Assembly: GCA_965216565.1 (NCBI GenBank)
Contig: OZ244170.1
Coordinates: 1,632,001-1,696,000 of the forward strand
From: Bythopirellula sp.
GTDB taxonomy: Bacteria > Planctomycetota > Planctomycetia > Pirellulales > Lacipirellulaceae
Length of the DNA: 64,000 bases
Direction of reading: 5' to 3'
Shown here piece after piece: positions 1 through 64,000 of this stretch (its first letter is position 1; every line of letters starts with the position of its first letter). A model generated the notes under the pieces. The model did not search any database. It was not told the DNA's origin and was given only the letters and a program-made list of their open reading frames with translations. A program made the position numbers and the translations under genes.

Positions 1-531
1 GAGACGAGGACGTACGGGCCCGGATGTAACAATCACATTGTTAATATACTTCCAGCGTCGGTGGCTAACGCGTTGTTCCACGCGGGCCAGCATTGCTGGA
101 GTGAGCAGATGATCGAGGTCGTAGCCGTCGACCCATTCCATCTCCATGATGCGAATGCGATTACGCTCGGTGAAATTCTGCACGTCCAACAAACAGTCGT
201 GCTGAATCTTTGCTACGCTACCGGCCACCTGGGCAATTCGATTCATTGCCAAGTCGTATGCCTGTTGGCTGGGATATCGCTCGGGCGAAAATATTTTCAA
301 CGCCAGCGGTAGCGTAAAGCCATCTGAGCCGCGGCGTTCACTCAGGTACACAACACCCTGACCACCGGTACCAAGCAGCCGTCGAAAGCGTAAGTGCTCT
401 GTCCAACCCATGTACTGAGTGTCTAGTAAATGTTCGTATCGTTTATATAGATCGGAAGGACAGCGACTTTCCGGCTGTCCATCGTAAGTGATAGTCCGCG
501 TTCCTTGCAGAATGGTTGTCGAGGGATTCAT
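1..531 (-). CDS. Ser/Thr protein kinase, N-terminal part (runs off the left edge)
   Basis: Not in the ORF track. Manual translation from ATG at 531 is open to base 1: MNPSTTILQG...RRLLGTGGQGVVYLSERRG...LALKIFSP...MEWVDGYDL, i.e. Hanks kinase glycine loop, AxK lysine and hinge. Confidence 0.85.
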   Translation of the reverse strand, partial: MNPSTTILQGTRTITYDGQPESRCPSDLYKRYEHLLDTQYMGWTEHLRFRRLLGTGGQGVVYLSERRGSDGFTLPLALKIFSPERYPSQQAYDLAMNRIAQVAGSVAKIQHDCLLDVQNFTERNRIRIMEMEWVDGYDLDHLLTPAMLARVEQRVSHRRWKYINNVIVTSGPVRPRL

Positions 532-799
532 CCGATGCCTGACGGAGGGGGAGAAATTGCTAGTCGAGAGTGGCAGAGGCTCTATAGCGGAGGGAATGGT
601 TTCTTTAACCGTGCAAAAGCAGCGTGCGATCGGGGGTTAGGATCGAAAAGCGTCTGCCCACTAGTTCAATTTTACTCAGTTGACTGGTGCAGAGTCTACA
701 TTGCAAATAGCCACAGCTCACGAACTTCCAGCTATTGAGTCATTCCTCAATATACGAAGATTCTGCAAAAACTTAGATATTTTGATAAGAACCAACCAA

Positions 800-1786
800 T
801 TAGACACCGCCAGGGGGGTCCAGGATCGCCTCTGGCGGGGGAAATCCAAGCTTTTTGTCGACAAGATTTGTCAGCGGAGCTCCTGAGAGGTACTGGCTCA
901 GATTTGCGCAGAAGAAGTCGGTCATGTCGTCAATGCGACTCGCACGCTGACCTCCGACATGGGGGGTTATGAGGACATTTGGCAGATCCCAGAGCGGACT
1001 TGTCTCAGCAAGCGGTTCTTGCTCAGTAACATCCACCCCAGCCCCCCACAGATGCCCAGATTGCAGGACGGCTACTAAATCGGCTTCTACGATTAGTGGA
1101 CCCCGGGCAACATTGATCACTACCGCTTCGCTGGGGAGCAGTCGGAGGCGTCGCTCGTCGATCATGCCGTGCGTTTTATCGTTCAGCGGAGCAGCAAGAA
1201 TCAAGACGTCCATGCGAGGAAGAATCTCATCAAGTGCATCGGCTGGGTGCAATTCGTCCACAAAATCGCATTTCTGATTAGGAAACCAGTCAGTGGCTAA
1301 GATCGTGGTGTCCATTTGCTTAAGAATCCTGGCCAGGTGCCGCCCATTGCCGCCCAAACCAACGATACCGACGGTTGCCCCATGGAGATCCCGCGTGGGA
1401 CGGCGAATGAATTCGCGGGCATTCTGGGCACGAAAGAAAGTTGGCAGGCTGCGGAGAATTCCTGTAAGCAAGGCAAGAGTGTGGTCGGCCACCTGCTTCG
1501 CCAAAACCCCGGAAGCGCTGGTAACAACGATCTCGGAATCAATGACGCTGGGCACCAGACAATGGTCGAGCCCTGCAGCTGAGGATTGGATCCATTTCAG
1601 CCGCCCTCCTGCCACCACTTCGTCCCAGGGAACGGGAACCTTGGCATGTCCACAAAAGATATCCGCACGCGGCAATTCCTCTGCAACACGCTCCTGACCG
1701 GCATCGACAACATCAGCGTCCGGGCACGTTTTGCGTATTTGACTGAGGTGTTTTGGCTCTACAGGATAGCAAAGAACGATTCGCAT
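800..1786 (-). CDS. D-2-hydroxyacid dehydrogenase family protein
   Basis: GIVGLGGNG Rossmann motif, INVARG, DVTEQEP and TPHVGG catalytic Arg/Glu/His. Confidence 0.92.
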   Translation of the reverse strand: MRIVLCYPVEPKHLSQIRKTCPDADVVDAGQERVAEELPRADIFCGHAKVPVPWDEVVAGGRLKWIQSSAAGLDHCLVPSVIDSEIVVTSASGVLAKQVADHTLALLTGILRSLPTFFRAQNAREFIRRPTRDLHGATVGIVGLGGNGRHLARILKQMDTTILATDWFPNQKCDFVDELHPADALDEILPRMDVLILAAPLNDKTHGMIDERRLRLLPSEAVVINVARGPLIVEADLVAVLQSGHLWGAGVDVTEQEPLAETSPLWDLPNVLITPHVGGQRASRIDDMTDFFCANLSQYLSGAPLTNLVDKKLGFPPPEAILDPPGGV

Positions 1787-2021
1787 GGTTCGATATGTAT
1801 CGGAAAATCTGAACGGGTTGGTGGAATTACCGAATCGACGCGGTGAAGTTCGACTGGAGAGTGCAGGCCACTTGGCGTAGAATAAATAGCTTGCACAAAC
1901 CTCCGCTGGGCGGTTCTGTTGCGACTGCAGTCTCAGAGCTAGTGTAGCGAATGAGCGACCATAACAGAACGTGGTGTTGGAACAGCTATCTTGTTAGTTC
2001 CAACGAATCGGAAGAAATACT

Positions 2022-3125
2022 GTGGGAACTAATCAAAATACGGAAGTAAAACGTTCTAGTTGCTGCATGTGGAAGCTCGCCGTTGCTTTGCTGCTCTTGA
2101 GGTTGTGCGTTGGCTGGCACTTTTTCGCCGAGGGCATAAAGAAGCTGTCGTACGATGAGAGTCGCCAAGCATGGAGCATGAACGTTCCTACTGAATACCT
2201 ATTTGGCCAGGCCGTCGGCCCACTGGCAAGCTTTTACCATAGTTTCGTTCCAGGCGACCACAATTGGCGAAGCACCCTTGCCGAGCCCAAGCAATTGACC
2301 CCGGAAAGTGCCAAAGAACTTTCCGACTGGATTGGTAAGTATGTCAAACGTCGGCAAGGTGAACTCAGGAATAATAAGCACACGGAAGTCGATCTCCCCG
2401 ACTTCCTGCCCTATACCTCTTGGTACAAAGAGATCGATACGGATCGACGCGAATTATTCGAGCAATTCACCAGCGTCCCAGGGCTAGAGGAAGAGCAGAA
2501 AGCGGCAGCAGCCGAGATCTTTGAAAAACGCGATCGTCAGCTCGCTGATTATCTGGCCGGAGAGTCGCTCGAAATCCAGACATATCAGCACGAGCTTTGG
2601 CGTTTGGAAAACATGAAGCAAGAGTCCGGGGCCGAAGAGATTCCGTATCGCGCACAACGGGCCATGAAGTCTCAAGCAGAGACCAGCAACAACCCGCGCC
2701 GGTGGGTCGCAACTGTGAAGTCCTACGATGCTGAGCTCGTTAATGACCTGAAGTCGCTTCTCTCGTCGGAGCAGCGCGGGACTCCCGTGGCAGCGACTGT
2801 CGACGAAGCACTGACGTCGCCTAAGGCAAAATCGCTGCACCTTATGAATGTAGCTGCTACTTGTCTCACAATCGGTGTAGGGCTCTGCTTGCTGACTGGA
2901 TTGTTTACTAGGTTAGCCTCGGTGCTCGGCATTGTGTTCTTGGTTTCCGTCATGGCGACCCAGCCTCCTTGGGTACCAGGCGCTCAAACCATGATGTTTT
3001 ACTATCAACTAGTTGAAGTAGCCGCGTTGGCTGTCCTAGCGACGTCCCGGGCTGGTCATGTGGCTGGTCTTGATTTTGTGATACACGGTCTTTGGTCAAA
3101 GTGTTGCGGCAGTAAGAACGCTTAA
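2022..3125 (+). CDS. DoxX family membrane protein with large extracytoplasmic insertion
   Basis: LLLRLCVGWHFFAEGIKK N-terminal DoxX helix, GLCLLTGLFTRLAS and GLD C-terminal motifs. GTG start uncertain. Confidence 0.8.
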   Translation: MGTNQNTEVKRSSCCMWKLAVALLLLRLCVGWHFFAEGIKKLSYDESRQAWSMNVPTEYLFGQAVGPLASFYHSFVPGDHNWRSTLAEPKQLTPESAKELSDWIGKYVKRRQGELRNNKHTEVDLPDFLPYTSWYKEIDTDRRELFEQFTSVPGLEEEQKAAAAEIFEKRDRQLADYLAGESLEIQTYQHELWRLENMKQESGAEEIPYRAQRAMKSQAETSNNPRRWVATVKSYDAELVNDLKSLLSSEQRGTPVAATVDEALTSPKAKSLHLMNVAATCLTIGVGLCLLTGLFTRLASVLGIVFLVSVMATQPPWVPGAQTMMFYYQLVEVAALAVLATSRAGHVAGLDFVIHGLWSKCCGSKNA

Positions 3126-3142
3126 ATAAGAGAATTGCAATA

Positions 3143-4930
3143 ATGGATCTCTCTCCCGAAGAAAAAGAAGTTGGCAAGCAGAACTTTCTCGAAGCAGCAG
3201 GTGCGACGCGCCGCGACTTTTTGAAAGGCACCGTCCTGGCGACAGCAACCGCTGGCACAACACTCGGGGCTGCCTATTACAAGTACGGCGAAATTGGCAA
3301 CGACCGATTGCGGGTGGGCATTATCGGAACGGGCGACGAAGGCGGCGTACTGATTGGTGCACTCAATCCTGACTACATCGATGTGGTTGCAGTCGCTGAT
3401 ATCCGTCCTTATAGCACGCACCGCGCTTTCCACGGCGACAACTATAGCGCCGGCACTATCAAAGCTCGCCCAGGCTTGATGAGAGTTTACGGTTGGAAAA
3501 CCGAAGATGAAGCTCGCAAGCAAGTGAAGGTCTACGAGCACCCTGACGGTGGCTACAAGCAGATGCTTGATGACAAGGACCTCGACATCGATGCCGTTAT
3601 CATCGCGTTGCCCTTGCACTTGCACAACGAAGCCGCCATCTATGCGATGAAGAAGGGCAAGCATGTCCTAACCGAAAAGCTGATGGGGCATAGCGTCGGT
3701 GAATGCAAAGAGATGGCACGCGTGGCGGACGAGACGGGCTTGATTCTCGCAACAGGCCACCAACGTCACTACAACATCCTGTATGACAACGCCGTCGACC
3801 AAATCAGCAGCGGACTTATCGGAGACATTCATCACATCCGCGCTCAATGGCACCGAGCAAACTTGCCCGGACGCGATAGCTGGCAGCCACCGTTGCCTTG
3901 CCCATTTGTCAGCGAAGACGATTACAAAAACCTGATTCGTGCAGCCCGTAAGGTGAGCAAAGAAGCAGAACAAGATGTTCGTGACGAATACAAACTATTG
4001 GGCGAATACTACGCTTGGAAGCGCAAACTTAATACCACGACCGGTGCTGAATCTGACACCTGGGCGATGAAAGTCGCTCAAAAGCGGCAGCAAATTGAAG
4101 ACTATGTGGTCAAGAGTACCGTAGCCAACTACGGCTACGAAGAGAAATCGTTACCCGTCGGCAGAAAGCGAACTGCACTTGAAGAATTGATTCGTTGGCG
4201 ACTTTGGGATCGAACAGGCGGTGGCTTGATGGCCGAGCTAGGTAGTCATCAACTCGATGCCGCCAGCATCTTTATCAGTTCACAAAGCGAAGGACGAAAG
4301 AAGATGATGCCGCTGAGCGTCACGGGTGTGGGTGGAAGACACATTTTCCCAGCCGACCGGGACGTCGACGACCACGTCTACACCATGTACGAGTTCCCGG
4401 GGCGGGGCTATTACGCAGACGACAAGCAGCAGGAAGTGGCCGACCCCAATAAGAAAATCGTCGTTACCTATTCTTCGATCAATGGCAACGACTTTGGCGG
4501 TTATGGCGAAGTCGTATTGGGAACGCAGGGCACGTTGATCCTGGAACGGGAAAAAGACGTCATGCTCTACAAGAAGTCAGAGACATCGACGAAGATCTCC
4601 GTCAAAGACGGCGCTGGTGGCCCGGCACTCGACACCTACGAGACCGGTGGTGGTATGGCAGCCGTCGCGGCGGCAGCGATTCCCACTGAGGTCAGCCGAG
4701 GTTATCAGGAAGAGATCGAGCACTGGGCTTGGTGCATCAAGAACCCCGCGCCCGATCACAAGCCCAAGTGCCATCCCAAGGTTGCGCTCGCGGATGCTGT
4801 AATCGCTTTGACCTCGAACATTGCGATGGCTCGCAAGGAACGCATCGAGTTCAAGCCTGAGTGGTTTGACATCAATAGTGACGAGACTCCGGACGACAGG
4901 CCACCTCGGGGCGGTGGCGAACTTGCTTAA
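3143..4930 (+). CDS. Tat-exported Gfo/Idh/MocA family oxidoreductase
   Basis: TRRDFLK twin-arginine motif, RVGIIGTG, KHVLTEKLM, ELGSHQLD. Confidence 0.9.
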   Translation: MDLSPEEKEVGKQNFLEAAGATRRDFLKGTVLATATAGTTLGAAYYKYGEIGNDRLRVGIIGTGDEGGVLIGALNPDYIDVVAVADIRPYSTHRAFHGDNYSAGTIKARPGLMRVYGWKTEDEARKQVKVYEHPDGGYKQMLDDKDLDIDAVIIALPLHLHNEAAIYAMKKGKHVLTEKLMGHSVGECKEMARVADETGLILATGHQRHYNILYDNAVDQISSGLIGDIHHIRAQWHRANLPGRDSWQPPLPCPFVSEDDYKNLIRAARKVSKEAEQDVRDEYKLLGEYYAWKRKLNTTTGAESDTWAMKVAQKRQQIEDYVVKSTVANYGYEEKSLPVGRKRTALEELIRWRLWDRTGGGLMAELGSHQLDAASIFISSQSEGRKKMMPLSVTGVGGRHIFPADRDVDDHVYTMYEFPGRGYYADDKQQEVADPNKKIVVTYSSINGNDFGGYGEVVLGTQGTLILEREKDVMLYKKSETSTKISVKDGAGGPALDTYETGGGMAAVAAAAIPTEVSRGYQEEIEHWAWCIKNPAPDHKPKCHPKVALADAVIALTSNIAMARKERIEFKPEWFDINSDETPDDRPPRGGGELA

Positions 4931-4979
4931 GCTGCTAATACTTAAATCAATTCACAACCCACGCTAACGGAACTTTCAA

Positions 4980-5606
4980 GTGAAGACATTCCAAATTCAA
5001 ATTGCTCTGGCGGCAATGTTGGTGGTTGGGTGTAGCGAGAAAGAAGTGGCTACGCCAGAACCGTCCAGTTCTGAGAAAGCCACGACAGCTGTTTCGCCAG
5101 TCGTCCCGCAGTCGGATCTCAAACCAGCCGGAGATGAGGCAAGCCCTGGCCTGGCGATCGGGACAGAGGCTCCAAAGTTCGATCTGCCCGACCAGTATGG
5201 CGAGACGAAATCGCTGGTCGAACTACTTAAAACGAGTAGCGTGGCACTCGTTTTCTATCGCTCGGCTGATTGGTGACCATTCTGTCGCAAGCAGTTGGTT
5301 CAACTGCAAGGTGAGATGGAGACTCTGCGCGCCGCTGGCATTCAAGTCGTGGGCATTAGCTACGACGATGTTGGTATCCTACAAAAGTTCAGCGACGGGA
5401 ATGAGATCGGCTTCCCATTACTTTCAGATAGCGGCAGCAAGACGATTCGCGCGTACGGCTTGCACTTCAAAGACGGTCTGCCACATCCTGGTACCGTTCT
5501 GATTGGCCAAGATGGTGTGATCCGAGCCAAGATTTTCAGAGAGGGTTTTCGAACTCGCCATACGGTCGACGAGTTGGTTGCCGCGGCTGAAGAGCTAAAA
5601 GACTAG
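4980..5606 (+). CDS. AhpC/TSA (peroxiredoxin-like) lipoprotein, probable selenoprotein (in-frame TGA 5274-5276 read as Sec, U-P-F-C)
   Basis: ORFs 4980..5276 and 5295..5606 share a frame and join as ...LVFYRSADW-TGA-PFCRKQLVQLQ...; lipobox LVVGC; APKFDLPDQYG, VVGISYD and FPLLSD are AhpC/TSA motifs. Confidence 0.85.
5285..5314 (+). promoter_or_regulatory. Bacterial SECIS-like hairpin
   Basis: GCAGTTG-GTT-CAACTGC perfect 7-bp stem (5291-5307) with a G-initiated loop after a 21-nt spacer from the TGA; possible lower stem TCGC/GTGA. Confidence 0.7.
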
Positions 5607-5658
5607 CTCAATCTCTCGTATTCTTTGCAATCACATGTATTTCTCGGAGCGCCGCTCT

Positions 5659-7695
5659 TTAGAACCGATCGAGCGTATCAATCCAACGGGCAATGGCCGA
5701 GATGGTTTCCGGCTGTAACTCTCCAGACATTTCAGCGGAGTCTGCTACTGAGAGGGGTCGTTGCCACCAGCTTGTAGGGTAACCCGCGTCGGACAGCTCT
5801 TCGGCATTTTTTCGTATCAGTGGCACAAATGACGAGTTCGGAGTTTCCACGGCCAGAATACTCAACCGCCGGCCCGGCAGATTTGGTGGGAGTTTAAGTG
5901 TACGGGGTAGGGGGGCGTCGAGAGCGACGACTCCCGTCAAGTTACTGCCGCGACTAAACGCCAAGGCAAATGCCAGCTGCCCCGCTTTGCCGCTGCCTAG
6001 TACTGCGATGCGGTGCGCATCGATCGCAAAGCGGTTTCCTGCCGTCTGCAAAAGTATTTTCAAATATGCCAAGTCTTCACCCTTCCAGCCGGTATCCTTT
6101 TCTGGATGAGCAATTACCAAAAGTAACCCATTGCGATTGCAGTACTCTTGCCAACGCTCAGCTAACTGCTGATCAACTTTGTCGTCTCCGTCGGCGAGCC
6201 ACAATAAGAGTCCGTGGGGGCGTTCGTCGGACAACGGCGGGGAATAGTAATTGGCCACTTGGACAAACTCAGCCAGCTTCAAAGGCTTGAGTTCCAACTT
6301 GTCGGTTGATGACTTGCGGGCGTCATTACTGTGTTCGTCTGTGACGGGAAGCAATTCGTCGGGCATGTCAACAAGCTTTGCTGAAAACGCCAATTCTTTG
6401 GCATCTCTCGAGACCAGCAGGTCCACGGTACTACCTGCGGCCATTCCAGCAACAGTTTCTATAGCCTCTTCCAGATTCGAAAGTTCGGAATCGTTGATTT
6501 TCAGTAGCCGGTCACCCGACAGAATGCCTGCCTCAGCGGCGGGGCTTTCAGGCCAAATTTCGCGAACAGTGACGCCCGATTCTTTTTTATCGGTAGCGGT
6601 TTTCTCTGGCAGAGCACGCTCCGGTAGAACTCCCAAGAATGCGGCGCGATACGCGTCTAACTTTCCAGCTAGAACTACGTCTTGCGAGATTTCTTCATCC
6701 CCTCGCTTCACTGTAATCGAAAGCTCGTCTCCGGAGTAACGTGGCAAGAGCTCGAACCGAAGCTGGGCCTGGGTGCTTACCTGCTTGCCGTTGACGGCAA
6801 CGATAAGATCATCCTTCTGCCAACCCGCCTGTGCGGCTGGCGATCCTTGCCAGACTGTGGTGATACGAGGCGGAGTAACGTGGACCGAACCTTTCGCCAG
6901 GCCGATCCCAAGTTTGCCGGGAAGCAGATCTTCGCCTTGCTTCAATCGTGGCAGTATCCTCATGACCTGTTCGAGAGGAACCGCAAAGCCAATGCCGGAG
7001 TCATAGAATTCGGAGCCAGCTATTTCACTCTCTTCTCCCGAGGACTGTGGAGACATGGGAGTAAGCACCCCCAGGACCCCCCCCTGGATATCAACCAGCG
7101 GCCCACCATAGTTGGCCACCGATACGTTGGCGTCTGTTTGAATGACTCGTCCATACATTCTGTCCGTTGCGCTGACAATGCCCACGCTGAGGCCAACCTG
7201 CTCGGCTCGAAATGTTCGTCCAATAGCCACGGACCACTGCCCCACCTGCACTTGATCCTGCGGCGTTACTTCTGGCACAGGCAATTCCTGGTCGGCTTCC
7301 ACCTTCAGAAGCACGAGCATCCGGTTTTTATCTGAAGCCACCAACTCAGCCGGCACCTGAGAACCTGAGGGCAGGCGGATCAAAATCGAGGAAGGCTGTT
7401 GAACGAAATTGAAGGCGCTGGAAACGATGTACCCGTCGGCCGAAATAATCAAGCCAGTCGTCGGACCCTTGTTAATCGAAGTGCGACCAACACGATCGAG
7501 CCCGCCAACCGTCCTAATCTGAACCACAGAATCAGCAACACGCTCAGCGGCCGCTCGGAATGCTTCTTCCTCCAGCTGAGAAAGACTGGGAGCGGACCGT
7601 CTTACTTGGCTCTTGCATTGCGATGCGGTAGCAATCAGGCAGCACGCCACTAATGCGAACGAACCGAAGTTTAGTTGGAAAAGGCTTCCTCTCAT
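5659..7695 (-). CDS. HtrA/S1C-like pseudoprotease + 2 PDZ + C-terminal alpha/beta-hydrolase-like domain
   Basis: Signal peptide; TGLIISADGYIVSSAFN and IQTDANVSVANYGGPL (degenerate triad); two PDZ units (SPAAQAG, SPAAEAG); IDAHRIAVLGSGKAG. Confidence 0.8.
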   Translation of the reverse strand: MRGSLFQLNFGSFALVACCLIATASQCKSQVRRSAPSLSQLEEEAFRAAAERVADSVVQIRTVGGLDRVGRTSINKGPTTGLIISADGYIVSSAFNFVQQPSSILIRLPSGSQVPAELVASDKNRMLVLLKVEADQELPVPEVTPQDQVQVGQWSVAIGRTFRAEQVGLSVGIVSATDRMYGRVIQTDANVSVANYGGPLVDIQGGVLGVLTPMSPQSSGEESEIAGSEFYDSGIGFAVPLEQVMRILPRLKQGEDLLPGKLGIGLAKGSVHVTPPRITTVWQGSPAAQAGWQKDDLIVAVNGKQVSTQAQLRFELLPRYSGDELSITVKRGDEEISQDVVLAGKLDAYRAAFLGVLPERALPEKTATDKKESGVTVREIWPESPAAEAGILSGDRLLKINDSELSNLEEAIETVAGMAAGSTVDLLVSRDAKELAFSAKLVDMPDELLPVTDEHSNDARKSSTDKLELKPLKLAEFVQVANYYSPPLSDERPHGLLLWLADGDDKVDQQLAERWQEYCNRNGLLLVIAHPEKDTGWKGEDLAYLKILLQTAGNRFAIDAHRIAVLGSGKAGQLAFALAFSRGSNLTGVVALDAPLPRTLKLPPNLPGRRLSILAVETPNSSFVPLIRKNAEELSDAGYPTSWWQRPLSVADSAEMSGELQPETISAIARWIDTLDRF

Positions 7696-8792
7696 GGCTT
7701 TATTTCGTCTCGTTCATTTGCGTTTTCTTGAGCGCCCTGCTGGGGGTCGTCTGCTATGGATTCCTCTGTGTTATTCACAACCAGATCAAACACATAAAGC
7801 GTTCCGTCTCGTAGCACAGAGATTGTTACTCCCTCTTCCTTTTCGAGTCGACTCAATTGCCGATTGAGCGCTAGGCAAGAAACTACCGGATCGTCTCCGA
7901 CAAACACCACCAAGTCGTCGGCCTGCATGCCAGCCTTCGCGGCTGAGGAATAGGGGAGTACCGCATCGACATAGGGCGGTGTGCGTCGCAACACATCTGG
8001 CACTAGCATGAAGCCCAAGTCTGCGGTCGTCATTGCCGACTCGGGGGGTAACGCGCTATCGGCAATGCCCTCGACTTCCCGACCGGCAATGATGTCTGCC
8101 ACAACTGGCGCCAAATCGGTAGCAGGCAATGCGTAGTTCAGCCAGGTGCCCGTCATGCGGCTGCGGAGTTCTTTTCCCAGTAATCCAATCAAGTTTCCCC
8201 GCCAATCGACCAACGCCCCTCCGGCAGCACCGGGGTTGTTGGACTGAGCATCTAGAACATACACTTCGCCGCGATACTGGGTTTGCTGAGCACCTCGTCG
8301 AGCATCGAGCGGAGCGACGGCGGTAATCACACCCTGCAACACACTGGCTGCTTCATCTCCAGTTGCGATGCCATACAGATTACTCACCGCCAGGACACGC
8401 TGTCCCGTGTGCCCAGAGACTGAGGCAGACAAATCGAAATAAGGCAGCCCGCTTAGTTCGCTCTTGGGTCGGAGGACTGCCAACTCTCGGATTGGATCGG
8501 TACCAACAATCTCGGGGTGCAATTTCCGACCATCATCGAGCACGGCCACTAAATCGTCGGTGTCCAATACATAGCTCATTGCTGTGAGAATATGTCCTTC
8601 GGCAGAAATGAGAATCCCTGTCTGATAGGCTTCCATCTGTCGCAGGCCACCAGCTCCGTAAAGCTTCACCACATTCTGCTGCGCACTGCGGATGGTGCGA
8701 TGTAGTTCCTGGGCCTCCAGAAAAGGACCAACGACAAGCATCGTGCAGCAAGTGAATAAGCCACAAACAACATTAGCGGCAGAGCGGATCAT
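7692..8792 (-). CDS. HtrA/S1C-like pseudoprotease with PDZ
   Basis: TGILISAEGHILTAMSYV and NNPGAAGGAL (Ser replaced by Ala); C-terminal PDZ; 4-bp overlaps with both neighbours. Confidence 0.82.
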   Translation of the reverse strand: MIRSAANVVCGLFTCCTMLVVGPFLEAQELHRTIRSAQQNVVKLYGAGGLRQMEAYQTGILISAEGHILTAMSYVLDTDDLVAVLDDGRKLHPEIVGTDPIRELAVLRPKSELSGLPYFDLSASVSGHTGQRVLAVSNLYGIATGDEAASVLQGVITAVAPLDARRGAQQTQYRGEVYVLDAQSNNPGAAGGALVDWRGNLIGLLGKELRSRMTGTWLNYALPATDLAPVVADIIAGREVEGIADSALPPESAMTTADLGFMLVPDVLRRTPPYVDAVLPYSSAAKAGMQADDLVVFVGDDPVVSCLALNRQLSRLEKEEGVTISVLRDGTLYVFDLVVNNTEESIADDPQQGAQENANERDEIKP

Positions 8793-10540
8793 TTTATTTC
8801 CCAGGCATCGACGTCGAGCTCGACGAATATCTCACCGCCATGCGAAACGGTAAGTCGCCGCGGCAATTGCTTACCCTTCACTTCCACATAGTCGGCTAGT
8901 CGCAGAACGCAAGGATCAAGATAATCTGCTGGAAATAGATCGATGCCCATAAGCTCGCCCGTTTCCAGCGAAAAGAGAAAGTGCGTCAGCATGCCGTCAT
9001 AATTGCCAACCAGACAATCGACTAACTCGCCATCCGCGCCACTCGGCAATCGTCCTAGATAGTAAGTCTCGCCAAACTTACTTAGCCCCTTCTCGAGCAG
9101 ACGCTGCCACAAATGCAATGTCAGCAAAAACCCTCCAGATCCCGGCGGGCTCAACTGCGAACTAAGATCACCCCGAAAGCTAGTCCTATAATTGCCATAG
9201 GGTAGCCGCAAAGAAGCTTCGATTTGACTGAGGTTTAGTGAGAACGGCCTGCCGTCAGCAATCGTGCCAGTGGCGGACCAATCGTAGCCGACTTGCTCGA
9301 GGTGGGCGAGGTTTTGAAACGTGTCCCACAGCGATTTTTGTTTTTCTAAGTTGTACCAGTAATTCGCATAACCACGCCGCGCAATGTATCTCGCAGCAAC
9401 TTCGTCGGGAAGCTTCTGTTCCGCTTTGCGACGCACAAGCTCCTTGCGGGGACCCTGTTTGCGCGGATCGTCCTCGTCTTCTGGCTCCTTTTGGAGGGGA
9501 GGTTCGATCGGCTTTTCGGCTTCCTGCTGGACCAAGTCCCAAAGCTGTGCGCGATCGTGAGCCCCCATCAACCGGACGAATGTTTCAAACAGTTCGCCAT
9601 CACGACGGTAAGTAAGGGGGACAATCCAACCCTTAGGAAAAACACCCAACGCATTTTTTAGTGTGTTAGCCGTGCTAATCGTACGGCCTGCAAACTCGAC
9701 AATCTGATCCCCATATCGAAGGCCACGTCGATAGGCATCGGATGTTTCCAAAATATCGTCTACCAAAACGCGGTCATCTTCCGATGTGGAAACAATCGCC
9801 CCCAAGGTCGCATGATCGACGATTCGACCACTCTCGAGATACCCCAGAAAGCGGTTCACCTGACTAAGAGAAATCGCATAGCCCACTCCTACGTTTACTC
9901 GTCCGCGCTTTTCGAACGAGCAGCGACCATTGATGCCGACTAAGCGCCCGTCGGAGTCGAACAAAGGGCCACCCGAGTTGCCGGGGTTGATGGCGGCATC
10001 GGTCTGAATGCATTCTGCATATTCCAGCAGCGTCCCAGCAGGATATTGATACCGCTTAATGCCGGAGACGATTCCGTAACTTATCGACGGCGTAAAATCG
10101 TCCGCCAAGAGAAACGGATTTCCCGCGGCAAACACCCAGTCGCCTACAGCCACGGTATCACTATCGCCCATTTCAGCCACCGGAAAATCGTAGCGGCCTA
10201 GCAACTGAATGAGTGCGACATCGCCGACCGGATCGATTCCTACAATCACCGCGTCGTAAGTTTCTCCATTGTTCAGTCCACATTTCATCGCTGGGCCACA
10301 TGGTGCGGTAACGTGAAAGTTGGTTAGAGCGTAACCATCAGCAGAGATAAGCACCCCAGAGCCTCCACCTTGACCGGTGCCATCGAAGATAGCGATGGTT
10401 GCTTCCGAGGCCCGTTCAATCGCTGCAATCCGCTGTGCCTCGGCTTCAAGCACAGAACTTGGAACTTCCGCGCCGGCAGAGCATACCGCGAGACAATAGA
10501 TCAACAGAAAGGGCAGGGCGATGGTTTTCAAGTTTTTCAT
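8789..10540 (-). CDS. S1C/HtrA trypsin-like serine protease with PDZ and C-terminal extension
   Basis: Intact triad: LTNFHV (His), DPVGDVAL (Asp), INPGNSGGPL (Ser); signal peptide. Confidence 0.92.
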   Translation of the reverse strand: MKNLKTIALPFLLIYCLAVCSAGAEVPSSVLEAEAQRIAAIERASEATIAIFDGTGQGGGSGVLISADGYALTNFHVTAPCGPAMKCGLNNGETYDAVIVGIDPVGDVALIQLLGRYDFPVAEMGDSDTVAVGDWVFAAGNPFLLADDFTPSISYGIVSGIKRYQYPAGTLLEYAECIQTDAAINPGNSGGPLFDSDGRLVGINGRCSFEKRGRVNVGVGYAISLSQVNRFLGYLESGRIVDHATLGAIVSTSEDDRVLVDDILETSDAYRRGLRYGDQIVEFAGRTISTANTLKNALGVFPKGWIVPLTYRRDGELFETFVRLMGAHDRAQLWDLVQQEAEKPIEPPLQKEPEDEDDPRKQGPRKELVRRKAEQKLPDEVAARYIARRGYANYWYNLEKQKSLWDTFQNLAHLEQVGYDWSATGTIADGRPFSLNLSQIEASLRLPYGNYRTSFRGDLSSQLSPPGSGGFLLTLHLWQRLLEKGLSKFGETYYLGRLPSGADGELVDCLVGNYDGMLTHFLFSLETGELMGIDLFPADYLDPCVLRLADYVEVKGKQLPRRLTVSHGGEIFVELDVDAWEIK

Positions 10541-11820
10541 TCCTTAATCAACCGAGCTTCCGCCAAGTGGAGTCGATCGCCGTAGTCGAGGTTTTTCCCA
10601 TAGTCGACCGTGATCTGGAGTCGTCTGGCTCGAGAAAGATCGAGCGAGATTTCCTCAGGTTGCCGACTGCCGTCGATTTCGCCTTCCCACAGCTTTGACT
10701 TATCGGCGGAAATCTCCAGCCGCACGTTGCCTTGATCTGCCGATTGCGGATCGATGCCTGCAAAAGCGCGAAACGCAACCGTGCCCTTGGGAATACGATA
10801 AGCGACAGTGGTTCGGCTCCGTAAAGCTAGCCCTTTTTCGTACGGCCGAATTTCGGAAGTCGTGCTTCCTTCCTTTGTAGGCCAGGCCAAAGTCAGACTG
10901 GAACCGGCATACGATTGATCTCGCCGTGGCAATCCATATTGCTGAATCAGTTCCGCTGAATCGGGAATGCCCACCAGTGGTGTCCATCGCTGCTGAAGCG
11001 GCTCTAAGCTACTTAGATAGACGATCTTGCCCGCTGAAAAATCTGCAGCCACGAATTCACTAATTGGTAGCTGCACGCGGAGCCCACAGAGAAGCGTGAC
11101 GCTCAAGTTATTGGAACCATCGTAGCTCATTGACGAGGCCATCAGTTTCGCGCCTGACCGGCTAGTTACAACACAGTTAGCAGTTGGTATCGAATCCTCC
11201 TGCGGATGAAAATACGTAACTGCCGCTAGCTTGGAACGCTTAACGAAGATATCTTCGCCATCCCAATTGAAATTTACCGCGTCCGGTGTGATGTCACCGA
11301 GTACACCCGATAGGTGATCAAATTGCGGTGGATCTCCTTTTTGTACGATCAGCGAATCGTCGGTCGAGTCTTCATTGAGAACATTTTGTAGATAGTTTCG
11401 GGCTTCACTTCCCAGGGGCCTCAGTTCTATCCAAGAAATCTGAGAGGCGAGAACCTGTTCACTAACTAGCTGAAGTGGGCTCTTGATCTTGGCCTTCCGA
11501 TTTAAAACCGCCACAATTTCAACAGGAAGCTGAGAACCATCGGTAAGCCCAACGAAAGTCTGGTTCACTTTGACCCGGGATTCATCCGAGTTCATCTTCA
11601 AGCTGAGTAAGTCGTGTGTGGGAATCGTGATCGCTTGATCGGACTGTTCAATCTGCACCTCCGACGGCGTGCACTTCGTGAGTGTTCCTTCGTGTGTATT
11701 CCCCGAAATGGTGCGCAGCACGACTTGCTGCGCCGCCAGCAACGGCGAGATCACAAATAACGGTGTCATCAATGCAAGGAGCAGGCCGGGCAGATGAACG
11801 AAAAGGATTCTATGGTTCAA
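10537..11820 (-). CDS. Secreted NPCBM/NEW2 domain protein
   Basis: Signal peptide; C-terminal YEKGLALRS...FRAFAGID...GNVRLEI...LQITVDYG...AEARL pattern. Confidence 0.8.
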   Translation of the reverse strand: MNHRILFVHLPGLLLALMTPLFVISPLLAAQQVVLRTISGNTHEGTLTKCTPSEVQIEQSDQAITIPTHDLLSLKMNSDESRVKVNQTFVGLTDGSQLPVEIVAVLNRKAKIKSPLQLVSEQVLASQISWIELRPLGSEARNYLQNVLNEDSTDDSLIVQKGDPPQFDHLSGVLGDITPDAVNFNWDGEDIFVKRSKLAAVTYFHPQEDSIPTANCVVTSRSGAKLMASSMSYDGSNNLSVTLLCGLRVQLPISEFVAADFSAGKIVYLSSLEPLQQRWTPLVGIPDSAELIQQYGLPRRDQSYAGSSLTLAWPTKEGSTTSEIRPYEKGLALRSRTTVAYRIPKGTVAFRAFAGIDPQSADQGNVRLEISADKSKLWEGEIDGSRQPEEISLDLSRARRLQITVDYGKNLDYGDRLHLAEARLIKE

Positions 11821-11849
11821 AGGTGTTGTCTCGAAATTATCTGTAGTGA

Positions 11850-12914
11850 TTACTTTTCTGGCGTCTTATTATCGTCGGCTAATTCGCGGAAATACTGTTC
11901 GACGAGTTCCCGATAATGGGCCGGGAAGTCACGCCCAATTTGCTGCAATGCTTCCTGCCTCTGTTTGGGAGGCAGATCGCCCCACCCGCTTTTGTTGCCT
12001 ATATCCTTTTGGTCGACCTGCATCGGTGAGTTCATCGAGGGCAACTTACTATCCTGCATAGGCTGGTTACTCTGTTGGGCACCGCTGCTACCCGAGGATG
12101 ACTGTTGTTGTGCTTGTTTTTCCAGTTTATCAATTAACTTATCCAGTGAATCGAGCACTTTGTCCTCTGCCATCTGCACCGTCTTACCAGCCCGTCCGAA
12201 TTCCAAGCGACGCCGGACATCATTCATGCGTCTAGCGATATGGTCCAGCGATTCGTCTTTCAGTCCTTGCAGATCTCGCTCGAGTAGCTGCGCAACGTGT
12301 TGAAACCGCTGAGGCAGCGATTCTTCGTGCTCCATGAGTTGGACCAACAGCGCCCGACTCTTCTCGGGTTCGACCAACTGATGATAAGCCAACGTTCGAT
12401 AGAACAATAAACTGGCGGGATCGACAACATCTGCTGTCTCCAAGCCATCGAGGGTATCAAGCACTTCGTCGTAGAGTCCACGCTGAGCAAGCCAGCGGGC
12501 GTAGTAAAGCGACAAGTTGCTCCGCGCGAATTCGGCCAACTGTTGAAACTCTAGCAATGTGGCGTCAGGCAGAACCGACACATTCTGCTGATGATCGCAA
12601 GCCTCGACAAACCGGGCCACCTTAGGCTCGACTAAGACCAGAGTTTCAATCACTCTGTCGAGCAGTTCGGTACCACTGGAGTCTCGCAGGTCTACTGTAG
12701 GCCAGATGGCTCGTGCGCTCGTGGCGAGTTCCTCGCCGTATTTGCCAGACTCAATCCATTCGAATACTTCGGAACGCACCTCCCCATAAGTGGGAATGTT
12801 CCAAGTAGGTTCAAAAACAATCTCTCCAAACAAGTTGCCCGCACTCAAACAACTGAGTAACAACGCAATCAAGCTGAAACGCAGAGACACAATGGAAAAT
12901 GACGGCCGTACCAT
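11850..12914 (-). CDS. Secreted helical/TPR-like hypothetical protein
   Basis: Signal peptide, helical body, C-terminal WGDLPP...FPAHYRELVEQYFRELA motif typical of MoxR/vWA-operon accessory proteins. Confidence 0.7.
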   Translation of the reverse strand: MVRPSFSIVSLRFSLIALLLSCLSAGNLFGEIVFEPTWNIPTYGEVRSEVFEWIESGKYGEELATSARAIWPTVDLRDSSGTELLDRVIETLVLVEPKVARFVEACDHQQNVSVLPDATLLEFQQLAEFARSNLSLYYARWLAQRGLYDEVLDTLDGLETADVVDPASLLFYRTLAYHQLVEPEKSRALLVQLMEHEESLPQRFQHVAQLLERDLQGLKDESLDHIARRMNDVRRRLEFGRAGKTVQMAEDKVLDSLDKLIDKLEKQAQQQSSSGSSGAQQSNQPMQDSKLPSMNSPMQVDQKDIGNKSGWGDLPPKQRQEALQQIGRDFPAHYRELVEQYFRELADDNKTPEK

Positions 12915-12915
12915 A

Positions 12916-14682
12916 TTAGTCGTTGGCCCCCTGATGCAAATCGAGCGTGGCTCGGTAGACGCGCTCTTCGCGCTGGGCCAATTCGTCGAGCGCTTCGAGC
13001 AATTCGGCCTCTAAGGCTTGCTCACCTTCGATCATGTTGCCGTACAATACAGTGCGGCGATTAATGCGGTTTTGCAATGCACGAATCATCCTGAGTTCAG
13101 CCAACTTGTCGACGAGCGACTGTTCAGGGGGTTGTCCGCTACCTTGTTGCGACTGCGACTTCTGATCTCGCAGATCCTTCAATGCTTGTTGAAAAGCAGC
13201 GAGGGTTTCTTCCAGGGCCGCAATAATGTCCTCTTCTAGAGCTTGGGTAATCGCCGCGATCTTCACTTCATTAAGCCGCTCGGCCACGGACTCCATATCT
13301 TGCTTCGCTTGCTCTAACGCTTCGGGAAAAGCCACCGACGTGCCATCCTCCCTCAGGAGTACCAAAGCACGATCGGCCTCGCGAATAATCTGCTTCTCTT
13401 TACGGCTCAGCCGGGCGCTAGCAATAACAAGCTCGTGCGGTTCGACTTGTTCTCGGCGCTGGTGATTCTCTTTCGTCTGCTCATAAACCACAACTTGGGC
13501 GTCGAGCATTTTACGAAAACGGGCTTCTAGGAGCACCAGCATCCGCTCCAGTTCTTCTTCGCGCAATTGTCGGAGTATCTTCTCCAACTCAGCCTTGGCT
13601 TGCTCTAACTCTCGAAGCGCTGCTTCCTGATCTTCTATTGCATCATCATGTTTTGATTCTTTTAGCTTTTCGATGGCCTGTTGCATCCGCTGCTGGGCCT
13701 GCTGCAGACGCTGTGTTGCTCGGTCCGCAGGCTTTTGCGGTGCATCTTGTTGTGAGCTCTTGCCACTTTGAGACTGCCCCGACTGGGATTGGCCAGATTG
13801 AGAATCGCTGGGCTGCGACTCGCTCGATTGAGAGTCACCTTGTTTTGATTCAGATTGTTTGGATTGACTTTGCTCCGACTGGGCAGAATTCTTGGAGGAT
13901 TTCGATTCCGCGCCTGATTCCCCGGTTTGTTTCTCGGACGAATTCGAATCTTTGCTGTCCTGGGAATCTTCCTGACCAGGCTGGCTTTCTTCCGATTGGG
14001 CTTGGTCGGAATCTTTGGAATCGGATTCACCAGATTTAGATCGGCTATCTTTCGAGTTACTCTCCGTCGAGTCCTGGGATTGAGAGGAGTCCGATCCATC
14101 GGAAGAATCTTCCGGGCTTCCTTCGGTACTGCGAATTTCTTCTGAGAGAGAATTTGCTTCTCTGGCGGCTCCAGTTTGGTCGTCAGTGAGTTCCTGCTGA
14201 TCGTCTCTTCCCTCGGTGCGAGACTTAATACCGCTTTGCTTGCGAATGAGCTTTTTCAATTGCGAAAGATACCTGCCGATTCGCTTCCGCTCGGCTTCGA
14301 TCTGAGTATCGCGATCCTCTTGAAGTAGCAGCTCAAGCAACTGTTGCAGCTCCCCCTGCAAGACGTCCTGATCCTTGACTGCTGTGGCTAGCTTTTCTTG
14401 TTGGAGGGCTTTTACAATATTCCCAAAGCGACCGGTGAGGTCTCGCTCACGACTCTTAGAGACAAATTCGCGAAGCAATCTCGCACGCCGGGGCTGAGTC
14501 GACCGAGAAAGTTCCGCCAGCCGGCCTGCCAACAATTCCAGCCGATCGTACTTTTCTGCCAGGCGCTGCTGAGAATCCACAATCGACTTGTCGCTATCTT
14601 GCGTTTGCGCGCAGACAGGCATCGCGCAGGCAATCAGCAACGCCGTGAGAACGAATTTCAGATTGGTTTTGGGATTTGTCAT
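12916..14682 (-). CDS. Secreted coiled-coil protein with Ser/Gln-rich low-complexity linker (DUF4175-like)
   Basis: Signal peptide; heptad-rich L/E/Q segments flanking SQSGQ-type repeats. Confidence 0.7.
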
Positions 14683-14801
14683 TTAGGCTAAGCGGAAAAC
14701 ACGAATACGAAACCCATTTCTTAGGTAGGGAGGAATAGGGGGAGGGTTGTACTGCGAGCTCTTTCTTACCTTTCACTGCTCACTCCAAAGCAGTATTTCT
14801 T

Positions 14802-17036
14802 TTATTCTCCAAGAATATCTAGCAACTTCGCGCGTCGTTTCTCTTTGGTTTGGTCATGCAGCTGTTTCTGCTCGCCGACTATACTTCGCAGCAATGCCAC
14901 TAACTCATTATAACTCTCAAGTTCCAGCATTCGATCTAGCACGCGCTTCATGGAGTCGACTATTTCGTCCGACTCCAGGACTGCCCGTTGATAAAGCTCC
15001 TGCTGGCCGGAATTCACCTCAGGTTTATCTACATAGGTCGTTTCTAATAGTTTAGTGGTTTCTTCGAAACTAGGCAGTAGATCTTCGCTAATCTCGCGAA
15101 GCGGTTCCGCAATATTCACCGCCAGACGCTGTTTTAGCTCTTCTGTATCGATGCGGTTATTCACAAGCTCAGTGACGATGCCTTCAAATCCTTCAGCAAC
15201 ACTCAGCGTTTCGTGAGACAGTTGAGCAGCATTTTGCCCGCACCCGCCGACTCGCAATCGATCGCGTTGTATGGCACGGACAGCTTCGGCCTGCAACATT
15301 GAATCGTATTTTCCAATTTCAATACGGTCCAACAACTCCCGCGTTGCTACCATTTTTTCGAAGATTGATTCAAATCGCTGCCGAAGCGTTAGCTCGCGTT
15401 TTTCCAATAGCGATCGCAGTTCCGACTCAGTGACAACATCGAGCAAGTAACGTTGGCTACGTCCTACATGTGCTTGATTCTGCAAATCGTAAAAATCACT
15501 GGCCTGGGCCGAAAGGGCCAATTGCTCGCCCGGCTTGAGGTCGATACGCGGACGGTTGGTGGCCCCGTCAACCTCGGCTAAATCGAGTGACGGAAGCCGA
15601 TCGAACTTTTGCTTGCCTCGGAATTCTCCCGCCACGCTCCAACGATCGGGCGCGGTCGCCCCGATTTGGGTCTCATACCAAATGTCTTGCAGACCGTACT
15701 CGTCAGTGACAACACCTTTCCATGGAATGTTAGCCTGCGGAGTGATCGCTGTGCCGATGCCAGAGAGCCCGACATTTACCTCCGGCGGGGAATCCGGGAC
15801 GACTGCTGCCACCAACCGATAGGGGTCGCGATTTTCGACGCCGTACAGGTCGGTGAGAGTAATCAAGAAGATTCGATCCTCCGCACTTGGCTCAAGCTCG
15901 AATACGGCTTGGGTAGGATCGTTGGAATCCAACTTGGTGAAAATCTCTCGTTGGTTTGTCGGGTCATACACCGACATCGACTGCAGCGGCTTGCTGGAGC
16001 TAACATGGCAAACTGAGAAAGTTCCTTCCAGTATCTCAATGCGATCGGTGGCCGAAATATTCTGTGGAGCAAGATCCAGATAGTCCGGATAAACGAAATC
16101 GAAGACAATCTTTGTTACGCTGGGACGCTCGACAACCTGCAGCCAGAGATCACGAATCCGGTCGTCGCCGCCTACTACGTCTAGCTGCAAGTCGGAATTA
16201 ACACTTTGCAGCGTATAGCGGAACATCTGCGATTCATCCCGACCTGCTATAGCTTCCCCCACTTTAATCATATCGTCCTGGCTACCGCGACCGTCGGGCA
16301 ATCTGTATCGCAAGTCCACTCGCTCTGGTGCTTCATGCTCATCCTCGAGCGATGCAAAGACTTCCAATTCGAAACTATCGTCCTTGGCAACTCGCGCCAC
16401 TTGGCGGCCATCGATTTCTTCGAATCCGGCCACTGAAAGCTGAACCAACCGAGGATAAAGTACCTCGCTCAATTGCAGACGCTGCAGATAGAACGCTAAC
16501 ACTTCGCTCTGTGAACCAACTAGCAGAAATATCAACAGCCAGAGAATCGTAGCTCCAGCCGCTTTCCATGCCAGGGGTTGAGGTCGAAAAATCGGGAGCA
16601 GATCCAGATTGCGAACTCCTTGCTCGGCCTTGGCGGAAGTACGTCGCAATAGCGCCGGATTTGCAGGCAGTTCATGATCGACGTTGCTACCCGCTTCCAC
16701 GGTGGTCACTAGACTTTCGTCGAAGCTGGGATACTTTCGCTCCACGAGTAATGCCAAACTAGTATCTGATATCGACTTGCCCATTCGCGAAAACAAAAAA
16801 CGATACGCGACCGAACCAGTGCCAAGGAGCACAGCTCCCCACAAGATGCCGCGGACTAAGGGACTCGGCTCTAGCAGCCAATCGATTGCCAACCCTAACC
16901 AGAATGCCACGCCAAGTAGCAGAAGAATCGCTGCGATACCTTCCGCCAGCACGTAGAGCCGCAACATCAGCCTGAGTCGGCGGATGGTCCGACGTACGGG
17001 TCGCAAGCTGAGCGGTGAAATACTGGCAGTTGACAT
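14802..17036 (-). CDS. Membrane protein with 3 N-terminal TM helices, beta-rich domains and C-terminal coiled coil (DUF4175-like)
   Basis: Hydrophobic helices, LALLVERKYP motif, VPDSPPEV and VTDEYGL beta-sandwich motifs. Confidence 0.7.
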   Translation of the reverse strand: MSTASISPLSLRPVRRTIRRLRLMLRLYVLAEGIAAILLLLGVAFWLGLAIDWLLEPSPLVRGILWGAVLLGTGSVAYRFLFSRMGKSISDTSLALLVERKYPSFDESLVTTVEAGSNVDHELPANPALLRRTSAKAEQGVRNLDLLPIFRPQPLAWKAAGATILWLLIFLLVGSQSEVLAFYLQRLQLSEVLYPRLVQLSVAGFEEIDGRQVARVAKDDSFELEVFASLEDEHEAPERVDLRYRLPDGRGSQDDMIKVGEAIAGRDESQMFRYTLQSVNSDLQLDVVGGDDRIRDLWLQVVERPSVTKIVFDFVYPDYLDLAPQNISATDRIEILEGTFSVCHVSSSKPLQSMSVYDPTNQREIFTKLDSNDPTQAVFELEPSAEDRIFLITLTDLYGVENRDPYRLVAAVVPDSPPEVNVGLSGIGTAITPQANIPWKGVVTDEYGLQDIWYETQIGATAPDRWSVAGEFRGKQKFDRLPSLDLAEVDGATNRPRIDLKPGEQLALSAQASDFYDLQNQAHVGRSQRYLLDVVTESELRSLLEKRELTLRQRFESIFEKMVATRELLDRIEIGKYDSMLQAEAVRAIQRDRLRVGGCGQNAAQLSHETLSVAEGFEGIVTELVNNRIDTEELKQRLAVNIAEPLREISEDLLPSFEETTKLLETTYVDKPEVNSGQQELYQRAVLESDEIVDSMKRVLDRMLELESYNELVALLRSIVGEQKQLHDQTKEKRRAKLLDILGE

Positions 17037-17042
17037 CGTATT

Positions 17043-19508
17043 CTAAGCAAGCCTCGAAAGTCGCCGCAAAAGCCATTCGCAGCTTAACGCGCCGCAAATG
17101 ATGGCTAACAACAATAAGTGGATGCGTCTGGTAAAATCCTTATCAGCCGTTCCGTGCCGTGTAATGATTTCGGCCCGGCTCTCGACCTTGCTGGCGAGCG
17201 AGGCAAGACCCTCAGTCCCTGAGACGGCAGCTAGAATCGAGGGATAGTATTGCCCCTGAGTCTTGGCCGAAATCGATTGCAATAAGGTCACGTTCTGGCG
17301 CGTATTCTCAAACTCCAGATCGGGTGCCTCGGCCTGCACCAATTGCATCAGTGGTTCGCTGGCTGAATCGGGAGGGCTCAAGGTAATGCGATAAGAACCC
17401 TCGCGCCGAACGTCGAATTGTCCGACGAAGTTGCCGGGGCGGTCTTCATCGACCAACAAAACTAACTGCTTGCTCTTACCAAGAGGATCCATCACTCGTG
17501 CAGTCACACGTTCCGCCATAACCGGTTCGCGGCTGGCAGTTGTGAGGCGAGCCCGCACAACAACCTCTTCGCCAATCGAGTACCGCTCCCGCTCGACAAG
17601 CAGCTGCCCCTCTGCAGAACCGCGTAGCAATCGTCCCTGGCTAACGTGGCGAACCAATTTGGTGTAAAGCACTTCAAAGTAGCTGAGGTCAACGCTACGT
17701 AGTCGCCAGATTTCACCACTACCGATGTAAAGGACGCGGCCTCCTCCGTAAAAATGTTCGGCTATGTAAACCGGTCGCTCTTCCGACAAACCTGCGTCAG
17801 GATCGCTATAACGTCCCAAAACTCGCGCTCCAGGCTTGGGGCCTTTGACGGCATAGCACCCGAATATGCCGGCGAAATCTGACCAGGACGATTTGCTCTC
17901 ATTCGCCGAGTCGGCGAGCCATAGAAACTCCGACTGCTCACCTTCGCGCGAGAAATCGATTGGCCAAGGCTGGCTGGAACCATAGAGTCCATCGTCGAGC
18001 AGCGTCAGTCTTCGCTGAAACTCAACCGGGTACAGCGCCTTAATCTTGCTAAGCTCAGGATTCTGGGGCCACACTGAGGTGTGAATCGGACCGGCTACCA
18101 CGATTAATCCGCCTGCTTCCTCGGCTACCCAATTTTCCAACAGTTCAACTTGCGAGGCGTCTAGTAGAGACCAGTCGGGGTCGAACGCCACAATGCAGTC
18201 GTAGTCATAGAGAACCTCTTTATCTTGTGGGAACTCATGTAGTATCTGGTCGGCGTCTTGGGAAATACCCGGCACCGCGGATTGCAACCACACATCGACC
18301 GTTGCATGCGCATCGCGGCGGAGTTGATTACGCAGAAATCGATAATCGCGCGTCGGCCCGCTGGAAATCAGCAGCACTCGAGTTTGTGCTTCGACCACTT
18401 CCAGTTCGGCCTCCCGGTGATTGTCGCCAGCGTATTGGTCGTCGGTGGGAGCTGCCACGCGAAGATCGAGTACGAGTCGCCCCACTTGGGCCGGTTCAAG
18501 ATCAAACTCAATTGGAAGGATCTCGGCATCACTCAGGAACGTGATCTGCTCTCGTCCAATGCGATCCCCCGACTCCTTGGGGGCATCTGCCTCGCGAGCG
18601 AATAGTTCCACCTCGACCGTTCGACCGGCAAAACCCTCGCCATGGATTAAGCCACGCACAGTCGTTCGGTCTTCCGGATAGACGCGCGAAGGCACTTCGA
18701 ACTGTTGGACCCGCAAATTGCGACGCGGCTCTGTCGAACCAAGGCCGACGGTGTGGATAGGCACTTTCTGTTCCGCTGCAACTTCGGCCAGGGCTGCGGG
18801 ATCGAAACCACCGTTGCTACCGCCATCGGAGAAGATCACGATTCCGGCCAGCGGTGCCTGATTGCGCTGCTGCAAAGCCTTATCGATGGCATCCCCCAGC
18901 CGAGTTTCTCTGCCGGTTGGCTCGAACGACTCCTTTAGGTTTGTTGCTTTTGATCCGTTGGGATCTGGCTCGTCGATCTCTCTCTGCTGCTTGAAAGCGG
19001 CAAGTTGATGGGTCTGGGTATCGAAAGTCGCAAGCGATACCGCGTTCCTTTCGCGAAGCGAATCTAAGAATGTCTCATCATTCAAAGATTCGAGAGCAGC
19101 AGCGGCGCGAGTGAGTTTGTTTTGTGTAGACGACGCTTCATCTTCGACCGACATGCTTTGGCTTGTGTCTACAAGAATAATCAGCTGAGAGTCCTTCGTT
19201 TCTTGCCGGTCAATCCGTTTCTCAGGTCCCAGAAAAAATAGAATCGCACCGGCAATTGCAATTAGTCGCAAACCCGGCAGCAGCCATCGTTGCCAAAGCG
19301 AGAGCGCTTGCTGCTCGCGACGATAGATCCAATAGACATAGATTGCCGCCAGGACCGAAATCGCAAAAACCAGCAGCCAAAGATCTCTGGGTTCGTCGAA
19401 ATTGCTGAGGCGACTCCAGTGATAGCTGGTCAGCAGACGCACACCTTCGGCGGCCTCCTGTGTCGCAGGGCTTGTTTGTGCCAAGAGTGTGTACCAAGGT
19501 GAGATCAA
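17043..19508 (-). CDS. Membrane-anchored vWA domain protein with glutamine-amidotransferase-like domain
   Basis: MIDAS DTSQS...T...FSDG; YDCIVAFD...WVAEEAGGLIVVAG; C-terminal TM ending EWLLRR. Confidence 0.85.
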   Translation of the reverse strand: MISPWYTLLAQTSPATQEAAEGVRLLTSYHWSRLSNFDEPRDLWLLVFAISVLAAIYVYWIYRREQQALSLWQRWLLPGLRLIAIAGAILFFLGPEKRIDRQETKDSQLIILVDTSQSMSVEDEASSTQNKLTRAAAALESLNDETFLDSLRERNAVSLATFDTQTHQLAAFKQQREIDEPDPNGSKATNLKESFEPTGRETRLGDAIDKALQQRNQAPLAGIVIFSDGGSNGGFDPAALAEVAAEQKVPIHTVGLGSTEPRRNLRVQQFEVPSRVYPEDRTTVRGLIHGEGFAGRTVEVELFAREADAPKESGDRIGREQITFLSDAEILPIEFDLEPAQVGRLVLDLRVAAPTDDQYAGDNHREAELEVVEAQTRVLLISSGPTRDYRFLRNQLRRDAHATVDVWLQSAVPGISQDADQILHEFPQDKEVLYDYDCIVAFDPDWSLLDASQVELLENWVAEEAGGLIVVAGPIHTSVWPQNPELSKIKALYPVEFQRRLTLLDDGLYGSSQPWPIDFSREGEQSEFLWLADSANESKSSWSDFAGIFGCYAVKGPKPGARVLGRYSDPDAGLSEERPVYIAEHFYGGGRVLYIGSGEIWRLRSVDLSYFEVLYTKLVRHVSQGRLLRGSAEGQLLVERERYSIGEEVVVRARLTTASREPVMAERVTARVMDPLGKSKQLVLLVDEDRPGNFVGQFDVRREGSYRITLSPPDSASEPLMQLVQAEAPDLEFENTRQNVTLLQSISAKTQGQYYPSILAAVSGTEGLASLASKVESRAEIITRHGTADKDFTRRIHLLLLAIICGALSCEWLLRRLSRLA

Positions 19509-21757
19509 GCCGGTACCTCGCCACGTTGCTCGTATCTACTATCTTCGCCGGCAGGCTGATGATGGCTCGCACGATAGGCAAGCCATTGCTCTAGAATTAG
19601 CACCAACGCCAGAAAGTAAAGCAGCGTATCGGAAAGATGAAAGCCGCCAAGTTGCTGTTCGTCGAGGGACATCTGGCTGGCCAGGGAATATTTGTAGTCG
19701 ATGCCCACAAGCTGTTGTGCCAACTGACTGCGATCGAGAAAATCGAGGTCGCCCTCCTCTGTGTCGACGTTAACGGCAAGCAGCCGATGATCTGATTCTT
19801 CTTCCCTAGGCATCAGAAAGAACTGCCAGACTCCGCTCTGCGCACCCGTACCGGCATCGATGGCATATCTTCCATTTTGGGCCTTGGGGTAATAGGTATT
19901 CGATTGTGCCGCTGCCGTGTGCGGGGGAACCACGCGGAACTCCGGTTCGTATTCTGATTCCGGCAAGTCAAACGCCAGAGAGTCGCCCACTTCCAATGAG
20001 GTGGTGCTCCGCTCCGCTGCGCTAAGCTGACCGATCAACTCGTTTGCGTAGATCGGAAACACTGGATTCAGACTCCAGTTGGTCCAGGTACCCAAGTCAG
20101 TCGACTTGGGAGAGAGTTTCGCCAAATGAAGTATGACTTTCCCGTCGCCGAACTCCTGTTCCACTACAAAGGGTGCACCATTTCGTAATCGCGCTAGAAC
20201 TTTGGTTTGTGATTTCGCGGAGGGCCGCCAGGCGGGTTCTAAGGAATAGTAGAAATTCACTCGCACCAAAGGTAGAAAGCTATTCCGGCGTCCCGAATAT
20301 ATACGGAACAGTGGGTGATCGGTTACCAACAGATCGGGTTCCGATTGCTCCACGTCGTGAAGCAACTGCGTAGGCACATCCAAAGGTGCAGGCAGTAATC
20401 CCGTTCCGTCCTGGTAGAGTCGCTGATTGTAAAAGGTTCGCTGTACTTCCGATCCCAAATAGAAAGCAAGTCCGCCCCCGGCGGTCACATATTCTTCGAG
20501 CGCCTCGATCTCCGACTCATCGAGCCGAGGAACGTTTAACAAACAGATTGCCGCAAACTTCTGCAGTTGCTCGTGCTGCCGAAGGAAGCTTGGCGGTTCC
20601 ACGCGGGGACTCCACCCAGGACTCGTCGTCCCCCCGGGCTGCAATGCCGTTCGCAAGTAAAAGCCGTCATCCCGGCCTGGCGAACCATCGATAATTAGTA
20701 CGGGAAATGTGGACGGCACCGTGCAGGCGAAGTAGCGGGAGTTATCGACCTCGATCGCATCGCTTTCCAGTTTGGCTTGCAAGCGATGTGCACCGGAATC
20801 GCGAAAACGAACTCGAAAGCGGCGGGTAACTTCCGATCGCGGCTCGATTTCGTCGATCACGATACTGGGAAGCTTATGCTCGTCTTGCAAGATTGTTAAC
20901 GAAACAGAGCGAGCGGTTTCGTCGTCATGATTGGCTACGGTGACCTTAAACCAAGTTTCGACGCCTGCGGCACGAATACCAGCTTCGGGCTGCAGATCGA
21001 CAATCGACAGATTCAAATCCCTGTCCTCAACACATTGAACTAGGTGGAGTTGCGAACTTTCTGTGCGGAGACGGCGAAGACGGCGCTTGACCAATTCCTC
21101 AGTCGTCCAGTGACGGTCGCGGAAGTCTGAAATCAAATAGACGATTCTTGCTTCGTCGGCCTGAGGTTCGGGCAACTTGATTGCCGCATGAATCGTTTCG
21201 TTGGGACCAGCAGCAGTTTCCGAACACTGCAGTTGGTCGAGCCAGGCCTGGAATTCTGGGAGCGTTTCGTTGGATAGCAGCCGACCGCTAATCTCAGGGG
21301 CTTCTCCCACCGCAAGCGACTGCGAAGCTGAAAACGGCAGGAACGTGATTAGCTGGTCATCTGCCTCAGCGGCGAGCTGATTGAGTACGCCTGCAACTGC
21401 ATTCTTAGCTCGATCGAATGCACGGACATCACCAGACTCGTCACTCATGGAGTAACTGTCGTCGATCAAGAACAAATGGTGTGTAGATCCCTGCCCCAGG
21501 AGCCGACCCCACTGGGAAAGCAGCGTAGGCCCGGCCAACATAAACACGACTGCCGCAACCGCAGCGGTTCTTAAGAGGAGCAGAAGCAGTTGCTGAAGCA
21601 CGATCCATTTTCGGTTCTTTTTTTGACTCTCGAGCAGAAACTGCATCGCCGCCCACTCGACCCGACGATGTCGACGCAGATTGATCAAATGGATCAATAG
21701 CGGTACTGCCAGCAACGGCAAACCAAACGTCAGCAGGGTTGGCAGAGAAAATTCCAA
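19505..21757 (-). CDS. BatA N-terminal domain + vWA protein
   Basis: PLLIHLINLRR...WAAMQFL...LLLLLR BatA double-TM; MIDAS DDSYS, ISDF; C-terminal TM. Confidence 0.88.
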   Translation of the reverse strand: MEFSLPTLLTFGLPLLAVPLLIHLINLRRHRRVEWAAMQFLLESQKKNRKWIVLQQLLLLLLRTAAVAAVVFMLAGPTLLSQWGRLLGQGSTHHLFLIDDSYSMSDESGDVRAFDRAKNAVAGVLNQLAAEADDQLITFLPFSASQSLAVGEAPEISGRLLSNETLPEFQAWLDQLQCSETAAGPNETIHAAIKLPEPQADEARIVYLISDFRDRHWTTEELVKRRLRRLRTESSQLHLVQCVEDRDLNLSIVDLQPEAGIRAAGVETWFKVTVANHDDETARSVSLTILQDEHKLPSIVIDEIEPRSEVTRRFRVRFRDSGAHRLQAKLESDAIEVDNSRYFACTVPSTFPVLIIDGSPGRDDGFYLRTALQPGGTTSPGWSPRVEPPSFLRQHEQLQKFAAICLLNVPRLDESEIEALEEYVTAGGGLAFYLGSEVQRTFYNQRLYQDGTGLLPAPLDVPTQLLHDVEQSEPDLLVTDHPLFRIYSGRRNSFLPLVRVNFYYSLEPAWRPSAKSQTKVLARLRNGAPFVVEQEFGDGKVILHLAKLSPKSTDLGTWTNWSLNPVFPIYANELIGQLSAAERSTTSLEVGDSLAFDLPESEYEPEFRVVPPHTAAAQSNTYYPKAQNGRYAIDAGTGAQSGVWQFFLMPREEESDHRLLAVNVDTEEGDLDFLDRSQLAQQLVGIDYKYSLASQMSLDEQQLGGFHLSDTLLYFLALVLILEQWLAYRASHHQPAGEDSRYEQRGEVPA

Positions 21758-21784
21758 TGAGTGTCCTTTAATTCTTCGTGTTAC

Positions 21785-22690
21785 TCAGTGAGCTCGCGCT
21801 ACCGCGGTCCGTTTGCTTAAAAGGGCTGCCAGTGCCGCGTCGAGAGGCTGACTGGTTCGCAGCAAGTTGTACTCCACGGCATCTCGCGCACAACCTCGCT
21901 TAACTTTCTGCAAAAAAGTCTCCATCGAACGCAAATAACCTTCACGTAACGCACGTGGATTGCAGGTGAGCTGTTCTGGCAGCTCAAGTCCTTCGAAACG
22001 AGTTGGATTGTCAAACGGGAAATCGAGTTCGTCATCGTCTAAGACATGTAAGACGATAACATCGTGATCTCGTTGGCGAAGAAGTCGCAAACCACGGAGG
22101 ATGGAGTCGGTATCGCCAAACAGATCAGAGACAAGGACAATCATCCCCCGTCGTGGCTGAGTTTCGGCCAGCTCGCGCAAGATGGCCCCGGGATCGGTCT
22201 TGCCAGCGGGCTCATTGCTTTGCAGTGCGCTTGCAATGGCTGAGAGATGCACCCGCGTGCTGCGAACCGGAGTGCGGGCGCGAACAGTTTCGTCAAACGC
22301 AATGCAGCCCACGGAGTCTTGCTGTTTGAGTAGCAAATAAGCAAGACTGCAGGCAACGGTGGCTGCGTACTCAAACTTGTTCAGTGGCCCCGCCCCGTAC
22401 TGCATGCTTTTCGAAACATCAACCAAGAGCAAGCAGCGCAGGTTGGTGTCTTCTTCGAACTGCTTCACATAGAGACGATCTTGCTTTGCCCATACCTTCC
22501 AATCGACATGGCGGAGGTCGTCGCCTGGCGCATACTGACGATGTTGCAAGAACTCGACCGATTGGCCAAAAAAGGGACTGCGGTGCATGCCGCTTAGGAG
22601 CCCCTCGACGATGTGTCGAGCACGCAGTTCCAAACGACCAATACGCCGAATCGCGCTAGGATGCAAAAATTGCTTGGAATCGCGTGTCAT
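21785..22690 (-). CDS. DUF58 / vWA protein
   Basis: [32 protein letters not shown]...[15 protein letters not shown]. Confidence 0.93.
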
Positions 22691-23711
22691 TGGTCAAATC
22701 GTCTTCCAAAGTAGGGGTGGACTCGAGGAGCGTGTCGATAATGTTGTCAGCAGTAATGCCGTCACTTTCAGCCGCAAAGTTGACGACGATTCGATGTCGA
22801 AGCACCGGTTTGGCAAGTTGCTGCACATCTTCGACCGTCACGTGAGTTCGCCGATTCATCAGCGCCCTCGCCTTCGCACCGACAATCAAGAATTGAACTG
22901 CCCGCGTACCAGCCCCCCAGGCAAGCTGTTCGCCGACCGCTTCGGGAACGCCGGTCTCACCAATCCGAGTTTGCCGAACAAGCGACAAAGCATAGCGAAT
23001 CACATGGTCGCTTACGGGAACTTCACGGATTAAGTTTTGCAGCGCCAGTATCTCTTCAGGAGCGACTACCGGAGTAATCGAATCTTTCAAGGTGGCAGTC
23101 GTGCGGCGCGCGACCTCAAATTCTTCATCGAAGCTGGGATAACTTACCAGCACTTTAAACATAAAACGATCTTGCTGTGCCTCGGGCAACGGGTACGTGC
23201 CCTCCTGTTCGATCGGGTTCTGGGTGGCGAGCACGAAGAAGGGATCGGAAAGTTGGTGACGAACGCGTCCCACTGTTACTTGACGCTCCTGCATAGCTTC
23301 GAGCAAAGCCGCTTGCGTCTTGGGCGGTGTACGATTGATTTCGTCGGCCAGAATAATATTGGAAAACAAGGGCCCTTCCAGAAACCTCATCTCTCGCTGC
23401 CCCGTGGAGCGATTCTCTTCGATGATGTCTGTTCCCGTGATGTCCGCCGGCATTAGATCGGGCGTGAACTGAATACGGCTGAAGGAAAGGTTCAGCGAGC
23501 GGGCCAGGGTGCTGATCAGCAGAGTTTTTGCCAATCCCGGAACGCCTTCGAGCAAACAGTGGCCACGACTGAAAAGGCTAATTAATAGTTGCTCAATCAC
23601 CTGATCCTGACCAACAATCACTTGCCCCAATTGTTCGCGGATTGCATCAACGGCAGTTGCAAGTCGGCCGATGACTTTCTCGTCGGCAATAGAAGAGTCG
23701 CCTATGTCCAT
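22656..23711 (-). CDS. MoxR family AAA+ ATPase
   Basis: Walker [25 protein letters not shown], Walker [36 protein letters not shown]. Confidence 0.96.
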
Positions 23712-23828
23712 ATTCTATCTAAACCCTTTCGTCGAACTTACGTTCGTTCATTGACTAGTAAAGCCTTATCAGCCTCGTCCAGTGACGCCCGCTGGTATCG
23801 AATCCAGTATCTATAGTCGCGCCAGATT

Positions 23829-24905
23829 TTAACGCTGGTAAATCGGCAAACATGCCTTGTCCATCTGCAGAATTATCAAGTTCAAAGCCGTGGTGTAAAC
23901 CTCACCCACAAAGCCCTGTTTCCATACAGCCAGCTTACGATCCCCCATGTCCATAATATCTGCCTCTTGGATCAGCCGAGGTCGAATTGTTTCGATGTAG
24001 TTCTGCCATTCGTCACCGCCCTCGCGATACTTTACTTGCGAATAGTAAAAGTGAGCGTAGTGCCAGTGGCCGAAAGTATCGTGGCTCTTCGGCTGCAGGT
24101 GTTTGCGGCAATACTCCTTCATCTTGGGCACGTAGTTGTCGTCATACTCACCCGCATTGTAGAGACACGCAATCGCGGCCGCCGTAATCGCGGGACGACT
24201 GCCGCCACCCTTGGAACTGTAGTTGACTCCACCCTCGTTCTTGTTGGTACAGCGGTGAATGTACTTCACCGCGCTATCAATGATTTCCTTCGGCACGGGA
24301 ATGCCTGCGTTCCTGCAGCCGCGCAATCCTTGGACTTGCGTAATTGTCGTCGAGCCCTCGTCGTAGCCACTGCCATCTTTGGCACTAACGTACCCCCAAC
24401 CACCCGCCTTTGTCTGAGCTTGGCCGGTGAAGATGACCGCGCGGGTCAACACCTCCAGTAGTTCCTGACGTCGCTCCAAGTCTTCTTCCTCTCCTAGTAC
24501 CTGAGAGAGAAACAACATGGCAAAACCATGGCCGTAGGTGTAGCGATCGTCTCCGACGTCACCGATCAACCCGTTAGAACGAGTGCGCCGAGTGAGGAAG
24601 TCGACCGCCCGACGGAGATTTTCTGCGTACTTGCCTTGCGTGGTCGTCGAGCCTTCGCACAAGAACGCCATACCGGCCAACGCAGTCATCGCCGTTGGGT
24701 AGCGGCCCTGGGCGTTCCAATGCCCGAGTTTATGCTGCTGAAACGCCAGCCAATCGAGTCCTTGGGTAATCACCTGTTCAGACTTAGGATCGACTGAAGA
24801 CGCGGCCTGCACCGGCAGCGTCTGAATAAGAAAAAGGATCGCAATCCCTAGGACCATCAGACGCATGGCGATTCTATCGATTTTATAAGTCCGACACAGG
24901 TTCAT
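23829..24905 (-). CDS. Secreted prenyltransferase/squalene-cyclase-repeat (alpha/alpha toroid) protein
   Basis: QW-like repeats GLDWLAFQQHKLGHW and AQTKAGGWGY; N-terminal signal peptide; start may be a few codons downstream. Confidence 0.85.
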   Translation of the reverse strand: MNLCRTYKIDRIAMRLMVLGIAILFLIQTLPVQAASSVDPKSEQVITQGLDWLAFQQHKLGHWNAQGRYPTAMTALAGMAFLCEGSTTTQGKYAENLRRAVDFLTRRTRSNGLIGDVGDDRYTYGHGFAMLFLSQVLGEEEDLERRQELLEVLTRAVIFTGQAQTKAGGWGYVSAKDGSGYDEGSTTITQVQGLRGCRNAGIPVPKEIIDSAVKYIHRCTNKNEGGVNYSSKGGGSRPAITAAAIACLYNAGEYDDNYVPKMKEYCRKHLQPKSHDTFGHWHYAHFYYSQVKYREGGDEWQNYIETIRPRLIQEADIMDMGDRKLAVWKQGFVGEVYTTALNLIILQMDKACLPIYQR

Positions 24906-25068
24906 AGTTTGTATTGCAGGATTACCAGCGGAAGTTCCAAAAACTCGAGTTCATAGCTGTAACCATTTATATCCCTCGCAATTCGCACAGGCCACGGGTG
25001 TGAAATCAGTTGCAGTCGTTTGCAATTGATTGGCACCGAATAGGCCTGTGCTACTACCCAGGGGATTT

Positions 25069-28000
25069 CTATTGGCCTAGCAGTTTCTTCCCAATCTCCA
25101 ACAGTCCGCCCGACGACTCCTTTTCTTTGGCAGTGCTGTCGACATTTGCTGGCGGCTCGGGCGGGCGGGGCTCGTTCGTAAACTTCACTCGAACGGTCCG
25201 GCTTGCCATGGCTACTTCCATCTCGGCATTGTTCTGGTCGACCATTCTTAACGCACAATAATTGCCGCCGGTTTGGGGTAATTTTTCTCCGTGATACAAC
25301 AACCGTCCCGAGGCTTTTTCTAATAGCAATAGACTCGTGGCCGGCCTGCCACCGCTACGTGTGCGATGATGCACCGTGCCAGCAAACGCCACCACCGGTA
25401 GGTCCACAGGCTGAGATAAGATGAACGATTCCTGCTTCACTTCGGCAGGGCCTTCCCACGCCATCTCGCCCGTGGTTCGATCGAAGGTATAGACGCTGCC
25501 CTCGATGACTCGATAGTCCCAGCTGTTTAGCGGAGAGATTCTTCTCTCGCGGGAAAGTTTGAAGGGCCTCTCGGTCACGACAACAAAGTTATCCGATCCG
25601 GCGAGCACGTAAACATTCCTCAATACATCAGCGTTTTCAAGTTTCTGATCTACCAACACTTCACCGCTCGCCACATCGATGATGGTGCAGTTACCTTTGG
25701 GTTCAGCCACCACGGCATAACGTCCCTGGGTGATATCGATCCGCGATCCGCGTTTGTACTGCTTTTCCCACAGCACCTCTTCACTGAAGGCATCGATCGC
25801 AGAAAGCTCCTGTTCGCCGGAGGCCAGTCGACGCCAACGCACAAAAGTTCGGCCAATGGTGGCCAACTGCTCTTCCCACCGTGGCACCTTCACTTCGCGG
25901 ATATATCTGCCATCGATCGTGCTGTAGACAAGTGCCTGCTGGCTTCCGGGCGGCACGGCAAAAACGTATTCTTCATCGCCGTAGAGATCGCACCCTGGCG
26001 GTACATCGGTTCGCCACCATCTTTCGTCTCCCGTCATCGTGTCGACACATATCAAGCGCCTTTGGTCTTGAAAGACACATCTGTCGTAAGTCACTGGCCC
26101 AATGACACCAATCCACTGGCTATCTCGCTGTGCCCGAGGAGCCTTGGAGGGTCCAAACTGACGTACACGACGACCACTCACTACCACCCGATATTGGTAC
26201 TGGCTTTCGAGATCGACACCCTGCAGAACATTTCGCTTCCACAGCACTTGCTTTTCATTTGGTTGTTGATCTGCCAAGGTGTTGAAGGCGACGAGTTGAT
26301 TACCTTGGGACACCACGAGTAGATTGCCCCGGGTGACACCGTAAAAATTACCGATATCGTGCGCCTGGACGCGCTGCGGATCCTGAATATCAGCTGAGAA
26401 AATGTTAGTCCCGACGCTGTCGCGCACTTCAATCCGCCCATTGGTACGCGTGGATGTCAGCACTGAACAACGTCCCAGGATCGAGTCGGTTCGTTCCAGA
26501 CGAATCCGAGAAATGGGAATGTGTCTGCCTGTCCGTTTACCTGTGAAGGGAATCGTTGAGACCTCAACCTTTCCTTCAGGCCAATTCAAACCGATCAGGA
26601 CATTGGTCGTATCGCGCCACGCATCGAGGCACTCTTGGCCCGTTTTCCCGTCTAGGCAAACTACGTCGCTCAACTCACCACTTAGCAGACTGTCGAATTC
26701 CGAGGCCAGCCTGGGCAAACTTTGCTGATGGAGCAATTGGGAGCAACGAGCAATCGAAGCGGCGCGAGTTCTAGGCTCGTCCGATTCAACCAGTCGCAAG
26801 AAAATTTGCTGCGCAATATGATTCTCGCCCATCGTCAGATGCTTTTCGGCTAGTTGAAACAGAGCAAGCTCCGCGACGGTGAGACTTCCGAAACTATCTG
26901 CGAAGCGTTTCAATCCAAAGTGAGCCGGATCCTTTTGAACTTTGGCAAACAACAACAAAAGTGAGTCGTTCATATGCTGGCGAAGTTCAGGGTCCGCCTT
27001 GTCAAAGATCAATGCTGTTTGAGCTCGGGTCCATTGGGTGGTGCTCGCGTGATGATCACGGTCCATCGTATGAATGAGTTCGGGAGCGTCAGCCACTTCG
27101 TAAAGCTGCAGACACTTTTCAAACGATTGATCGAGATTGCCTAGTTCGAACAGGCCTTCCGCTTCGATCCGCAGCAACTTGCTTTCGCCCGACGTGGTTG
27201 ATTGAACCAATTCTCTCAACAAAGGAAGTCGATCTTGGTAGGAAACGAAGTCCTTTTTGAGGGCCCCTTCGAGGCACTCAATCAATACATCTTTCGTGCG
27301 AACGCTGTCGCCCGCCCCCTGCCAGGCTCGCTGCAAGTATTTAATGGCTTCATCAAGTTCACCTTGGTTATAAGCAATCTCGCCCAGCACACGCAGCGCT
27401 TCGACATCGTGAGGATTTTCAGCAAGTGTGCCTTGCGCCTTCTCGCGGAGGACGTCGACCATGTCGAAGCATTCCAAGAAGCGTCCTGTTTGAGAGAGAA
27501 TCGATCCCCGATGGCAAATCAAATTTCCAAGCACTTGTCCGTCGCGCGAAGTTGACTGCCCGTCGATACTGCCCGTTTCGAGATCCACGGCCACAACCTC
27601 GGCCGACGTCAATGGCAGGTAATACTTAGACTTACTAAAGAAGCCCCGTCCACTGGGCAGGGCACCTTTGGGAAGTTTCAGATTGCCCCGAGGCCAAACT
27701 GGTTTGCCATCGGCAAGGTCCAACGCCATCAGATGCGAATTGCCTACGACCAAGACTTTGCCGTCATGAACACCTGCTACCCAGAGAGATTTCGATCGCT
27801 GAATTTTCCAGACGAGTTCGCCGGTAACAAGGTCCAAGCAATGCAGTTCCTTCGACTCTGGCGGAGAGAGAAGTACCTTGCCGGAAGCGATAATGGCGGC
27901 CGGGTCGGCCCAGCGGAGATTCCACTTCTTAGATTGATCGATCCGCGCCCGAAGTAGGTTGGCCACGTTTCGCTCTGCTTTGTAACGATATGCCCAACTC

Positions 28001-29679
28001 AGTGCCTGTTTTGAAAGGTCGACACCAACTACGACGCCAGCTCCGGTTGGACAGATCAGCATCCCGGAATCGTAGGAGGGCACCGCAGCCTGCAGTCGAC
28101 GTTTTTGGTCGAGCAAGATATCTGCCTCCAACCCCACCAATTGCTGCTGCCACAGGAAGGCTCCTGTTCGGCGGTCCAAGGCTACCAGGTAGATTGCACT
28201 CTTGATCTCTGCCAATGCATAGAGTGATTGGCCGACCCACACAGGCGCACCCAAAAAGAAGGCACCCGCCAATTCCGACTGATTGTCCGCGCCATCCGCC
28301 TCCCACACTAACTTACCTTGAGAAGCCAGCTCGTAGGCACACAAGCGATTGGTCCCAGCCGAGCGGCCCGCAGTACGGGGCGTCCTCATTCCTAAAGCCG
28401 CCAACGGTTGTCTACTCATATTCTCTGGCTGCGAGAGGTCGCGGATCACGAACACTCTCTCACCATCGCTGCTGATGCTGTTGTATAGATAGTCGTGCCA
28501 GAGACGTTCATTCAGAGTTTGAATCGGAGCGGGACTCGTCGCAGTGCGAGCAGTCGCTTTCGACTTACTAGAAAGCTGCTCAAAGGCTGCAACTCGCTGC
28601 GGCTGCGAGCGCCACACTCGTTTGCCTGTTCGGTAATCGACGGCGATTAGGTTGTGTGCCGAACGAGTAATGATGTAGTCGCCGACGGCAAGCGGAGATG
28701 CCGCGACGGGAAAGCTCTTTTTATTTCGTACTTTGTCACTAACCAAAGTTTCGTGAAATTCTTCCAGATCGGGATGCGTGAGTAAGCGAACTGTCCAGCG
28801 CTGACGCATGTGGGGCAATCCGCCCTCGGCATGACCGTTGCGTTGCGTATTACCACGGAACGTCAACCACTGCGTGTAGTTCTTAAGCGCGATCGTCGCG
28901 GGCGAGCCAACCACTCGGCCTAACCAATCCAGCGGCGTGGCTCCAAGACTATCGAGACGAATCTCCTTACCAGCGATCGTTACACTGCGAAAGCCACTGT
29001 ATGCCAACTTCTTCAGGACGGTTTCTGCTTTGCTAGAATCCCCTGCAGCGATCCAGGCTTCTGCCTCAAGCAAGGAGAGCTGAGGTTCGAAACGCCGCGC
29101 CGCCTCGTCAGTATTCCGTAGCTCCTCGTACAACAGAGCCGCAGAGAGGTGACGTCCCAAATCGGCCTGCTGCTGCGCCAACAGCAGAGCTGCTTCATAG
29201 CCTGCGTCGGTGTAGAAATAGCGATAAGCAATCCGACGCACAGAATCGAGATCCCCGGCAATTCTCGCTTTCTTCAATTCGCGTTTGGCAACGGGACCGT
29301 ACGTAGCTTTGTAGATAGCCCTGCCTTCAGTCGGAAGGTTGCGTATGATCTGTCTCGCGGTTTCCTTCAGGCCGGAGTATTCGTCCTTCTCGCCACTAAG
29401 CACAAAAAAGTCTTCTTGATCTGCTGCGAGCACTTCGTCCAGAAAACGGATGGCTTGGGTGTACTCCCCCTTTTCGAGTCGCTCCTTGGCCCTACGAACG
29501 CCCCGTGATAGCAAGCGATCTGTAGGCAAGAAAACCTGATTTTGCGAATCGGCTTCGGCAACCTGGAGAACTCCTCCGATGGCAGCTTGCGCATGGCAAT
29601 ACTGAGCTGATCCGGAAATCAATAGACCGGTGGCTGATAGCAAACTAACAAGCAGCTTAGGCAGTGGAAAACGAGTCAT
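25069..29679 (-). CDS. Large secreted PQQ-like beta-propeller + TPR protein (1536 aa)
   Basis: Signal peptide; WLTFRGNTQRNG; repeated AVDxxTGKxVW blades; TPR helices (ALRVLGEIAYNQGELDEAIKYLQRA). Confidence 0.85.
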   Translation of the reverse strand: MTRFPLPKLLVSLLSATGLLISGSAQYCHAQAAIGGVLQVAEADSQNQVFLPTDRLLSRGVRRAKERLEKGEYTQAIRFLDEVLAADQEDFFVLSGEKDEYSGLKETARQIIRNLPTEGRAIYKATYGPVAKRELKKARIAGDLDSVRRIAYRYFYTDAGYEAALLLAQQQADLGRHLSAALLYEELRNTDEAARRFEPQLSLLEAEAWIAAGDSSKAETVLKKLAYSGFRSVTIAGKEIRLDSLGATPLDWLGRVVGSPATIALKNYTQWLTFRGNTQRNGHAEGGLPHMRQRWTVRLLTHPDLEEFHETLVSDKVRNKKSFPVAASPLAVGDYIITRSAHNLIAVDYRTGKRVWRSQPQRVAAFEQLSSKSKATARTATSPAPIQTLNERLWHDYLYNSISSDGERVFVIRDLSQPENMSRQPLAALGMRTPRTAGRSAGTNRLCAYELASQGKLVWEADGADNQSELAGAFFLGAPVWVGQSLYALAEIKSAIYLVALDRRTGAFLWQQQLVGLEADILLDQKRRLQAAVPSYDSGMLICPTGAGVVVGVDLSKQALSWAYRYKAERNVANLLRARIDQSKKWNLRWADPAAIIASGKVLLSPPESKELHCLDLVTGELVWKIQRSKSLWVAGVHDGKVLVVGNSHLMALDLADGKPVWPRGNLKLPKGALPSGRGFFSKSKYYLPLTSAEVVAVDLETGSIDGQSTSRDGQVLGNLICHRGSILSQTGRFLECFDMVDVLREKAQGTLAENPHDVEALRVLGEIAYNQGELDEAIKYLQRAWQGAGDSVRTKDVLIECLEGALKKDFVSYQDRLPLLRELVQSTTSGESKLLRIEAEGLFELGNLDQSFEKCLQLYEVADAPELIHTMDRDHHASTTQWTRAQTALIFDKADPELRQHMNDSLLLLFAKVQKDPAHFGLKRFADSFGSLTVAELALFQLAEKHLTMGENHIAQQIFLRLVESDEPRTRAASIARCSQLLHQQSLPRLASEFDSLLSGELSDVVCLDGKTGQECLDAWRDTTNVLIGLNWPEGKVEVSTIPFTGKRTGRHIPISRIRLERTDSILGRCSVLTSTRTNGRIEVRDSVGTNIFSADIQDPQRVQAHDIGNFYGVTRGNLLVVSQGNQLVAFNTLADQQPNEKQVLWKRNVLQGVDLESQYQYRVVVSGRRVRQFGPSKAPRAQRDSQWIGVIGPVTYDRCVFQDQRRLICVDTMTGDERWWRTDVPPGCDLYGDEEYVFAVPPGSQQALVYSTIDGRYIREVKVPRWEEQLATIGRTFVRWRRLASGEQELSAIDAFSEEVLWEKQYKRGSRIDITQGRYAVVAEPKGNCTIIDVASGEVLVDQKLENADVLRNVYVLAGSDNFVVVTERPFKLSRERRISPLNSWDYRVIEGSVYTFDRTTGEMAWEGPAEVKQESFILSQPVDLPVVAFAGTVHHRTRSGGRPATSLLLLEKASGRLLYHGEKLPQTGGNYCALRMVDQNNAEMEVAMASRTVRVKFTNEPRPPEPPANVDSTAKEKESSGGLLEIGKKLLGQ

Positions 29680-30140
29680 GCGACGATCTGTTCCTCCTGT
29701 TTGTCGTCACTACCTCAAAAGTGCCAAAATGCCGCGGCGAGGTCCAGTTTCGCCGCCTCATGTTCCTAGATCTTTGAGGCAATTGCCTCGATGAGTGTTC
29801 CCGATCGGCCGTTTGACAGCGGGCAAGCGATCACGCATATCGCGTAACACATTGCCAAACATAAGTTTACAGTCGATTACAAGATATATCAATTAGGCGG
29901 AGTGTAACGACCAAGTTGCCTCCCGAGAGGGGGTCGAGAAATGCTCTCCAACCTTCTCCATGGGGTCTCAAAAAGGCCCAGGAACGAGGTTTATAGGGAA
30001 AAACCCTGTTTTTCTGCGGAATTATGCCAGTTTCGCCTTGTAATTTACTGCCAGCAACCATTAAATCAGCACGTTGCGTCAACTAGATGCTAGATTTCCA
30101 GGTATTTCAATTTCCCGAATGCACTAAGGAGGGTCCTCAC

Positions 30141-30461
30141 ATGGCGAAGGCCGCAGCGAAGAAACCACCAACCAAGACAGAGATTTACTCGAACATCGCC
30201 GATAGCACCGGCCTAGCAAAGAAAGACGTCGGTGCTGTATTCGATGCCCTGAACGATGAGATTGCCAAAGCACTTAGCAAGAAGGGTCCACAAACCTTCA
30301 CCTTGCCAGGTCTTTGCAAAATCGTTGTCCAGAACAAACCAGCCACCCCAGCCCGCGAAGGTATCAATCCCTTCACCGGTGAAAAGACCATGTTCAAGGC
30401 CAAGCCGGCTCGCAACGTGGTTAAGGTTCGTCCTTTGAAGAAGCTGAAGGACATGGTCTGA
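30141..30461 (+). CDS. HU family DNA-binding protein
   Basis: TKTEIYSNIADSTGL, PAREGINPFTGE; ATG at 30141 follows a TAAGGAGG RBS, so it is preferred over the 30087 start. Confidence 0.93.
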   Translation: MAKAAAKKPPTKTEIYSNIADSTGLAKKDVGAVFDALNDEIAKALSKKGPQTFTLPGLCKIVVQNKPATPAREGINPFTGEKTMFKAKPARNVVKVRPLKKLKDMV

Positions 30462-30504
30462 GCTTAGCTGCCGTTTGGCCGCTCAGATTGGCGCTGAAAC
30501 TAAG

Positions 30505-30563
30505 AACCGCCCAATGCCCGACGTGTGCTGTCCAGCACACCAAAGGCAAAGGGCGGTTTTTTT
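30505..30563 (+). terminator. Rho-independent terminator after HU (long interrupted hairpin + U tract)
   Basis: AACCGCCC-AA-TGCC...GTGTGCTG/CAGCACAC...GGCA-AA-GGGCGGTT followed by a T run. Confidence 0.8.
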
Positions 30564-30703
30564 GTTTGGACTTCTAGACACGTTTTCCGTATCGAGTCCG
30601 ACACTAGGGGAAGTCCGTCGGTAATATTATTGGACTACACATCACGTCGAGTGCGGAGCATTCAATTTCTAAATATCGACTGCATTATCCATTAGGTCAA
30701 AGA

Positions 30704-31000
30704 ATGCATCATAAAGACGACTATAAAGCAGGCGCAGATCCCAACTAGGACGCATGTGATCGATGCGGTGAAGAGTATTCGGTAGATAAGATTAAGCCCG
30801 TCTGGCGTCCAATACGCATCTTGGCATTTCCCGTAATCGTCGTCGTGACGCTTGCAAGGTTAAATCCCTTTGCAAAATGGGAATTTGTTGATCATTACTG
30901 CCCGAGTTGCCGAACCTGGTTAACCTTTTGCTACATAGTTGTAGCGATCTGGTCGAGCAGTTTTATCTACTTCTTGGTAACAGAAGAGTTCCGAAAGTGA
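30704..31000 (+). pseudogene. Small LITAF-like Zn-knuckle membrane protein interrupted by in-frame TAG (30746-30748)
   Basis: Manual translation: MHHKDDYKAGADPN*DACDRCGEEY...ILAFPVIVVVTLA...FVDHYCPSCRTWLTFCYIVVAIWSSSFIYFLV...*. Confidence 0.5.
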
Positions 31001-31090
31001 TCTTGGAACAAGGATCCTAGTTGAAACCTGCTTTTAAATTCAAAGCAACTTCTAGATACAAAACGAATCCAGGCGAGACATACATAACCA

Positions 31091-31136
31091 AGTGGTCAGG
31101 GCCGGGATCGAACCGGCGACACATGGATTTTCAGTC
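31091..31136. repeat. att site: 46-bp exact direct repeat of the tRNA-Phe 3' portion (other copy 32506-32551)
   Basis: AGTGGTCAGGGCCGGGATCGAACCGGCGACACATGGATTTTCAGTC occurs at both positions; flanking bases differ. Confidence 0.95.
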
Positions 31137-31334
31137 TTACCTAAGCGAAGCACTGAATCGTGTCACCGAGCTGCTCGAAAAGATCCTCAACAAAGAGGGC
31201 GGCCCCTAGGGAACCAATGGATAGGTAGCAAGGAAGCTGCTTCCGCACGACTATCGTGGACGGCAAGCGGCGAGACGAAGAAGCATTTCGGGCGTTTGCC
31301 TGGGAACTTGGTATGGCGGCTGATTTTGGGGCGG

Positions 31335-31865
31335 CTATTTCGGCTTGTAGATATTGAGAACAACCATATGCGCATGACAAACGAGCAAGAACTGGGATCT
31401 CGGATCAAACGCATTAAGAGGTGGTTCGTCTCCGAAGAGAAAATACCTATTCATCTTGGAGAGATATTCCCTTTCTATCGATTCATCAAGGGTAAAGGTC
31501 TTCCAATTGTGTGCGCAGTGGTTTCGAAGCTTTCGAATGCGGTGCAAGTCAGCAGCGGACTCTGCATTCACTTCACCCAAGCAATGAAGAAGGTGGATGC
31601 GAGCAGAAAAACTTGATAACGGACCTAGTCCTTCAAAGAGAGCCCTTGAGGACTTTTTACTTCCATGGCTTAGGAGCCTCTTGGCTCTTTCGAGAACCAA
31701 GTCATCGATATACGAACAAGCGCAGATTACGAGACTGCGATCCGCCTCATCATGGAGCGTTTTCAGGAAATCATTCACGACTTCCCTGGCTTGGAACTCA
31801 ATAACCCCAGGAGAAAGTACCGAATCTTCCCCAACTATAAGTCCAGTTATTCGGTGCCTCTTCAT
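31335..31865 (-). CDS. MtlR-like HEPN domain protein
   Basis: DRSLVICACSYID...LFEGLGPLSSFSARIHLLHCLG...IRKLRNHCAH (R-x4-H). Confidence 0.78.
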   Translation of the reverse strand: MKRHRITGLIVGEDSVLSPGVIEFQAREVVNDFLKTLHDEADRSLVICACSYIDDLVLERAKRLLSHGSKKSSRALFEGLGPLSSFSARIHLLHCLGEVNAESAADLHRIRKLRNHCAHNWKTFTLDESIEREYLSKMNRYFLFGDEPPLNAFDPRSQFLLVCHAHMVVLNIYKPK

Positions 31866-31959
31866 ATTTCACAACCACTCAAAAGATCATGGGAAACCAT
31901 ACTAATTTTGCCCCCCCGCGCCCGGTTGAGCAATACTGTACCTGCTTGGTCTCTGGACA

Positions 31960-32472
31960 AGTTGCGATTAACTGAATCGCTTAATCTAAGCTGGAACGAT
32001 GCCCCAGCGCATTGGTTGCCGAGTTCACTGGTCGTCGACCGATGCTGAGGATTCCAGCAGAAAGCTAGAAGGGCAATAAGCACCGATTATTGCCGGTGGC
32101 CCCGAATTTGCTGAATTGCTGCTGAGTGTTCCAGAGCGTCGTAGGTGTGGCCATGTGTTTCATATTCAAAACACCTGCACCAGAACAACACACAGTGTTT
32201 GCCGTCGCATCGTGGCCTGTGGCGCGTCTGCCGGCGTTGTGGTCAAGCAGCGCGAGAAAAAAGGCAAGACAACTCGAGAGTTCGCCAGTGCCCATGACCT
32301 GCGCCGTAGCTTCGGTTTCCGCTGGTCTCGGCTGGTAATGCCCACGATCCTGCGAGAGCTAATGCGTCACGAATCAATCGAAACGACGATGACTTTCTAC
32401 GTCGGATTGAACGCCGAGGCGACCGCCGATGAGCTATGGAAAGCAACAGGTACCAATTTTAGGTACCAGTAA
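31960..32472 (+). pseudogene. Tyrosine integrase, C-terminal catalytic fragment, disrupted
   Basis: LRLTESLNLSW (box I); frameshift; TGRRPMLRIPAES*KGNKHRLLPVAP (TAG 32066-68); second frameshift near 32100; then SAHDLRRSFG...LMRHESIETTMTFY (H-x-x-R, H, Y). Confidence 0.88.
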
Positions 32473-32507
32473 GAGCAGGGCGAGTGAGCAGACCCTAGAA
32501 AAAACAG

Positions 32508-32580
32508 TGGTCAGGGCCGGGATCGAACCGGCGACACATGGATTTTCAGTCCATTGCTCTACCAACTGAGCTACCTGACC
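32508..32580 (-). tRNA. tRNA-Phe (GAA)
   Basis: GGTCAGG TAGCTCAGTTGGTAGAGC AATGGA CTGAAAA TCCAT GTGTC GCCGG TTCGATC CCGGC CCTGACC A; cloverleaf with GAA anticodon; CCA not encoded. Confidence 0.97.
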
Positions 32581-32613
32581 AGTGGCCTCACAGAGGAGGC
32601 CGACAATCTGGCC

Positions 32614-32642
32614 ATCCTAGGCGTCGAAACTCCGACTGTCAA
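32614..32642 (-). promoter_or_regulatory. Sigma70-type promoter of tRNA-Phe
   Basis: TTGACA-N17-TAGGAT on the minus strand just upstream of the tRNA. Confidence 0.7.
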
Positions 32643-32781
32643 TTGTGATCGCGGGGGTCCCGTGCGGCTCACTGTTGAGTACCCAGAAGCCGCTCGTGTC
32701 CTGACGGTCTGATACCGTTTCGGCTCACCGGCAAGTGGGCTTATCCAGATCTCGGACGGGCCTAACCCGGGCGGCGAAAGG

Positions 32782-32811
32782 TTGACATCTATTAAATCCC
32801 CTGGCTAACAT
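32782..32811 (+). promoter_or_regulatory. Candidate sigma70 promoter of the ExbBD cluster
   Basis: TTGACA-N18-TAACAT upstream of 32987. Confidence 0.45.
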
Positions 32812-32986
32812 GCATAGCGTGGAAACGGCAAGTTCTAGCAGGTCGCGACGTCTCAAAGAGGCTGTGGAATTCGCGACTTTTTTCGTTTCCCGAACCTGCT
32901 AGATTCGTTGCAGGCGCAGAACACTTGGCACGCCTCCCTCTGGGCTTGCCTCCCGATAGAACGCGAGCAGACGAAGCGAGACTTTT

Positions 32987-34639
32987 ATGGCCAGCCCTCT
33001 CCCATGCGCGCCGCACCCTAGTTGCCGTGCGTGGGCTGGTAGGCGTCGGAGTTGCTGGGCGACTAAAGGACTCGGACCCTTTCTAGCTGCTGGAGCCCTC
33101 GCCATGGCTCTCGTGGTTCCTTCTCAGGCAGTCACTCCCGAGAGCCCCGAGGTTCGCGAACTCATTGGAAAAGGCCTGGGGTATCTGGAAAATAATTCAG
33201 ATACTCGCCTCGGTGGCCAATGCCTCACAGCACTGGCCTTCTTCAAGGATGGTGCTTCGCTGGATCATCCAAGAATTGTCGAAGCCGTAAAAGCGTGCCA
33301 AAAATCTTCTTCCAAACCTAGGGATGAAAATGTCTATAGCAATGGCCTGGCGATTATTTTTCTCTGTGAGTTAAACGACCCCAAGCATAAGGAAATGATT
33401 AGGTCGTTTGCTGGCGCTTTGTCAGCGCGTCAGAAAAAACATGGCGGATGGGGTTACGACAATCTGCAGACGGGGGATACCTCGCAAACTCAGTACGCCG
33501 TGCTGAGCTATTGGGAACTCATGCGTGTAGGCATCACTCCCAGCGTCTCTTCGGTCGACGCGGTGGCCAACTGGCTCCTACGAACTCAAGATCCTAGTGG
33601 GGTGTGGGGATATCAAGGCAAAGACCCTGGAAACTTCGATCGAGTAGAGCAGAGTGAAACATCATCTAGCATGCTTGTTGCCGGATTGGGAAGTGTAATG
33701 ATGGCCGGCAATGTCCTTGGCTTGCTAAGCACCTCACAACAGGAAATCGTTGAACAAGAAAACTTGCCGGAGGCACTCAGAAAGAAGCAAACTGCTAGAG
33801 AAAAGAAGATGCGCACTCTCTCGGGCAGTAAAGTTGATAAAACAAAGTTGCTGCAGGCCATTGATAGAGGCACGACCTGGTTCAATAAGAACTTTGAATA
33901 TGCAGAAGGGGAATACCCTTGCTACGAATTATATTCGCTAGAAAGATACAAGAGCTTTGAAGAACTGCTTACCGGCGATGCTCCTGAAGAACCCGACTGG
34001 TATCAGAAGGGTTATAGGTACCTTAAGTCCAAGATTGATAAAGATGGCAGTTGGAATGGCGCCGCAGGTAGAGCGCCTGCCACAGGATTTGCTGTGCTCT
34101 TCCTGCTGCGATCAACTCAGAAGAGCATCCAGGCCAGCCTGGGGGAAGGTACCTTGGTTGGGGGCCGCGGGTTAAGTGCCGACTTAAATCAGATGAAGAT
34201 GCGCAACGGCCGCTTGGTGGCCGAAGCCAAACCAACGGATGTAGACAAACTGCTCAATATGCTCGAAGGCGACGGGAGCGGCAATTTGGACGCCCTGCTG
34301 AAGAGCCCCGCTTCGCTGAAAATGGATAATGTGGGCCCTGAAGATGCACGTCGCCTACAATTGCTTGTGAAGAGTGGCGGACCGGAATCACGAATCCTGG
34401 CTGTCCGAGCACTGGGCCGAATGCGCGATCTCGATTACGTGCCGATCATGCTGTATGCCATGACCGATCCCGACCAACGTGTCGTGCGGGAAGCCCGCGA
34501 CGGCTTGCGACTGGTCAGCCGACGTTTCCAAGGATTCGGCCTGAAAGATAATTTCTCAGACACCGAACGTTTTGAAGTTCTTGATCGTTGGAAAAGGTGG
34601 TATCGACGTATTCGCCCCGATGCCCCGCCCATTCCATAG
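32987..34639 (+). CDS. Prenyltransferase/cyclase-repeat toroid + C-terminal HEAT-repeat protein, probably exported
   Basis: RQKKHGGWGY, TQDPSGVWGY, KIDKDGSW repeats; RILAVRALG...DPDQRVVREARDGL HEAT unit; signal-like segment ending PSQA. Start uncertain. Confidence 0.8.
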   Translation: MASPLPCAPHPSCRAWAGRRRSCWATKGLGPFLAAGALAMALVVPSQAVTPESPEVRELIGKGLGYLENNSDTRLGGQCLTALAFFKDGASLDHPRIVEAVKACQKSSSKPRDENVYSNGLAIIFLCELNDPKHKEMIRSFAGALSARQKKHGGWGYDNLQTGDTSQTQYAVLSYWELMRVGITPSVSSVDAVANWLLRTQDPSGVWGYQGKDPGNFDRVEQSETSSSMLVAGLGSVMMAGNVLGLLSTSQQEIVEQENLPEALRKKQTAREKKMRTLSGSKVDKTKLLQAIDRGTTWFNKNFEYAEGEYPCYELYSLERYKSFEELLTGDAPEEPDWYQKGYRYLKSKIDKDGSWNGAAGRAPATGFAVLFLLRSTQKSIQASLGEGTLVGGRGLSADLNQMKMRNGRLVAEAKPTDVDKLLNMLEGDGSGNLDALLKSPASLKMDNVGPEDARRLQLLVKSGGPESRILAVRALGRMRDLDYVPIMLYAMTDPDQRVVREARDGLRLVSRRFQGFGLKDNFSDTERFEVLDRWKRWYRRIRPDAPPIP

Positions 34640-34679
34640 TATAAACAAGAGTCCTAAGACCCAAACGCTGCTAAGCCGT

Positions 34680-35546
34680 ATGGCCTCCCATTCTACCAAC
34701 CTGTCGACTTCTGGATCCAATGCGGATTCGTATCGTCTGACGGTCAATTCTTACGACCGTACAGCGTCGATGATCATCGCGCTGCTGGTGATCATCGGTT
34801 GCGCGGTACTCGGGATGGCAGTGGTATTTTTCACGGGCAAATTTGTGCGCACTGTGGAGCCGATTCCCGTTGTGCCCGTCGAGGCTAGCAGCCCCAATGC
34901 CAATCAAGGCATCGCTCAAGAACCCGATCCCCCCGGCGTGGAAGATGCCCCGGAACTGGCTGAGCCGCAATTGCAAGAAACGCTGGAGACCATCGCCAGT
35001 GCGATGACGGACGACATGTTGTTATCCGACGAAATAAAAGATGCCGGCAAAGGCAAAGGGCAGGGCGATTCCCGCATGGCAGGTCCCGGCGGGGATGGCG
35101 TTGTGGAACGGGTGCCACGTTGGGAACGCTGGAAAATTCGCTTTGAACCACAGTCTTCAGGTGAGTTTGCTGAGTGGCTTGATTTCAACAAAATTGAGAT
35201 TGGCGTATTGGGTCGCGACAACAAAGTTCATTATGCGGGAGAACTGAGCACAGGGTCTCCAAAGACTTACGAAGCTGATCCTAAGAAGGAAACGCGCGGC
35301 TACACGTCGGCGGCCGATGGCCCGATGCCCAAGTTGACTAATAATCTGGCGCGTAAGGCTAATATCGCCAAGCATGGCAATTTGGTTTTATTGTTTTATC
35401 CCTTTGATGTTGAGAGCATCATGTGGGACTTAGAACGCAAGTATTCCGGCGGACGCGATGCCAACGACTTTCGCGAAACGGTCTTTGCCGTGGTACGAGA
35501 AGGCGACAGTTTCAAATTTGAAGTCATCGATCAAAGATATTTTTAA
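34680..35546 (+). CDS. Single-TM protein with Pro/acidic linker (TonB/TolA-like architecture)
   Basis: One N-terminal TM, VEPIPVVPVE...EPDPPGVEDAPELAEP linker, globular C-terminus; directly upstream of exbB-like gene. ATG 34680 preferred over the overlapping 34572 start. Confidence 0.6.
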   Translation: MASHSTNLSTSGSNADSYRLTVNSYDRTASMIIALLVIIGCAVLGMAVVFFTGKFVRTVEPIPVVPVEASSPNANQGIAQEPDPPGVEDAPELAEPQLQETLETIASAMTDDMLLSDEIKDAGKGKGQGDSRMAGPGGDGVVERVPRWERWKIRFEPQSSGEFAEWLDFNKIEIGVLGRDNKVHYAGELSTGSPKTYEADPKKETRGYTSAADGPMPKLTNNLARKANIAKHGNLVLLFYPFDVESIMWDLERKYSGGRDANDFRETVFAVVREGDSFKFEVIDQRYF

Positions 35547-35576
35547 TCCCCCCTCCTTAGAAATCAGAAGAACGCT

Positions 35577-36206
35577 ATGCAAGTTCTGTTTACGTATTTA
35601 GGCAACTTTGTTTACGTGGTCCTCGCCGCCCTGGCTTTGTGGGGCGCTTACTGTGTGGTGATGGTGTGGCGACGCGTTGGTTCCACACGGTTCGCTGACG
35701 AGATTGAACAAGATGAATTCATGGAAGAGCTCGAACAGTCGATCCAAGCGAATAATCTCCAGGCCGCCGCCGAACTGTGCGAAGACGATCGCCGCGCACT
35801 GCCACAGCTCGCACTGTTTGCCCTGAACCATCGCGATTTGGGCTACGAAAAGCTTCGCCACCGGTTGGCGGAGCGATTTCAGCAGGATGTGATGTCCGAC
35901 ATCGAACATCGGCTTAGCTGGGTGGGAACTGTGATCAAGAGTGCCCCGATGATCGGGCTCTTAGGCACGGTGATGGGCATGATGGGAGCGTTTGCGAACC
36001 TGAGTAGTGGTGAGAAGGTCGATACCATCCAGATGGCCGCAGACATTCAATTCGCCCTCATCACCACCGCCTGTGGATTGGCCATCGCAGTGCCGTTGGT
36101 TTTGGCGACGGCTAGCATCAATATTCGCGTCCGAAAAATGGAAGACCTCGTCGGCTGGGGACTCACGCGGCTGTTTGAAAGCATGAAACACGTCATCGGC
36201 AAATAA
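35577..36206 (+). CDS. MotA/TolQ/ExbB proton channel family protein
   Basis: APMIGLLGTVMGM and IQFALITTACGLAIAVP. Confidence 0.93.
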   Translation: MQVLFTYLGNFVYVVLAALALWGAYCVVMVWRRVGSTRFADEIEQDEFMEELEQSIQANNLQAAAELCEDDRRALPQLALFALNHRDLGYEKLRHRLAERFQQDVMSDIEHRLSWVGTVIKSAPMIGLLGTVMGMMGAFANLSSGEKVDTIQMAADIQFALITTACGLAIAVPLVLATASINIRVRKMEDLVGWGLTRLFESMKHVIGK

Positions 36207-36223
36207 GACACTTGATTATTATA

Positions 36224-36420
36224 GCCACAGAGAACACAGAGAAGAATGAAAGCTGGGGCGAAGATCACCCAAAAGGAAGATCACCCAAAAGAATGATTAG
36301 TACGCTTTTAGAATTAGATGTAACGCAGTGAAATAGCGCCGCAGTCCTCACCTCGGTGCGGTTACGCGTTGCTTCATCGCACCCCACCAATCACTCAATT
36401 CTCTCTGTGAACTCTGTGGC
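36224..36420. repeat. MITE-like intergenic element with imperfect terminal inverted repeats
   Basis: GCCACAGAGAACACAGAGAAGAAT (36224-47) vs ATTCTCTCTGTGAACTCTGTGGC (36398-420); internal 16-bp tandem (36260-91) and REP-like hairpin GGTGCG/CGCACC (36355-83). Confidence 0.7.
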
Positions 36421-36450
36421 CAAATAATTCAGCGATAACTTGAAGAACTG

Positions 36451-36942
36451 ATGTCAGCAGAACACGAACAAGACAAAGATGAAATGCTCGCAGCGCTCGC
36501 GGCTCCCATGCCGCGCAAGCAGCTCGAGGATGTGGAAATGGACATTACGCCCATGATCGACATCACATTTCTGCTGCTGATCTTCTTCTTAGTCTGTTCC
36601 ACCCCGGATCAAGATACGGCGATCGAAATGGCCAAGGCCCGCTATGGTCGAGGCGTTGGCGAGCGAAATTCCGTAATCATCACCATCAGCGACGAGGGCA
36701 TCGAGTCGGCGCCCATCTATCTGGCTGACGGTATGGTAGGCGAACCGCTGCCTAATGACCCCGAGATCCAGAATGAGAAGATCGTCGAAGCGGTGAAAAC
36801 CGGCCGACGCGATCTCGCCAAAGAAAATGTTTTGATCAAAGCAGACCGCAACGTGGCCCATCGCGAAGTCTCGAAAGTGATCAAGGCGGTGTCGCGGGTA
36901 GAAGGTGCCAAGATTTTTCTGGCCGTGCTGGAGAGCGATTGA
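36451..36942 (+). CDS. ExbD/TolR family protein (1)
   Basis: DITPMIDITFLLLIFF with conserved Asp; VLIKADRNV. Confidence 0.92.
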   Translation: MSAEHEQDKDEMLAALAAPMPRKQLEDVEMDITPMIDITFLLLIFFLVCSTPDQDTAIEMAKARYGRGVGERNSVIITISDEGIESAPIYLADGMVGEPLPNDPEIQNEKIVEAVKTGRRDLAKENVLIKADRNVAHREVSKVIKAVSRVEGAKIFLAVLESD

Positions 36943-36945
36943 CCC

Positions 36946-37434
36946 ATGAGCCACTTACAACAAAGTCTTGGCGATGATGAAGCACTCCAACTGCGGAGCG
37001 AGGCCAACGAAGACGAAATGGACTTGACCCCGATGGTCGATGTCACATTCTTGCTCTTGATATTTTTTATGATCACTGCGGCTTTTGCTGTGCAGAAAGC
37101 CTTGGAGGTGCCGCCGATCAATGACGAAGCCGCCAGCCAGCCGGTCGATTCCTTGGAAGACGATTCGATCGTGGTACGAATCGATGCCGACAACGTGTTC
37201 TGGATCGGTGCTCCCAAATGGAACGAAGAGCAACGCACTCCCAGTGTCCCAGAAATGCTGGCGAAGGTGCGCGAAGCTAGAGGCTCGGGCAGCGACGGTC
37301 CCACGAAAATGCTGGTGCAGGCCAATGGCGACTCGCGGCACGAATTTGTGGTCGCAGCGCTCGACGCCGGGTCTGGAGTTGGTTTGGAAGAAATAAAACT
37401 CATGAGCTACGAAGAGGGCGATTTAGATTTCTAG
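36946..37434 (+). CDS. ExbD/TolR family protein (2)
   Basis: DLTPMVDVTFLLLIFFMI with conserved Asp; VVAALDA. Confidence 0.92.
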   Translation: MSHLQQSLGDDEALQLRSEANEDEMDLTPMVDVTFLLLIFFMITAAFAVQKALEVPPINDEAASQPVDSLEDDSIVVRIDADNVFWIGAPKWNEEQRTPSVPEMLAKVREARGSGSDGPTKMLVQANGDSRHEFVVAALDAGSGVGLEEIKLMSYEEGDLDF

Positions 37435-37475
37435 GCTGATCGCAGCCGAGATTTCGATCGGATATATTACCGTCT

Positions 37476-40400
37476 ATGAAGATTCAAGAATTCATTGATC
37501 TACTTGAGAAACGACAGCTTGTCTCGTCGCGGATCATCAAGCAAGTGCGCGAAAAAGTGGCTAAGGGGGATCGAAAGATCACTTCCAAGTCGCTTCTTAA
37601 ATACTTGGTCAAGAAAGAATTAATTACTCGCACTCAGGCCAAGTCCCTGCTGGAGACGTCTCTCACAGTCACCGCTGCTGCCGAGTCCAGTATCTTAGGA
37701 ATGCAGGTACTAACTCCTGAAAAGCAGCTCAAGAAGCCGAAGCCTAAAGAGGAGCCCAAAGAAGACTCCGAGGAAATCCCCACTCTTCAGCCGGTGGATG
37801 CCGTGCCTCCCACCACCGAGCCTCCCACGATTGAGGAGAGCGTCGAAGAAATGGCCTCGCTGAGCGGCATGACGCAGACCACGCTTGTCGAAGAGACCCT
37901 CGACGAGGAAGACGAACCTGACGGACCAGGAAGAAAAAAGAAAAAGAAGTCGCGCAAGAAGAAAGGTAATGAATTCGATACACCACTGCTGCTGTTTGGC
38001 GGTGGTGGATTGATTGTGCTGATTCTTGCCGGGGTCATCATCGGCTATTTGCTTAGCCGCGAGGATGCCGATGCGATTCTCGCCGAAGCCAGCGAATATT
38101 ACGACGGCGGTTCGTGGACGCAGGCGATTAGCCAATACGAACGTTTCCTAGAAGGCAACAAAACCCACCCCGACTACAGTAGGGCCAAAGTAAAACTGGG
38201 TTTGGCGAAAATCTGGAAGGCTACCGCTCAAGGCGGCAATTTCTCGTCAGCGCTTGACACCACCCAGGAAGTCCTGGACTCGATCGAAGACGAAAAAGAA
38301 TTTGAAATCGCCAAGCGCGATCTCTCGTCGCTGCTTCCTTCTATTGCTAAAGGTCTCGCCGAAGATGCAGAAGGGGCTGAGGCAGGCGAACAGGTCGAGC
38401 AGTATGTGGCCGAGTCGAAGGAGGCCTTGTCCCTTTGCAACAACACTAAGTTCATTCCTTCTACCTATCGCGACGACATCGTTATTAACGGAATTTTAGA
38501 GACGCTCGATCGTGTGGAACGCGAGCAGGAACAGCGGAGCCAATTGAAAGGGGCCCTAGAGAAAATTCAGGCCGCCATCGATTCTGGCGACACCCCCGAA
38601 GCCTACGCAGTTCACAAACAGTTGCTCAAAGATTATCCCGGTCTGCTGAACAACGAAACGCTAGCCGCCAAAGTTGAGGAGATATCTGCCGCGGAACAAG
38701 CGGGGGTCAAGTTTAGCGAGGATTCGAAGGAAGCCGAGACAAGCGAGCTCCCCAGTCCGTTTGTTGCCGAGTTGGCTCTGGCCGTCCGAAGTGGCAAGGA
38801 ATCGGGAACGGAAGGCGTGGTGGGAGTTCGTGTTGATGGGTCGATGTACGCCTTGAACGCAAACAATGGCCAACTTTTATGGCGGAAGTACCTGGGGCAG
38901 TCGGCTGGCTCGCAGATTGTCACCCTCCCTGAAGGTGATTTCTTAGCCATTGATTTTACCCGCAATGAGTTAGTGCGATTCGATGCTAGTACGGGGAAGC
39001 TCATCTGGCGTCAGCAGTTCGAAGGACCAATTGCCTCACCGGTCGTGGTGGAGAGTCAATTGCTTGTGACCGAGAAGTCGGGCAAGTTGCACCTAGTGGA
39101 TGCCGCCACTGGCCGACGGACCGGCTTTTTCTCTTTTGGTCAAACTCTGCCCGTACCACCAGCTGTGAACGAGCGCAAAGGCAAAGTCTACTTGCTTGGC
39201 GAGCATTCCAGCTTGTACACACTCAGCTTGGAAGATATGAAATGTCTCGGCGTGTTCTTCGTCGGTCACGAACGCGGTAGTATCGCCACCTCTCCAGTTG
39301 TCGTGCTCGACAAAGTGGCAGTCGCTGAAAATTCTGGGCGCGCGACAAGCAAACTACATTTACTGGCCCCAGGAGACGGTGGGGCAATAGCAGCCAACGA
39401 TACGACCCGCCGTCTTGAAGGCCTGGTTACAACGCCGCTGCTCGTGGATGGCCGCAGATTAGTTGCGCTCACCTCACGCGGAGAAGTCACGGTTTACGAA
39501 GTGAGTGCCTCGCAAGGCAAAGAAGCGCTCACGAAGATTGCTACCCGCGAAGCAGAGTCTGGAAAACAGGTTGCCCGTTTTGGCTTGCTTGCCGCGGGTC
39601 ATGTTTGGTCGGCAGGTACTCAGCTCAATAAGCTCGCCGTACTACCAACGGGAAATCGCTTGCCTGTGGAAGATATCGATTTCGACTATGTGGGCGATAC
39701 GTTCGATTACCAACTGCAAGCGGTTGGCGACATTGTCGTTCACTTGCGTCATCCCCAAAAACATGCTGGTTCGATCGTAGCAGCCATGAATGCCGAGTCA
39801 GGCAAGGCCCTCTGGCAAACCGAGTTGGGAGTGCCGCTCGCAGGTCCGCCGGCAGTTGACTCGAAAGGACCTCGCATCGGAGCCATCACCTCATCAGGTG
39901 CAGCCTACCTGCTCGATCGGCAAGCTATGGTCGATCGAGTTCAGGACACCGCACAAAAACTGAGGGGCCGGTCTAAGCTGCCCACGCTCACGAGTGCTGC
40001 TGACCTGGGAGGAGGCCGCATGGCGTTGGGTTCCCCGGGCACGAAGACTCTAGTTCACTTCCGACCCGAAGCGCCGCGTGGGCCCTTGACCAAGATCGAG
40101 CTTCCCGAACCGTTGGCATGTCCTGTGGTTGCCTGGGACGACACTTTCGTTGCCCCGACGACAGTTGGCCAGGTGTACTTGTACGAGGCGGATACTGGCA
40201 ATCAATGGGGAAGTCCCTTCCAGCCAAAATTGTCCGTCGAAAGCAAGTACGAATGGCTTCAACCCGCCGTATACGGGTCGGGCGCAGAATCGAGCCTGGT
40301 GATTTCAGACGGCAAAGAGAATATCTTCCTACTCCGGAGGGCAACGTCCCCGCAGGCGAATTTAGAGAAGCAAACGGAGGGCCCCGTAAGCGGTTCTCCT

Positions 40401-40844
40401 CTGGTAACACCTCTGGCTGTCGTAGGAGATATGGTGTACGCCGGCAATCAAGGGAATAGGCTTTCCCGCTACTCGCTTCCCGACTTGCAGCCCCAAGAGG
40501 ACATTCCTCTCGGTGGCAGTGTGGTGTGGGGACCCCATAGCGTGGGCGAAAACATGCTGCTCACCACCAGCGACAACCAAATGATCTGCGTTGGCTCAGA
40601 AGGCTCTGTTGTATGGCAACAAGCGTTATCGCATGGCCATCCAACCGGCGTTCCACTGCTGGATAGCGGCACCGTAACGCTCGTCTGGCAGCAATCGGGA
40701 TTAAGCCAGCTGGACCTCAGCAATGGAACTGAAAACGGATACCTGGATTTGCCCCAGCCTGTCGTCACAGGCCCTATCGCGTTTGGCAAGCGTTTGTTAA
40801 TGGCATCTGCAGATGGCGCCCTGCTAATACTAGATCGACCTTGA
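37476..40844 (+). CDS. Single-TM protein: cytoplasmic helical N-domain, TPR, PQQ-like beta-propellers
   Basis: Basic cluster followed by TM PLLLFGGGGLIVLILAGVIIGYLL; TPR (AISQYERFL); ALNANNGQLLW and FDASTGKLIW blades. Confidence 0.82.
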   Translation: MKIQEFIDLLEKRQLVSSRIIKQVREKVAKGDRKITSKSLLKYLVKKELITRTQAKSLLETSLTVTAAAESSILGMQVLTPEKQLKKPKPKEEPKEDSEEIPTLQPVDAVPPTTEPPTIEESVEEMASLSGMTQTTLVEETLDEEDEPDGPGRKKKKKSRKKKGNEFDTPLLLFGGGGLIVLILAGVIIGYLLSREDADAILAEASEYYDGGSWTQAISQYERFLEGNKTHPDYSRAKVKLGLAKIWKATAQGGNFSSALDTTQEVLDSIEDEKEFEIAKRDLSSLLPSIAKGLAEDAEGAEAGEQVEQYVAESKEALSLCNNTKFIPSTYRDDIVINGILETLDRVEREQEQRSQLKGALEKIQAAIDSGDTPEAYAVHKQLLKDYPGLLNNETLAAKVEEISAAEQAGVKFSEDSKEAETSELPSPFVAELALAVRSGKESGTEGVVGVRVDGSMYALNANNGQLLWRKYLGQSAGSQIVTLPEGDFLAIDFTRNELVRFDASTGKLIWRQQFEGPIASPVVVESQLLVTEKSGKLHLVDAATGRRTGFFSFGQTLPVPPAVNERKGKVYLLGEHSSLYTLSLEDMKCLGVFFVGHERGSIATSPVVVLDKVAVAENSGRATSKLHLLAPGDGGAIAANDTTRRLEGLVTTPLLVDGRRLVALTSRGEVTVYEVSASQGKEALTKIATREAESGKQVARFGLLAAGHVWSAGTQLNKLAVLPTGNRLPVEDIDFDYVGDTFDYQLQAVGDIVVHLRHPQKHAGSIVAAMNAESGKALWQTELGVPLAGPPAVDSKGPRIGAITSSGAAYLLDRQAMVDRVQDTAQKLRGRSKLPTLTSAADLGGGRMALGSPGTKTLVHFRPEAPRGPLTKIELPEPLACPVVAWDDTFVAPTTVGQVYLYEADTGNQWGSPFQPKLSVESKYEWLQPAVYGSGAESSLVISDGKENIFLLRRATSPQANLEKQTEGPVSGSPLVTPLAVVGDMVYAGNQGNRLSRYSLPDLQPQEDIPLGGSVVWGPHSVGENMLLTTSDNQMICVGSEGSVVWQQALSHGHPTGVPLLDSGTVTLVWQQSGLSQLDLSNGTENGYLDLPQPVVTGPIAFGKRLLMASADGALLILDRP

Positions 40845-40863
40845 ACAATACACCGATTGCCGC

Positions 40864-43266
40864 ATGACTGGCTTCTTTGATTTATGTTTGCGACGCCGCT
40901 GGCTGAGTTCCGTGCCAGTCTGGCTAGTCATGCTGCTTGGCTTTGCTGTTCCCCATTCTCAATCGCGGGGGCAAGCAGCAGGGATTCCTATTATCGATCG
41001 AACCCCGTTCGATCGCATCATCTTGAATTCGGCAAACAAGAATGCCGAGATCGAGGTAGTGCTGCTCGACCTGCCGAAGCGACGGCTCCCCAACCCACTG
41101 CCCCAATCGGGGACTCTTGAGGTCAAACGGCTAAGTCAGCCTAGCACTATCTACGAAGTAATGTGGAGTACCATCGAACGTGTTGAACTCTACGAGCAAA
41201 TGGTATTGGCCGAAGCGATAGAACTGAGCCAGAAAAACGACACGCTCGCCGCATTTCGATCGTTCAGCTTCCTACATCAACACTATCCCAACCTGCCAGG
41301 GCTCGACGAAGCGAGCGAGCGCTACGTCTATCGCGAGGCACTAAATGCCTTCTCTAATAACAGCTACAGCGAGGGGTTGGCCATACTGCTTACCCTTTAC
41401 GATCTCAACAGCGAATATCAAGGTCTGGAGAGTGCCGTCGGCTCGGTCTCGGACAAACTGATCAGCAAACATCTCAAAGAACGCGATTTTGCGGCAGCAC
41501 GTGGTGTGCTCGACATGCTGAAACAGAGTTTTCCAAGTCTGCAGTTGTCGAATGTGGCTGTGTGGGAGGGACGTTTTGAGAAAGGCGCTGCCAGGCAACT
41601 ATCCCTTGGCCGAGAAGCGATCGCTTCCCAGGAGTACGAAAAGGCGCGACTTGCGATTGGAAGAGCGCTCGATATATTGCCCGGAGTCGCAGGTGCACAG
41701 CAGATCCTCGAAGAGTTGAATCGCCTCTCGCCTCGCACCGTAGTTGGCGTCAGTCAGCTGGTCCCCAATCCAGAAAATGCGAATACTCTGGTGTGGCCGC
41801 AGGCGCGAATCAAACAGCTGATCGATCCTAACCTAATCCAAATGGTAGGATTCGGCACCGAGGGAGGCATCTACCAGAGCCAATGGGCAACACTTGAGCC
41901 AGACGACGCGGGACTGCGATTGGATATTGCCCTCTCCCCGGCGGCGCTCGCAATTGGTTTCACCCCTGAGCAAATCGCTCTTGAGATTCTCGCACTTTCG
42001 AGTCCTGCCTCATCCCGATACGCAATCGACTTTGCTGATGCATTCGACCATGTCACTATCGAACAGGGCTATCGCGTCGGTGTTCATTGGCGTCGACCCC
42101 ACGTGCGGCCCGAAGCTTTACTACGTTTGCCCCTTGAGGGTGCCACCGCTGGCGACCTTAGGGCCGGTATCTATCGAGCCACTCCCAGTGCCAATCCGGA
42201 ACAAGTGGACGAGATCATTTACGAATCGGTCGGCGCTAGTCCGGGCGACGATCAGGCTCCCCGAATTATCGAACGCGTCTTTGACACAGAAGAGCAAGCC
42301 TTAGCGAGTCTGCGATCTGGCGAGATTGATGCGATCGACCAATTGGCCCCCTGGGATGCCGATCAATTGAAGAGTAGCCGCAATGTGGTGGTCGATACCT
42401 ACCGACTGCCGACAGTCCATGTGCTGCGGTTAAATTTTGAAAATCCGCTGCTTAAAAGCAGAGAGTTTCGTCGCGCCCTGGCTTATGGAATCGACCGCGA
42501 GCGGATCATTTCCGATGTCTTGCTGGGGGGCAAGAATCGTCCTGGTTTCCGAATCCTGAGCGGCCCGCTGCCGGCTGGAACTTCGTTCACCGATCCGGTT
42601 GGCTATGCCTACAACCAGCAATTGCTCGCTCGCCCCTACGAGCCGCGGCTTTCGGCCGTGCTTGCCACCGTGGCAAAAAATGCGCTGGCAAAAAAACAAG
42701 CCGCGGCGAGTCAAAAAGAAGCCCCCGAGGAAAGCAACGAGGGCGATTCCGAGGAGGAATCCAACGATGAATCCCAAGAGCCAGAAAAACCAAAGATGGC
42801 ACCATTGAGACTCGTCTATCCGCCCGATTCTTTATCACGCACCTGTTGCCAAACAATCAAGCTGCAGTTGTCGGCTTTAGGTGTTCCCATCGAGCTGGTT
42901 GAGTTGCCTCGCACTAGTTCGGCACTTCCAGAAGATTACGACCTGGCCTACACTCAATTGGCTTTTCGAGAGCCGCTGGTCGATGCCCGCCGCTTACTGG
43001 GACCCCAAGGCCTCGCTGGTAGTTGCAGTTCGTCGATGAATCTGGCGCTGCAAAGTGTCGACCGAGCCAGCAATTGGAAAGAAGCTCGCGATCGACTTTA
43101 CGAAGTTCATCAAGTGGCCCACAACGACCTACCTGTGATTCCGCTGTGGCAAACCGTCGATAGTTTTGCGTATCACAAATCATTGCGTGGTATCGAGAAA
43201 GATACCGTGTCGCTTTACCAAAACTTAGGCCAGTGGCAGACCTCTCTCACACAGGGAGGTCGTTAA
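40864..43266 (+). CDS. TPR-fused family 5 (Opp/Dpp-type) solute-binding-like protein
   Basis: Signal peptide; TPR-like helices; ALASLRSGEID, REFRRALAYGIDRERII, DLPVIPLWQ. Confidence 0.8.
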   Translation: MTGFFDLCLRRRWLSSVPVWLVMLLGFAVPHSQSRGQAAGIPIIDRTPFDRIILNSANKNAEIEVVLLDLPKRRLPNPLPQSGTLEVKRLSQPSTIYEVMWSTIERVELYEQMVLAEAIELSQKNDTLAAFRSFSFLHQHYPNLPGLDEASERYVYREALNAFSNNSYSEGLAILLTLYDLNSEYQGLESAVGSVSDKLISKHLKERDFAAARGVLDMLKQSFPSLQLSNVAVWEGRFEKGAARQLSLGREAIASQEYEKARLAIGRALDILPGVAGAQQILEELNRLSPRTVVGVSQLVPNPENANTLVWPQARIKQLIDPNLIQMVGFGTEGGIYQSQWATLEPDDAGLRLDIALSPAALAIGFTPEQIALEILALSSPASSRYAIDFADAFDHVTIEQGYRVGVHWRRPHVRPEALLRLPLEGATAGDLRAGIYRATPSANPEQVDEIIYESVGASPGDDQAPRIIERVFDTEEQALASLRSGEIDAIDQLAPWDADQLKSSRNVVVDTYRLPTVHVLRLNFENPLLKSREFRRALAYGIDRERIISDVLLGGKNRPGFRILSGPLPAGTSFTDPVGYAYNQQLLARPYEPRLSAVLATVAKNALAKKQAAASQKEAPEESNEGDSEEESNDESQEPEKPKMAPLRLVYPPDSLSRTCCQTIKLQLSALGVPIELVELPRTSSALPEDYDLAYTQLAFREPLVDARRLLGPQGLAGSCSSSMNLALQSVDRASNWKEARDRLYEVHQVAHNDLPVIPLWQTVDSFAYHKSLRGIEKDTVSLYQNLGQWQTSLTQGGR

Positions 43267-43268
43267 TT

Positions 43269-44726
43269 ATGGACAGATTGGCCACAACGCAGCTACCTCC
43301 GCTGCAAGCCTCTTATCGGGCAACAAGATTCCTGGTCTTTATGTTGGCCACAAGTTGGCCCCTCGTTTCGCAAGCTGCAGAGACAAAATACTGGGAGCTG
43401 TCGCCCTACTCGATTCGGATAGAAATTGCGTTTAGCGATTCCCTAGTAGGGAACAAGTCCATCGAACGAGAAATAGTCGAACGGTTAGAACAACGAGTTC
43501 TGTCGACTATGCATCCATTGTGGTCGACGGAAATCAATGTACGTGAGGGCTCAGACAAGTACCAGTTGCTTGCTGCGATGGAGTCCTCCGGTGAACAAAC
43601 GCCTCTAGAGGGTGTTTTTGTCGACAAGCAGATGTTCCTCGTGGTGGACCGCGACTTGGCTGGCTACCAATTTGCCTGCCGAGAGTGGGATCGCAGCACG
43701 CAGCTTTGGGGGCCAGTAATCCGACGCCAGGTGAAGCAGAATCTCATGCTCCATGAGGAGTGTTTTGCCTTGCTGCGCAGGACGTTTTCTCCCTTGGCTA
43801 GCATCGAACCTGATCCCAACAACTCGGGGCAAGTATTCCTTTCATTCAAAGGAAATGAGCTACCCAGCCGTACGAGTGAAGGATCTCTTGTTTCCCCCGG
43901 TCAAGTGCTCCAACCCTTGATGATTCGTTACGATTCGTCGGGAGAAGTGGTTGCAGGCGGAGTCCGCGAAGTGCCTTGGACCTATCTAACCGCTCAGCAA
44001 ACTGAAGACGGAACCTGGGTGGGCAAAGTCCACAGCGGAATGAGACGTGCCTTTGGCAAGCGGAGACGGGGCCGGAGCCAGCAACTAGCGATTGCAGTCC
44101 GCAATCCGGCAGCCACCACCAGGGTGAGATTTTACGCCCGGCACGATCAAACCGAGGGCCTAGTGGGCTACGAAGTTTTTCGACGGTTTCGAGATGACGA
44201 GAAAAGTGAGTTTCTCGGGCTAACCGACTCCACCGGTTCTGTTTATGTGGAACCAGCCGATGTGGAAGTCGTCACGCTATTCTTACGGAGTGATGGTCAA
44301 CTACTGGCCAAGGTGCCCGTGGCACCTGGGGCTAAATCGTTGGTCGAGATCCCTATCGCCGACGACACGGCTCGATTGCGGGCTCAGGCTGAGCTAACTG
44401 CATTCCGCGAACAATTGATCGACGTCGTAGCGCGCCGCAACATCCTAATGACACGAGCACGCGATAGACTCAAAGCAGGTAGCTTGGACGAAGCTCGTGA
44501 ATTGCTCGCCGAACTAGATGACTTACCGGGGCGGGCAAAATTCGATCAAAAGTTAGTTTCGGCGGAACGCAAGCGATCGAACATTTCGTCGGATGAAAGA
44601 GTTCAAAAGAGAATCGACAAGATGTTTTCAGAGACTCGCAAGCTACTGGGACGATTTCTAGACGTGCGGCAGATTTCAGACCTCCGCAATGAAGTAACCG
44701 CTGCGGCTCGAGGTGAAAGAGAGTGA
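43269..44726 (+). CDS. Secreted hypothetical protein
   Basis: Long ORF closely following the SBP gene; ATG 43269 after GGAGG; signal-like segment ending VSQA. Confidence 0.7.
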   Translation: MDRLATTQLPPLQASYRATRFLVFMLATSWPLVSQAAETKYWELSPYSIRIEIAFSDSLVGNKSIEREIVERLEQRVLSTMHPLWSTEINVREGSDKYQLLAAMESSGEQTPLEGVFVDKQMFLVVDRDLAGYQFACREWDRSTQLWGPVIRRQVKQNLMLHEECFALLRRTFSPLASIEPDPNNSGQVFLSFKGNELPSRTSEGSLVSPGQVLQPLMIRYDSSGEVVAGGVREVPWTYLTAQQTEDGTWVGKVHSGMRRAFGKRRRGRSQQLAIAVRNPAATTRVRFYARHDQTEGLVGYEVFRRFRDDEKSEFLGLTDSTGSVYVEPADVEVVTLFLRSDGQLLAKVPVAPGAKSLVEIPIADDTARLRAQAELTAFREQLIDVVARRNILMTRARDRLKAGSLDEARELLAELDDLPGRAKFDQKLVSAERKRSNISSDERVQKRIDKMFSETRKLLGRFLDVRQISDLRNEVTAAARGERE

Positions 44727-44731
44727 CTTCG

Positions 44732-46093
44732 CTACAGTACTGCAATACCCACGATGGCAAGTATCGTCATCAAGCCAGCCAATACTGCTAAACCAGCCAT
44801 TACCAGGGTGGTTCTGCTCAATGAGTCCTCGGTCGGTGTTGCAACGTTCGAACGAGGAGTCTTTTTGATCTGCAATTGTGGAGACGTCTGGTCCAAGCTG
44901 AGTCGATCGGTCTTGTCTTGCTTATGGCCGTGGGTTTCTTCGGGACCGTCCATAGCCGGCAATGTTTCAGCAAATGCCGCATTCCAGTAGTTTTCTTCTT
45001 CGGGTAGCTGCGTTAGCAATCCGATGTTGTGCCACGTTTCGCTATCCGCAGCATCGACCCATGGCTGTAGCAACTGGGCGACTTCGAGTGCCGAGGCGAT
45101 ACGATCTTCCGGCCGTTTCTGCATCGTAGCAGTTACTATTCGAAGAAATTCTGGGCTTACGCTGCTATTGAATTTTTCTGCCGGTATCGGTGGTTCGTCT
45201 AAGTGGCGGCGCAACTTATCGGCTGTTTCCCCGCCCGGAAAAGGAACCTTCCCCGTCACGGCGTAGTAGAGTGTGCAACCAAGCGAATAGATGTCGCTAA
45301 TTTGGCGGACTTCACTAGGAGACACGACCACTTCCGGCGCCAGGTAATCTGCCGTCCCGACAATGTGCTTCGGTTTGTCGTTCGATTCCTGGGAGGCGTC
45401 CGATGCAAAATAGGCCAGGCCTAGGTCAGCAAGCTTGGTCCGTCCCTCGGGCGTAATGAGCAGGTTTCCCGGTTTCACATCGCGATGGATCAATCCTTGC
45501 ATGTGAGCATGATCGAGTGCCAGCGCCGCTTGATGAACGATGATTGCTGCATGCTGCTCGGAGAGAGGTCCGTGATGTCGAACCATCCGCCGGAGATCGC
45601 TGCCGGGAACGTATTCTGTGACGAGATAATAGGTCTCGCCGTCCATATCAGCGAATGTCAGCCGCACCAGGTTGGGGTGATCGAGCCTGGCTTGTGCGCG
45701 AATCTCGCGTCTAAAATTTGTAATGGAAGACGCATCAGTCAGATTCTTCGGCAGTACTTTGATGGCTTCGATGCGCCCCAGTAAGATGTGCTCGCCCTTG
45801 AATACGTAGCCCATCCCGCCGTGACCGATGGCGTCCAGAATATTGTAGGGTCCCAAGGTGAACTTAGTTCGCCCGTGTTTCAGCTGTTCTGCCTGCCAGC
45901 GATTCAGGTAACCAAGGTTGACTAGCTCGGCACCCAATTGTTCGTCGGTGACTTCGTCAAAATTCACCTGTCCTACGGGTAACGATTGCTGCAACCGTTG
46001 CCACGCTTTGGTGATTTGTTCTTCAGTAAGCAACCCGCTGGCCAAGCCGGCTTGCTCTAGAATTGTTCGATTAGCACGCAAAAAGAGCCCCAT
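44732..46093 (-). CDS. Ser/Thr protein kinase with C-terminal TM
   Basis: IGHGGMGYV, AIK, HRDVKPGN, DLG, YLAPE. Confidence 0.95.
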   Translation of the reverse strand: MGLFLRANRTILEQAGLASGLLTEEQITKAWQRLQQSLPVGQVNFDEVTDEQLGAELVNLGYLNRWQAEQLKHGRTKFTLGPYNILDAIGHGGMGYVFKGEHILLGRIEAIKVLPKNLTDASSITNFRREIRAQARLDHPNLVRLTFADMDGETYYLVTEYVPGSDLRRMVRHHGPLSEQHAAIIVHQAALALDHAHMQGLIHRDVKPGNLLITPEGRTKLADLGLAYFASDASQESNDKPKHIVGTADYLAPEVVVSPSEVRQISDIYSLGCTLYYAVTGKVPFPGGETADKLRRHLDEPPIPAEKFNSSVSPEFLRIVTATMQKRPEDRIASALEVAQLLQPWVDAADSETWHNIGLLTQLPEEENYWNAAFAETLPAMDGPEETHGHKQDKTDRLSLDQTSPQLQIKKTPRSNVATPTEDSLSRTTLVMAGLAVLAGLMTILAIVGIAVL

Positions 46094-46374
46094 GATCGAT
46101 GAGCGAAAGCAAACTAGAGCATCTTGCTCTTATCTCTACAAACGAATTTCTCGGTTGATGAGGTCCCCAGAGGGAAATTTGAAAAACGTTCTATCAGCTT
46201 GCTCTGTTCCACCCGTCCTGTATTACAAGTTTAGTGTACAAACGGACTACGCGCCAAGAATTGCCTCTAAAGTGGGATGGGCTTTTCAATCAGGTTCCGG
46301 ACAGGAATTCGGAAGATTTCTCACAGGACCCAGGAATGGAGCTTTATGGACTGGGGTCTCAACGACCCTAATGA

Positions 46375-47100
46375 TTATTCACTTTGAGTTTCTGCCAACA
46401 TTTTTGCAATTGCAGGAACACTCTGCCAACTCTGAGGCGGCAGTTTCTCGAAACACATGACTTCCTTTTCGATTGGATGTTCCAACTCTAGCAGGCGGGA
46501 ATGAAGGGCGATTCCTTGGGGGAACGGCACTTCGCTTCCGTATTTGCGATCCCCAACAATAGCATGACCCATTTTCGCGAATTGCACGCGAATTTGATGT
46601 TTTCTACCCGTTTCCAAATGCACCTCTACCAGTGTGAGCTGTTTGCCCGCCGCCAGACAACGATAGTTTAGCCGAGCCAACTTAGCTTCTGGCGCATTGG
46701 GATGTGTGACGTGCATTTTCCGATGACGCTCGTCTTTACGCATGTAATGTTCGAGAGTTCCCTCTTTTTCATCCGGTGTGCCTGAAATAACCGCCCAGTA
46801 GACCTTTCTGGCCTTGCGCTCCTTGAAGCTAGCGGTCAATCGGCTCGCAGCCTTGGATCTTTTCGCAATGACAAGAACACCGGTGACCGGTGCGTCGAGA
46901 CGACTCACCACGCCCAAATAGACGTTGCCCGGCTTATCGTATTTTCTGCGAATGTAGTCCTTTGCCAACGTCAGCAAGCTTGGTTTGTCCGCGGCAACCC
47001 CCATTGTTGGCAACATCGCTGGCTTGTTGACAACAAGCAGATGATTATCTTCGTACAGAACATCAAGGTGTCGGCTCTCGGGCATAACTAGGGCAACCAT
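46375..47100 (-). CDS. RluA family pseudouridine synthase
   Basis: YEDNHLLVVNKP, SRLD catalytic Asp, TGRKHQIRV, IVGDRKYG, ALHS. Confidence 0.93.
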   Translation of the reverse strand: MVALVMPESRHLDVLYEDNHLLVVNKPAMLPTMGVAADKPSLLTLAKDYIRRKYDKPGNVYLGVVSRLDAPVTGVLVIAKRSKAASRLTASFKERKARKVYWAVISGTPDEKEGTLEHYMRKDERHRKMHVTHPNAPEAKLARLNYRCLAAGKQLTLVEVHLETGRKHQIRVQFAKMGHAIVGDRKYGSEVPFPQGIALHSRLLELEHPIEKEVMCFEKLPPQSWQSVPAIAKMLAETQSE

Positions 47101-47200
47101 TGTCAGGGATACGGCAATGCGTTAAGAACGGATCTGCCAGCGAGGCTTTCACAGTTTCAACTTCTTCCTAACACCTTAACCCATTGACCGGGCGGTTTCG

Positions 47201-47839
47201 ATGTCCAAAGTTCGGCTGATACTGGGAAGCGGCTCCCCTCAGCGCAAACGTCTGCTGAAAGAGGCGGGCTACAAATTTGAAGTTATTCGACCTGACGAGA
47301 GCGCCGAATCAGGCATCTGTAGCAACTGCGGCCCAGCGACTTTGGTATCCGACCTAGCCTTACGAAAAGCCGCTGATGTCGCCCAGCAGTTGGCACACCA
47401 GCATTCTCCCGACGATTCCTCCAATCTGCCCGCCAGCCTGATCATTGCGTGCGATACGGTGGCTGAGTGTGGGGGAACAATACTGGGAAAACCCAGAAAT
47501 GAGGACCATGCCTGCGAGATGCTCGAGCAGCTCAGTGGCACGATGCATCGTGTCTACAGCGGCTTGTGCCTGTGGCCGATTGGAATGGATAGTCCTCCTC
47601 GGCCTATTGAGACTGAGGTCGCCACATCTGAACTGAAGATGGACACGATTAGTTCCGAAGAGATAGAAAGCTACTTGGAAACTGGCCTGTGGCAAGGTAA
47701 GGCTGGAGCGTTCGGTCTGCAAGATCGGCCCGAATGGCTGCATATTACATCAGGGAGCGAATCGAATGTGATCGGTCTGCCTATGGAACTCTTAGAAAAG
47801 ATGCTAAAGCCCTGGAAGCTGGGAAGCCCTAGCGATTGA
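47201..47839 (+). CDS. Maf family nucleoside triphosphate pyrophosphatase
   Basis: LILGSGSPQRKRLL, ACDTV, ILGKP, GKAGAFGLQ, NVIGLP. Confidence 0.92.
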   Translation: MSKVRLILGSGSPQRKRLLKEAGYKFEVIRPDESAESGICSNCGPATLVSDLALRKAADVAQQLAHQHSPDDSSNLPASLIIACDTVAECGGTILGKPRNEDHACEMLEQLSGTMHRVYSGLCLWPIGMDSPPRPIETEVATSELKMDTISSEEIESYLETGLWQGKAGAFGLQDRPEWLHITSGSESNVIGLPMELLEKMLKPWKLGSPSD

Positions 47840-47940
47840 GCCCGACGTGAAATTGCAGGTATAATATAGCCTTCTCAGTAAAGACCAAGAATTCCCCAAA
47901 GCAAACCAAATCTCTTCTCAGGACTCAAGCGAACTCTCGG

Positions 47941-48927
47941 ATGAAACTACGCATAGGTGTGATTGGGATTGGTCGTGCTTGGGAATCTCGTCACTTGCCT
48001 GCCCTACGAGCCTTAGCCGATCGGTTGGAGGTGAAGGCCGTCTGCGATCCGGTTCAGCACCGGGCAGAGCTTGCGGCTCGCCAACTCAACGCCACCGTGC
48101 ATGATGGCTATCGCGTCTTGATCGGTCGCGACGATATCGATGCGGTCATGCTGCTGTCGGCCAGTTTCTATGGCGCGACTCCGATTCACGCCGCTTGCGA
48201 AATGGGCAAGGGCGTCTACTGCGCGGCGACAATTGACTTGGCTGCTAGCGAGGCTACTGAGCTTAAAGATCGCGTGAAGGAATCGGGCATTGCCTTCATG
48301 GCTGAGTTTCCCTGTCGTTGGTCACCCGCAACGCTTCGACTTAAAGAATTGATTGCCACGCGCCTCGGCAAACCCAAGTTGCTGTTTATGAATCGGCGTC
48401 GAACGGTGCCCAGCAATCGAGCCAAAGGCGACCGTTGTGTGCGCGACTTAGTGGAACTCGTCGACTGGTGCCGATACGTTGTCGACATGGAACCCTCGTC
48501 GCTGACGGCCACATCGCACTGTTTGGATGTCGATCATCACGATTTCTTTTCCGTGAGTCTGGATTTCTCTTCTGCTGACGAATCAAGATCCGGCCCACTG
48601 GCTGTTATTAGCTGCGGCGACTACGTGCCCGACATGCTCAAGGAGTCGCTATCTTACCGGCGTCCTGCACACCTTAAGGTAGTTTGCGAAAATGGAATTG
48701 CATTCATCGATCTGCCCCATACGGTCGCTTGGTTTAACGACGCGGGTCAACATCTAGAGACGCTGGAACATGATCGCCCGGTCGGCGAACAGTTGCTCAT
48801 AAACTTCCAACGGGCCGTTGAAAGCCTTGTGCTGGTTTCTTCTAGTCTGGACGACGCCCACCGAGCAATTCTGATTGCGAATCACGCAAAAACTAGCTGC
48901 GAGACGGGACAGCGGGTTTCTTGCTGA
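47941..48927 (+). CDS. Gfo/Idh/MocA-family protein (divergent)
   Basis: RIGVIGIG Rossmann motif, DDIDAV; canonical EKP absent. Confidence 0.8.
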   Translation: MKLRIGVIGIGRAWESRHLPALRALADRLEVKAVCDPVQHRAELAARQLNATVHDGYRVLIGRDDIDAVMLLSASFYGATPIHAACEMGKGVYCAATIDLAASEATELKDRVKESGIAFMAEFPCRWSPATLRLKELIATRLGKPKLLFMNRRRTVPSNRAKGDRCVRDLVELVDWCRYVVDMEPSSLTATSHCLDVDHHDFFSVSLDFSSADESRSGPLAVISCGDYVPDMLKESLSYRRPAHLKVVCENGIAFIDLPHTVAWFNDAGQHLETLEHDRPVGEQLLINFQRAVESLVLVSSSLDDAHRAILIANHAKTSCETGQRVSC

Positions 48928-49080
48928 GTACGGGTCCGTTGCCGGCAGGTGGATTCTGATAATCCAGATTCGCGGTAAGGTAAATTGGCTCGGTTTGACA
49001 CTGCGACTGCGGGCTCTTTATATTGAGGCACCATAATCGTTCCTGCCACACTCCTACAGTCCTACGTAACGTAAGTAAAT

Positions 49081-51144
49081 ATGAGCACAACGCTTAGCGA
49101 ACTTTCAGAGCTTTCCATCAACACGATCCGCACACTGTCGATGGACGGCGTCGAAGCCGCCGGTTGCGGCCATCCCGGGACGCCGATGGCACTGGCCTCG
49201 GTCACATACCAGCTCTGGACGCAATCGCTGCGCTACGACCCCAACGATCCCCACTGGCCGAACCGCGACCGCTATGTGCTTTCATGCGGCCATGCGTCGA
49301 TGCTGATCTATTCCATGCTGCATGTAGCTGGGGTGAAGCACGTCGACAAGAACGGAGCCGTGACAGACGAATTGGCTGTATCGCTACAAGAATTAAAAGA
49401 CTTCCGCCAATGGGGCAGCCGTACGCCCGGCCACCCTGAGTATGGACATACGACTGGCGTGGAGACAACCACTGGGCCCCTGGGACAAGGCTGTGGAAAC
49501 AGTGTCGGGATGGCGATCGCTAGTAAATGGCTCGGTGCTCGCTACAATCGCCCCGGCTACGAGCTCTTCGACTTCAACGTCTACGCACAATGCTCCGACG
49601 GCGATCTCATGGAAGGTGTCGCTTGCGAAGCAGCCTCGCTTGCCGGTCATCTCCAGCTTTCCAACCTGTGTTGGATATACGACGATAATAACATCACTAT
49701 CGAAGGACGAACTAATCTCGCGTTCAGCGAAGACGTCGCCACCCGGTTTGAAGGGTTGGGCTGGAACGTCTTAAGGGTCGAGGATGGCAACGATCTTGAG
49801 GCACTCGCAAAAGCCTACGAAGGTTTCGAGCAATGCAGTGACGCTCCAACCTTGATCATCGTAAGCACGATCATCGGCTATGGAGCACCCAACAAGGCAG
49901 ATACAGCCGGAGCCCACGGTGCCGCACTGGGTGCCCAGGAAGTTCGTTTAACGAAGGCCGCCTATGGCTGGCCCGAAGAGCAAACTTTTTTAGTCCCCGA
50001 CGAGGTGCCAGAGCACTTTTCCAACACACTCGGCCAACGAGGAAAGGCAGCACGAGAAGACTGGCAGTCGCTACTTGAGAAATATTCCTCTGAATTCCCC
50101 GAGCTGGCCGCAGAAGTGAAGTCGATCGTCGCTGGTGATCTGCCCAACAGTTGGGATGCCGACATACCGGAGTTTGAAGCGGATGAAAAAGGCATGGCGA
50201 CCCGGAAGTCTTCTGGACAGGTACTCAACGCGATTGCTTCCCGCGTGCCTTGGCTTATTGGTGGATCGGCCGACTTAGCTCCGTCCACAAATACGCTGCT
50301 TACCTTTGAGGATGTCGGTCACTTTTCCGCTGAGAATTATGCAGGCAGAAACTTTCACTTCGGCATCCGCGAACATGCCATGGCAGCGGCTCTCAACGGC
50401 ATGGCTTTGTGCGGTGTGAGGAGCTACGGCGCGACGTTCTTTGTATTTAGCGATTATCTCCGGCCCTCGATGCGGCTAAGCGCCTTGATGGGAGTCCCGG
50501 CAATTTATGTGTTTACCCACGATTCGATTGGTGTGGGCGAAGATGGCCCAACACATCAACCGGTGGAACAATTGGCGGCCGCCCGGGCGATTCCGGGGCT
50601 CACCGTGATTCGTCCCGGCGATGCCAATGAAACCGCCGCAGCTTGGCGGGCTGCGCTGGAACAAAGCAATGGTCCGACGGCGCTTGTCCTCACACGCCAA
50701 AACTTGCCCACACTTGATCGATCCAAGCTCGCTTCGGCAGATGGGGTCGCCCGCGGAGGCTATGTGATCTCCGACGTCGAGAGCGGCAAGCCACAAGTGA
50801 TCCTGATAGCAACTGGCAGCGAATTGTCGCTCGCGATCGAAGCACAAGAGAAACTTGCCGCCGACGGTGTTGCAACGCGAGTGGTGAGCATGCCTTGTTT
50901 CGAATTATTCGAAGCACAGGACGAGTCGTATCGCAACCAAGTCTTGCTGCCGGAAATCTCAGCCCGGGTCGCCGTGGAGGCTGGTTGCCGACAAGGTTGG
51001 GATCGTTACCTGGGCGTCCATGGCAAATTTGTTGGCGTCGAGGATCGCTTCGGTGCATCGGCCCCTGCTCCCCAAGTGTTTGAAAAACTTGGCATCACCG
51101 CCGATAGCGTCTATCAGGCAGCAAAGTCGTTGGTTAACGGGTAA
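49081..51144 (+). CDS. tkt: Transketolase
   Basis: GHPG, RDRYVLSCGH, TTGPLGQG, SDGDLMEG, GSADL, FGIREH, THDSIGVGEDGPTHQP. Confidence 0.97.
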   Translation: MSTTLSELSELSINTIRTLSMDGVEAAGCGHPGTPMALASVTYQLWTQSLRYDPNDPHWPNRDRYVLSCGHASMLIYSMLHVAGVKHVDKNGAVTDELAVSLQELKDFRQWGSRTPGHPEYGHTTGVETTTGPLGQGCGNSVGMAIASKWLGARYNRPGYELFDFNVYAQCSDGDLMEGVACEAASLAGHLQLSNLCWIYDDNNITIEGRTNLAFSEDVATRFEGLGWNVLRVEDGNDLEALAKAYEGFEQCSDAPTLIIVSTIIGYGAPNKADTAGAHGAALGAQEVRLTKAAYGWPEEQTFLVPDEVPEHFSNTLGQRGKAAREDWQSLLEKYSSEFPELAAEVKSIVAGDLPNSWDADIPEFEADEKGMATRKSSGQVLNAIASRVPWLIGGSADLAPSTNTLLTFEDVGHFSAENYAGRNFHFGIREHAMAAALNGMALCGVRSYGATFFVFSDYLRPSMRLSALMGVPAIYVFTHDSIGVGEDGPTHQPVEQLAAARAIPGLTVIRPGDANETAAAWRAALEQSNGPTALVLTRQNLPTLDRSKLASADGVARGGYVISDVESGKPQVILIATGSELSLAIEAQEKLAADGVATRVVSMPCFELFEAQDESYRNQVLLPEISARVAVEAGCRQGWDRYLGVHGKFVGVEDRFGASAPAPQVFEKLGITADSVYQAAKSLVNG

Positions 51145-51210
51145 GACGGCCTAGGCAGTGATCGTTTCATATCGGTCGACGTGCTACTAAAGATTGAGCC
51201 AAGAGCCGAT

Positions 51211-51918
51211 ATGTCCGAGACCATTCCCATTCCTGGCTTTGCCGATCCGGTGAGTAGCCTGACGCACTTGCTTGGCGCTGCGATCTTTGCAGTTCTTTCT
51301 GTGCCGCTCCTGTGGCGAGCCAGCCATTCTAAGGCAGCCCTGGCGAGCGAGGCCATTTTCTGTATCGGGGCGGTGTCTCTACTGGCCATCAGTGGGATTT
51401 ATCATTCCGTCAATCCAGATGGTGCTGCACGTCAGATACTTCGGCGACTTGATCACGCTGCGATCTTTATCCTAATCGCCGCCTCTTTTACTCCCGCCCA
51501 CATTATTCTCTTCCGCGGCTGGAAACGATGGGGAATTCTCTCCCTGGTTTGGCTGTTTGGACTAGTGGCGATGACTTGGAAAATGATCTACTTTGACGAG
51601 ATGTCTCGTGCGGTCGGGGTCTCTCTGTACCTGATTATGGGCTGGATCGGCACAGGCACTGGAATCTTGTTGTGGCAAAGCTTCGGCTTCCGTTTTATGT
51701 TGCCGATATTCTTGGGAGGCGTGGCGTACTCCATCGGTGCCATTTTACAAAATTTAGGCTGGCCGACGTTGGTGCCCGGTGTATTTCAAGCCCACGAGTT
51801 GTTCCACATCTTGGTACTCATCGCCCTGGGGATCCATTGGGCGTTCAACTACTCCATCGCCGATGGCATGCGAACAGCACCGGTGAAAACGCTAAACGCA
51901 AAGAAGCTCGCGGCTTAG
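51211..51918 (+). CDS. Hemolysin III / PAQR family membrane protein
   Basis: SSLTH, SGIYH, RRLDHAAIFILIA, HELFHILV; about 7 TM helices. Alternative GTG start at 51181. Confidence 0.9.
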   Translation: MSETIPIPGFADPVSSLTHLLGAAIFAVLSVPLLWRASHSKAALASEAIFCIGAVSLLAISGIYHSVNPDGAARQILRRLDHAAIFILIAASFTPAHIILFRGWKRWGILSLVWLFGLVAMTWKMIYFDEMSRAVGVSLYLIMGWIGTGTGILLWQSFGFRFMLPIFLGGVAYSIGAILQNLGWPTLVPGVFQAHELFHILVLIALGIHWAFNYSIADGMRTAPVKTLNAKKLAA

Positions 51919-51989
51919 AATCTCTTAACACCTCTGAGCTAGCCGCGGGTAAGTTGCTCTAAGAGTAGCCAGATTTCATGCTGATGATT

Positions 51990-52115
51990 GCCGCAGAGAT
52001 CACGCCGCAGAGATCACAGAGGAGTGGCTTCTATTCCACAACCTACTTTTATGTTGGCCAATCGCATTCACAGACTCAAGACGCAGATCTCCGCCTCTCA
52101 GCGTGCCCTGCGTTT
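51990..52115. repeat. Degenerate CGCAGAG/CACAGAG inverted-repeat element with 14-bp tandem duplication
   Basis: GCCGCAGAGATCAC x2 (51990-52017) then AGAGG; opposite arm CCTCTCAGCGTGCCCTGCGTTT (52094-115). Confidence 0.5.
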
Positions 52116-52131
52116 ACCAGACCACCACTCC

Positions 52132-52563
52132 CTAGCTACCACCCGAGTTCTGCTCCGTAAATCTCTGCATCGCCTTCAGCGTTGCGGGGCTCACGTGGTG
52201 CTCGATGCCTTCGCTGTCGGTAGCGGCAATAGCGTCGCTCACGCCTAACGCTTTCAGAAAATCGAACACGATCTGGTGCCGTTCGTGGCAGGCCTTGGCC
52301 AAGCGTCGTCCGGCATCGGTGAGTTCCAGCGGGCCGTAAGGATCGGTCTGCACAAAGCCATCGCGTTGCAGACGCCCCACGGTACGGTTGACCGTGACAT
52401 GGGTGACCTGGAACTGCTTCACGAGATCTACCGCCCGGCAGGTACCCTGCTCGTCGATGATCTCGGCAATGGCCTCGACGTAATCCTCAGCCAGTTCGGT
52501 CGCGTGATCCGACCGAGTCCGAGAATGTTGATTTTGCCTCGATTTAGCTGATTTCACGTTCAC
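52132..52563 (-). CDS. mntR: Manganese-dependent transcriptional regulator (short DtxR/MntR type)
   Basis: DHATELAEDYVEAI, HERHQIV, DSEGIEHHVS; no FeoA domain. Confidence 0.9.
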   Translation of the reverse strand: MNVKSAKSRQNQHSRTRSDHATELAEDYVEAIAEIIDEQGTCRAVDLVKQFQVTHVTVNRTVGRLQRDGFVQTDPYGPLELTDAGRRLAKACHERHQIVFDFLKALGVSDAIAATDSEGIEHHVSPATLKAMQRFTEQNSGGS

Positions 52564-52695
52564 TGTCCTTCGCTTCTACCTGCTCGAAACTTATTGTAGC
52601 TACTCCCACAGAATTCGCGAGTTGCACAGTATTCCCGGAATTCTGGCCCCTCAGCAGAGAAGATTCCGCAAAGATCGCTTCAACCCCCTTGCATC

Positions 52696-52741
52696 AATTG
52701 TAGCCACGGCTACAATTAGGTCGAAACTTAGCATCGGCTAA
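52696..52741. promoter_or_regulatory. Two MntR-type operators overlapping a sigma70 promoter
   Basis: AATTGTAGCC-AC-GGCTACAATT (52696-717) and TTAGC-ATCG-GCTAA (52728-741), both TAGC-N4-GCTA; TTGCAT-N16-TACAAT at 52689-52716. Confidence 0.8.
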
Positions 52742-52785
52742 ACCTTGCAGTTCTGTCCACGTCCCCTCGCTATTTCAGAGATTAG

Positions 52786-53850
52786 ATGAAAAAAAATAAC
52801 GGTTTTACCCTAGTTGAACTATTGGTGGTCATCTCGATTATCGGGGTGCTCATTGCGTTGCTCTTGCCAGCGGTGCAGTCGGCCCGGGAAGCGGCTCGAC
52901 GTATGTCGTGCGGAAACAACCTCAAGCAGATGGGACTCGCCATGCAAGGCTACCATGCCGCCATGGGCCGATTCCCCTCGGGTTACGAGTCGCATCCTAC
53001 GAGTGACGGCAACGTGCCTGCGGGAGTTGTGATCGACAGTTCCACTTGGGATGCGGGCCCGGGCTGGGGCTGGGGTGCCCAGATCCTCGACTATGTCGAG
53101 CAAAACACCATTTCCCTAGGCATTCATGCGAAGGAGCCCATCTGGGAGCCAGACCACGCGGCACTGATCGCTGCCTCGCCGCAGTTGTTCCTGTGTCCCT
53201 CAGCCAGCGGCGACCAGCTGCCATTTGCCATTAAGGACGAATCAGGCGAACCGCTCCAGATCGCGGGCAGCGAGATCATTGTAGGTCGCTCCAATTACGT
53301 CGCCAGCCACGGCCAAGAGTCTTGCTGGGGAGAGTGTGGGGCGATGACCACAGGTACCGTGTTCACAGATATTTACACCAAGGAGACTAAGGTCATCGAT
53401 ATCCACGGCGATGTCTCGCTCGTCGCAGATGGACCTTTCTATCGGAATTCTAGAACCTCTATCAAGGAAATTACCGACGGAACTTCCTTCACCATTTTTC
53501 TGGGCGAACACTCTTCGCTTCTGAGTGAGAAAACTTGGGTGGGAGTCGTGCCCGGGTCGTTCACGCATCCAAACTTTACCTCTCCCGAAAATGGTCCCGA
53601 CGCGGCAGCCACCTATGTGCTGGTTCATGCCGGTCCTTCCGGCGGCGAGCTCGACATTACCGGCGAACCAATTATCCATCCCATCAATTTCCCCACCTAC
53701 CACGTCGGCCAAATGTTCTCCGAGCATCCCGGTGGTGGACAGGTTGGCTTTGGTGATGGGTCAACACGTTTTGTCTCAGACAATATCGATCTAATCTTGT
53801 TTGCCGAGCTCTCCAGCATTGCCGAAAGGGAACTGATTGAGGACTTCTAA
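52786..53850 (+). CDS. DUF1559 prepilin-type N-terminal cleavage/methylation domain protein
   Basis: GFTLVELLVVISIIGVLIALLLPAVQSAREAARRMSCGNNLKQ, ITDGTS, HPGGGQVGFGDG (H-X9-DG). Confidence 0.95.
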   Translation: MKKNNGFTLVELLVVISIIGVLIALLLPAVQSAREAARRMSCGNNLKQMGLAMQGYHAAMGRFPSGYESHPTSDGNVPAGVVIDSSTWDAGPGWGWGAQILDYVEQNTISLGIHAKEPIWEPDHAALIAASPQLFLCPSASGDQLPFAIKDESGEPLQIAGSEIIVGRSNYVASHGQESCWGECGAMTTGTVFTDIYTKETKVIDIHGDVSLVADGPFYRNSRTSIKEITDGTSFTIFLGEHSSLLSEKTWVGVVPGSFTHPNFTSPENGPDAAATYVLVHAGPSGGELDITGEPIIHPINFPTYHVGQMFSEHPGGGQVGFGDGSTRFVSDNIDLILFAELSSIAERELIEDF

Positions 53851-54172
53851 ATTGTTACCTGGCAAGATTCACTTCCGATATGCGTCTTATTTCGTGCTTT
53901 CGATGATTTTCATCGGCTGTAGCGATTACCCTGAGTTTAGCTCCAAGGCGTACGATATTTCGTCAGCCCTGTACTCCACATGCCGACGGGAAAACGCAGA
54001 GAATCTCGGTGAGATTTCTGCACTCACGAAGTCTGCGTTGGAAAACTCCGAGATCACGGCTCGTGAAGCAGCCTGGATCGAAGCGATTATTGCTCAGGCC
54101 GAAGCGGGTGACTGGGAAGACGCCGCTGAAGAAGCTCGATCTATTCTCGAAGCCCAGGTCACCGGACGATAG
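53837..54172 (+). CDS. Small helical lipoprotein
   Basis: Lipobox FIGC; overlaps the DUF1559 stop. Confidence 0.7.
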   Translation: MRTSKLLPGKIHFRYASYFVLSMIFIGCSDYPEFSSKAYDISSALYSTCRRENAENLGEISALTKSALENSEITAREAAWIEAIIAQAEAGDWEDAAEEARSILEAQVTGR

Positions 54173-54286
54173 TGCTTGTTCTCTGCCGATTGACTTAGCA
54201 CCGCTTCATCTAAGGGGCAGTACGACTGATCTCCTGCGCCGGATGCGGACTGGCGCGATGTTGCTAGAAGCAGTTTCAATACCAAT

Positions 54287-54363
54287 GAGCCGAACGCGCT
54301 AGCGTCGGGTAGTATCAGAACAACTCCTAGACTTACGCTACCCGCGGCTAGCGCCATCGGCAC
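54287..54363. repeat. REP-like inverted repeat pair
   Basis: GAGCCGAACGCGCTAGCGTCGGGTAG (54287-312) vs reverse complement of 54338-363; 21 of 26 positions match. Confidence 0.65.
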
Positions 54364-54499
54364 ACATAGAACTGTTTTCGGGTTTTTGAAACAGGTTCTA
54401 GTGACTTGCCCCTCAGCTTAACTGCTTGATAATGAGTGGGGAGTCGCTGCGCGTCCTCCGTTAACAAACCCTTATCTATGTGGAAAGCACAGGCACTCG

Positions 54500-56266
54500 A
54501 TGGATAAGTCAGTTCGAATTCAGCCACGGCAAAGAACGCTCGTCCCGCGCCGTACTGCGTACATACTACTTTTAACTGGTGTGTTTGCAGTCTTCGGTCA
54601 TCCACTCGGCCAAGCAGAAGAGATTCTGGACTATCTCCCCGAGGATGCGCTGGGATTTATCGTCGTTCGAGATTTGGGCGAGTCGAGCGAACGAATCCAA
54701 AAATTGGCAATGTCTGCCCGAGTGCCACTCCCCGGACCGCTCGGCTATTTCAAGTACACCTCCGGCATCGCAGCCGGCCTGGATGAAAAGGGCGATCTGC
54801 TGGTGGCTCTGATCCCAGGCTCTCGCGCGAACGATCCTCCGGAGCCTATGGTATTGCTGCCAATCGATAACTACGACGAGTTTTCTGCTAGCGTCAAAGC
54901 CGATCCCAGTGGAAAGGTGAGCAGTGCAAGGATCGCTGATGAAAAAGTTTTGGTTGCCAAGCAGGGATCATTTGCGATGGTGATGAACGAGGAACACCGC
55001 GAATCGTTGGAGCTCATTACTTCTCTTGAACCGAGTCCAATAGAAATCTTGAGTCCCTGGACCGACTGGCTTTTGGAGCAGCATCTAGCGCTTATAGTCA
55101 TGCCTGAGGGGAAGGATTGGCTTCGCGAATCGAGCCAGGATTTCTTTCTCCGGCCCCGCACCAGCTTACCGAAGGGAATCCTGAGGAATCCGGAAATTGC
55201 GGGACTACTTGGCCAAATAAAGCAAGGTTCTCGCGCCTATCAGGCGATCTTTGAAGGCCTCTCTTCAGAGATTGAACTGGCTGGCTATGGACTCGCAATC
55301 GACAAACACGCAAACGTACGCTTCGGCAAGCGCGCCATCCTCAAAAGTGATTTCCACCTGGAAACACAAACTAAAGCCGAGGAACAATTACTTGGCTTCG
55401 CCGATCAGCCATTTATGTTCGCAGGTGGATCAGCAATACCTAAAGGCGCTCTCGAAAAGTTGATTCGCGGCTACTTCCGCGTCCAACAGCAGGCTCCTGA
55501 TCTTTGGGATCTAGAAGATTTGCCAGCCGACCAATGGCAAGCCCACGAAGATGCCACAGTAGACGTTGCTGGACGTATCGAGTCCGTTCGATTCTTGGTG
55601 CTACCTGGAAAGGAGGACGAGCCGTTACTTAGCAATTTCCTGGGGATCCTCCAAGTCAGCGACTCAGCCGACTTCTTAGAGTCCTACGAGAAGCAAGTTG
55701 AAGTCCGCAACCAGATCCTGGCACAAAGCAATAGCGACATATCGCTCCAGTACGAAGTCAGCAAAACCACAGTCGAAGAGCGATCGGCACTTGCCGAGAC
55801 TTTGGATGTCGCCACAGCCGTGGCAGATCCAGATGTCCCGATTCTGAATTGGATGATTGAGGCTATGCTGGGGGAAGACGGCAAGTTGGATATTTATTGG
55901 GTTGCAGCAGATCAAAACCACGTAGTATTCGGAATATCCGACCGGGAAGATATCGTGAACTTATTGAAGCTCACGAAGTCCTCAGAAACGGGTTTGCATG
56001 CGTCGCAGCAACTAGCAACTACTCGCGACCTAATGCCTGGCAAGTCGGTTGGTCAGGGGTTCGTCAGCCCGCATGGCTGTGCTTTATGGGTGAATCGTGT
56101 ATTCGATGAATTGATTGAACCGGTATTCGGTCATCCTGGACCCGAATTCACACTATCCGATTCGCCACCGATTGGCTTCAGTCTGGAGTTTCCCAAGCAC
56201 CAGATCAACGCAGAGATCGTGTGGCCGGTAGAGTTGACGAAGTCGCTCGTGAAAAAGTCTGACTAG
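54500..56266 (+). CDS. Secreted hypothetical protein
   Basis: 588-aa ORF with signal peptide and LDYLPEDALGFIVV start of the mature domain; no catalytic motif recognised. Confidence 0.7.
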   Translation: MDKSVRIQPRQRTLVPRRTAYILLLTGVFAVFGHPLGQAEEILDYLPEDALGFIVVRDLGESSERIQKLAMSARVPLPGPLGYFKYTSGIAAGLDEKGDLLVALIPGSRANDPPEPMVLLPIDNYDEFSASVKADPSGKVSSARIADEKVLVAKQGSFAMVMNEEHRESLELITSLEPSPIEILSPWTDWLLEQHLALIVMPEGKDWLRESSQDFFLRPRTSLPKGILRNPEIAGLLGQIKQGSRAYQAIFEGLSSEIELAGYGLAIDKHANVRFGKRAILKSDFHLETQTKAEEQLLGFADQPFMFAGGSAIPKGALEKLIRGYFRVQQQAPDLWDLEDLPADQWQAHEDATVDVAGRIESVRFLVLPGKEDEPLLSNFLGILQVSDSADFLESYEKQVEVRNQILAQSNSDISLQYEVSKTTVEERSALAETLDVATAVADPDVPILNWMIEAMLGEDGKLDIYWVAADQNHVVFGISDREDIVNLLKLTKSSETGLHASQQLATTRDLMPGKSVGQGFVSPHGCALWVNRVFDELIEPVFGHPGPEFTLSDSPPIGFSLEFPKHQINAEIVWPVELTKSLVKKSD

Positions 56267-56314
56267 CTCGTCGATCCTCGCGTCTTCTAGTTGCTTTAGC
56301 ATTAACCCCAGCGA

Positions 56315-57496
56315 TCAACATCGGAGCCCTTGGAGCCAAACTCCTATCGGGGCATCCTCACCGTGAACGATCTCCTGACAGGGGTCCTGAGAATTGCAAG
56401 CTAGAGCAGTGAAATTTGCAATCTTACCGGGCGAAATGCTACCCGTCTGGTTTCCGCGACCCAGCGCCTTTGCCCCCGAGAGGGTCGCCATACGGACAAT
56501 TTGCTCCGGCGGCACTCTAAGACGATCAGCTACGAATTGCATTTCTCCTAAAAGAGACAAGTCAGGATTGGAAGCGCGACTATCCGTCCCTAAGGCCACA
56601 TGCACTCCAGCGGCAAGTAGTTTTGTGAGTGGATACGCTTCATGTTCGAAGTAGGCATGTGTTCGGGGACAGTACACCAGCGACATTCGATCGGAGTTTG
56701 CAGCAAGAAACGTCAGCTCTTCGTCGCTGAGATAGTTGCCATGGATTACCAGGGCTCGTGAGGCTCGGCTCAACGCCTGCAAATAGCCGAGCGGCTTTGT
56801 CCCTCGAGAGATCGCTTTATCATCCCACATGCTGCGTTCTTCCAACAGTTCGTAGAAGCCGCCTGTGCCTTGTTCGAGAAGCTCCAGCTCTTGCTGTGAT
56901 TCTGCCAAGTGCATGGCCATGGGTAATTTTCTACGCGCTGCTTCGTCAATCAATTTATCCAACAGCTGCGGATGCACTGTGTACGGGGCATGCGGACTGA
57001 CTCCCGCTGAACCAGATTTTTCTATGCGTTCCAGCGCTTCTGCAAAAGCCGAGTCGACTCGTCCTGAAGAAAAACCAATGACCTCTTGGAAATCAAGGAT
57101 CTCCGGGACATCTTGCGGTGCGTGACTAACAGAAGTTGCGATGTTGCCAATTAGCGTGACGCCCCAGCGCAGACTCTCCTGCAAACCCTTTAGAATATTC
57201 TGTGCTACGTTCTTCGAGCTCTGCTTGCGCTCGTTGATAACCAGTCGAATCCAGTCTGGGAGCGGCATCCCTGGTCGGCCTAAAGGACTTTCGAGATCGC
57301 TGAACTCCAGGTGCGTGTGGGCATTCACTAAGCCTGGCAACAATGCCACGTCGCCCAGGTCTTCAATCGGACCGGTTGCAATGGCATTGTCATTCACTGC
57401 GACGATCAAACCGTTTTCGATCGTCACCACGCCGCCAGAAATGGGCTGGCCCTCGACAGGCACCACCCAGCGGGCTTTCAGGCTGAATCTATCCAT
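56315..57496 (-). CDS. Amidohydrolase, probable aminodeoxyfutalosine deaminase
   Basis: VNAHTHLE, SPHAPYT, MHLAES, LGTDS; same-strand run with mqnA/mqnC. Confidence 0.75.
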   Translation of the reverse strand: MDRFSLKARWVVPVEGQPISGGVVTIENGLIVAVNDNAIATGPIEDLGDVALLPGLVNAHTHLEFSDLESPLGRPGMPLPDWIRLVINERKQSSKNVAQNILKGLQESLRWGVTLIGNIATSVSHAPQDVPEILDFQEVIGFSSGRVDSAFAEALERIEKSGSAGVSPHAPYTVHPQLLDKLIDEAARRKLPMAMHLAESQQELELLEQGTGGFYELLEERSMWDDKAISRGTKPLGYLQALSRASRALVIHGNYLSDEELTFLAANSDRMSLVYCPRTHAYFEHEAYPLTKLLAAGVHVALGTDSRASNPDLSLLGEMQFVADRLRVPPEQIVRMATLSGAKALGRGNQTGSISPGKIANFTALACNSQDPCQEIVHGEDAPIGVWLQGLRC

Positions 57497-57516
57497 GATG
57501 CAACCTCACTCTATCG

Positions 57517-59772
57517 TCAGGCCCCTGCCAATTGCTGTTCGCGCACTTCGTTGAGCTGTTCCTCGGCTGTTCGCCGATAGGGAATACGGTGCAGCCACCA
57601 ACACAGCATGGCAGCGCCAATTAGACAAGCAACCATCACACCGGGCTGGAACAATGTATCGCCATCCGGATCAAACAACCAACTCCATTGGGCAGTAGCT
57701 TCCTCGGTGAGCTCACTTATGCCAACGGCCAAACCGTTATAGATCGCGTGAAATACGATGCAAGGGAGCAGACTGCCCGTCTGAACTGCCAGGAAACCGA
57801 GTATCATGCCCACCGCTGCCGCGGATATTTTTTGCTGAAGGAAGAAGTGAACCATACCAAACGCAACCGCCGAGATTCCAATGGCCCACCACTTATGCCC
57901 TGTGTGCCGCAGCCCCGAAAGAATAAATCCACGGAAGGCAAGCTCCTCACACACTGCTGGCAGCACAGCAATCAACAAATACGGCAACCAAGCGTACGGG
58001 GCACTATCAATCGCCCCCGATAACTCCGCCATCTGCAACTCGACTTCCTCAGTGACGGGATAGAGCTGCTTGACTAGTTCCGAGAACTGCAAGCCCAACG
58101 GGAATACAAGCACCGCCAACATTGCGGCGATCCCTACGTGGGCCAGCTTTGGACGACGATCGAGCAGCAACGTCTGGGCCGGACTTCTGACAAAGAGCAG
58201 CGTCATCAATAGCACTGGAAATGAAATGCACGCAATTTGGCTGACAGTCACTGATTGGACGAAGTAAGCGAAGTCGATGCTTTCGATGGTCTGCGTAGAA
58301 AGTGCCAAATTGACGAAGAATTGGATGATTAAGATTAACGCTACGCACAATAGAGCTTGGGCGAACGTTGGCGTGTCTTGACGATCACGCACCAAATGCA
58401 TGAGCCAACGTCCCAAGTCGAGTCGCTCGCTTTCACGGAACAGGACCGATTCGCGGTTGAAAAGCTCTTCCACCCAGCGAATTGCCAACAGGCAGCACAT
58501 CAATGTGACTCCCACCACCGGCACAACGTATGGCAATGCCTGTATGTATTGGCCTTCTATCACCGAACGCAGCAACAACACGATACCGGTCACGGGAATT
58601 AGACTATTGCCAAGCGTTAATTCCACGCCGGGCGACATTGTCAGAAACATTAGCGGCATGATCACCACTAGCAGAGGCATCAAGTAATATTGACCTTCTT
58701 TCGTACTGCGTGCGAATACCGCAAACGCCAGGCACAAGGCACTGAACAGAGCAGCCACGGGCAGCAAAGCCACCGACAGCCACAGCAAAGCCGACATAGG
58801 CGGCAGCGAAAGCCCCCCTTCGCCGGCGAACGCTTGCACCTGGTTCAACTTATCCATGACGAACATGCCAGTGACGCCTAGACTCGCCAAATTCATCATT
58901 GCGGTAGCAACGCTAAATGTCATCACAGTCAGCAGCTTGCCCCAGGCAATCTCTCTTCGCTGAGCAGGACTGGTTAGCAGGGTTTCGAGGGTGCCTCGTT
59001 CCTTCTCCCCGGCACATAGATCAACGGCCGGGTAGAAGGCCCCCGTTAGCGCCCACAGAAAGATAAGGAACGGCAGGATCTTCGACCACATTGCCGCAGT
59101 GCGTTGCTCTTTCTTGGCCACGTCTTTCGGCTTGACCTCAAACGGCCGAGTGGCCACCAAAGGCACGTTACCGGCGCGTAGGTTGTTACGCATCACCTGG
59201 CCCCTCCAGCGAGCCAAGACGCGTTCGACCCGAAGCTGCGTGAGACGCGATTTTTCGTTCGCCGAATTGTAGAAGAGTTGCGGCGCCGGCAAGGCAGACT
59301 CTGCATCTATCTCTGCACTTTGATCTCTGTCGACCAACGACTGACGAGCTAGTTCTAATCGTTCTCCAAAGCCCTCAGGGAAATAAAGCACTACTTGCGC
59401 CTCACCAGCGGCAAGCCGTTGCCTGGCTTGTTCCAGTGTCAGTTTCTCTAGAGCAGCCCCCTCTTCTTTGCTCTCTAGCGTGGTCGCTAATTCTAAATTG
59501 TCTCGCTCGATAGGCTCATCGAACAATTTAGGGTGAAACTGACTCTCTCGCATCAACGGGGGGAGCCAGTCGTGGTCGGCAAGCTCATCTTCCCCGACGA
59601 CCAACACTTTCGCAGCAGTGTCGCTCAAGAATTGCGAAAGCTGAAAGATGGTCATACCCATCAGCGGATACAGAAGCACCGGCACTACAGCGATCAGCAC
59701 CAACGTCCGACGATCGCGCAGCTGATCTCGCATCTCGCGAGAGAATATTAGTTTGACGTTGTTCCAGTTCAT
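57517..59772 (-). CDS. NatB-like ABC permease fused to CPBP (CAAX-type) intramembrane metalloprotease
   Basis: REMRDQLRDRRT, AGEKERGTLETLL; C-terminal EELAFRG, FGMVH, HAIYN. Confidence 0.88.
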   Translation of the reverse strand: MNWNNVKLIFSREMRDQLRDRRTLVLIAVVPVLLYPLMGMTIFQLSQFLSDTAAKVLVVGEDELADHDWLPPLMRESQFHPKLFDEPIERDNLELATTLESKEEGAALEKLTLEQARQRLAAGEAQVVLYFPEGFGERLELARQSLVDRDQSAEIDAESALPAPQLFYNSANEKSRLTQLRVERVLARWRGQVMRNNLRAGNVPLVATRPFEVKPKDVAKKEQRTAAMWSKILPFLIFLWALTGAFYPAVDLCAGEKERGTLETLLTSPAQRREIAWGKLLTVMTFSVATAMMNLASLGVTGMFVMDKLNQVQAFAGEGGLSLPPMSALLWLSVALLPVAALFSALCLAFAVFARSTKEGQYYLMPLLVVIMPLMFLTMSPGVELTLGNSLIPVTGIVLLLRSVIEGQYIQALPYVVPVVGVTLMCCLLAIRWVEELFNRESVLFRESERLDLGRWLMHLVRDRQDTPTFAQALLCVALILIIQFFVNLALSTQTIESIDFAYFVQSVTVSQIACISFPVLLMTLLFVRSPAQTLLLDRRPKLAHVGIAAMLAVLVFPLGLQFSELVKQLYPVTEEVELQMAELSGAIDSAPYAWLPYLLIAVLPAVCEELAFRGFILSGLRHTGHKWWAIGISAVAFGMVHFFLQQKISAAAVGMILGFLAVQTGSLLPCIVFHAIYNGLAVGISELTEEATAQWSWLFDPDGDTLFQPGVMVACLIGAAMLCWWLHRIPYRRTAEEQLNEVREQQLAGA

Positions 59773-59806
59773 AGGCTTAATCTGTCGCCTGTAGTATTCT
59801 CAAAGT

Positions 59807-60562
59807 CTATTGATCAACTGCCTGCAGTTCCCGCTCGCGGATCATTTCGAAGAAAACATCTTCTAAGTCTTGATGGCCGTATTGTTCGCGAAGCGTGTCG
59901 AGTGTGCCTTCAGCAAGAATCTTGCCTTCGTGCATAATCGCAACCCGATCGCAAAGTCGCTCTGCTTCTCGCATGATGTGCGTAGAAAACACAATACATT
60001 TCCCCTGATCGCGAAGCTCCGCCACCGTGTCGAGGAGCGCGCGAGCCACCAGCACGTCGAGCCCACTGGTGGCCTCGTCGAATATCAGCACGGGGGGATC
60101 GTGCACGATTGCCCGGGCGATAGAAACCTTTTGCTTCATGCCGGTAGACATCTTGGCCCCCAGCAAGTCGCGAATTTTCTGCATTTGCAAACGCTCGAAC
60201 AAATCTTCCATGCGGTCGCGCAGCTGGTCTTGTTCCATCCCGTAGAGTCGGCCAAAGTACTCCACCATTTCCCAGGCAGTCATGCGGTCGTAAACGGCCG
60301 TATTGGCTGACATAAATCCGATATGGTGACGAACCAGGTCGGGCTGTGTGACGCAGTCGAAGCCATTCACCACAGCCGAACCACTGGTTGGCTGGAGCAC
60401 CGTGCTGAGAATCCGCAGGGCCGTGGTTTTGCCAGCTCCGTTGGGACCCAACAGACCAAACACCTCACCTGCCTGGGCCTGAAAACTGAGCCCATCGAGT
60501 GCGACAAACTGGCCTCGCCGTAAATCTTCGTAGACCTTAGTCAGTTGGCATGTTTCTATCAT
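59807..60562 (-). CDS. NatA-like ABC transporter ATP-binding protein
   Basis: [26 protein letters not shown]. Confidence 0.92.
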
Positions 60563-60674
60563 GAATGCTTGGCAAGGCTAAGGGCGGGGCGGAGGGTAAA
60601 GAGACCTGCAGATTACAAAGGTGCCCTACTTGCAGGATATCAAGCCACCACAGATTTGCGAAGCTAGATCGCCT

Positions 60675-61820
60675 TCAGTCAACGCTTACAATCGGCAAAG
60701 AGTGCTGATTCTGGCGATTGTGCGGGTGAAGTGTAGTCACTTCTTCATCGATCAGCTCGTAGAAGACATTTCGCTGCCGAGGCACAAATCCTAGATCGGA
60801 GATTGAATTTCGGATCTGATCGAGCGACAGGTGATGCACCGTCCCCGCCTCGGAAACGACATTTTCTTCGATCATCAAACTCCCCATGTCATTGGCACCA
60901 TAGAGCAATGCCAGCTGGCCGATCTTCTGCCCCTGCGTCACCCAACTCGACTGGAGATTAGCGAAGTTATCCAAATAGAGCCGCGCCACCGCATTGGTTT
61001 TTAGATACTCGAAACCGCCGGCCGGTGGGATGTGCGACATGTTAGTATGATCAGGCTGAAACGTCCAGCAAATGAATGCTGTGAACCCGCCAGTTTCGTC
61101 TTGCAGTTGTCTCAACCGGTCGAGATGCTCGATCCGTTCTTCTAGGGTTTCGATGTGGCCAAACATCATCGTTGCCGTGCTGCGCCCGCCCAACTCGTGC
61201 CAAACACGATTCATGTCGAGCCAATCGTCGGTAAGCACCTTGCCACGAGTGATCTCTTTGCGAACCCGGTCGACTAATATCTCAGCACCTCCGCCGGGCA
61301 AGCTTCCCAGCCCCGCATCACGTAGACGGCTGAGTACTTCATGAGTAGAAAGATTGTTGATCTTAGTGAAGTGATAGATCTCCGGCGGGCTAAATCCGTG
61401 AACATTTACCTGGGGGAACCGATCCTTGATATCGGCAAGCATTTGCTCGTACCAATCGAGCTTAAAATCCGGATGCAGGCCGCCTTGCAACAGAATCTGC
61501 TCGCCGCCTAAGTCGACAGTTTCTTGAATCTTCTCGAGCAATACTTCACGATCCAGCACATAGCCTTCGCTACTTTTGGGCGATCGATAGAATGCACAAA
61601 AATCGCAAACCGCCGTACACACGTTGGTGTAATTAATGTTGCGGTCGATGTTGTATGTGCGGTAAGACTCGGGGTGGAGTCGACGCGTGACTTCGTCGGC
61701 AGCGCGACCTAAGGCAGCTAAGTCTTGCGACTCGAGCAGGCTTAAACCTTCCTCAGAGCTTAGTCGCTCTCCGGCAACTGCCTTCTCCAAGAGATCATTA
61801 ACCTTCAATGGTGCAATCAT
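60675..61820 (-). CDS. mqnC: Cyclic dehypoxanthinyl futalosine synthase (radical SAM)
   Basis: RNINYTNVCTAVCDFCAFY (CxxxCxxC), LQGGLHP, PGGGAEIL, QSSWVTQG, IEENVV. Confidence 0.9.
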   Translation of the reverse strand: MIAPLKVNDLLEKAVAGERLSSEEGLSLLESQDLAALGRAADEVTRRLHPESYRTYNIDRNINYTNVCTAVCDFCAFYRSPKSSEGYVLDREVLLEKIQETVDLGGEQILLQGGLHPDFKLDWYEQMLADIKDRFPQVNVHGFSPPEIYHFTKINNLSTHEVLSRLRDAGLGSLPGGGAEILVDRVRKEITRGKVLTDDWLDMNRVWHELGGRSTATMMFGHIETLEERIEHLDRLRQLQDETGGFTAFICWTFQPDHTNMSHIPPAGGFEYLKTNAVARLYLDNFANLQSSWVTQGQKIGQLALLYGANDMGSLMIEENVVSEAGTVHHLSLDQIRNSISDLGFVPRQRNVFYELIDEEVTTLHPHNRQNQHSLPIVSVD

Positions 61821-62646
61821 TTGTGCTTATTTCTGGGACAATTTCCGGCGCACGTTCGATCAGTCCGAGCTCAGCCGCTTTGCGGAAAAACAGCGATAGG
61901 CCCTGCAGTTCCTGGGGGCCAAGATAAAAGTATAGATTCTGCCTGAGATACTCTGCAACCAGCTCCAGCGGCAGGGCCATTCGCTCAGCTTGTTCTTGGG
62001 CTATTTCGTCAATGCTCATGCATCCTGCGTCTCTAGCGCTAGACAGAGCATTGCCCACCGTGCTGGTCGAGATGCCAGCACGCGCTACCCACATGGCAAA
62101 TACGAAAGGCAATTCCGCCCACCGGCACCAACGATCGCCCAAGTCCCATACCTCAACGAACTGCGTGTCGTCGCTGTACATGGCACGATCCCCAATGATC
62201 AAGATCGCATCTGTTTCGCAACTTTGCGGATCGCTGCCGATCGGTAGCTCGCTAATCGCAGGACGAACGTCATACAATTCCGCAAGTAGAATCTGCGACA
62301 TAATCGCACTGGTCCGAGAACCTTCGTCGATCGCCAAACTACGAATCTCAGCGGGAGGAACGCGAAATAGTAACTTCACACTCAATACGGGGCCCCGGCA
62401 AGCAATGCACGCATCGGAGGTGATGGTCCAATCGGGATGATGCGCTAGCTCAATACTGGGCACCAAGGCAATGTCCAACTCCTCGCAAGCAAGTCGATCT
62501 GAAAGCTGACTTGGTAGTTGGTACACAACATCTGAGTCGGGAAGAGATTCTGCTAGACCGTAAACTAGTGGCTTGGTATTGAGATAGCTGACTGCCCCAA
62601 TTCGAGTGTTGCGTGACGCTTTTTGAAAATCAGGATTCATCGTCAA
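61798..62646 (-). CDS. mqnA: Chorismate dehydratase
   Basis: IGAVSYLNTKPL, GPVLSV, SRTS, IIGDRA, DLG..W..LPFVFAMW. Confidence 0.92.
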   Translation of the reverse strand: MTMNPDFQKASRNTRIGAVSYLNTKPLVYGLAESLPDSDVVYQLPSQLSDRLACEELDIALVPSIELAHHPDWTITSDACIACRGPVLSVKLLFRVPPAEIRSLAIDEGSRTSAIMSQILLAELYDVRPAISELPIGSDPQSCETDAILIIGDRAMYSDDTQFVEVWDLGDRWCRWAELPFVFAMWVARAGISTSTVGNALSSARDAGCMSIDEIAQEQAERMALPLELVAEYLRQNLYFYLGPQELQGLSLFFRKAAELGLIERAPEIVPEISTNDCTIEG

Positions 62647-62793
62647 ACGGTTGTCGTACGGAGAGCAGCAAGTGGGTCGAAATATCAGAAAGACGAATTA
62701 TAAGCGGCCTTTGGAGGGCCGACTAGATCGTCCTTAGCCTATCTGCTCTTCGGCTAAACAACGAACCGTAATTCTGCTACCAGGTTAACCTCG

Positions 62794-64000
62794 CTAAACC
62801 TCCATTCTACGAAAGGCCTTCAATCCCAGTCGCATCGGCACGACGGTAACGATTACTGCGAGAATGACCGAGATGGCAATCCCACCGGTCATCCACCAGC
62901 TAAGATACTTCGAAGGCACGTAGGCCGGAGACATATCCGAGTTCTCTGCCATCAAATAGAAATGGCAGGGCAGGGCGGTAAGCAAGACAATGATCAGAAT
63001 ATAGAGGGCACTAAACACCAAATTGAGCGTGCCACCGAAGCCGGCTGCAATTTTCGAGGGCGACTGATCTTGGAAGTTCGGCATGATAGCCCCTAAACCA
63101 ACAGCCATCGCCGACAGCCCTACACAGAGGAACAAACAGATCATTTGGTGCACGAGCACCACCATGTTGGATACATCGAGCATGTAGTCGCTAATCAGCA
63201 CCAAGATGGCACTAGGCAGCCAGGAACCGGTGGCCGCAAATAGAAACTTGCCCCACAGGATAGTATCTCGCTCGACTGGCAAGCGTGAGAGGATCCAAAA
63301 CCGTCGCCCCTCTAAGCTGATTAGCGGATATATAAATCTGGTCGTAAACGTCGACAGGATTAACCCTACTACCGCCAGGTTTAAAAAGCTAACGATGTTC
63401 ACCCAGGCGAGCACACTCACATCCGCGCGGTGCTGCCGAAATCGATCGAGGTTTGCAAAATACAACAGCAACAGACCAAAGAAGATTAAGAACTGCGACC
63501 ACTGCACAGGATCGCGGCGGAAGAGCCTTAGATCTTTGGTAATGAGCAAACGCGTCTCGCGAGATAAGAACACCATCATTTTCTCAGCGATTTTATCGAC
63601 CATGCTGAGCCTAGGGTGGGCAACACGCGCCTGTTGAGAATTCAGCCCCGAGTAGCTATCCCGAAATTGGGATTTCCCCATCTTTAGAACAACCAAGTGG
63701 AGTATTAGTGCATTCGAGAGCAATACGATTAAATACTTACCACTCTCCACCCAAGGCAAATCGGAAGGATCCGTGTTGGCTAACTGAGGGCGAGCTGCTT
63801 CCAGCATTCCATTACTCAGCCAAGTACTCGGCAGCCACTCTCCACGGGTAAATTCGAAGCGGTGGAACGTCTCTACGAACCACGAGGCACCTAAGAGTTC
63901 TGCACCAGCAATATCCAGGGATTGCCAAATTGAGTTGTAAGCCACACCGATCACAAACACCGCGATACCGGCAACCACCAGCTTGCGGAATTGAGGAATC
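62794..64000 (-). CDS. Putative ABC-2-type permease, C-terminal part (open to the right edge)
   Basis: KDLRLFRRDPVQW, ISLEGRRFW, multiple TM helices; no stop between 63978 and 64000. Confidence 0.8.
   Translation of the reverse strand, partial: IPQFRKLVVAGIAVFVIGVAYNSIWQSLDIAGAELLGASWFVETFHRFEFTRGEWLPSTWLSNGMLEAARPQLANTDPSDLPWVESGKYLIVLLSNALILHLVVLKMGKSQFRDSYSGLNSQQARVAHPRLSMVDKIAEKMMVFLSRETRLLITKDLRLFRRDPVQWSQFLIFFGLLLLYFANLDRFRQHRADVSVLAWVNIVSFLNLAVVGLILSTFTTRFIYPLISLEGRRFWILSRLPVERDTILWGKFLFAATGSWLPSAILVLISDYMLDVSNMVVLVHQMICLFLCVGLSAMAVGLGAIMPNFQDQSPSKIAAGFGGTLNLVFSALYILIIVLLTALPCHFYLMAENSDMSPAYVPSKYLSWWMTGGIAISVILAVIVTVVPMRLGLKAFRRMEV

Follow-up and report, generated by a model that had tools for sequence, protein, structure and literature searches.

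Nucleotides 4980 to 5606 on the forward strand of the window, the 64,000-nucleotide stretch of a Bythopirellula sp. genome analyzed here (contig OZ244170.1, positions 1,632,001 to 1,696,000), are strongly supported as a UGA-recoded selenoprotein gene. The explanation that best accounts for the whole, part of which we infer, is a SelB-decoded, exported selenoprotein with a thioredoxin fold that acts as an oxidoreductase of the ResA/TlpA type; we put its probability at about 0.9. Translation of the window gave one frame from 4980 to 5606 that is interrupted once, by the TGA at 5274-5276, within the peptide FYRSADW-U-PFC-RKQLVQLQ, just as an earlier note on this DNA had described it (a single frame broken by one TGA in W-TGA-P-F-C). 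Under translation table 11, the frame is read as two separate ORFs, one of 98 aa (4980..5276) and one of 103 aa (5295..5606), the latter starting with a TTG located 19 nt 3' of the TGA. By exact look-up, both fragments and the full product were absent from a collection of 15 billion proteins. The features of the gene are as follows.

4980..5606, + strand: complete selenoprotein coding sequence (GTG start, 208 codons, TAG stop at 5604-5606)
4980..5033, + strand: predicted signal peptide ending in the lipobox V-V-G-C with Cys18 (codon 5031-5033), judged by eye from the translation
5034..5150, + strand: low-complexity Pro/Ser/Ala/Glu-rich linker, residues 19-57 (low pLDDT, variable among orthologs)
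5157..5528, + strand: AhpC/TSA (thioredoxin-fold) domain, residues 60-183 (Pfam PF00578, 7e-30, 104 bits, cut-off 26)
5274..5276, + strand: UGA codon 99, read as selenocysteine (Sec), first position of U-P-F-C (TGA/Cys alternation in this column)
5283..5285, + strand: Cys102 (TGT), which together with Sec99 makes up the U-x-x-C redox centre (without variation in alignments A2 and A3)
5291..5307, + strand: SECIS apical hairpin within codons Q105-L-V-Q-L-Q110 (stem 5291-5297/5301-5307, loop GUU 5298-5300)

We searched the genome for the Sec machinery, as the earlier note had proposed, and all of it was found. selA (510 bits), selB (337 bits), selD in a fused form (276 bits) and tRNA-Sec (72.6 bits) all scored above their curated cut-offs and cluster at C1:683702-689622; ARAGORN likewise reported a tRNA-SeC with the anticodon TCA (UCA in RNA). 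TGA is otherwise an ordinary stop codon in this genome, terminating 687 of the 2425 frames of at least 300 codons. The same note had suggested that another route of UGA read-through would be indicated if Sec machinery were lacking. Because selA, selB, selD and tRNA-Sec are all present, no such route is needed, and this suggestion falls away.

The codon at this position was then compared among relatives. The same column is TGA in nine further genomes, which contribute eight co-linear orthologs and one distant paralog; all of the co-linear orthologs come from the same genome family save one, which belongs to another family. The TGA, always in the W-U-P-x-C column of the orthologs, persists in relatives with as little as 38% protein identity, in which both halves of the protein are conserved. 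An ortholog at E<=1e-25 was present in 9 of 120 genomes of the family, the window's own included, and eight of these carry one TGA. The ninth, stop-free ortholog (G028) has TGC at the column and no hairpin. In a sample of the phylum, 2 of 401 genomes have an ortholog, namely the window's own and one other (G121), with TGA. Among the best 120 database homologs, the column is Cys in 105 and Trp in 14. Of 80 metagenome loci, 74 bear the motif, with TGA in 70, TGC in 3, TGT in 1 and TGG in none, a TGA share that is biased by a query alignment rich in TGA forms and by the search pattern P-x-C-x-x-[QH]-L-[VI]-Q, the only one able to catch TGA forms, which forces part of the hairpin-coding peptide. 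In genomes, all 80 Cys-form loci use TGC or TGT; the pattern in that contig scan matches Cys or Trp codons only and is uninformative on the frequency of TGA forms. The alternation of TGA and Cys that a homolog alignment was expected to reveal is thus present in one column.

Downstream of the TGA lies a perfect 7-bp hairpin, GCAGTTG (5291-5297), GTT (5298-5300) and CAACTGC (5301-5307), which begins 14 nt after the UGA and has a G-first loop 21 nt after it, exactly the stem, loop and spacer that had been noted from the sequence. The bacterial SECIS rules that we used call for a loop of 3-9 nt with G within its first two positions, a stem of 4-16 bp, a spacing of 16-37 nt and an MFE of <= -7.5 kcal/mol. 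The hairpin of this gene has a 3-nt loop (GUU), a 7-bp stem and a spacing of 21 nt, and the whole local fold reaches -16.3 kcal/mol; the apical stem by itself, at -7.4 kcal/mol, is marginally weaker than the energy rule. Folding of the 81-nt region was no more stable than that of shuffled sequences (z = 0.30), and as many as 787 TGA sites across the genome satisfied a crude bSECIS-like filter. When the whole window was scanned with Rfam at gathering scores, a tRNA at 32508-32580 was the sole match; the hairpin gave none, which means that it did not attain the score of any curated family, and nothing more. As a single sequence, the hairpin is not beyond chance.

It is lifted above chance by comparative evidence. 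Across nine genome sequences, 95.2% of cells were paired and three pairs had changed on both sides. Across 79 sequences (62 distinct), 97.7% were paired, versus 1.6-43.1% with slid partners. The covariation score of the nine sequences was reached by 0 of 500 shuffles, and doubly changed cells numbered 44 in the 79 sequences, where shuffles gave 16.9 +/- 3.2; these counts overstate significance, since the sequences, being related, do not amount to independent observations. Among the distinct sequences, pair 5295/5303 occurs as C-G 36 times and as U-A 26 times, and pair 5294/5304 as G-C 40 times, as A-U 17 times and as G-U 5 times; neither is unpaired in any. The variation falls on synonymous sites in Gln and Leu codons. 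By contrast, just 4 of the 80 loci with Cys keep all seven pairs. Orthologs do not share the lower stem of the window's fold. Geometry and covariation together support the assignment of a bacterial SECIS. As in established bacterial Sec decoding, SelB carrying Sec-tRNA(Sec) would bind this small hairpin beginning 14 nt past the UGA and deliver Sec at codon 99, and the ribosome would therefore go on to the TAG at 5604.

We considered whether the TGA is instead a real stop, leaving a pseudogene, two small genes (98 and 103 aa) or an assembly error. Table 11 does yield two ORFs, the second with its possible TTG start 19 nt past the TGA, and TGA often serves as a stop in this genome. However, the TGA column is kept in the nine further genomes, to 38% identity, and in 70 metagenome loci; a covarying hairpin would be unexpected beside a nonsense mutation; and the Pfam AhpC-TSA match runs across the TGA and needs both halves, neither of which alone is a complete thioredoxin fold. 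An assembly error also fits poorly: contigs from two other studies showed no difference at codon 5274-5276, though differences occur nearby, and the contigs of three studies agree on TGA. This reading is close to refuted, and we regard it as having next to no chance of being correct. A strain variant 97.6% identical to the window has TTG as its start codon, where the window has GTG, and differs downstream of the TGA by 4 synonymous and 3 non-synonymous changes, a number too small to demonstrate selection. No RNA run containing the gene was found among the sequencing runs listed.

Decoding of the UGA without SelB and Sec-tRNA(Sec), through near-cognate insertion of Trp or Cys or through a suppressor tRNA, is also very improbable. 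The Trp found at the column in 14 of the best 120 database homologs would at face value mean that UGA is read as Trp. Yet TGG was found in 0 of the 74 metagenome loci and TGA in 70 of them (a share raised by the query bias noted above), so the database Trp residues most simply reflect translation of TGA as Trp by a gene caller. Moreover, Trp would destroy a redox motif that has Cys in 105 of the 120 homologs, the whole Sec pathway is encoded in the genome, and TGA terminates 687 long frames there. Taken together, the Sec machinery, the TGA/Cys alternation, the covariation and the independent assemblies support the 208-aa, UGA-recoded U-x-x-C selenoprotein of the AhpC/TSA family that the earlier note had proposed.

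We next turn to the active site. In the AlphaFold model (pLDDT 85.1, about 95-98 over residues 60-160), helix 100-111 begins directly after residue 99. The motif at residues 98-102 is W-U-P-F-C, that is, U-x-x-C and not T-x-x-U. Foldseek matched the model to BCP/PrxQ, AhpE and ResA-type structures. In alignments, Sec99 falls on the first Cys of the ResA motif W-C-P-H-C, and Cys102 on its second Cys as well as on the peroxidatic Cys of PrxQ 2cx3. Pro170, nearly invariant across the family, falls on the cis-Pro position of ResA, an assignment that rests on alignment to 4nmu and 3c71. No NCBIfam model reached its cut-off for the protein, leaving its function unpinned to any characterised enzyme: among peroxiredoxin models, BCP NF006960 scored 62 bits (cut-off 140), PrxQ NF053650 44 bits (260) and PrxU NF040737 31 bits (270), and ResA NF002854 scored 48.8 bits (170) and DsbE TIGR00385 22.4 bits (123; DsbE models 22-24 bits).

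These data bear on whether the protein is a true peroxiredoxin, in which Sec99 or Cys102 would attack peroxide and the main job would be removal of peroxide in the envelope; such an enzyme would be fully compatible with the selenoprotein assignment. AhpC/TSA is the best Pfam family, the PrxQ/BCP protein 2cx3 is the best solved relative by sequence, with Cys102 on its peroxidatic Cys, and Bcp4, PrxQ, BcpB and AhpE head the Foldseek list. Selenols, in addition, reduce peroxides well, as in the chemistry of GPx-type enzymes. However, the active-site motif of peroxiredoxins is P-x-x-x-T-x-x-C, with a catalytic Thr, and here the position three before Cys102, in R-S-A-D-W-U-P-F-C, is Sec99 itself, so that this Thr is missing. 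A conserved catalytic Arg precedes the peroxiredoxin beta strand '...R-x-x-F-[IV]-[IV]...', and the Arg of the 2cx3 strand 'KRAVFIV', which we take to be this residue, is aligned with Pro170; the peroxiredoxin Arg is thus missing as well. The scores against the BCP equivalog and PrxQ models fall far below their cut-offs, a ResA-type chain (rank 8, TM 0.85) fits the structure about equally well, and published passages separate UxxC forms of AhpC/TSA from TxxU peroxiredoxins. We therefore judge a true peroxiredoxin unlikely. The earlier description as peroxiredoxin-like stands for the Pfam family AhpC/TSA but does not extend to the catalytic site, which lacks both Thr and Arg and looks like one of the ResA/TlpA type.

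The active site looks like that of ResA/TlpA-type thiol:disulfide oxidoreductases, although the protein lies outside those curated families. Like ResA, TlpA and CcmG (DsbE), which are exported or membrane-tethered thioredoxin-fold proteins with W-C-x-x-C, it has a redox pair in which Sec99 corresponds by alignment to the first Cys, Cys102 to the second and Pro170 to the conserved Pro of '...PLPT...', and its model superposes on the ResA-type structures 4nmu (TM 0.85) and 2h19 (TM 0.81). Unlike in those proteins, the attacking Cys is replaced by Sec, the overall sequence is closer to BCP/PrxQ, and cytochrome c maturation genes are not beside the gene. Members of PrxQ/BCP (Aeropyrum pernix 2cx3 and Sulfolobus Bcp4 3hjp) are in fact the best matches (61.8 bits; Foldseek E 2.9e-14), from which the protein differs in having Sec99 and Pro170 at the catalytic Thr and Arg positions and in scoring below the BCP equivalog cut-off. 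In the oxidoreductase reading, Sec99 would occupy the N-terminal end of helix 1, where the W-C-x-x-C motif has its attacking Cys, with Cys102 as its partner, and the pair would most likely alternate between the selenol/thiol and the selenylsulfide state. This would make the protein a thiol:disulfide (selenylsulfide) oxidoreductase of the cell envelope, of the ResA/TlpA type; direct reduction of peroxide by the selenol may be a second activity.

The N-terminus, M-K-T-F-Q-I-Q-I-A-L-A-A-M-L-V-V-G-C18, fits the lipobox consensus [LVI][ASTVI][GAS]C with a predicted V-V-G-C lipobox, which supports the lipoprotein that the earlier note had proposed. Among the orthologs with a visible N-terminus, lipobox-like ends are also found in four (G096, G027, G017 and G102), and three others (G041, G103 and G028) have an ordinary signal-peptide end, not a lipobox. 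A probable LspA reaches 76.7 bits with neighbouring pieces (cut-off 73.95), and a candidate Lgt, matched in two pieces (88.7 and 29.4 bits) within a single 438-aa frame, just misses the cut-off of 118.9. Residues 1-50 of the model lack secondary structure (pLDDT 51-62), and the linker differs in length and sequence between orthologs. Judging from these sequence features, the product would carry an N-terminal signal peptide for export, probably a lipid anchor at Cys18, and a flexible linker ahead of the domain.

Selenoproteins of this general kind are already in print. UxxC AhpC/TSA proteins are one of the commonest predicted selenoprotein families of bacteria. They are described in passages of PMC2398784, PMC1088965, PMC9312934 and PMC13188914, and Table 2 of PMC2398784 gives 225 selenoproteins and 2,740 Cys homologs for Prx-like UxxC proteins (pfam00578). 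As described in those passages, these proteins, including 'Prx-like 1' of the Global Ocean Sampling selenoproteome, share with ours the Pfam family, the U-x-x-C that replaces T-x-x-U, a SECIS hairpin just past the UGA and many Cys homologs; the likeness is one of description, not of a subfamily established by alignment with the papers' reference sequences. The lipoprotein signal and the family-wide hairpin encoded by Q-L-V-Q-L-Q are found here and are not mentioned in the published passages on Prx-like UxxC proteins. Split AhpC/TSA and peroxiredoxin selenoprotein candidates have also been reported in the planctomycete 'P1' (PMC4807772, Table S9), which likewise has full Sec machinery. P1 is a different organism, compared here by description and not by sequence, and Table S9 holds no covariation or distribution analysis such as that given above. 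The earlier note had called the selenoprotein hidden: this is true of the frame, which is split under the standard code, but not of the family, which is common and has published split candidates in planctomycetes.

The family, the mechanism and Sec decoding in Planctomycetes being in print, the gene is a genuine selenoprotein gene of an ordinary kind and opens no new question. It adds a well-documented, exported and probably lipid-anchored U-x-x-C selenoprotein in a planctomycete, with a SECIS constrained at synonymous sites. A comparison of Sec with Cys forms reveals how this RNA element moulds the protein, as Q-L-V-Q-L-Q is fixed in the Sec forms and free in the Cys forms. It also bears on annotation. 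The standard code splits the gene and some public protein sets appear to show Trp; because the gene is split in the one case and the codon apparently translated as Trp in the other, the active-site residue is lost either way.

The surroundings of the gene suggest that it has no operon partner, since a tblastn search with the three flanking proteins at 10 ortholog loci, each with 1.5 kb flanks, found just two hits, both weak (22-26%) and to Gfo/Idh/MocA paralogs. Elsewhere in the genome, the usual selenoprotein families that we checked, formate dehydrogenase-type molybdoenzymes, thioredoxin, Rdx/SelW, AhpD/CMD and Thioredoxin_8, contain no TGA. A hairpin-plus-motif scan of TGA-containing frames yielded 787 sites, 161 of them with Cys within three residues, and was rejected: it was too unspecific, and the focal gene escaped it on account of an apical stem that by itself has -7.4 kcal/mol. 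When 8166 TGA read-through frames were ranked by dicodon coding score, the focal gene came 22nd. Of the best 20 frames of this ranking, which were compared with Pfam, 17 proved to be ordinary genes lying next to each other in one frame, two had no family, and one was an FG-GAP candidate. Because only these best 20 frames were checked against Pfam, the selenoprotein set of the genome is 'at least two', not a census. The second candidate is a predicted FG-GAP repeat lipoprotein with a U-C motif; no relevant paper on an FG-GAP or VCBS selenoprotein was among those listed by our literature search, though FG-GAP selenoprotein candidates do stand in Table S9 of PMC4807772.

Both selenoprotein genes found, for the U-x-x-C redox protein and the FG-GAP repeat protein, encode predicted lipoproteins. 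It is conceivable, if doubtful, that the Sec apparatus is kept mainly for envelope proteins and that one nearly fixed SECIS encoded by Q-L-V-Q-L-Q marks a widespread subfamily. If so, selenium would serve extracytoplasmic, lipid-anchored redox defence, and the element would mark a subfamily widespread in soil and water metagenomes.

We read the frame at 4980-5606 as a genuine selenoprotein gene, with a probability of about 0.9. The earlier note had proposed, from the sequence alone, a single frame broken by one TGA and followed by a SECIS hairpin with a 21-nt spacer and a G-initiated loop. Translation confirmed the frame, and the hairpin proved exact; the selenoprotein reading itself was borne out by the Sec machinery of the genome, TGA/Cys alternation among relatives, hairpin covariation and independent contigs. 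The gene lies in the following surroundings:

2022-3125, + strand: DoxX-like membrane protein, upstream of the focal gene
3143-4930, + strand: Gfo/Idh/MocA oxidoreductase, upstream, 49 nt from the focal start
4980-5606, + strand: selenoprotein frame, 208 codons long, starting with GTG and ending in TAG (by translation)
5291-5307, + strand: SECIS-type hairpin (by sequence), with arm GCAGTTG at 5291-5297, loop GTT at 5298-5300 and arm CAACTGC at 5301-5307
5659-10540, - strand: three consecutive trypsin-like/PDZ (HtrA-type) proteases, downstream and convergent to the focal gene

The lone TGA of the frame (5274-5276) encodes residue 99 (Sec99) in the read-through context ...LVFYRSADW-U-PFC-RKQLVQLQ..., 21 nt from the G-first loop. 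The standard bacterial code splits the frame into ORFs of 98 aa and 103 aa, and neither these fragments nor the full product were present in a 15-billion-protein collection. A Pfam AhpC/TSA match covers residues 60-183 across the TGA (104 bits versus a cut-off of 26). None of the neighbours was conserved beside orthologs (within 1.5 kb), and therefore no functional partner was inferred from position. The first of the three proteases is a 678-aa protein with a long C-terminal extension lacking a Pfam match.

By itself, the focal hairpin is no more than chance, and the case rests on comparison across genomes. Folding of the 81-nt hairpin region was no better than that of shuffled versions (z = 0.30), with the apical stem alone at -7.4 kcal/mol and the whole local fold at -16.3, and a crude bSECIS-like filter passed 787 TGA sites throughout the window's own genome (G000). 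We searched 120 same-family genomes, including G000, with the read-through protein as query (E<=1e-25). Nine had an ortholog; in eight of these the match contained a single TGA, and in the ninth none. In a phylum sample, two of 401 genomes had an ortholog, namely G000 and G121 (from another family), the latter also with one TGA. When the loci were translated, the TGA fell in the W-U-P-x-C column in G096, G027, G017, G041, G102, G105, G103 and G121, as it did in a distant paralog from G077 (38% identity); in G028, whose ortholog is stop-free, the codon is TGC (W-C-P-H-C).

In the best 120 protein-database homologs, the residue at the Sec column is Cys (105), Trp (14) or Ser (one). Scanning of metagenome contigs gave 80 loci, 74 of them with the motif, in which the codon was TGA in 70, TGC in three, TGT in one and TGG in none; this TGA share is biased, the query alignment being rich in 'Trp' forms, and TGA forms could be caught only via a second pattern (P-x-C-[QRK]-[KR]-[QH]-L-[VI]-Q). 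All 80 loci returned by a one-genome-per-species scan, whose pattern matches Cys and Trp codons only, had TGC or TGT, and their hosts were Lacipirellulaceae, Gemmataceae, Opitutaceae and other Verrucomicrobiota, Acidobacteriota and Hyphomonadaceae. The alternation for which the earlier note had suggested aligning homologs was thus found at one shared column in genomes, database homologs and metagenome loci. The 14 Trp homologs (P0007, P0012-P0016, P0019, P0021, P0023, P0027, P0029, P0030, P0033 and P0034) read W-W-P-F-C, and all share the hairpin-encoding peptide Q-L-V-Q-L-Q. Because the related metagenome loci carry TGA in 70 of 74 cases and never TGG, this Trp is probably the product of gene callers translating TGA as Trp; if so, selenoproteins are systematically mis-translated in metagenome protein sets. 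The TGA form in G121 (L056, G121:C37) lies in a 445-aa frame, which is longer by ~200 residues at the C-terminus and has a long extension at the N-terminus as well; possibly it is a fused family variant. The focal gene is the only one of 19 AhpC/TSA matches in G000 to contain a TGA, and no TGA occurs in that genome's thioredoxin, Rdx, molybdopterin, CMD or Thioredoxin_8 matches.

Across the nine co-linear sequences from genomes, 95.2% of cells were paired at the seven base pairs proposed for the hairpin, with two-sided changes at three pairs, and covariation was 0.310 versus 0.165 +/- 0.040 in column shuffles (0/500 reached the observed value). Addition of 70 metagenome sequences gave 79 rows, 62 of them distinct, with 97.7% of cells paired versus 1.6-43.1% when the 3' arm was slid by 1-3 columns. 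Doubly changed cells numbered 44 versus 16.9 +/- 3.2 in shuffles, although such shuffle figures overstate significance because the compared sequences are related, not independent. Among distinct rows, pair 5295/5303 was C-G in 36 and U-A in 26, and pair 5294/5304 was G-C in 40, A-U in 17 and G-U in five, with neither ever unpaired. The varying pairs fall on third bases of Gln codons and first bases of Leu codons in Q105-L-V-Q-L-Q110, a peptide that the search pattern partly dictated for the metagenome set but not for the genome set. Since the compensating changes are synonymous, protein constraint cannot explain them, and the alignments indicate that the hairpin is selected as RNA. Seven pairs were present in 63 of the 70 TGA-form metagenome loci and six in the other seven. 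In Cys forms, seven pairs were present in 4/80 loci (range 2 to 7), and the peptide at this place was variable (KGQLIQ, KTQLAE, KKQLQD and others). The hairpin also persists in two of the four metagenome loci with Cys forms, as would be the case if Sec had only recently been replaced by Cys. Three TGC loci, L064 and L124 (metagenome) and L138 (a Gemmataceae genome), retain a 6-7-bp hairpin together with Q-L-V-Q-L-Q; this hairpin appears to be a fossil SECIS left by a recent switch from Sec to Cys.

G000 is a single contig (C1) of 5.21 Mb, in which selA (510 bits), selB (337), selD (276) and tRNA-Sec (72.6) each exceeded the curated cut-off and lie clustered ~0.95 Mb before the window:

C1:683702-689622: Sec machinery cluster (loci L001, L005, L013 and L015; profile matches), with selA and selB both on the - strand, followed by selD and tRNA-Sec, both on the + strand

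ARAGORN likewise called a tRNA-SeC, its anticodon being TCA. With this full set, the other UGA read-through route held in reserve by the earlier note is not needed. Elsewhere in G000 TGA is a normal stop, terminating 687 of 2425 frames of at least 300 codons. SelD is part of a 736-aa fusion protein, of which it forms the C-terminal half; the N-terminal half is a pyridine-nucleotide-disulphide oxidoreductase (Pyr_redox_2, NADH-dehydrogenase-like). This arrangement corresponds to the Ndh-SelD fusion of the ocean selenoproteome paper (PMC2398784).

An assembly error at the TGA was ruled out by contigs of public sequencing runs. We compared four runs over 4900-5700. Two from one study showed zero differences, possibly because the assembly was made from them. 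The full stretch was also covered by a run of a second study, with 19 differences across its 801 bases, and 4986-5284 by one of a third study, with eight; neither differed at 5274-5276, and TGC, TGT or TGG did not occur there. The 16 within-gene differences comprised one change of the GTG start to TTG, seven synonymous and eight non-synonymous changes; the four synonymous and three non-synonymous ones downstream of the TGA are too few for measuring selection. Among the runs listed as containing the gene, none was from RNA. Extra short contigs in runs X5 and X6, derived from other organisms, stack only on the W-U-P-x-C region (5248-5285), and their loose ends continue into other hairpin variants, e.g. 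GCAATTG-GTC-CAATTGC; therefore, further members of the family live in those samples.

Selenoproteins of the UxxC type have long been predicted, as a family, within pfam00578: Table 2 of PMC2398784 lists 'Prx-like 1' (pfam00578, UxxC) with 225 selenoproteins and 2,740 Cys homologs, and passages of PMC9312934, PMC13188914 and PMC1794560 name a 'Prx-like thiol:disulfide oxidoreductase'. Table S9 of PMC4807772 documents Sec decoding in one planctomycete, where candidates of the 'peroxiredoxin' and the 'alkyl hydroperoxide reductase/TSA' type are split, every one of them being 'annotated as two separate genes'. We placed the focal protein with both by description, and claim no identity with their entries. 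The gene is an already-known kind of selenoprotein, and the Sec machinery of its genome is ordinary. Judging from its closest named relatives and from DUF1559 proteins, which are typical of that group, the organism itself is a planctomycete.

Read by eye, the N-terminus (M-K-T-F-Q-I-Q-I-A-L-A-A-M-L-V-V-G-C18) looks like a lipoprotein signal peptide. A similar lipobox occurs in four orthologs (G096, G027, G017 and G102), and an ordinary signal-peptide end in G041, G103 and G028; predicted export looks better conserved among orthologs than lipid anchoring. In G000, LspA was found, and Lgt was matched in two pieces (88.7 and 29.4 bits), below the cut-off of 118.9.

In an AlphaFold model built with 24 homologs (mean pLDDT 85.1), residues 1-57 (signal peptide and linker) are disordered, confidence begins at about residue 60, and helix 100-111 starts directly after Sec99. 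Foldseek gave matches of about equal quality to BCP/PrxQ, AhpE and oxidoreductases of the ResA type (3hjp, E 2.9e-14; 1xxu, TM 0.91; 4nmu, TM 0.85), and no NCBIfam model reached its cut-off (BCP 62/140, ResA 49/170, SelL-related 45/120). The nearest solved protein by sequence is Aeropyrum PrxQ (2cx3, 61.8 bits), in which the peroxidatic Cys stands opposite Cys102, a Ser opposite Sec99 and the Arg of 'KRAVFIV' opposite Pro170. In ResA, both Cys of W-C-P-H-C stand opposite Sec99 and Cys102, and the Pro of 'PLPT' opposite Pro170. These comparisons suggest a peroxiredoxin-like scaffold with a thioredoxin/ResA-type active site and Sec as the attacking residue. We lean slightly towards an envelope thiol:disulfide (selenylsulfide) oxidoreductase; a peroxidase reducing peroxides is an unlikely alternative.

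Scoring the TGA read-through frames of G000 by dicodon use, combined with Pfam, pointed to a likely second selenoprotein gene:

C1:3109339-3110859, - strand: FG-GAP candidate selenoprotein (L218/L237), 507 aa, predicted lipoprotein (...LLVGGC...)

FG-GAP and FG-GAP_3 repeats flank its lone TGA on both sides (P-G-V-W-U-C-T-S-S-T-P-Q-L-V-D-L-N), no NCBIfam family claims it, and a small hairpin (UCCAC-AGUUG-GUGGA) lies 19 nt downstream of the UGA. The column is TGA in G096 (62%) and G117 (67%) and TGC in G062 and G032; a relative in G041 (38%) has a TGA inside the match, its column unconfirmed as the motif search gave no match there. FG-GAP selenoprotein candidates of a planctomycete already appear in Table S9 of PMC4807772.
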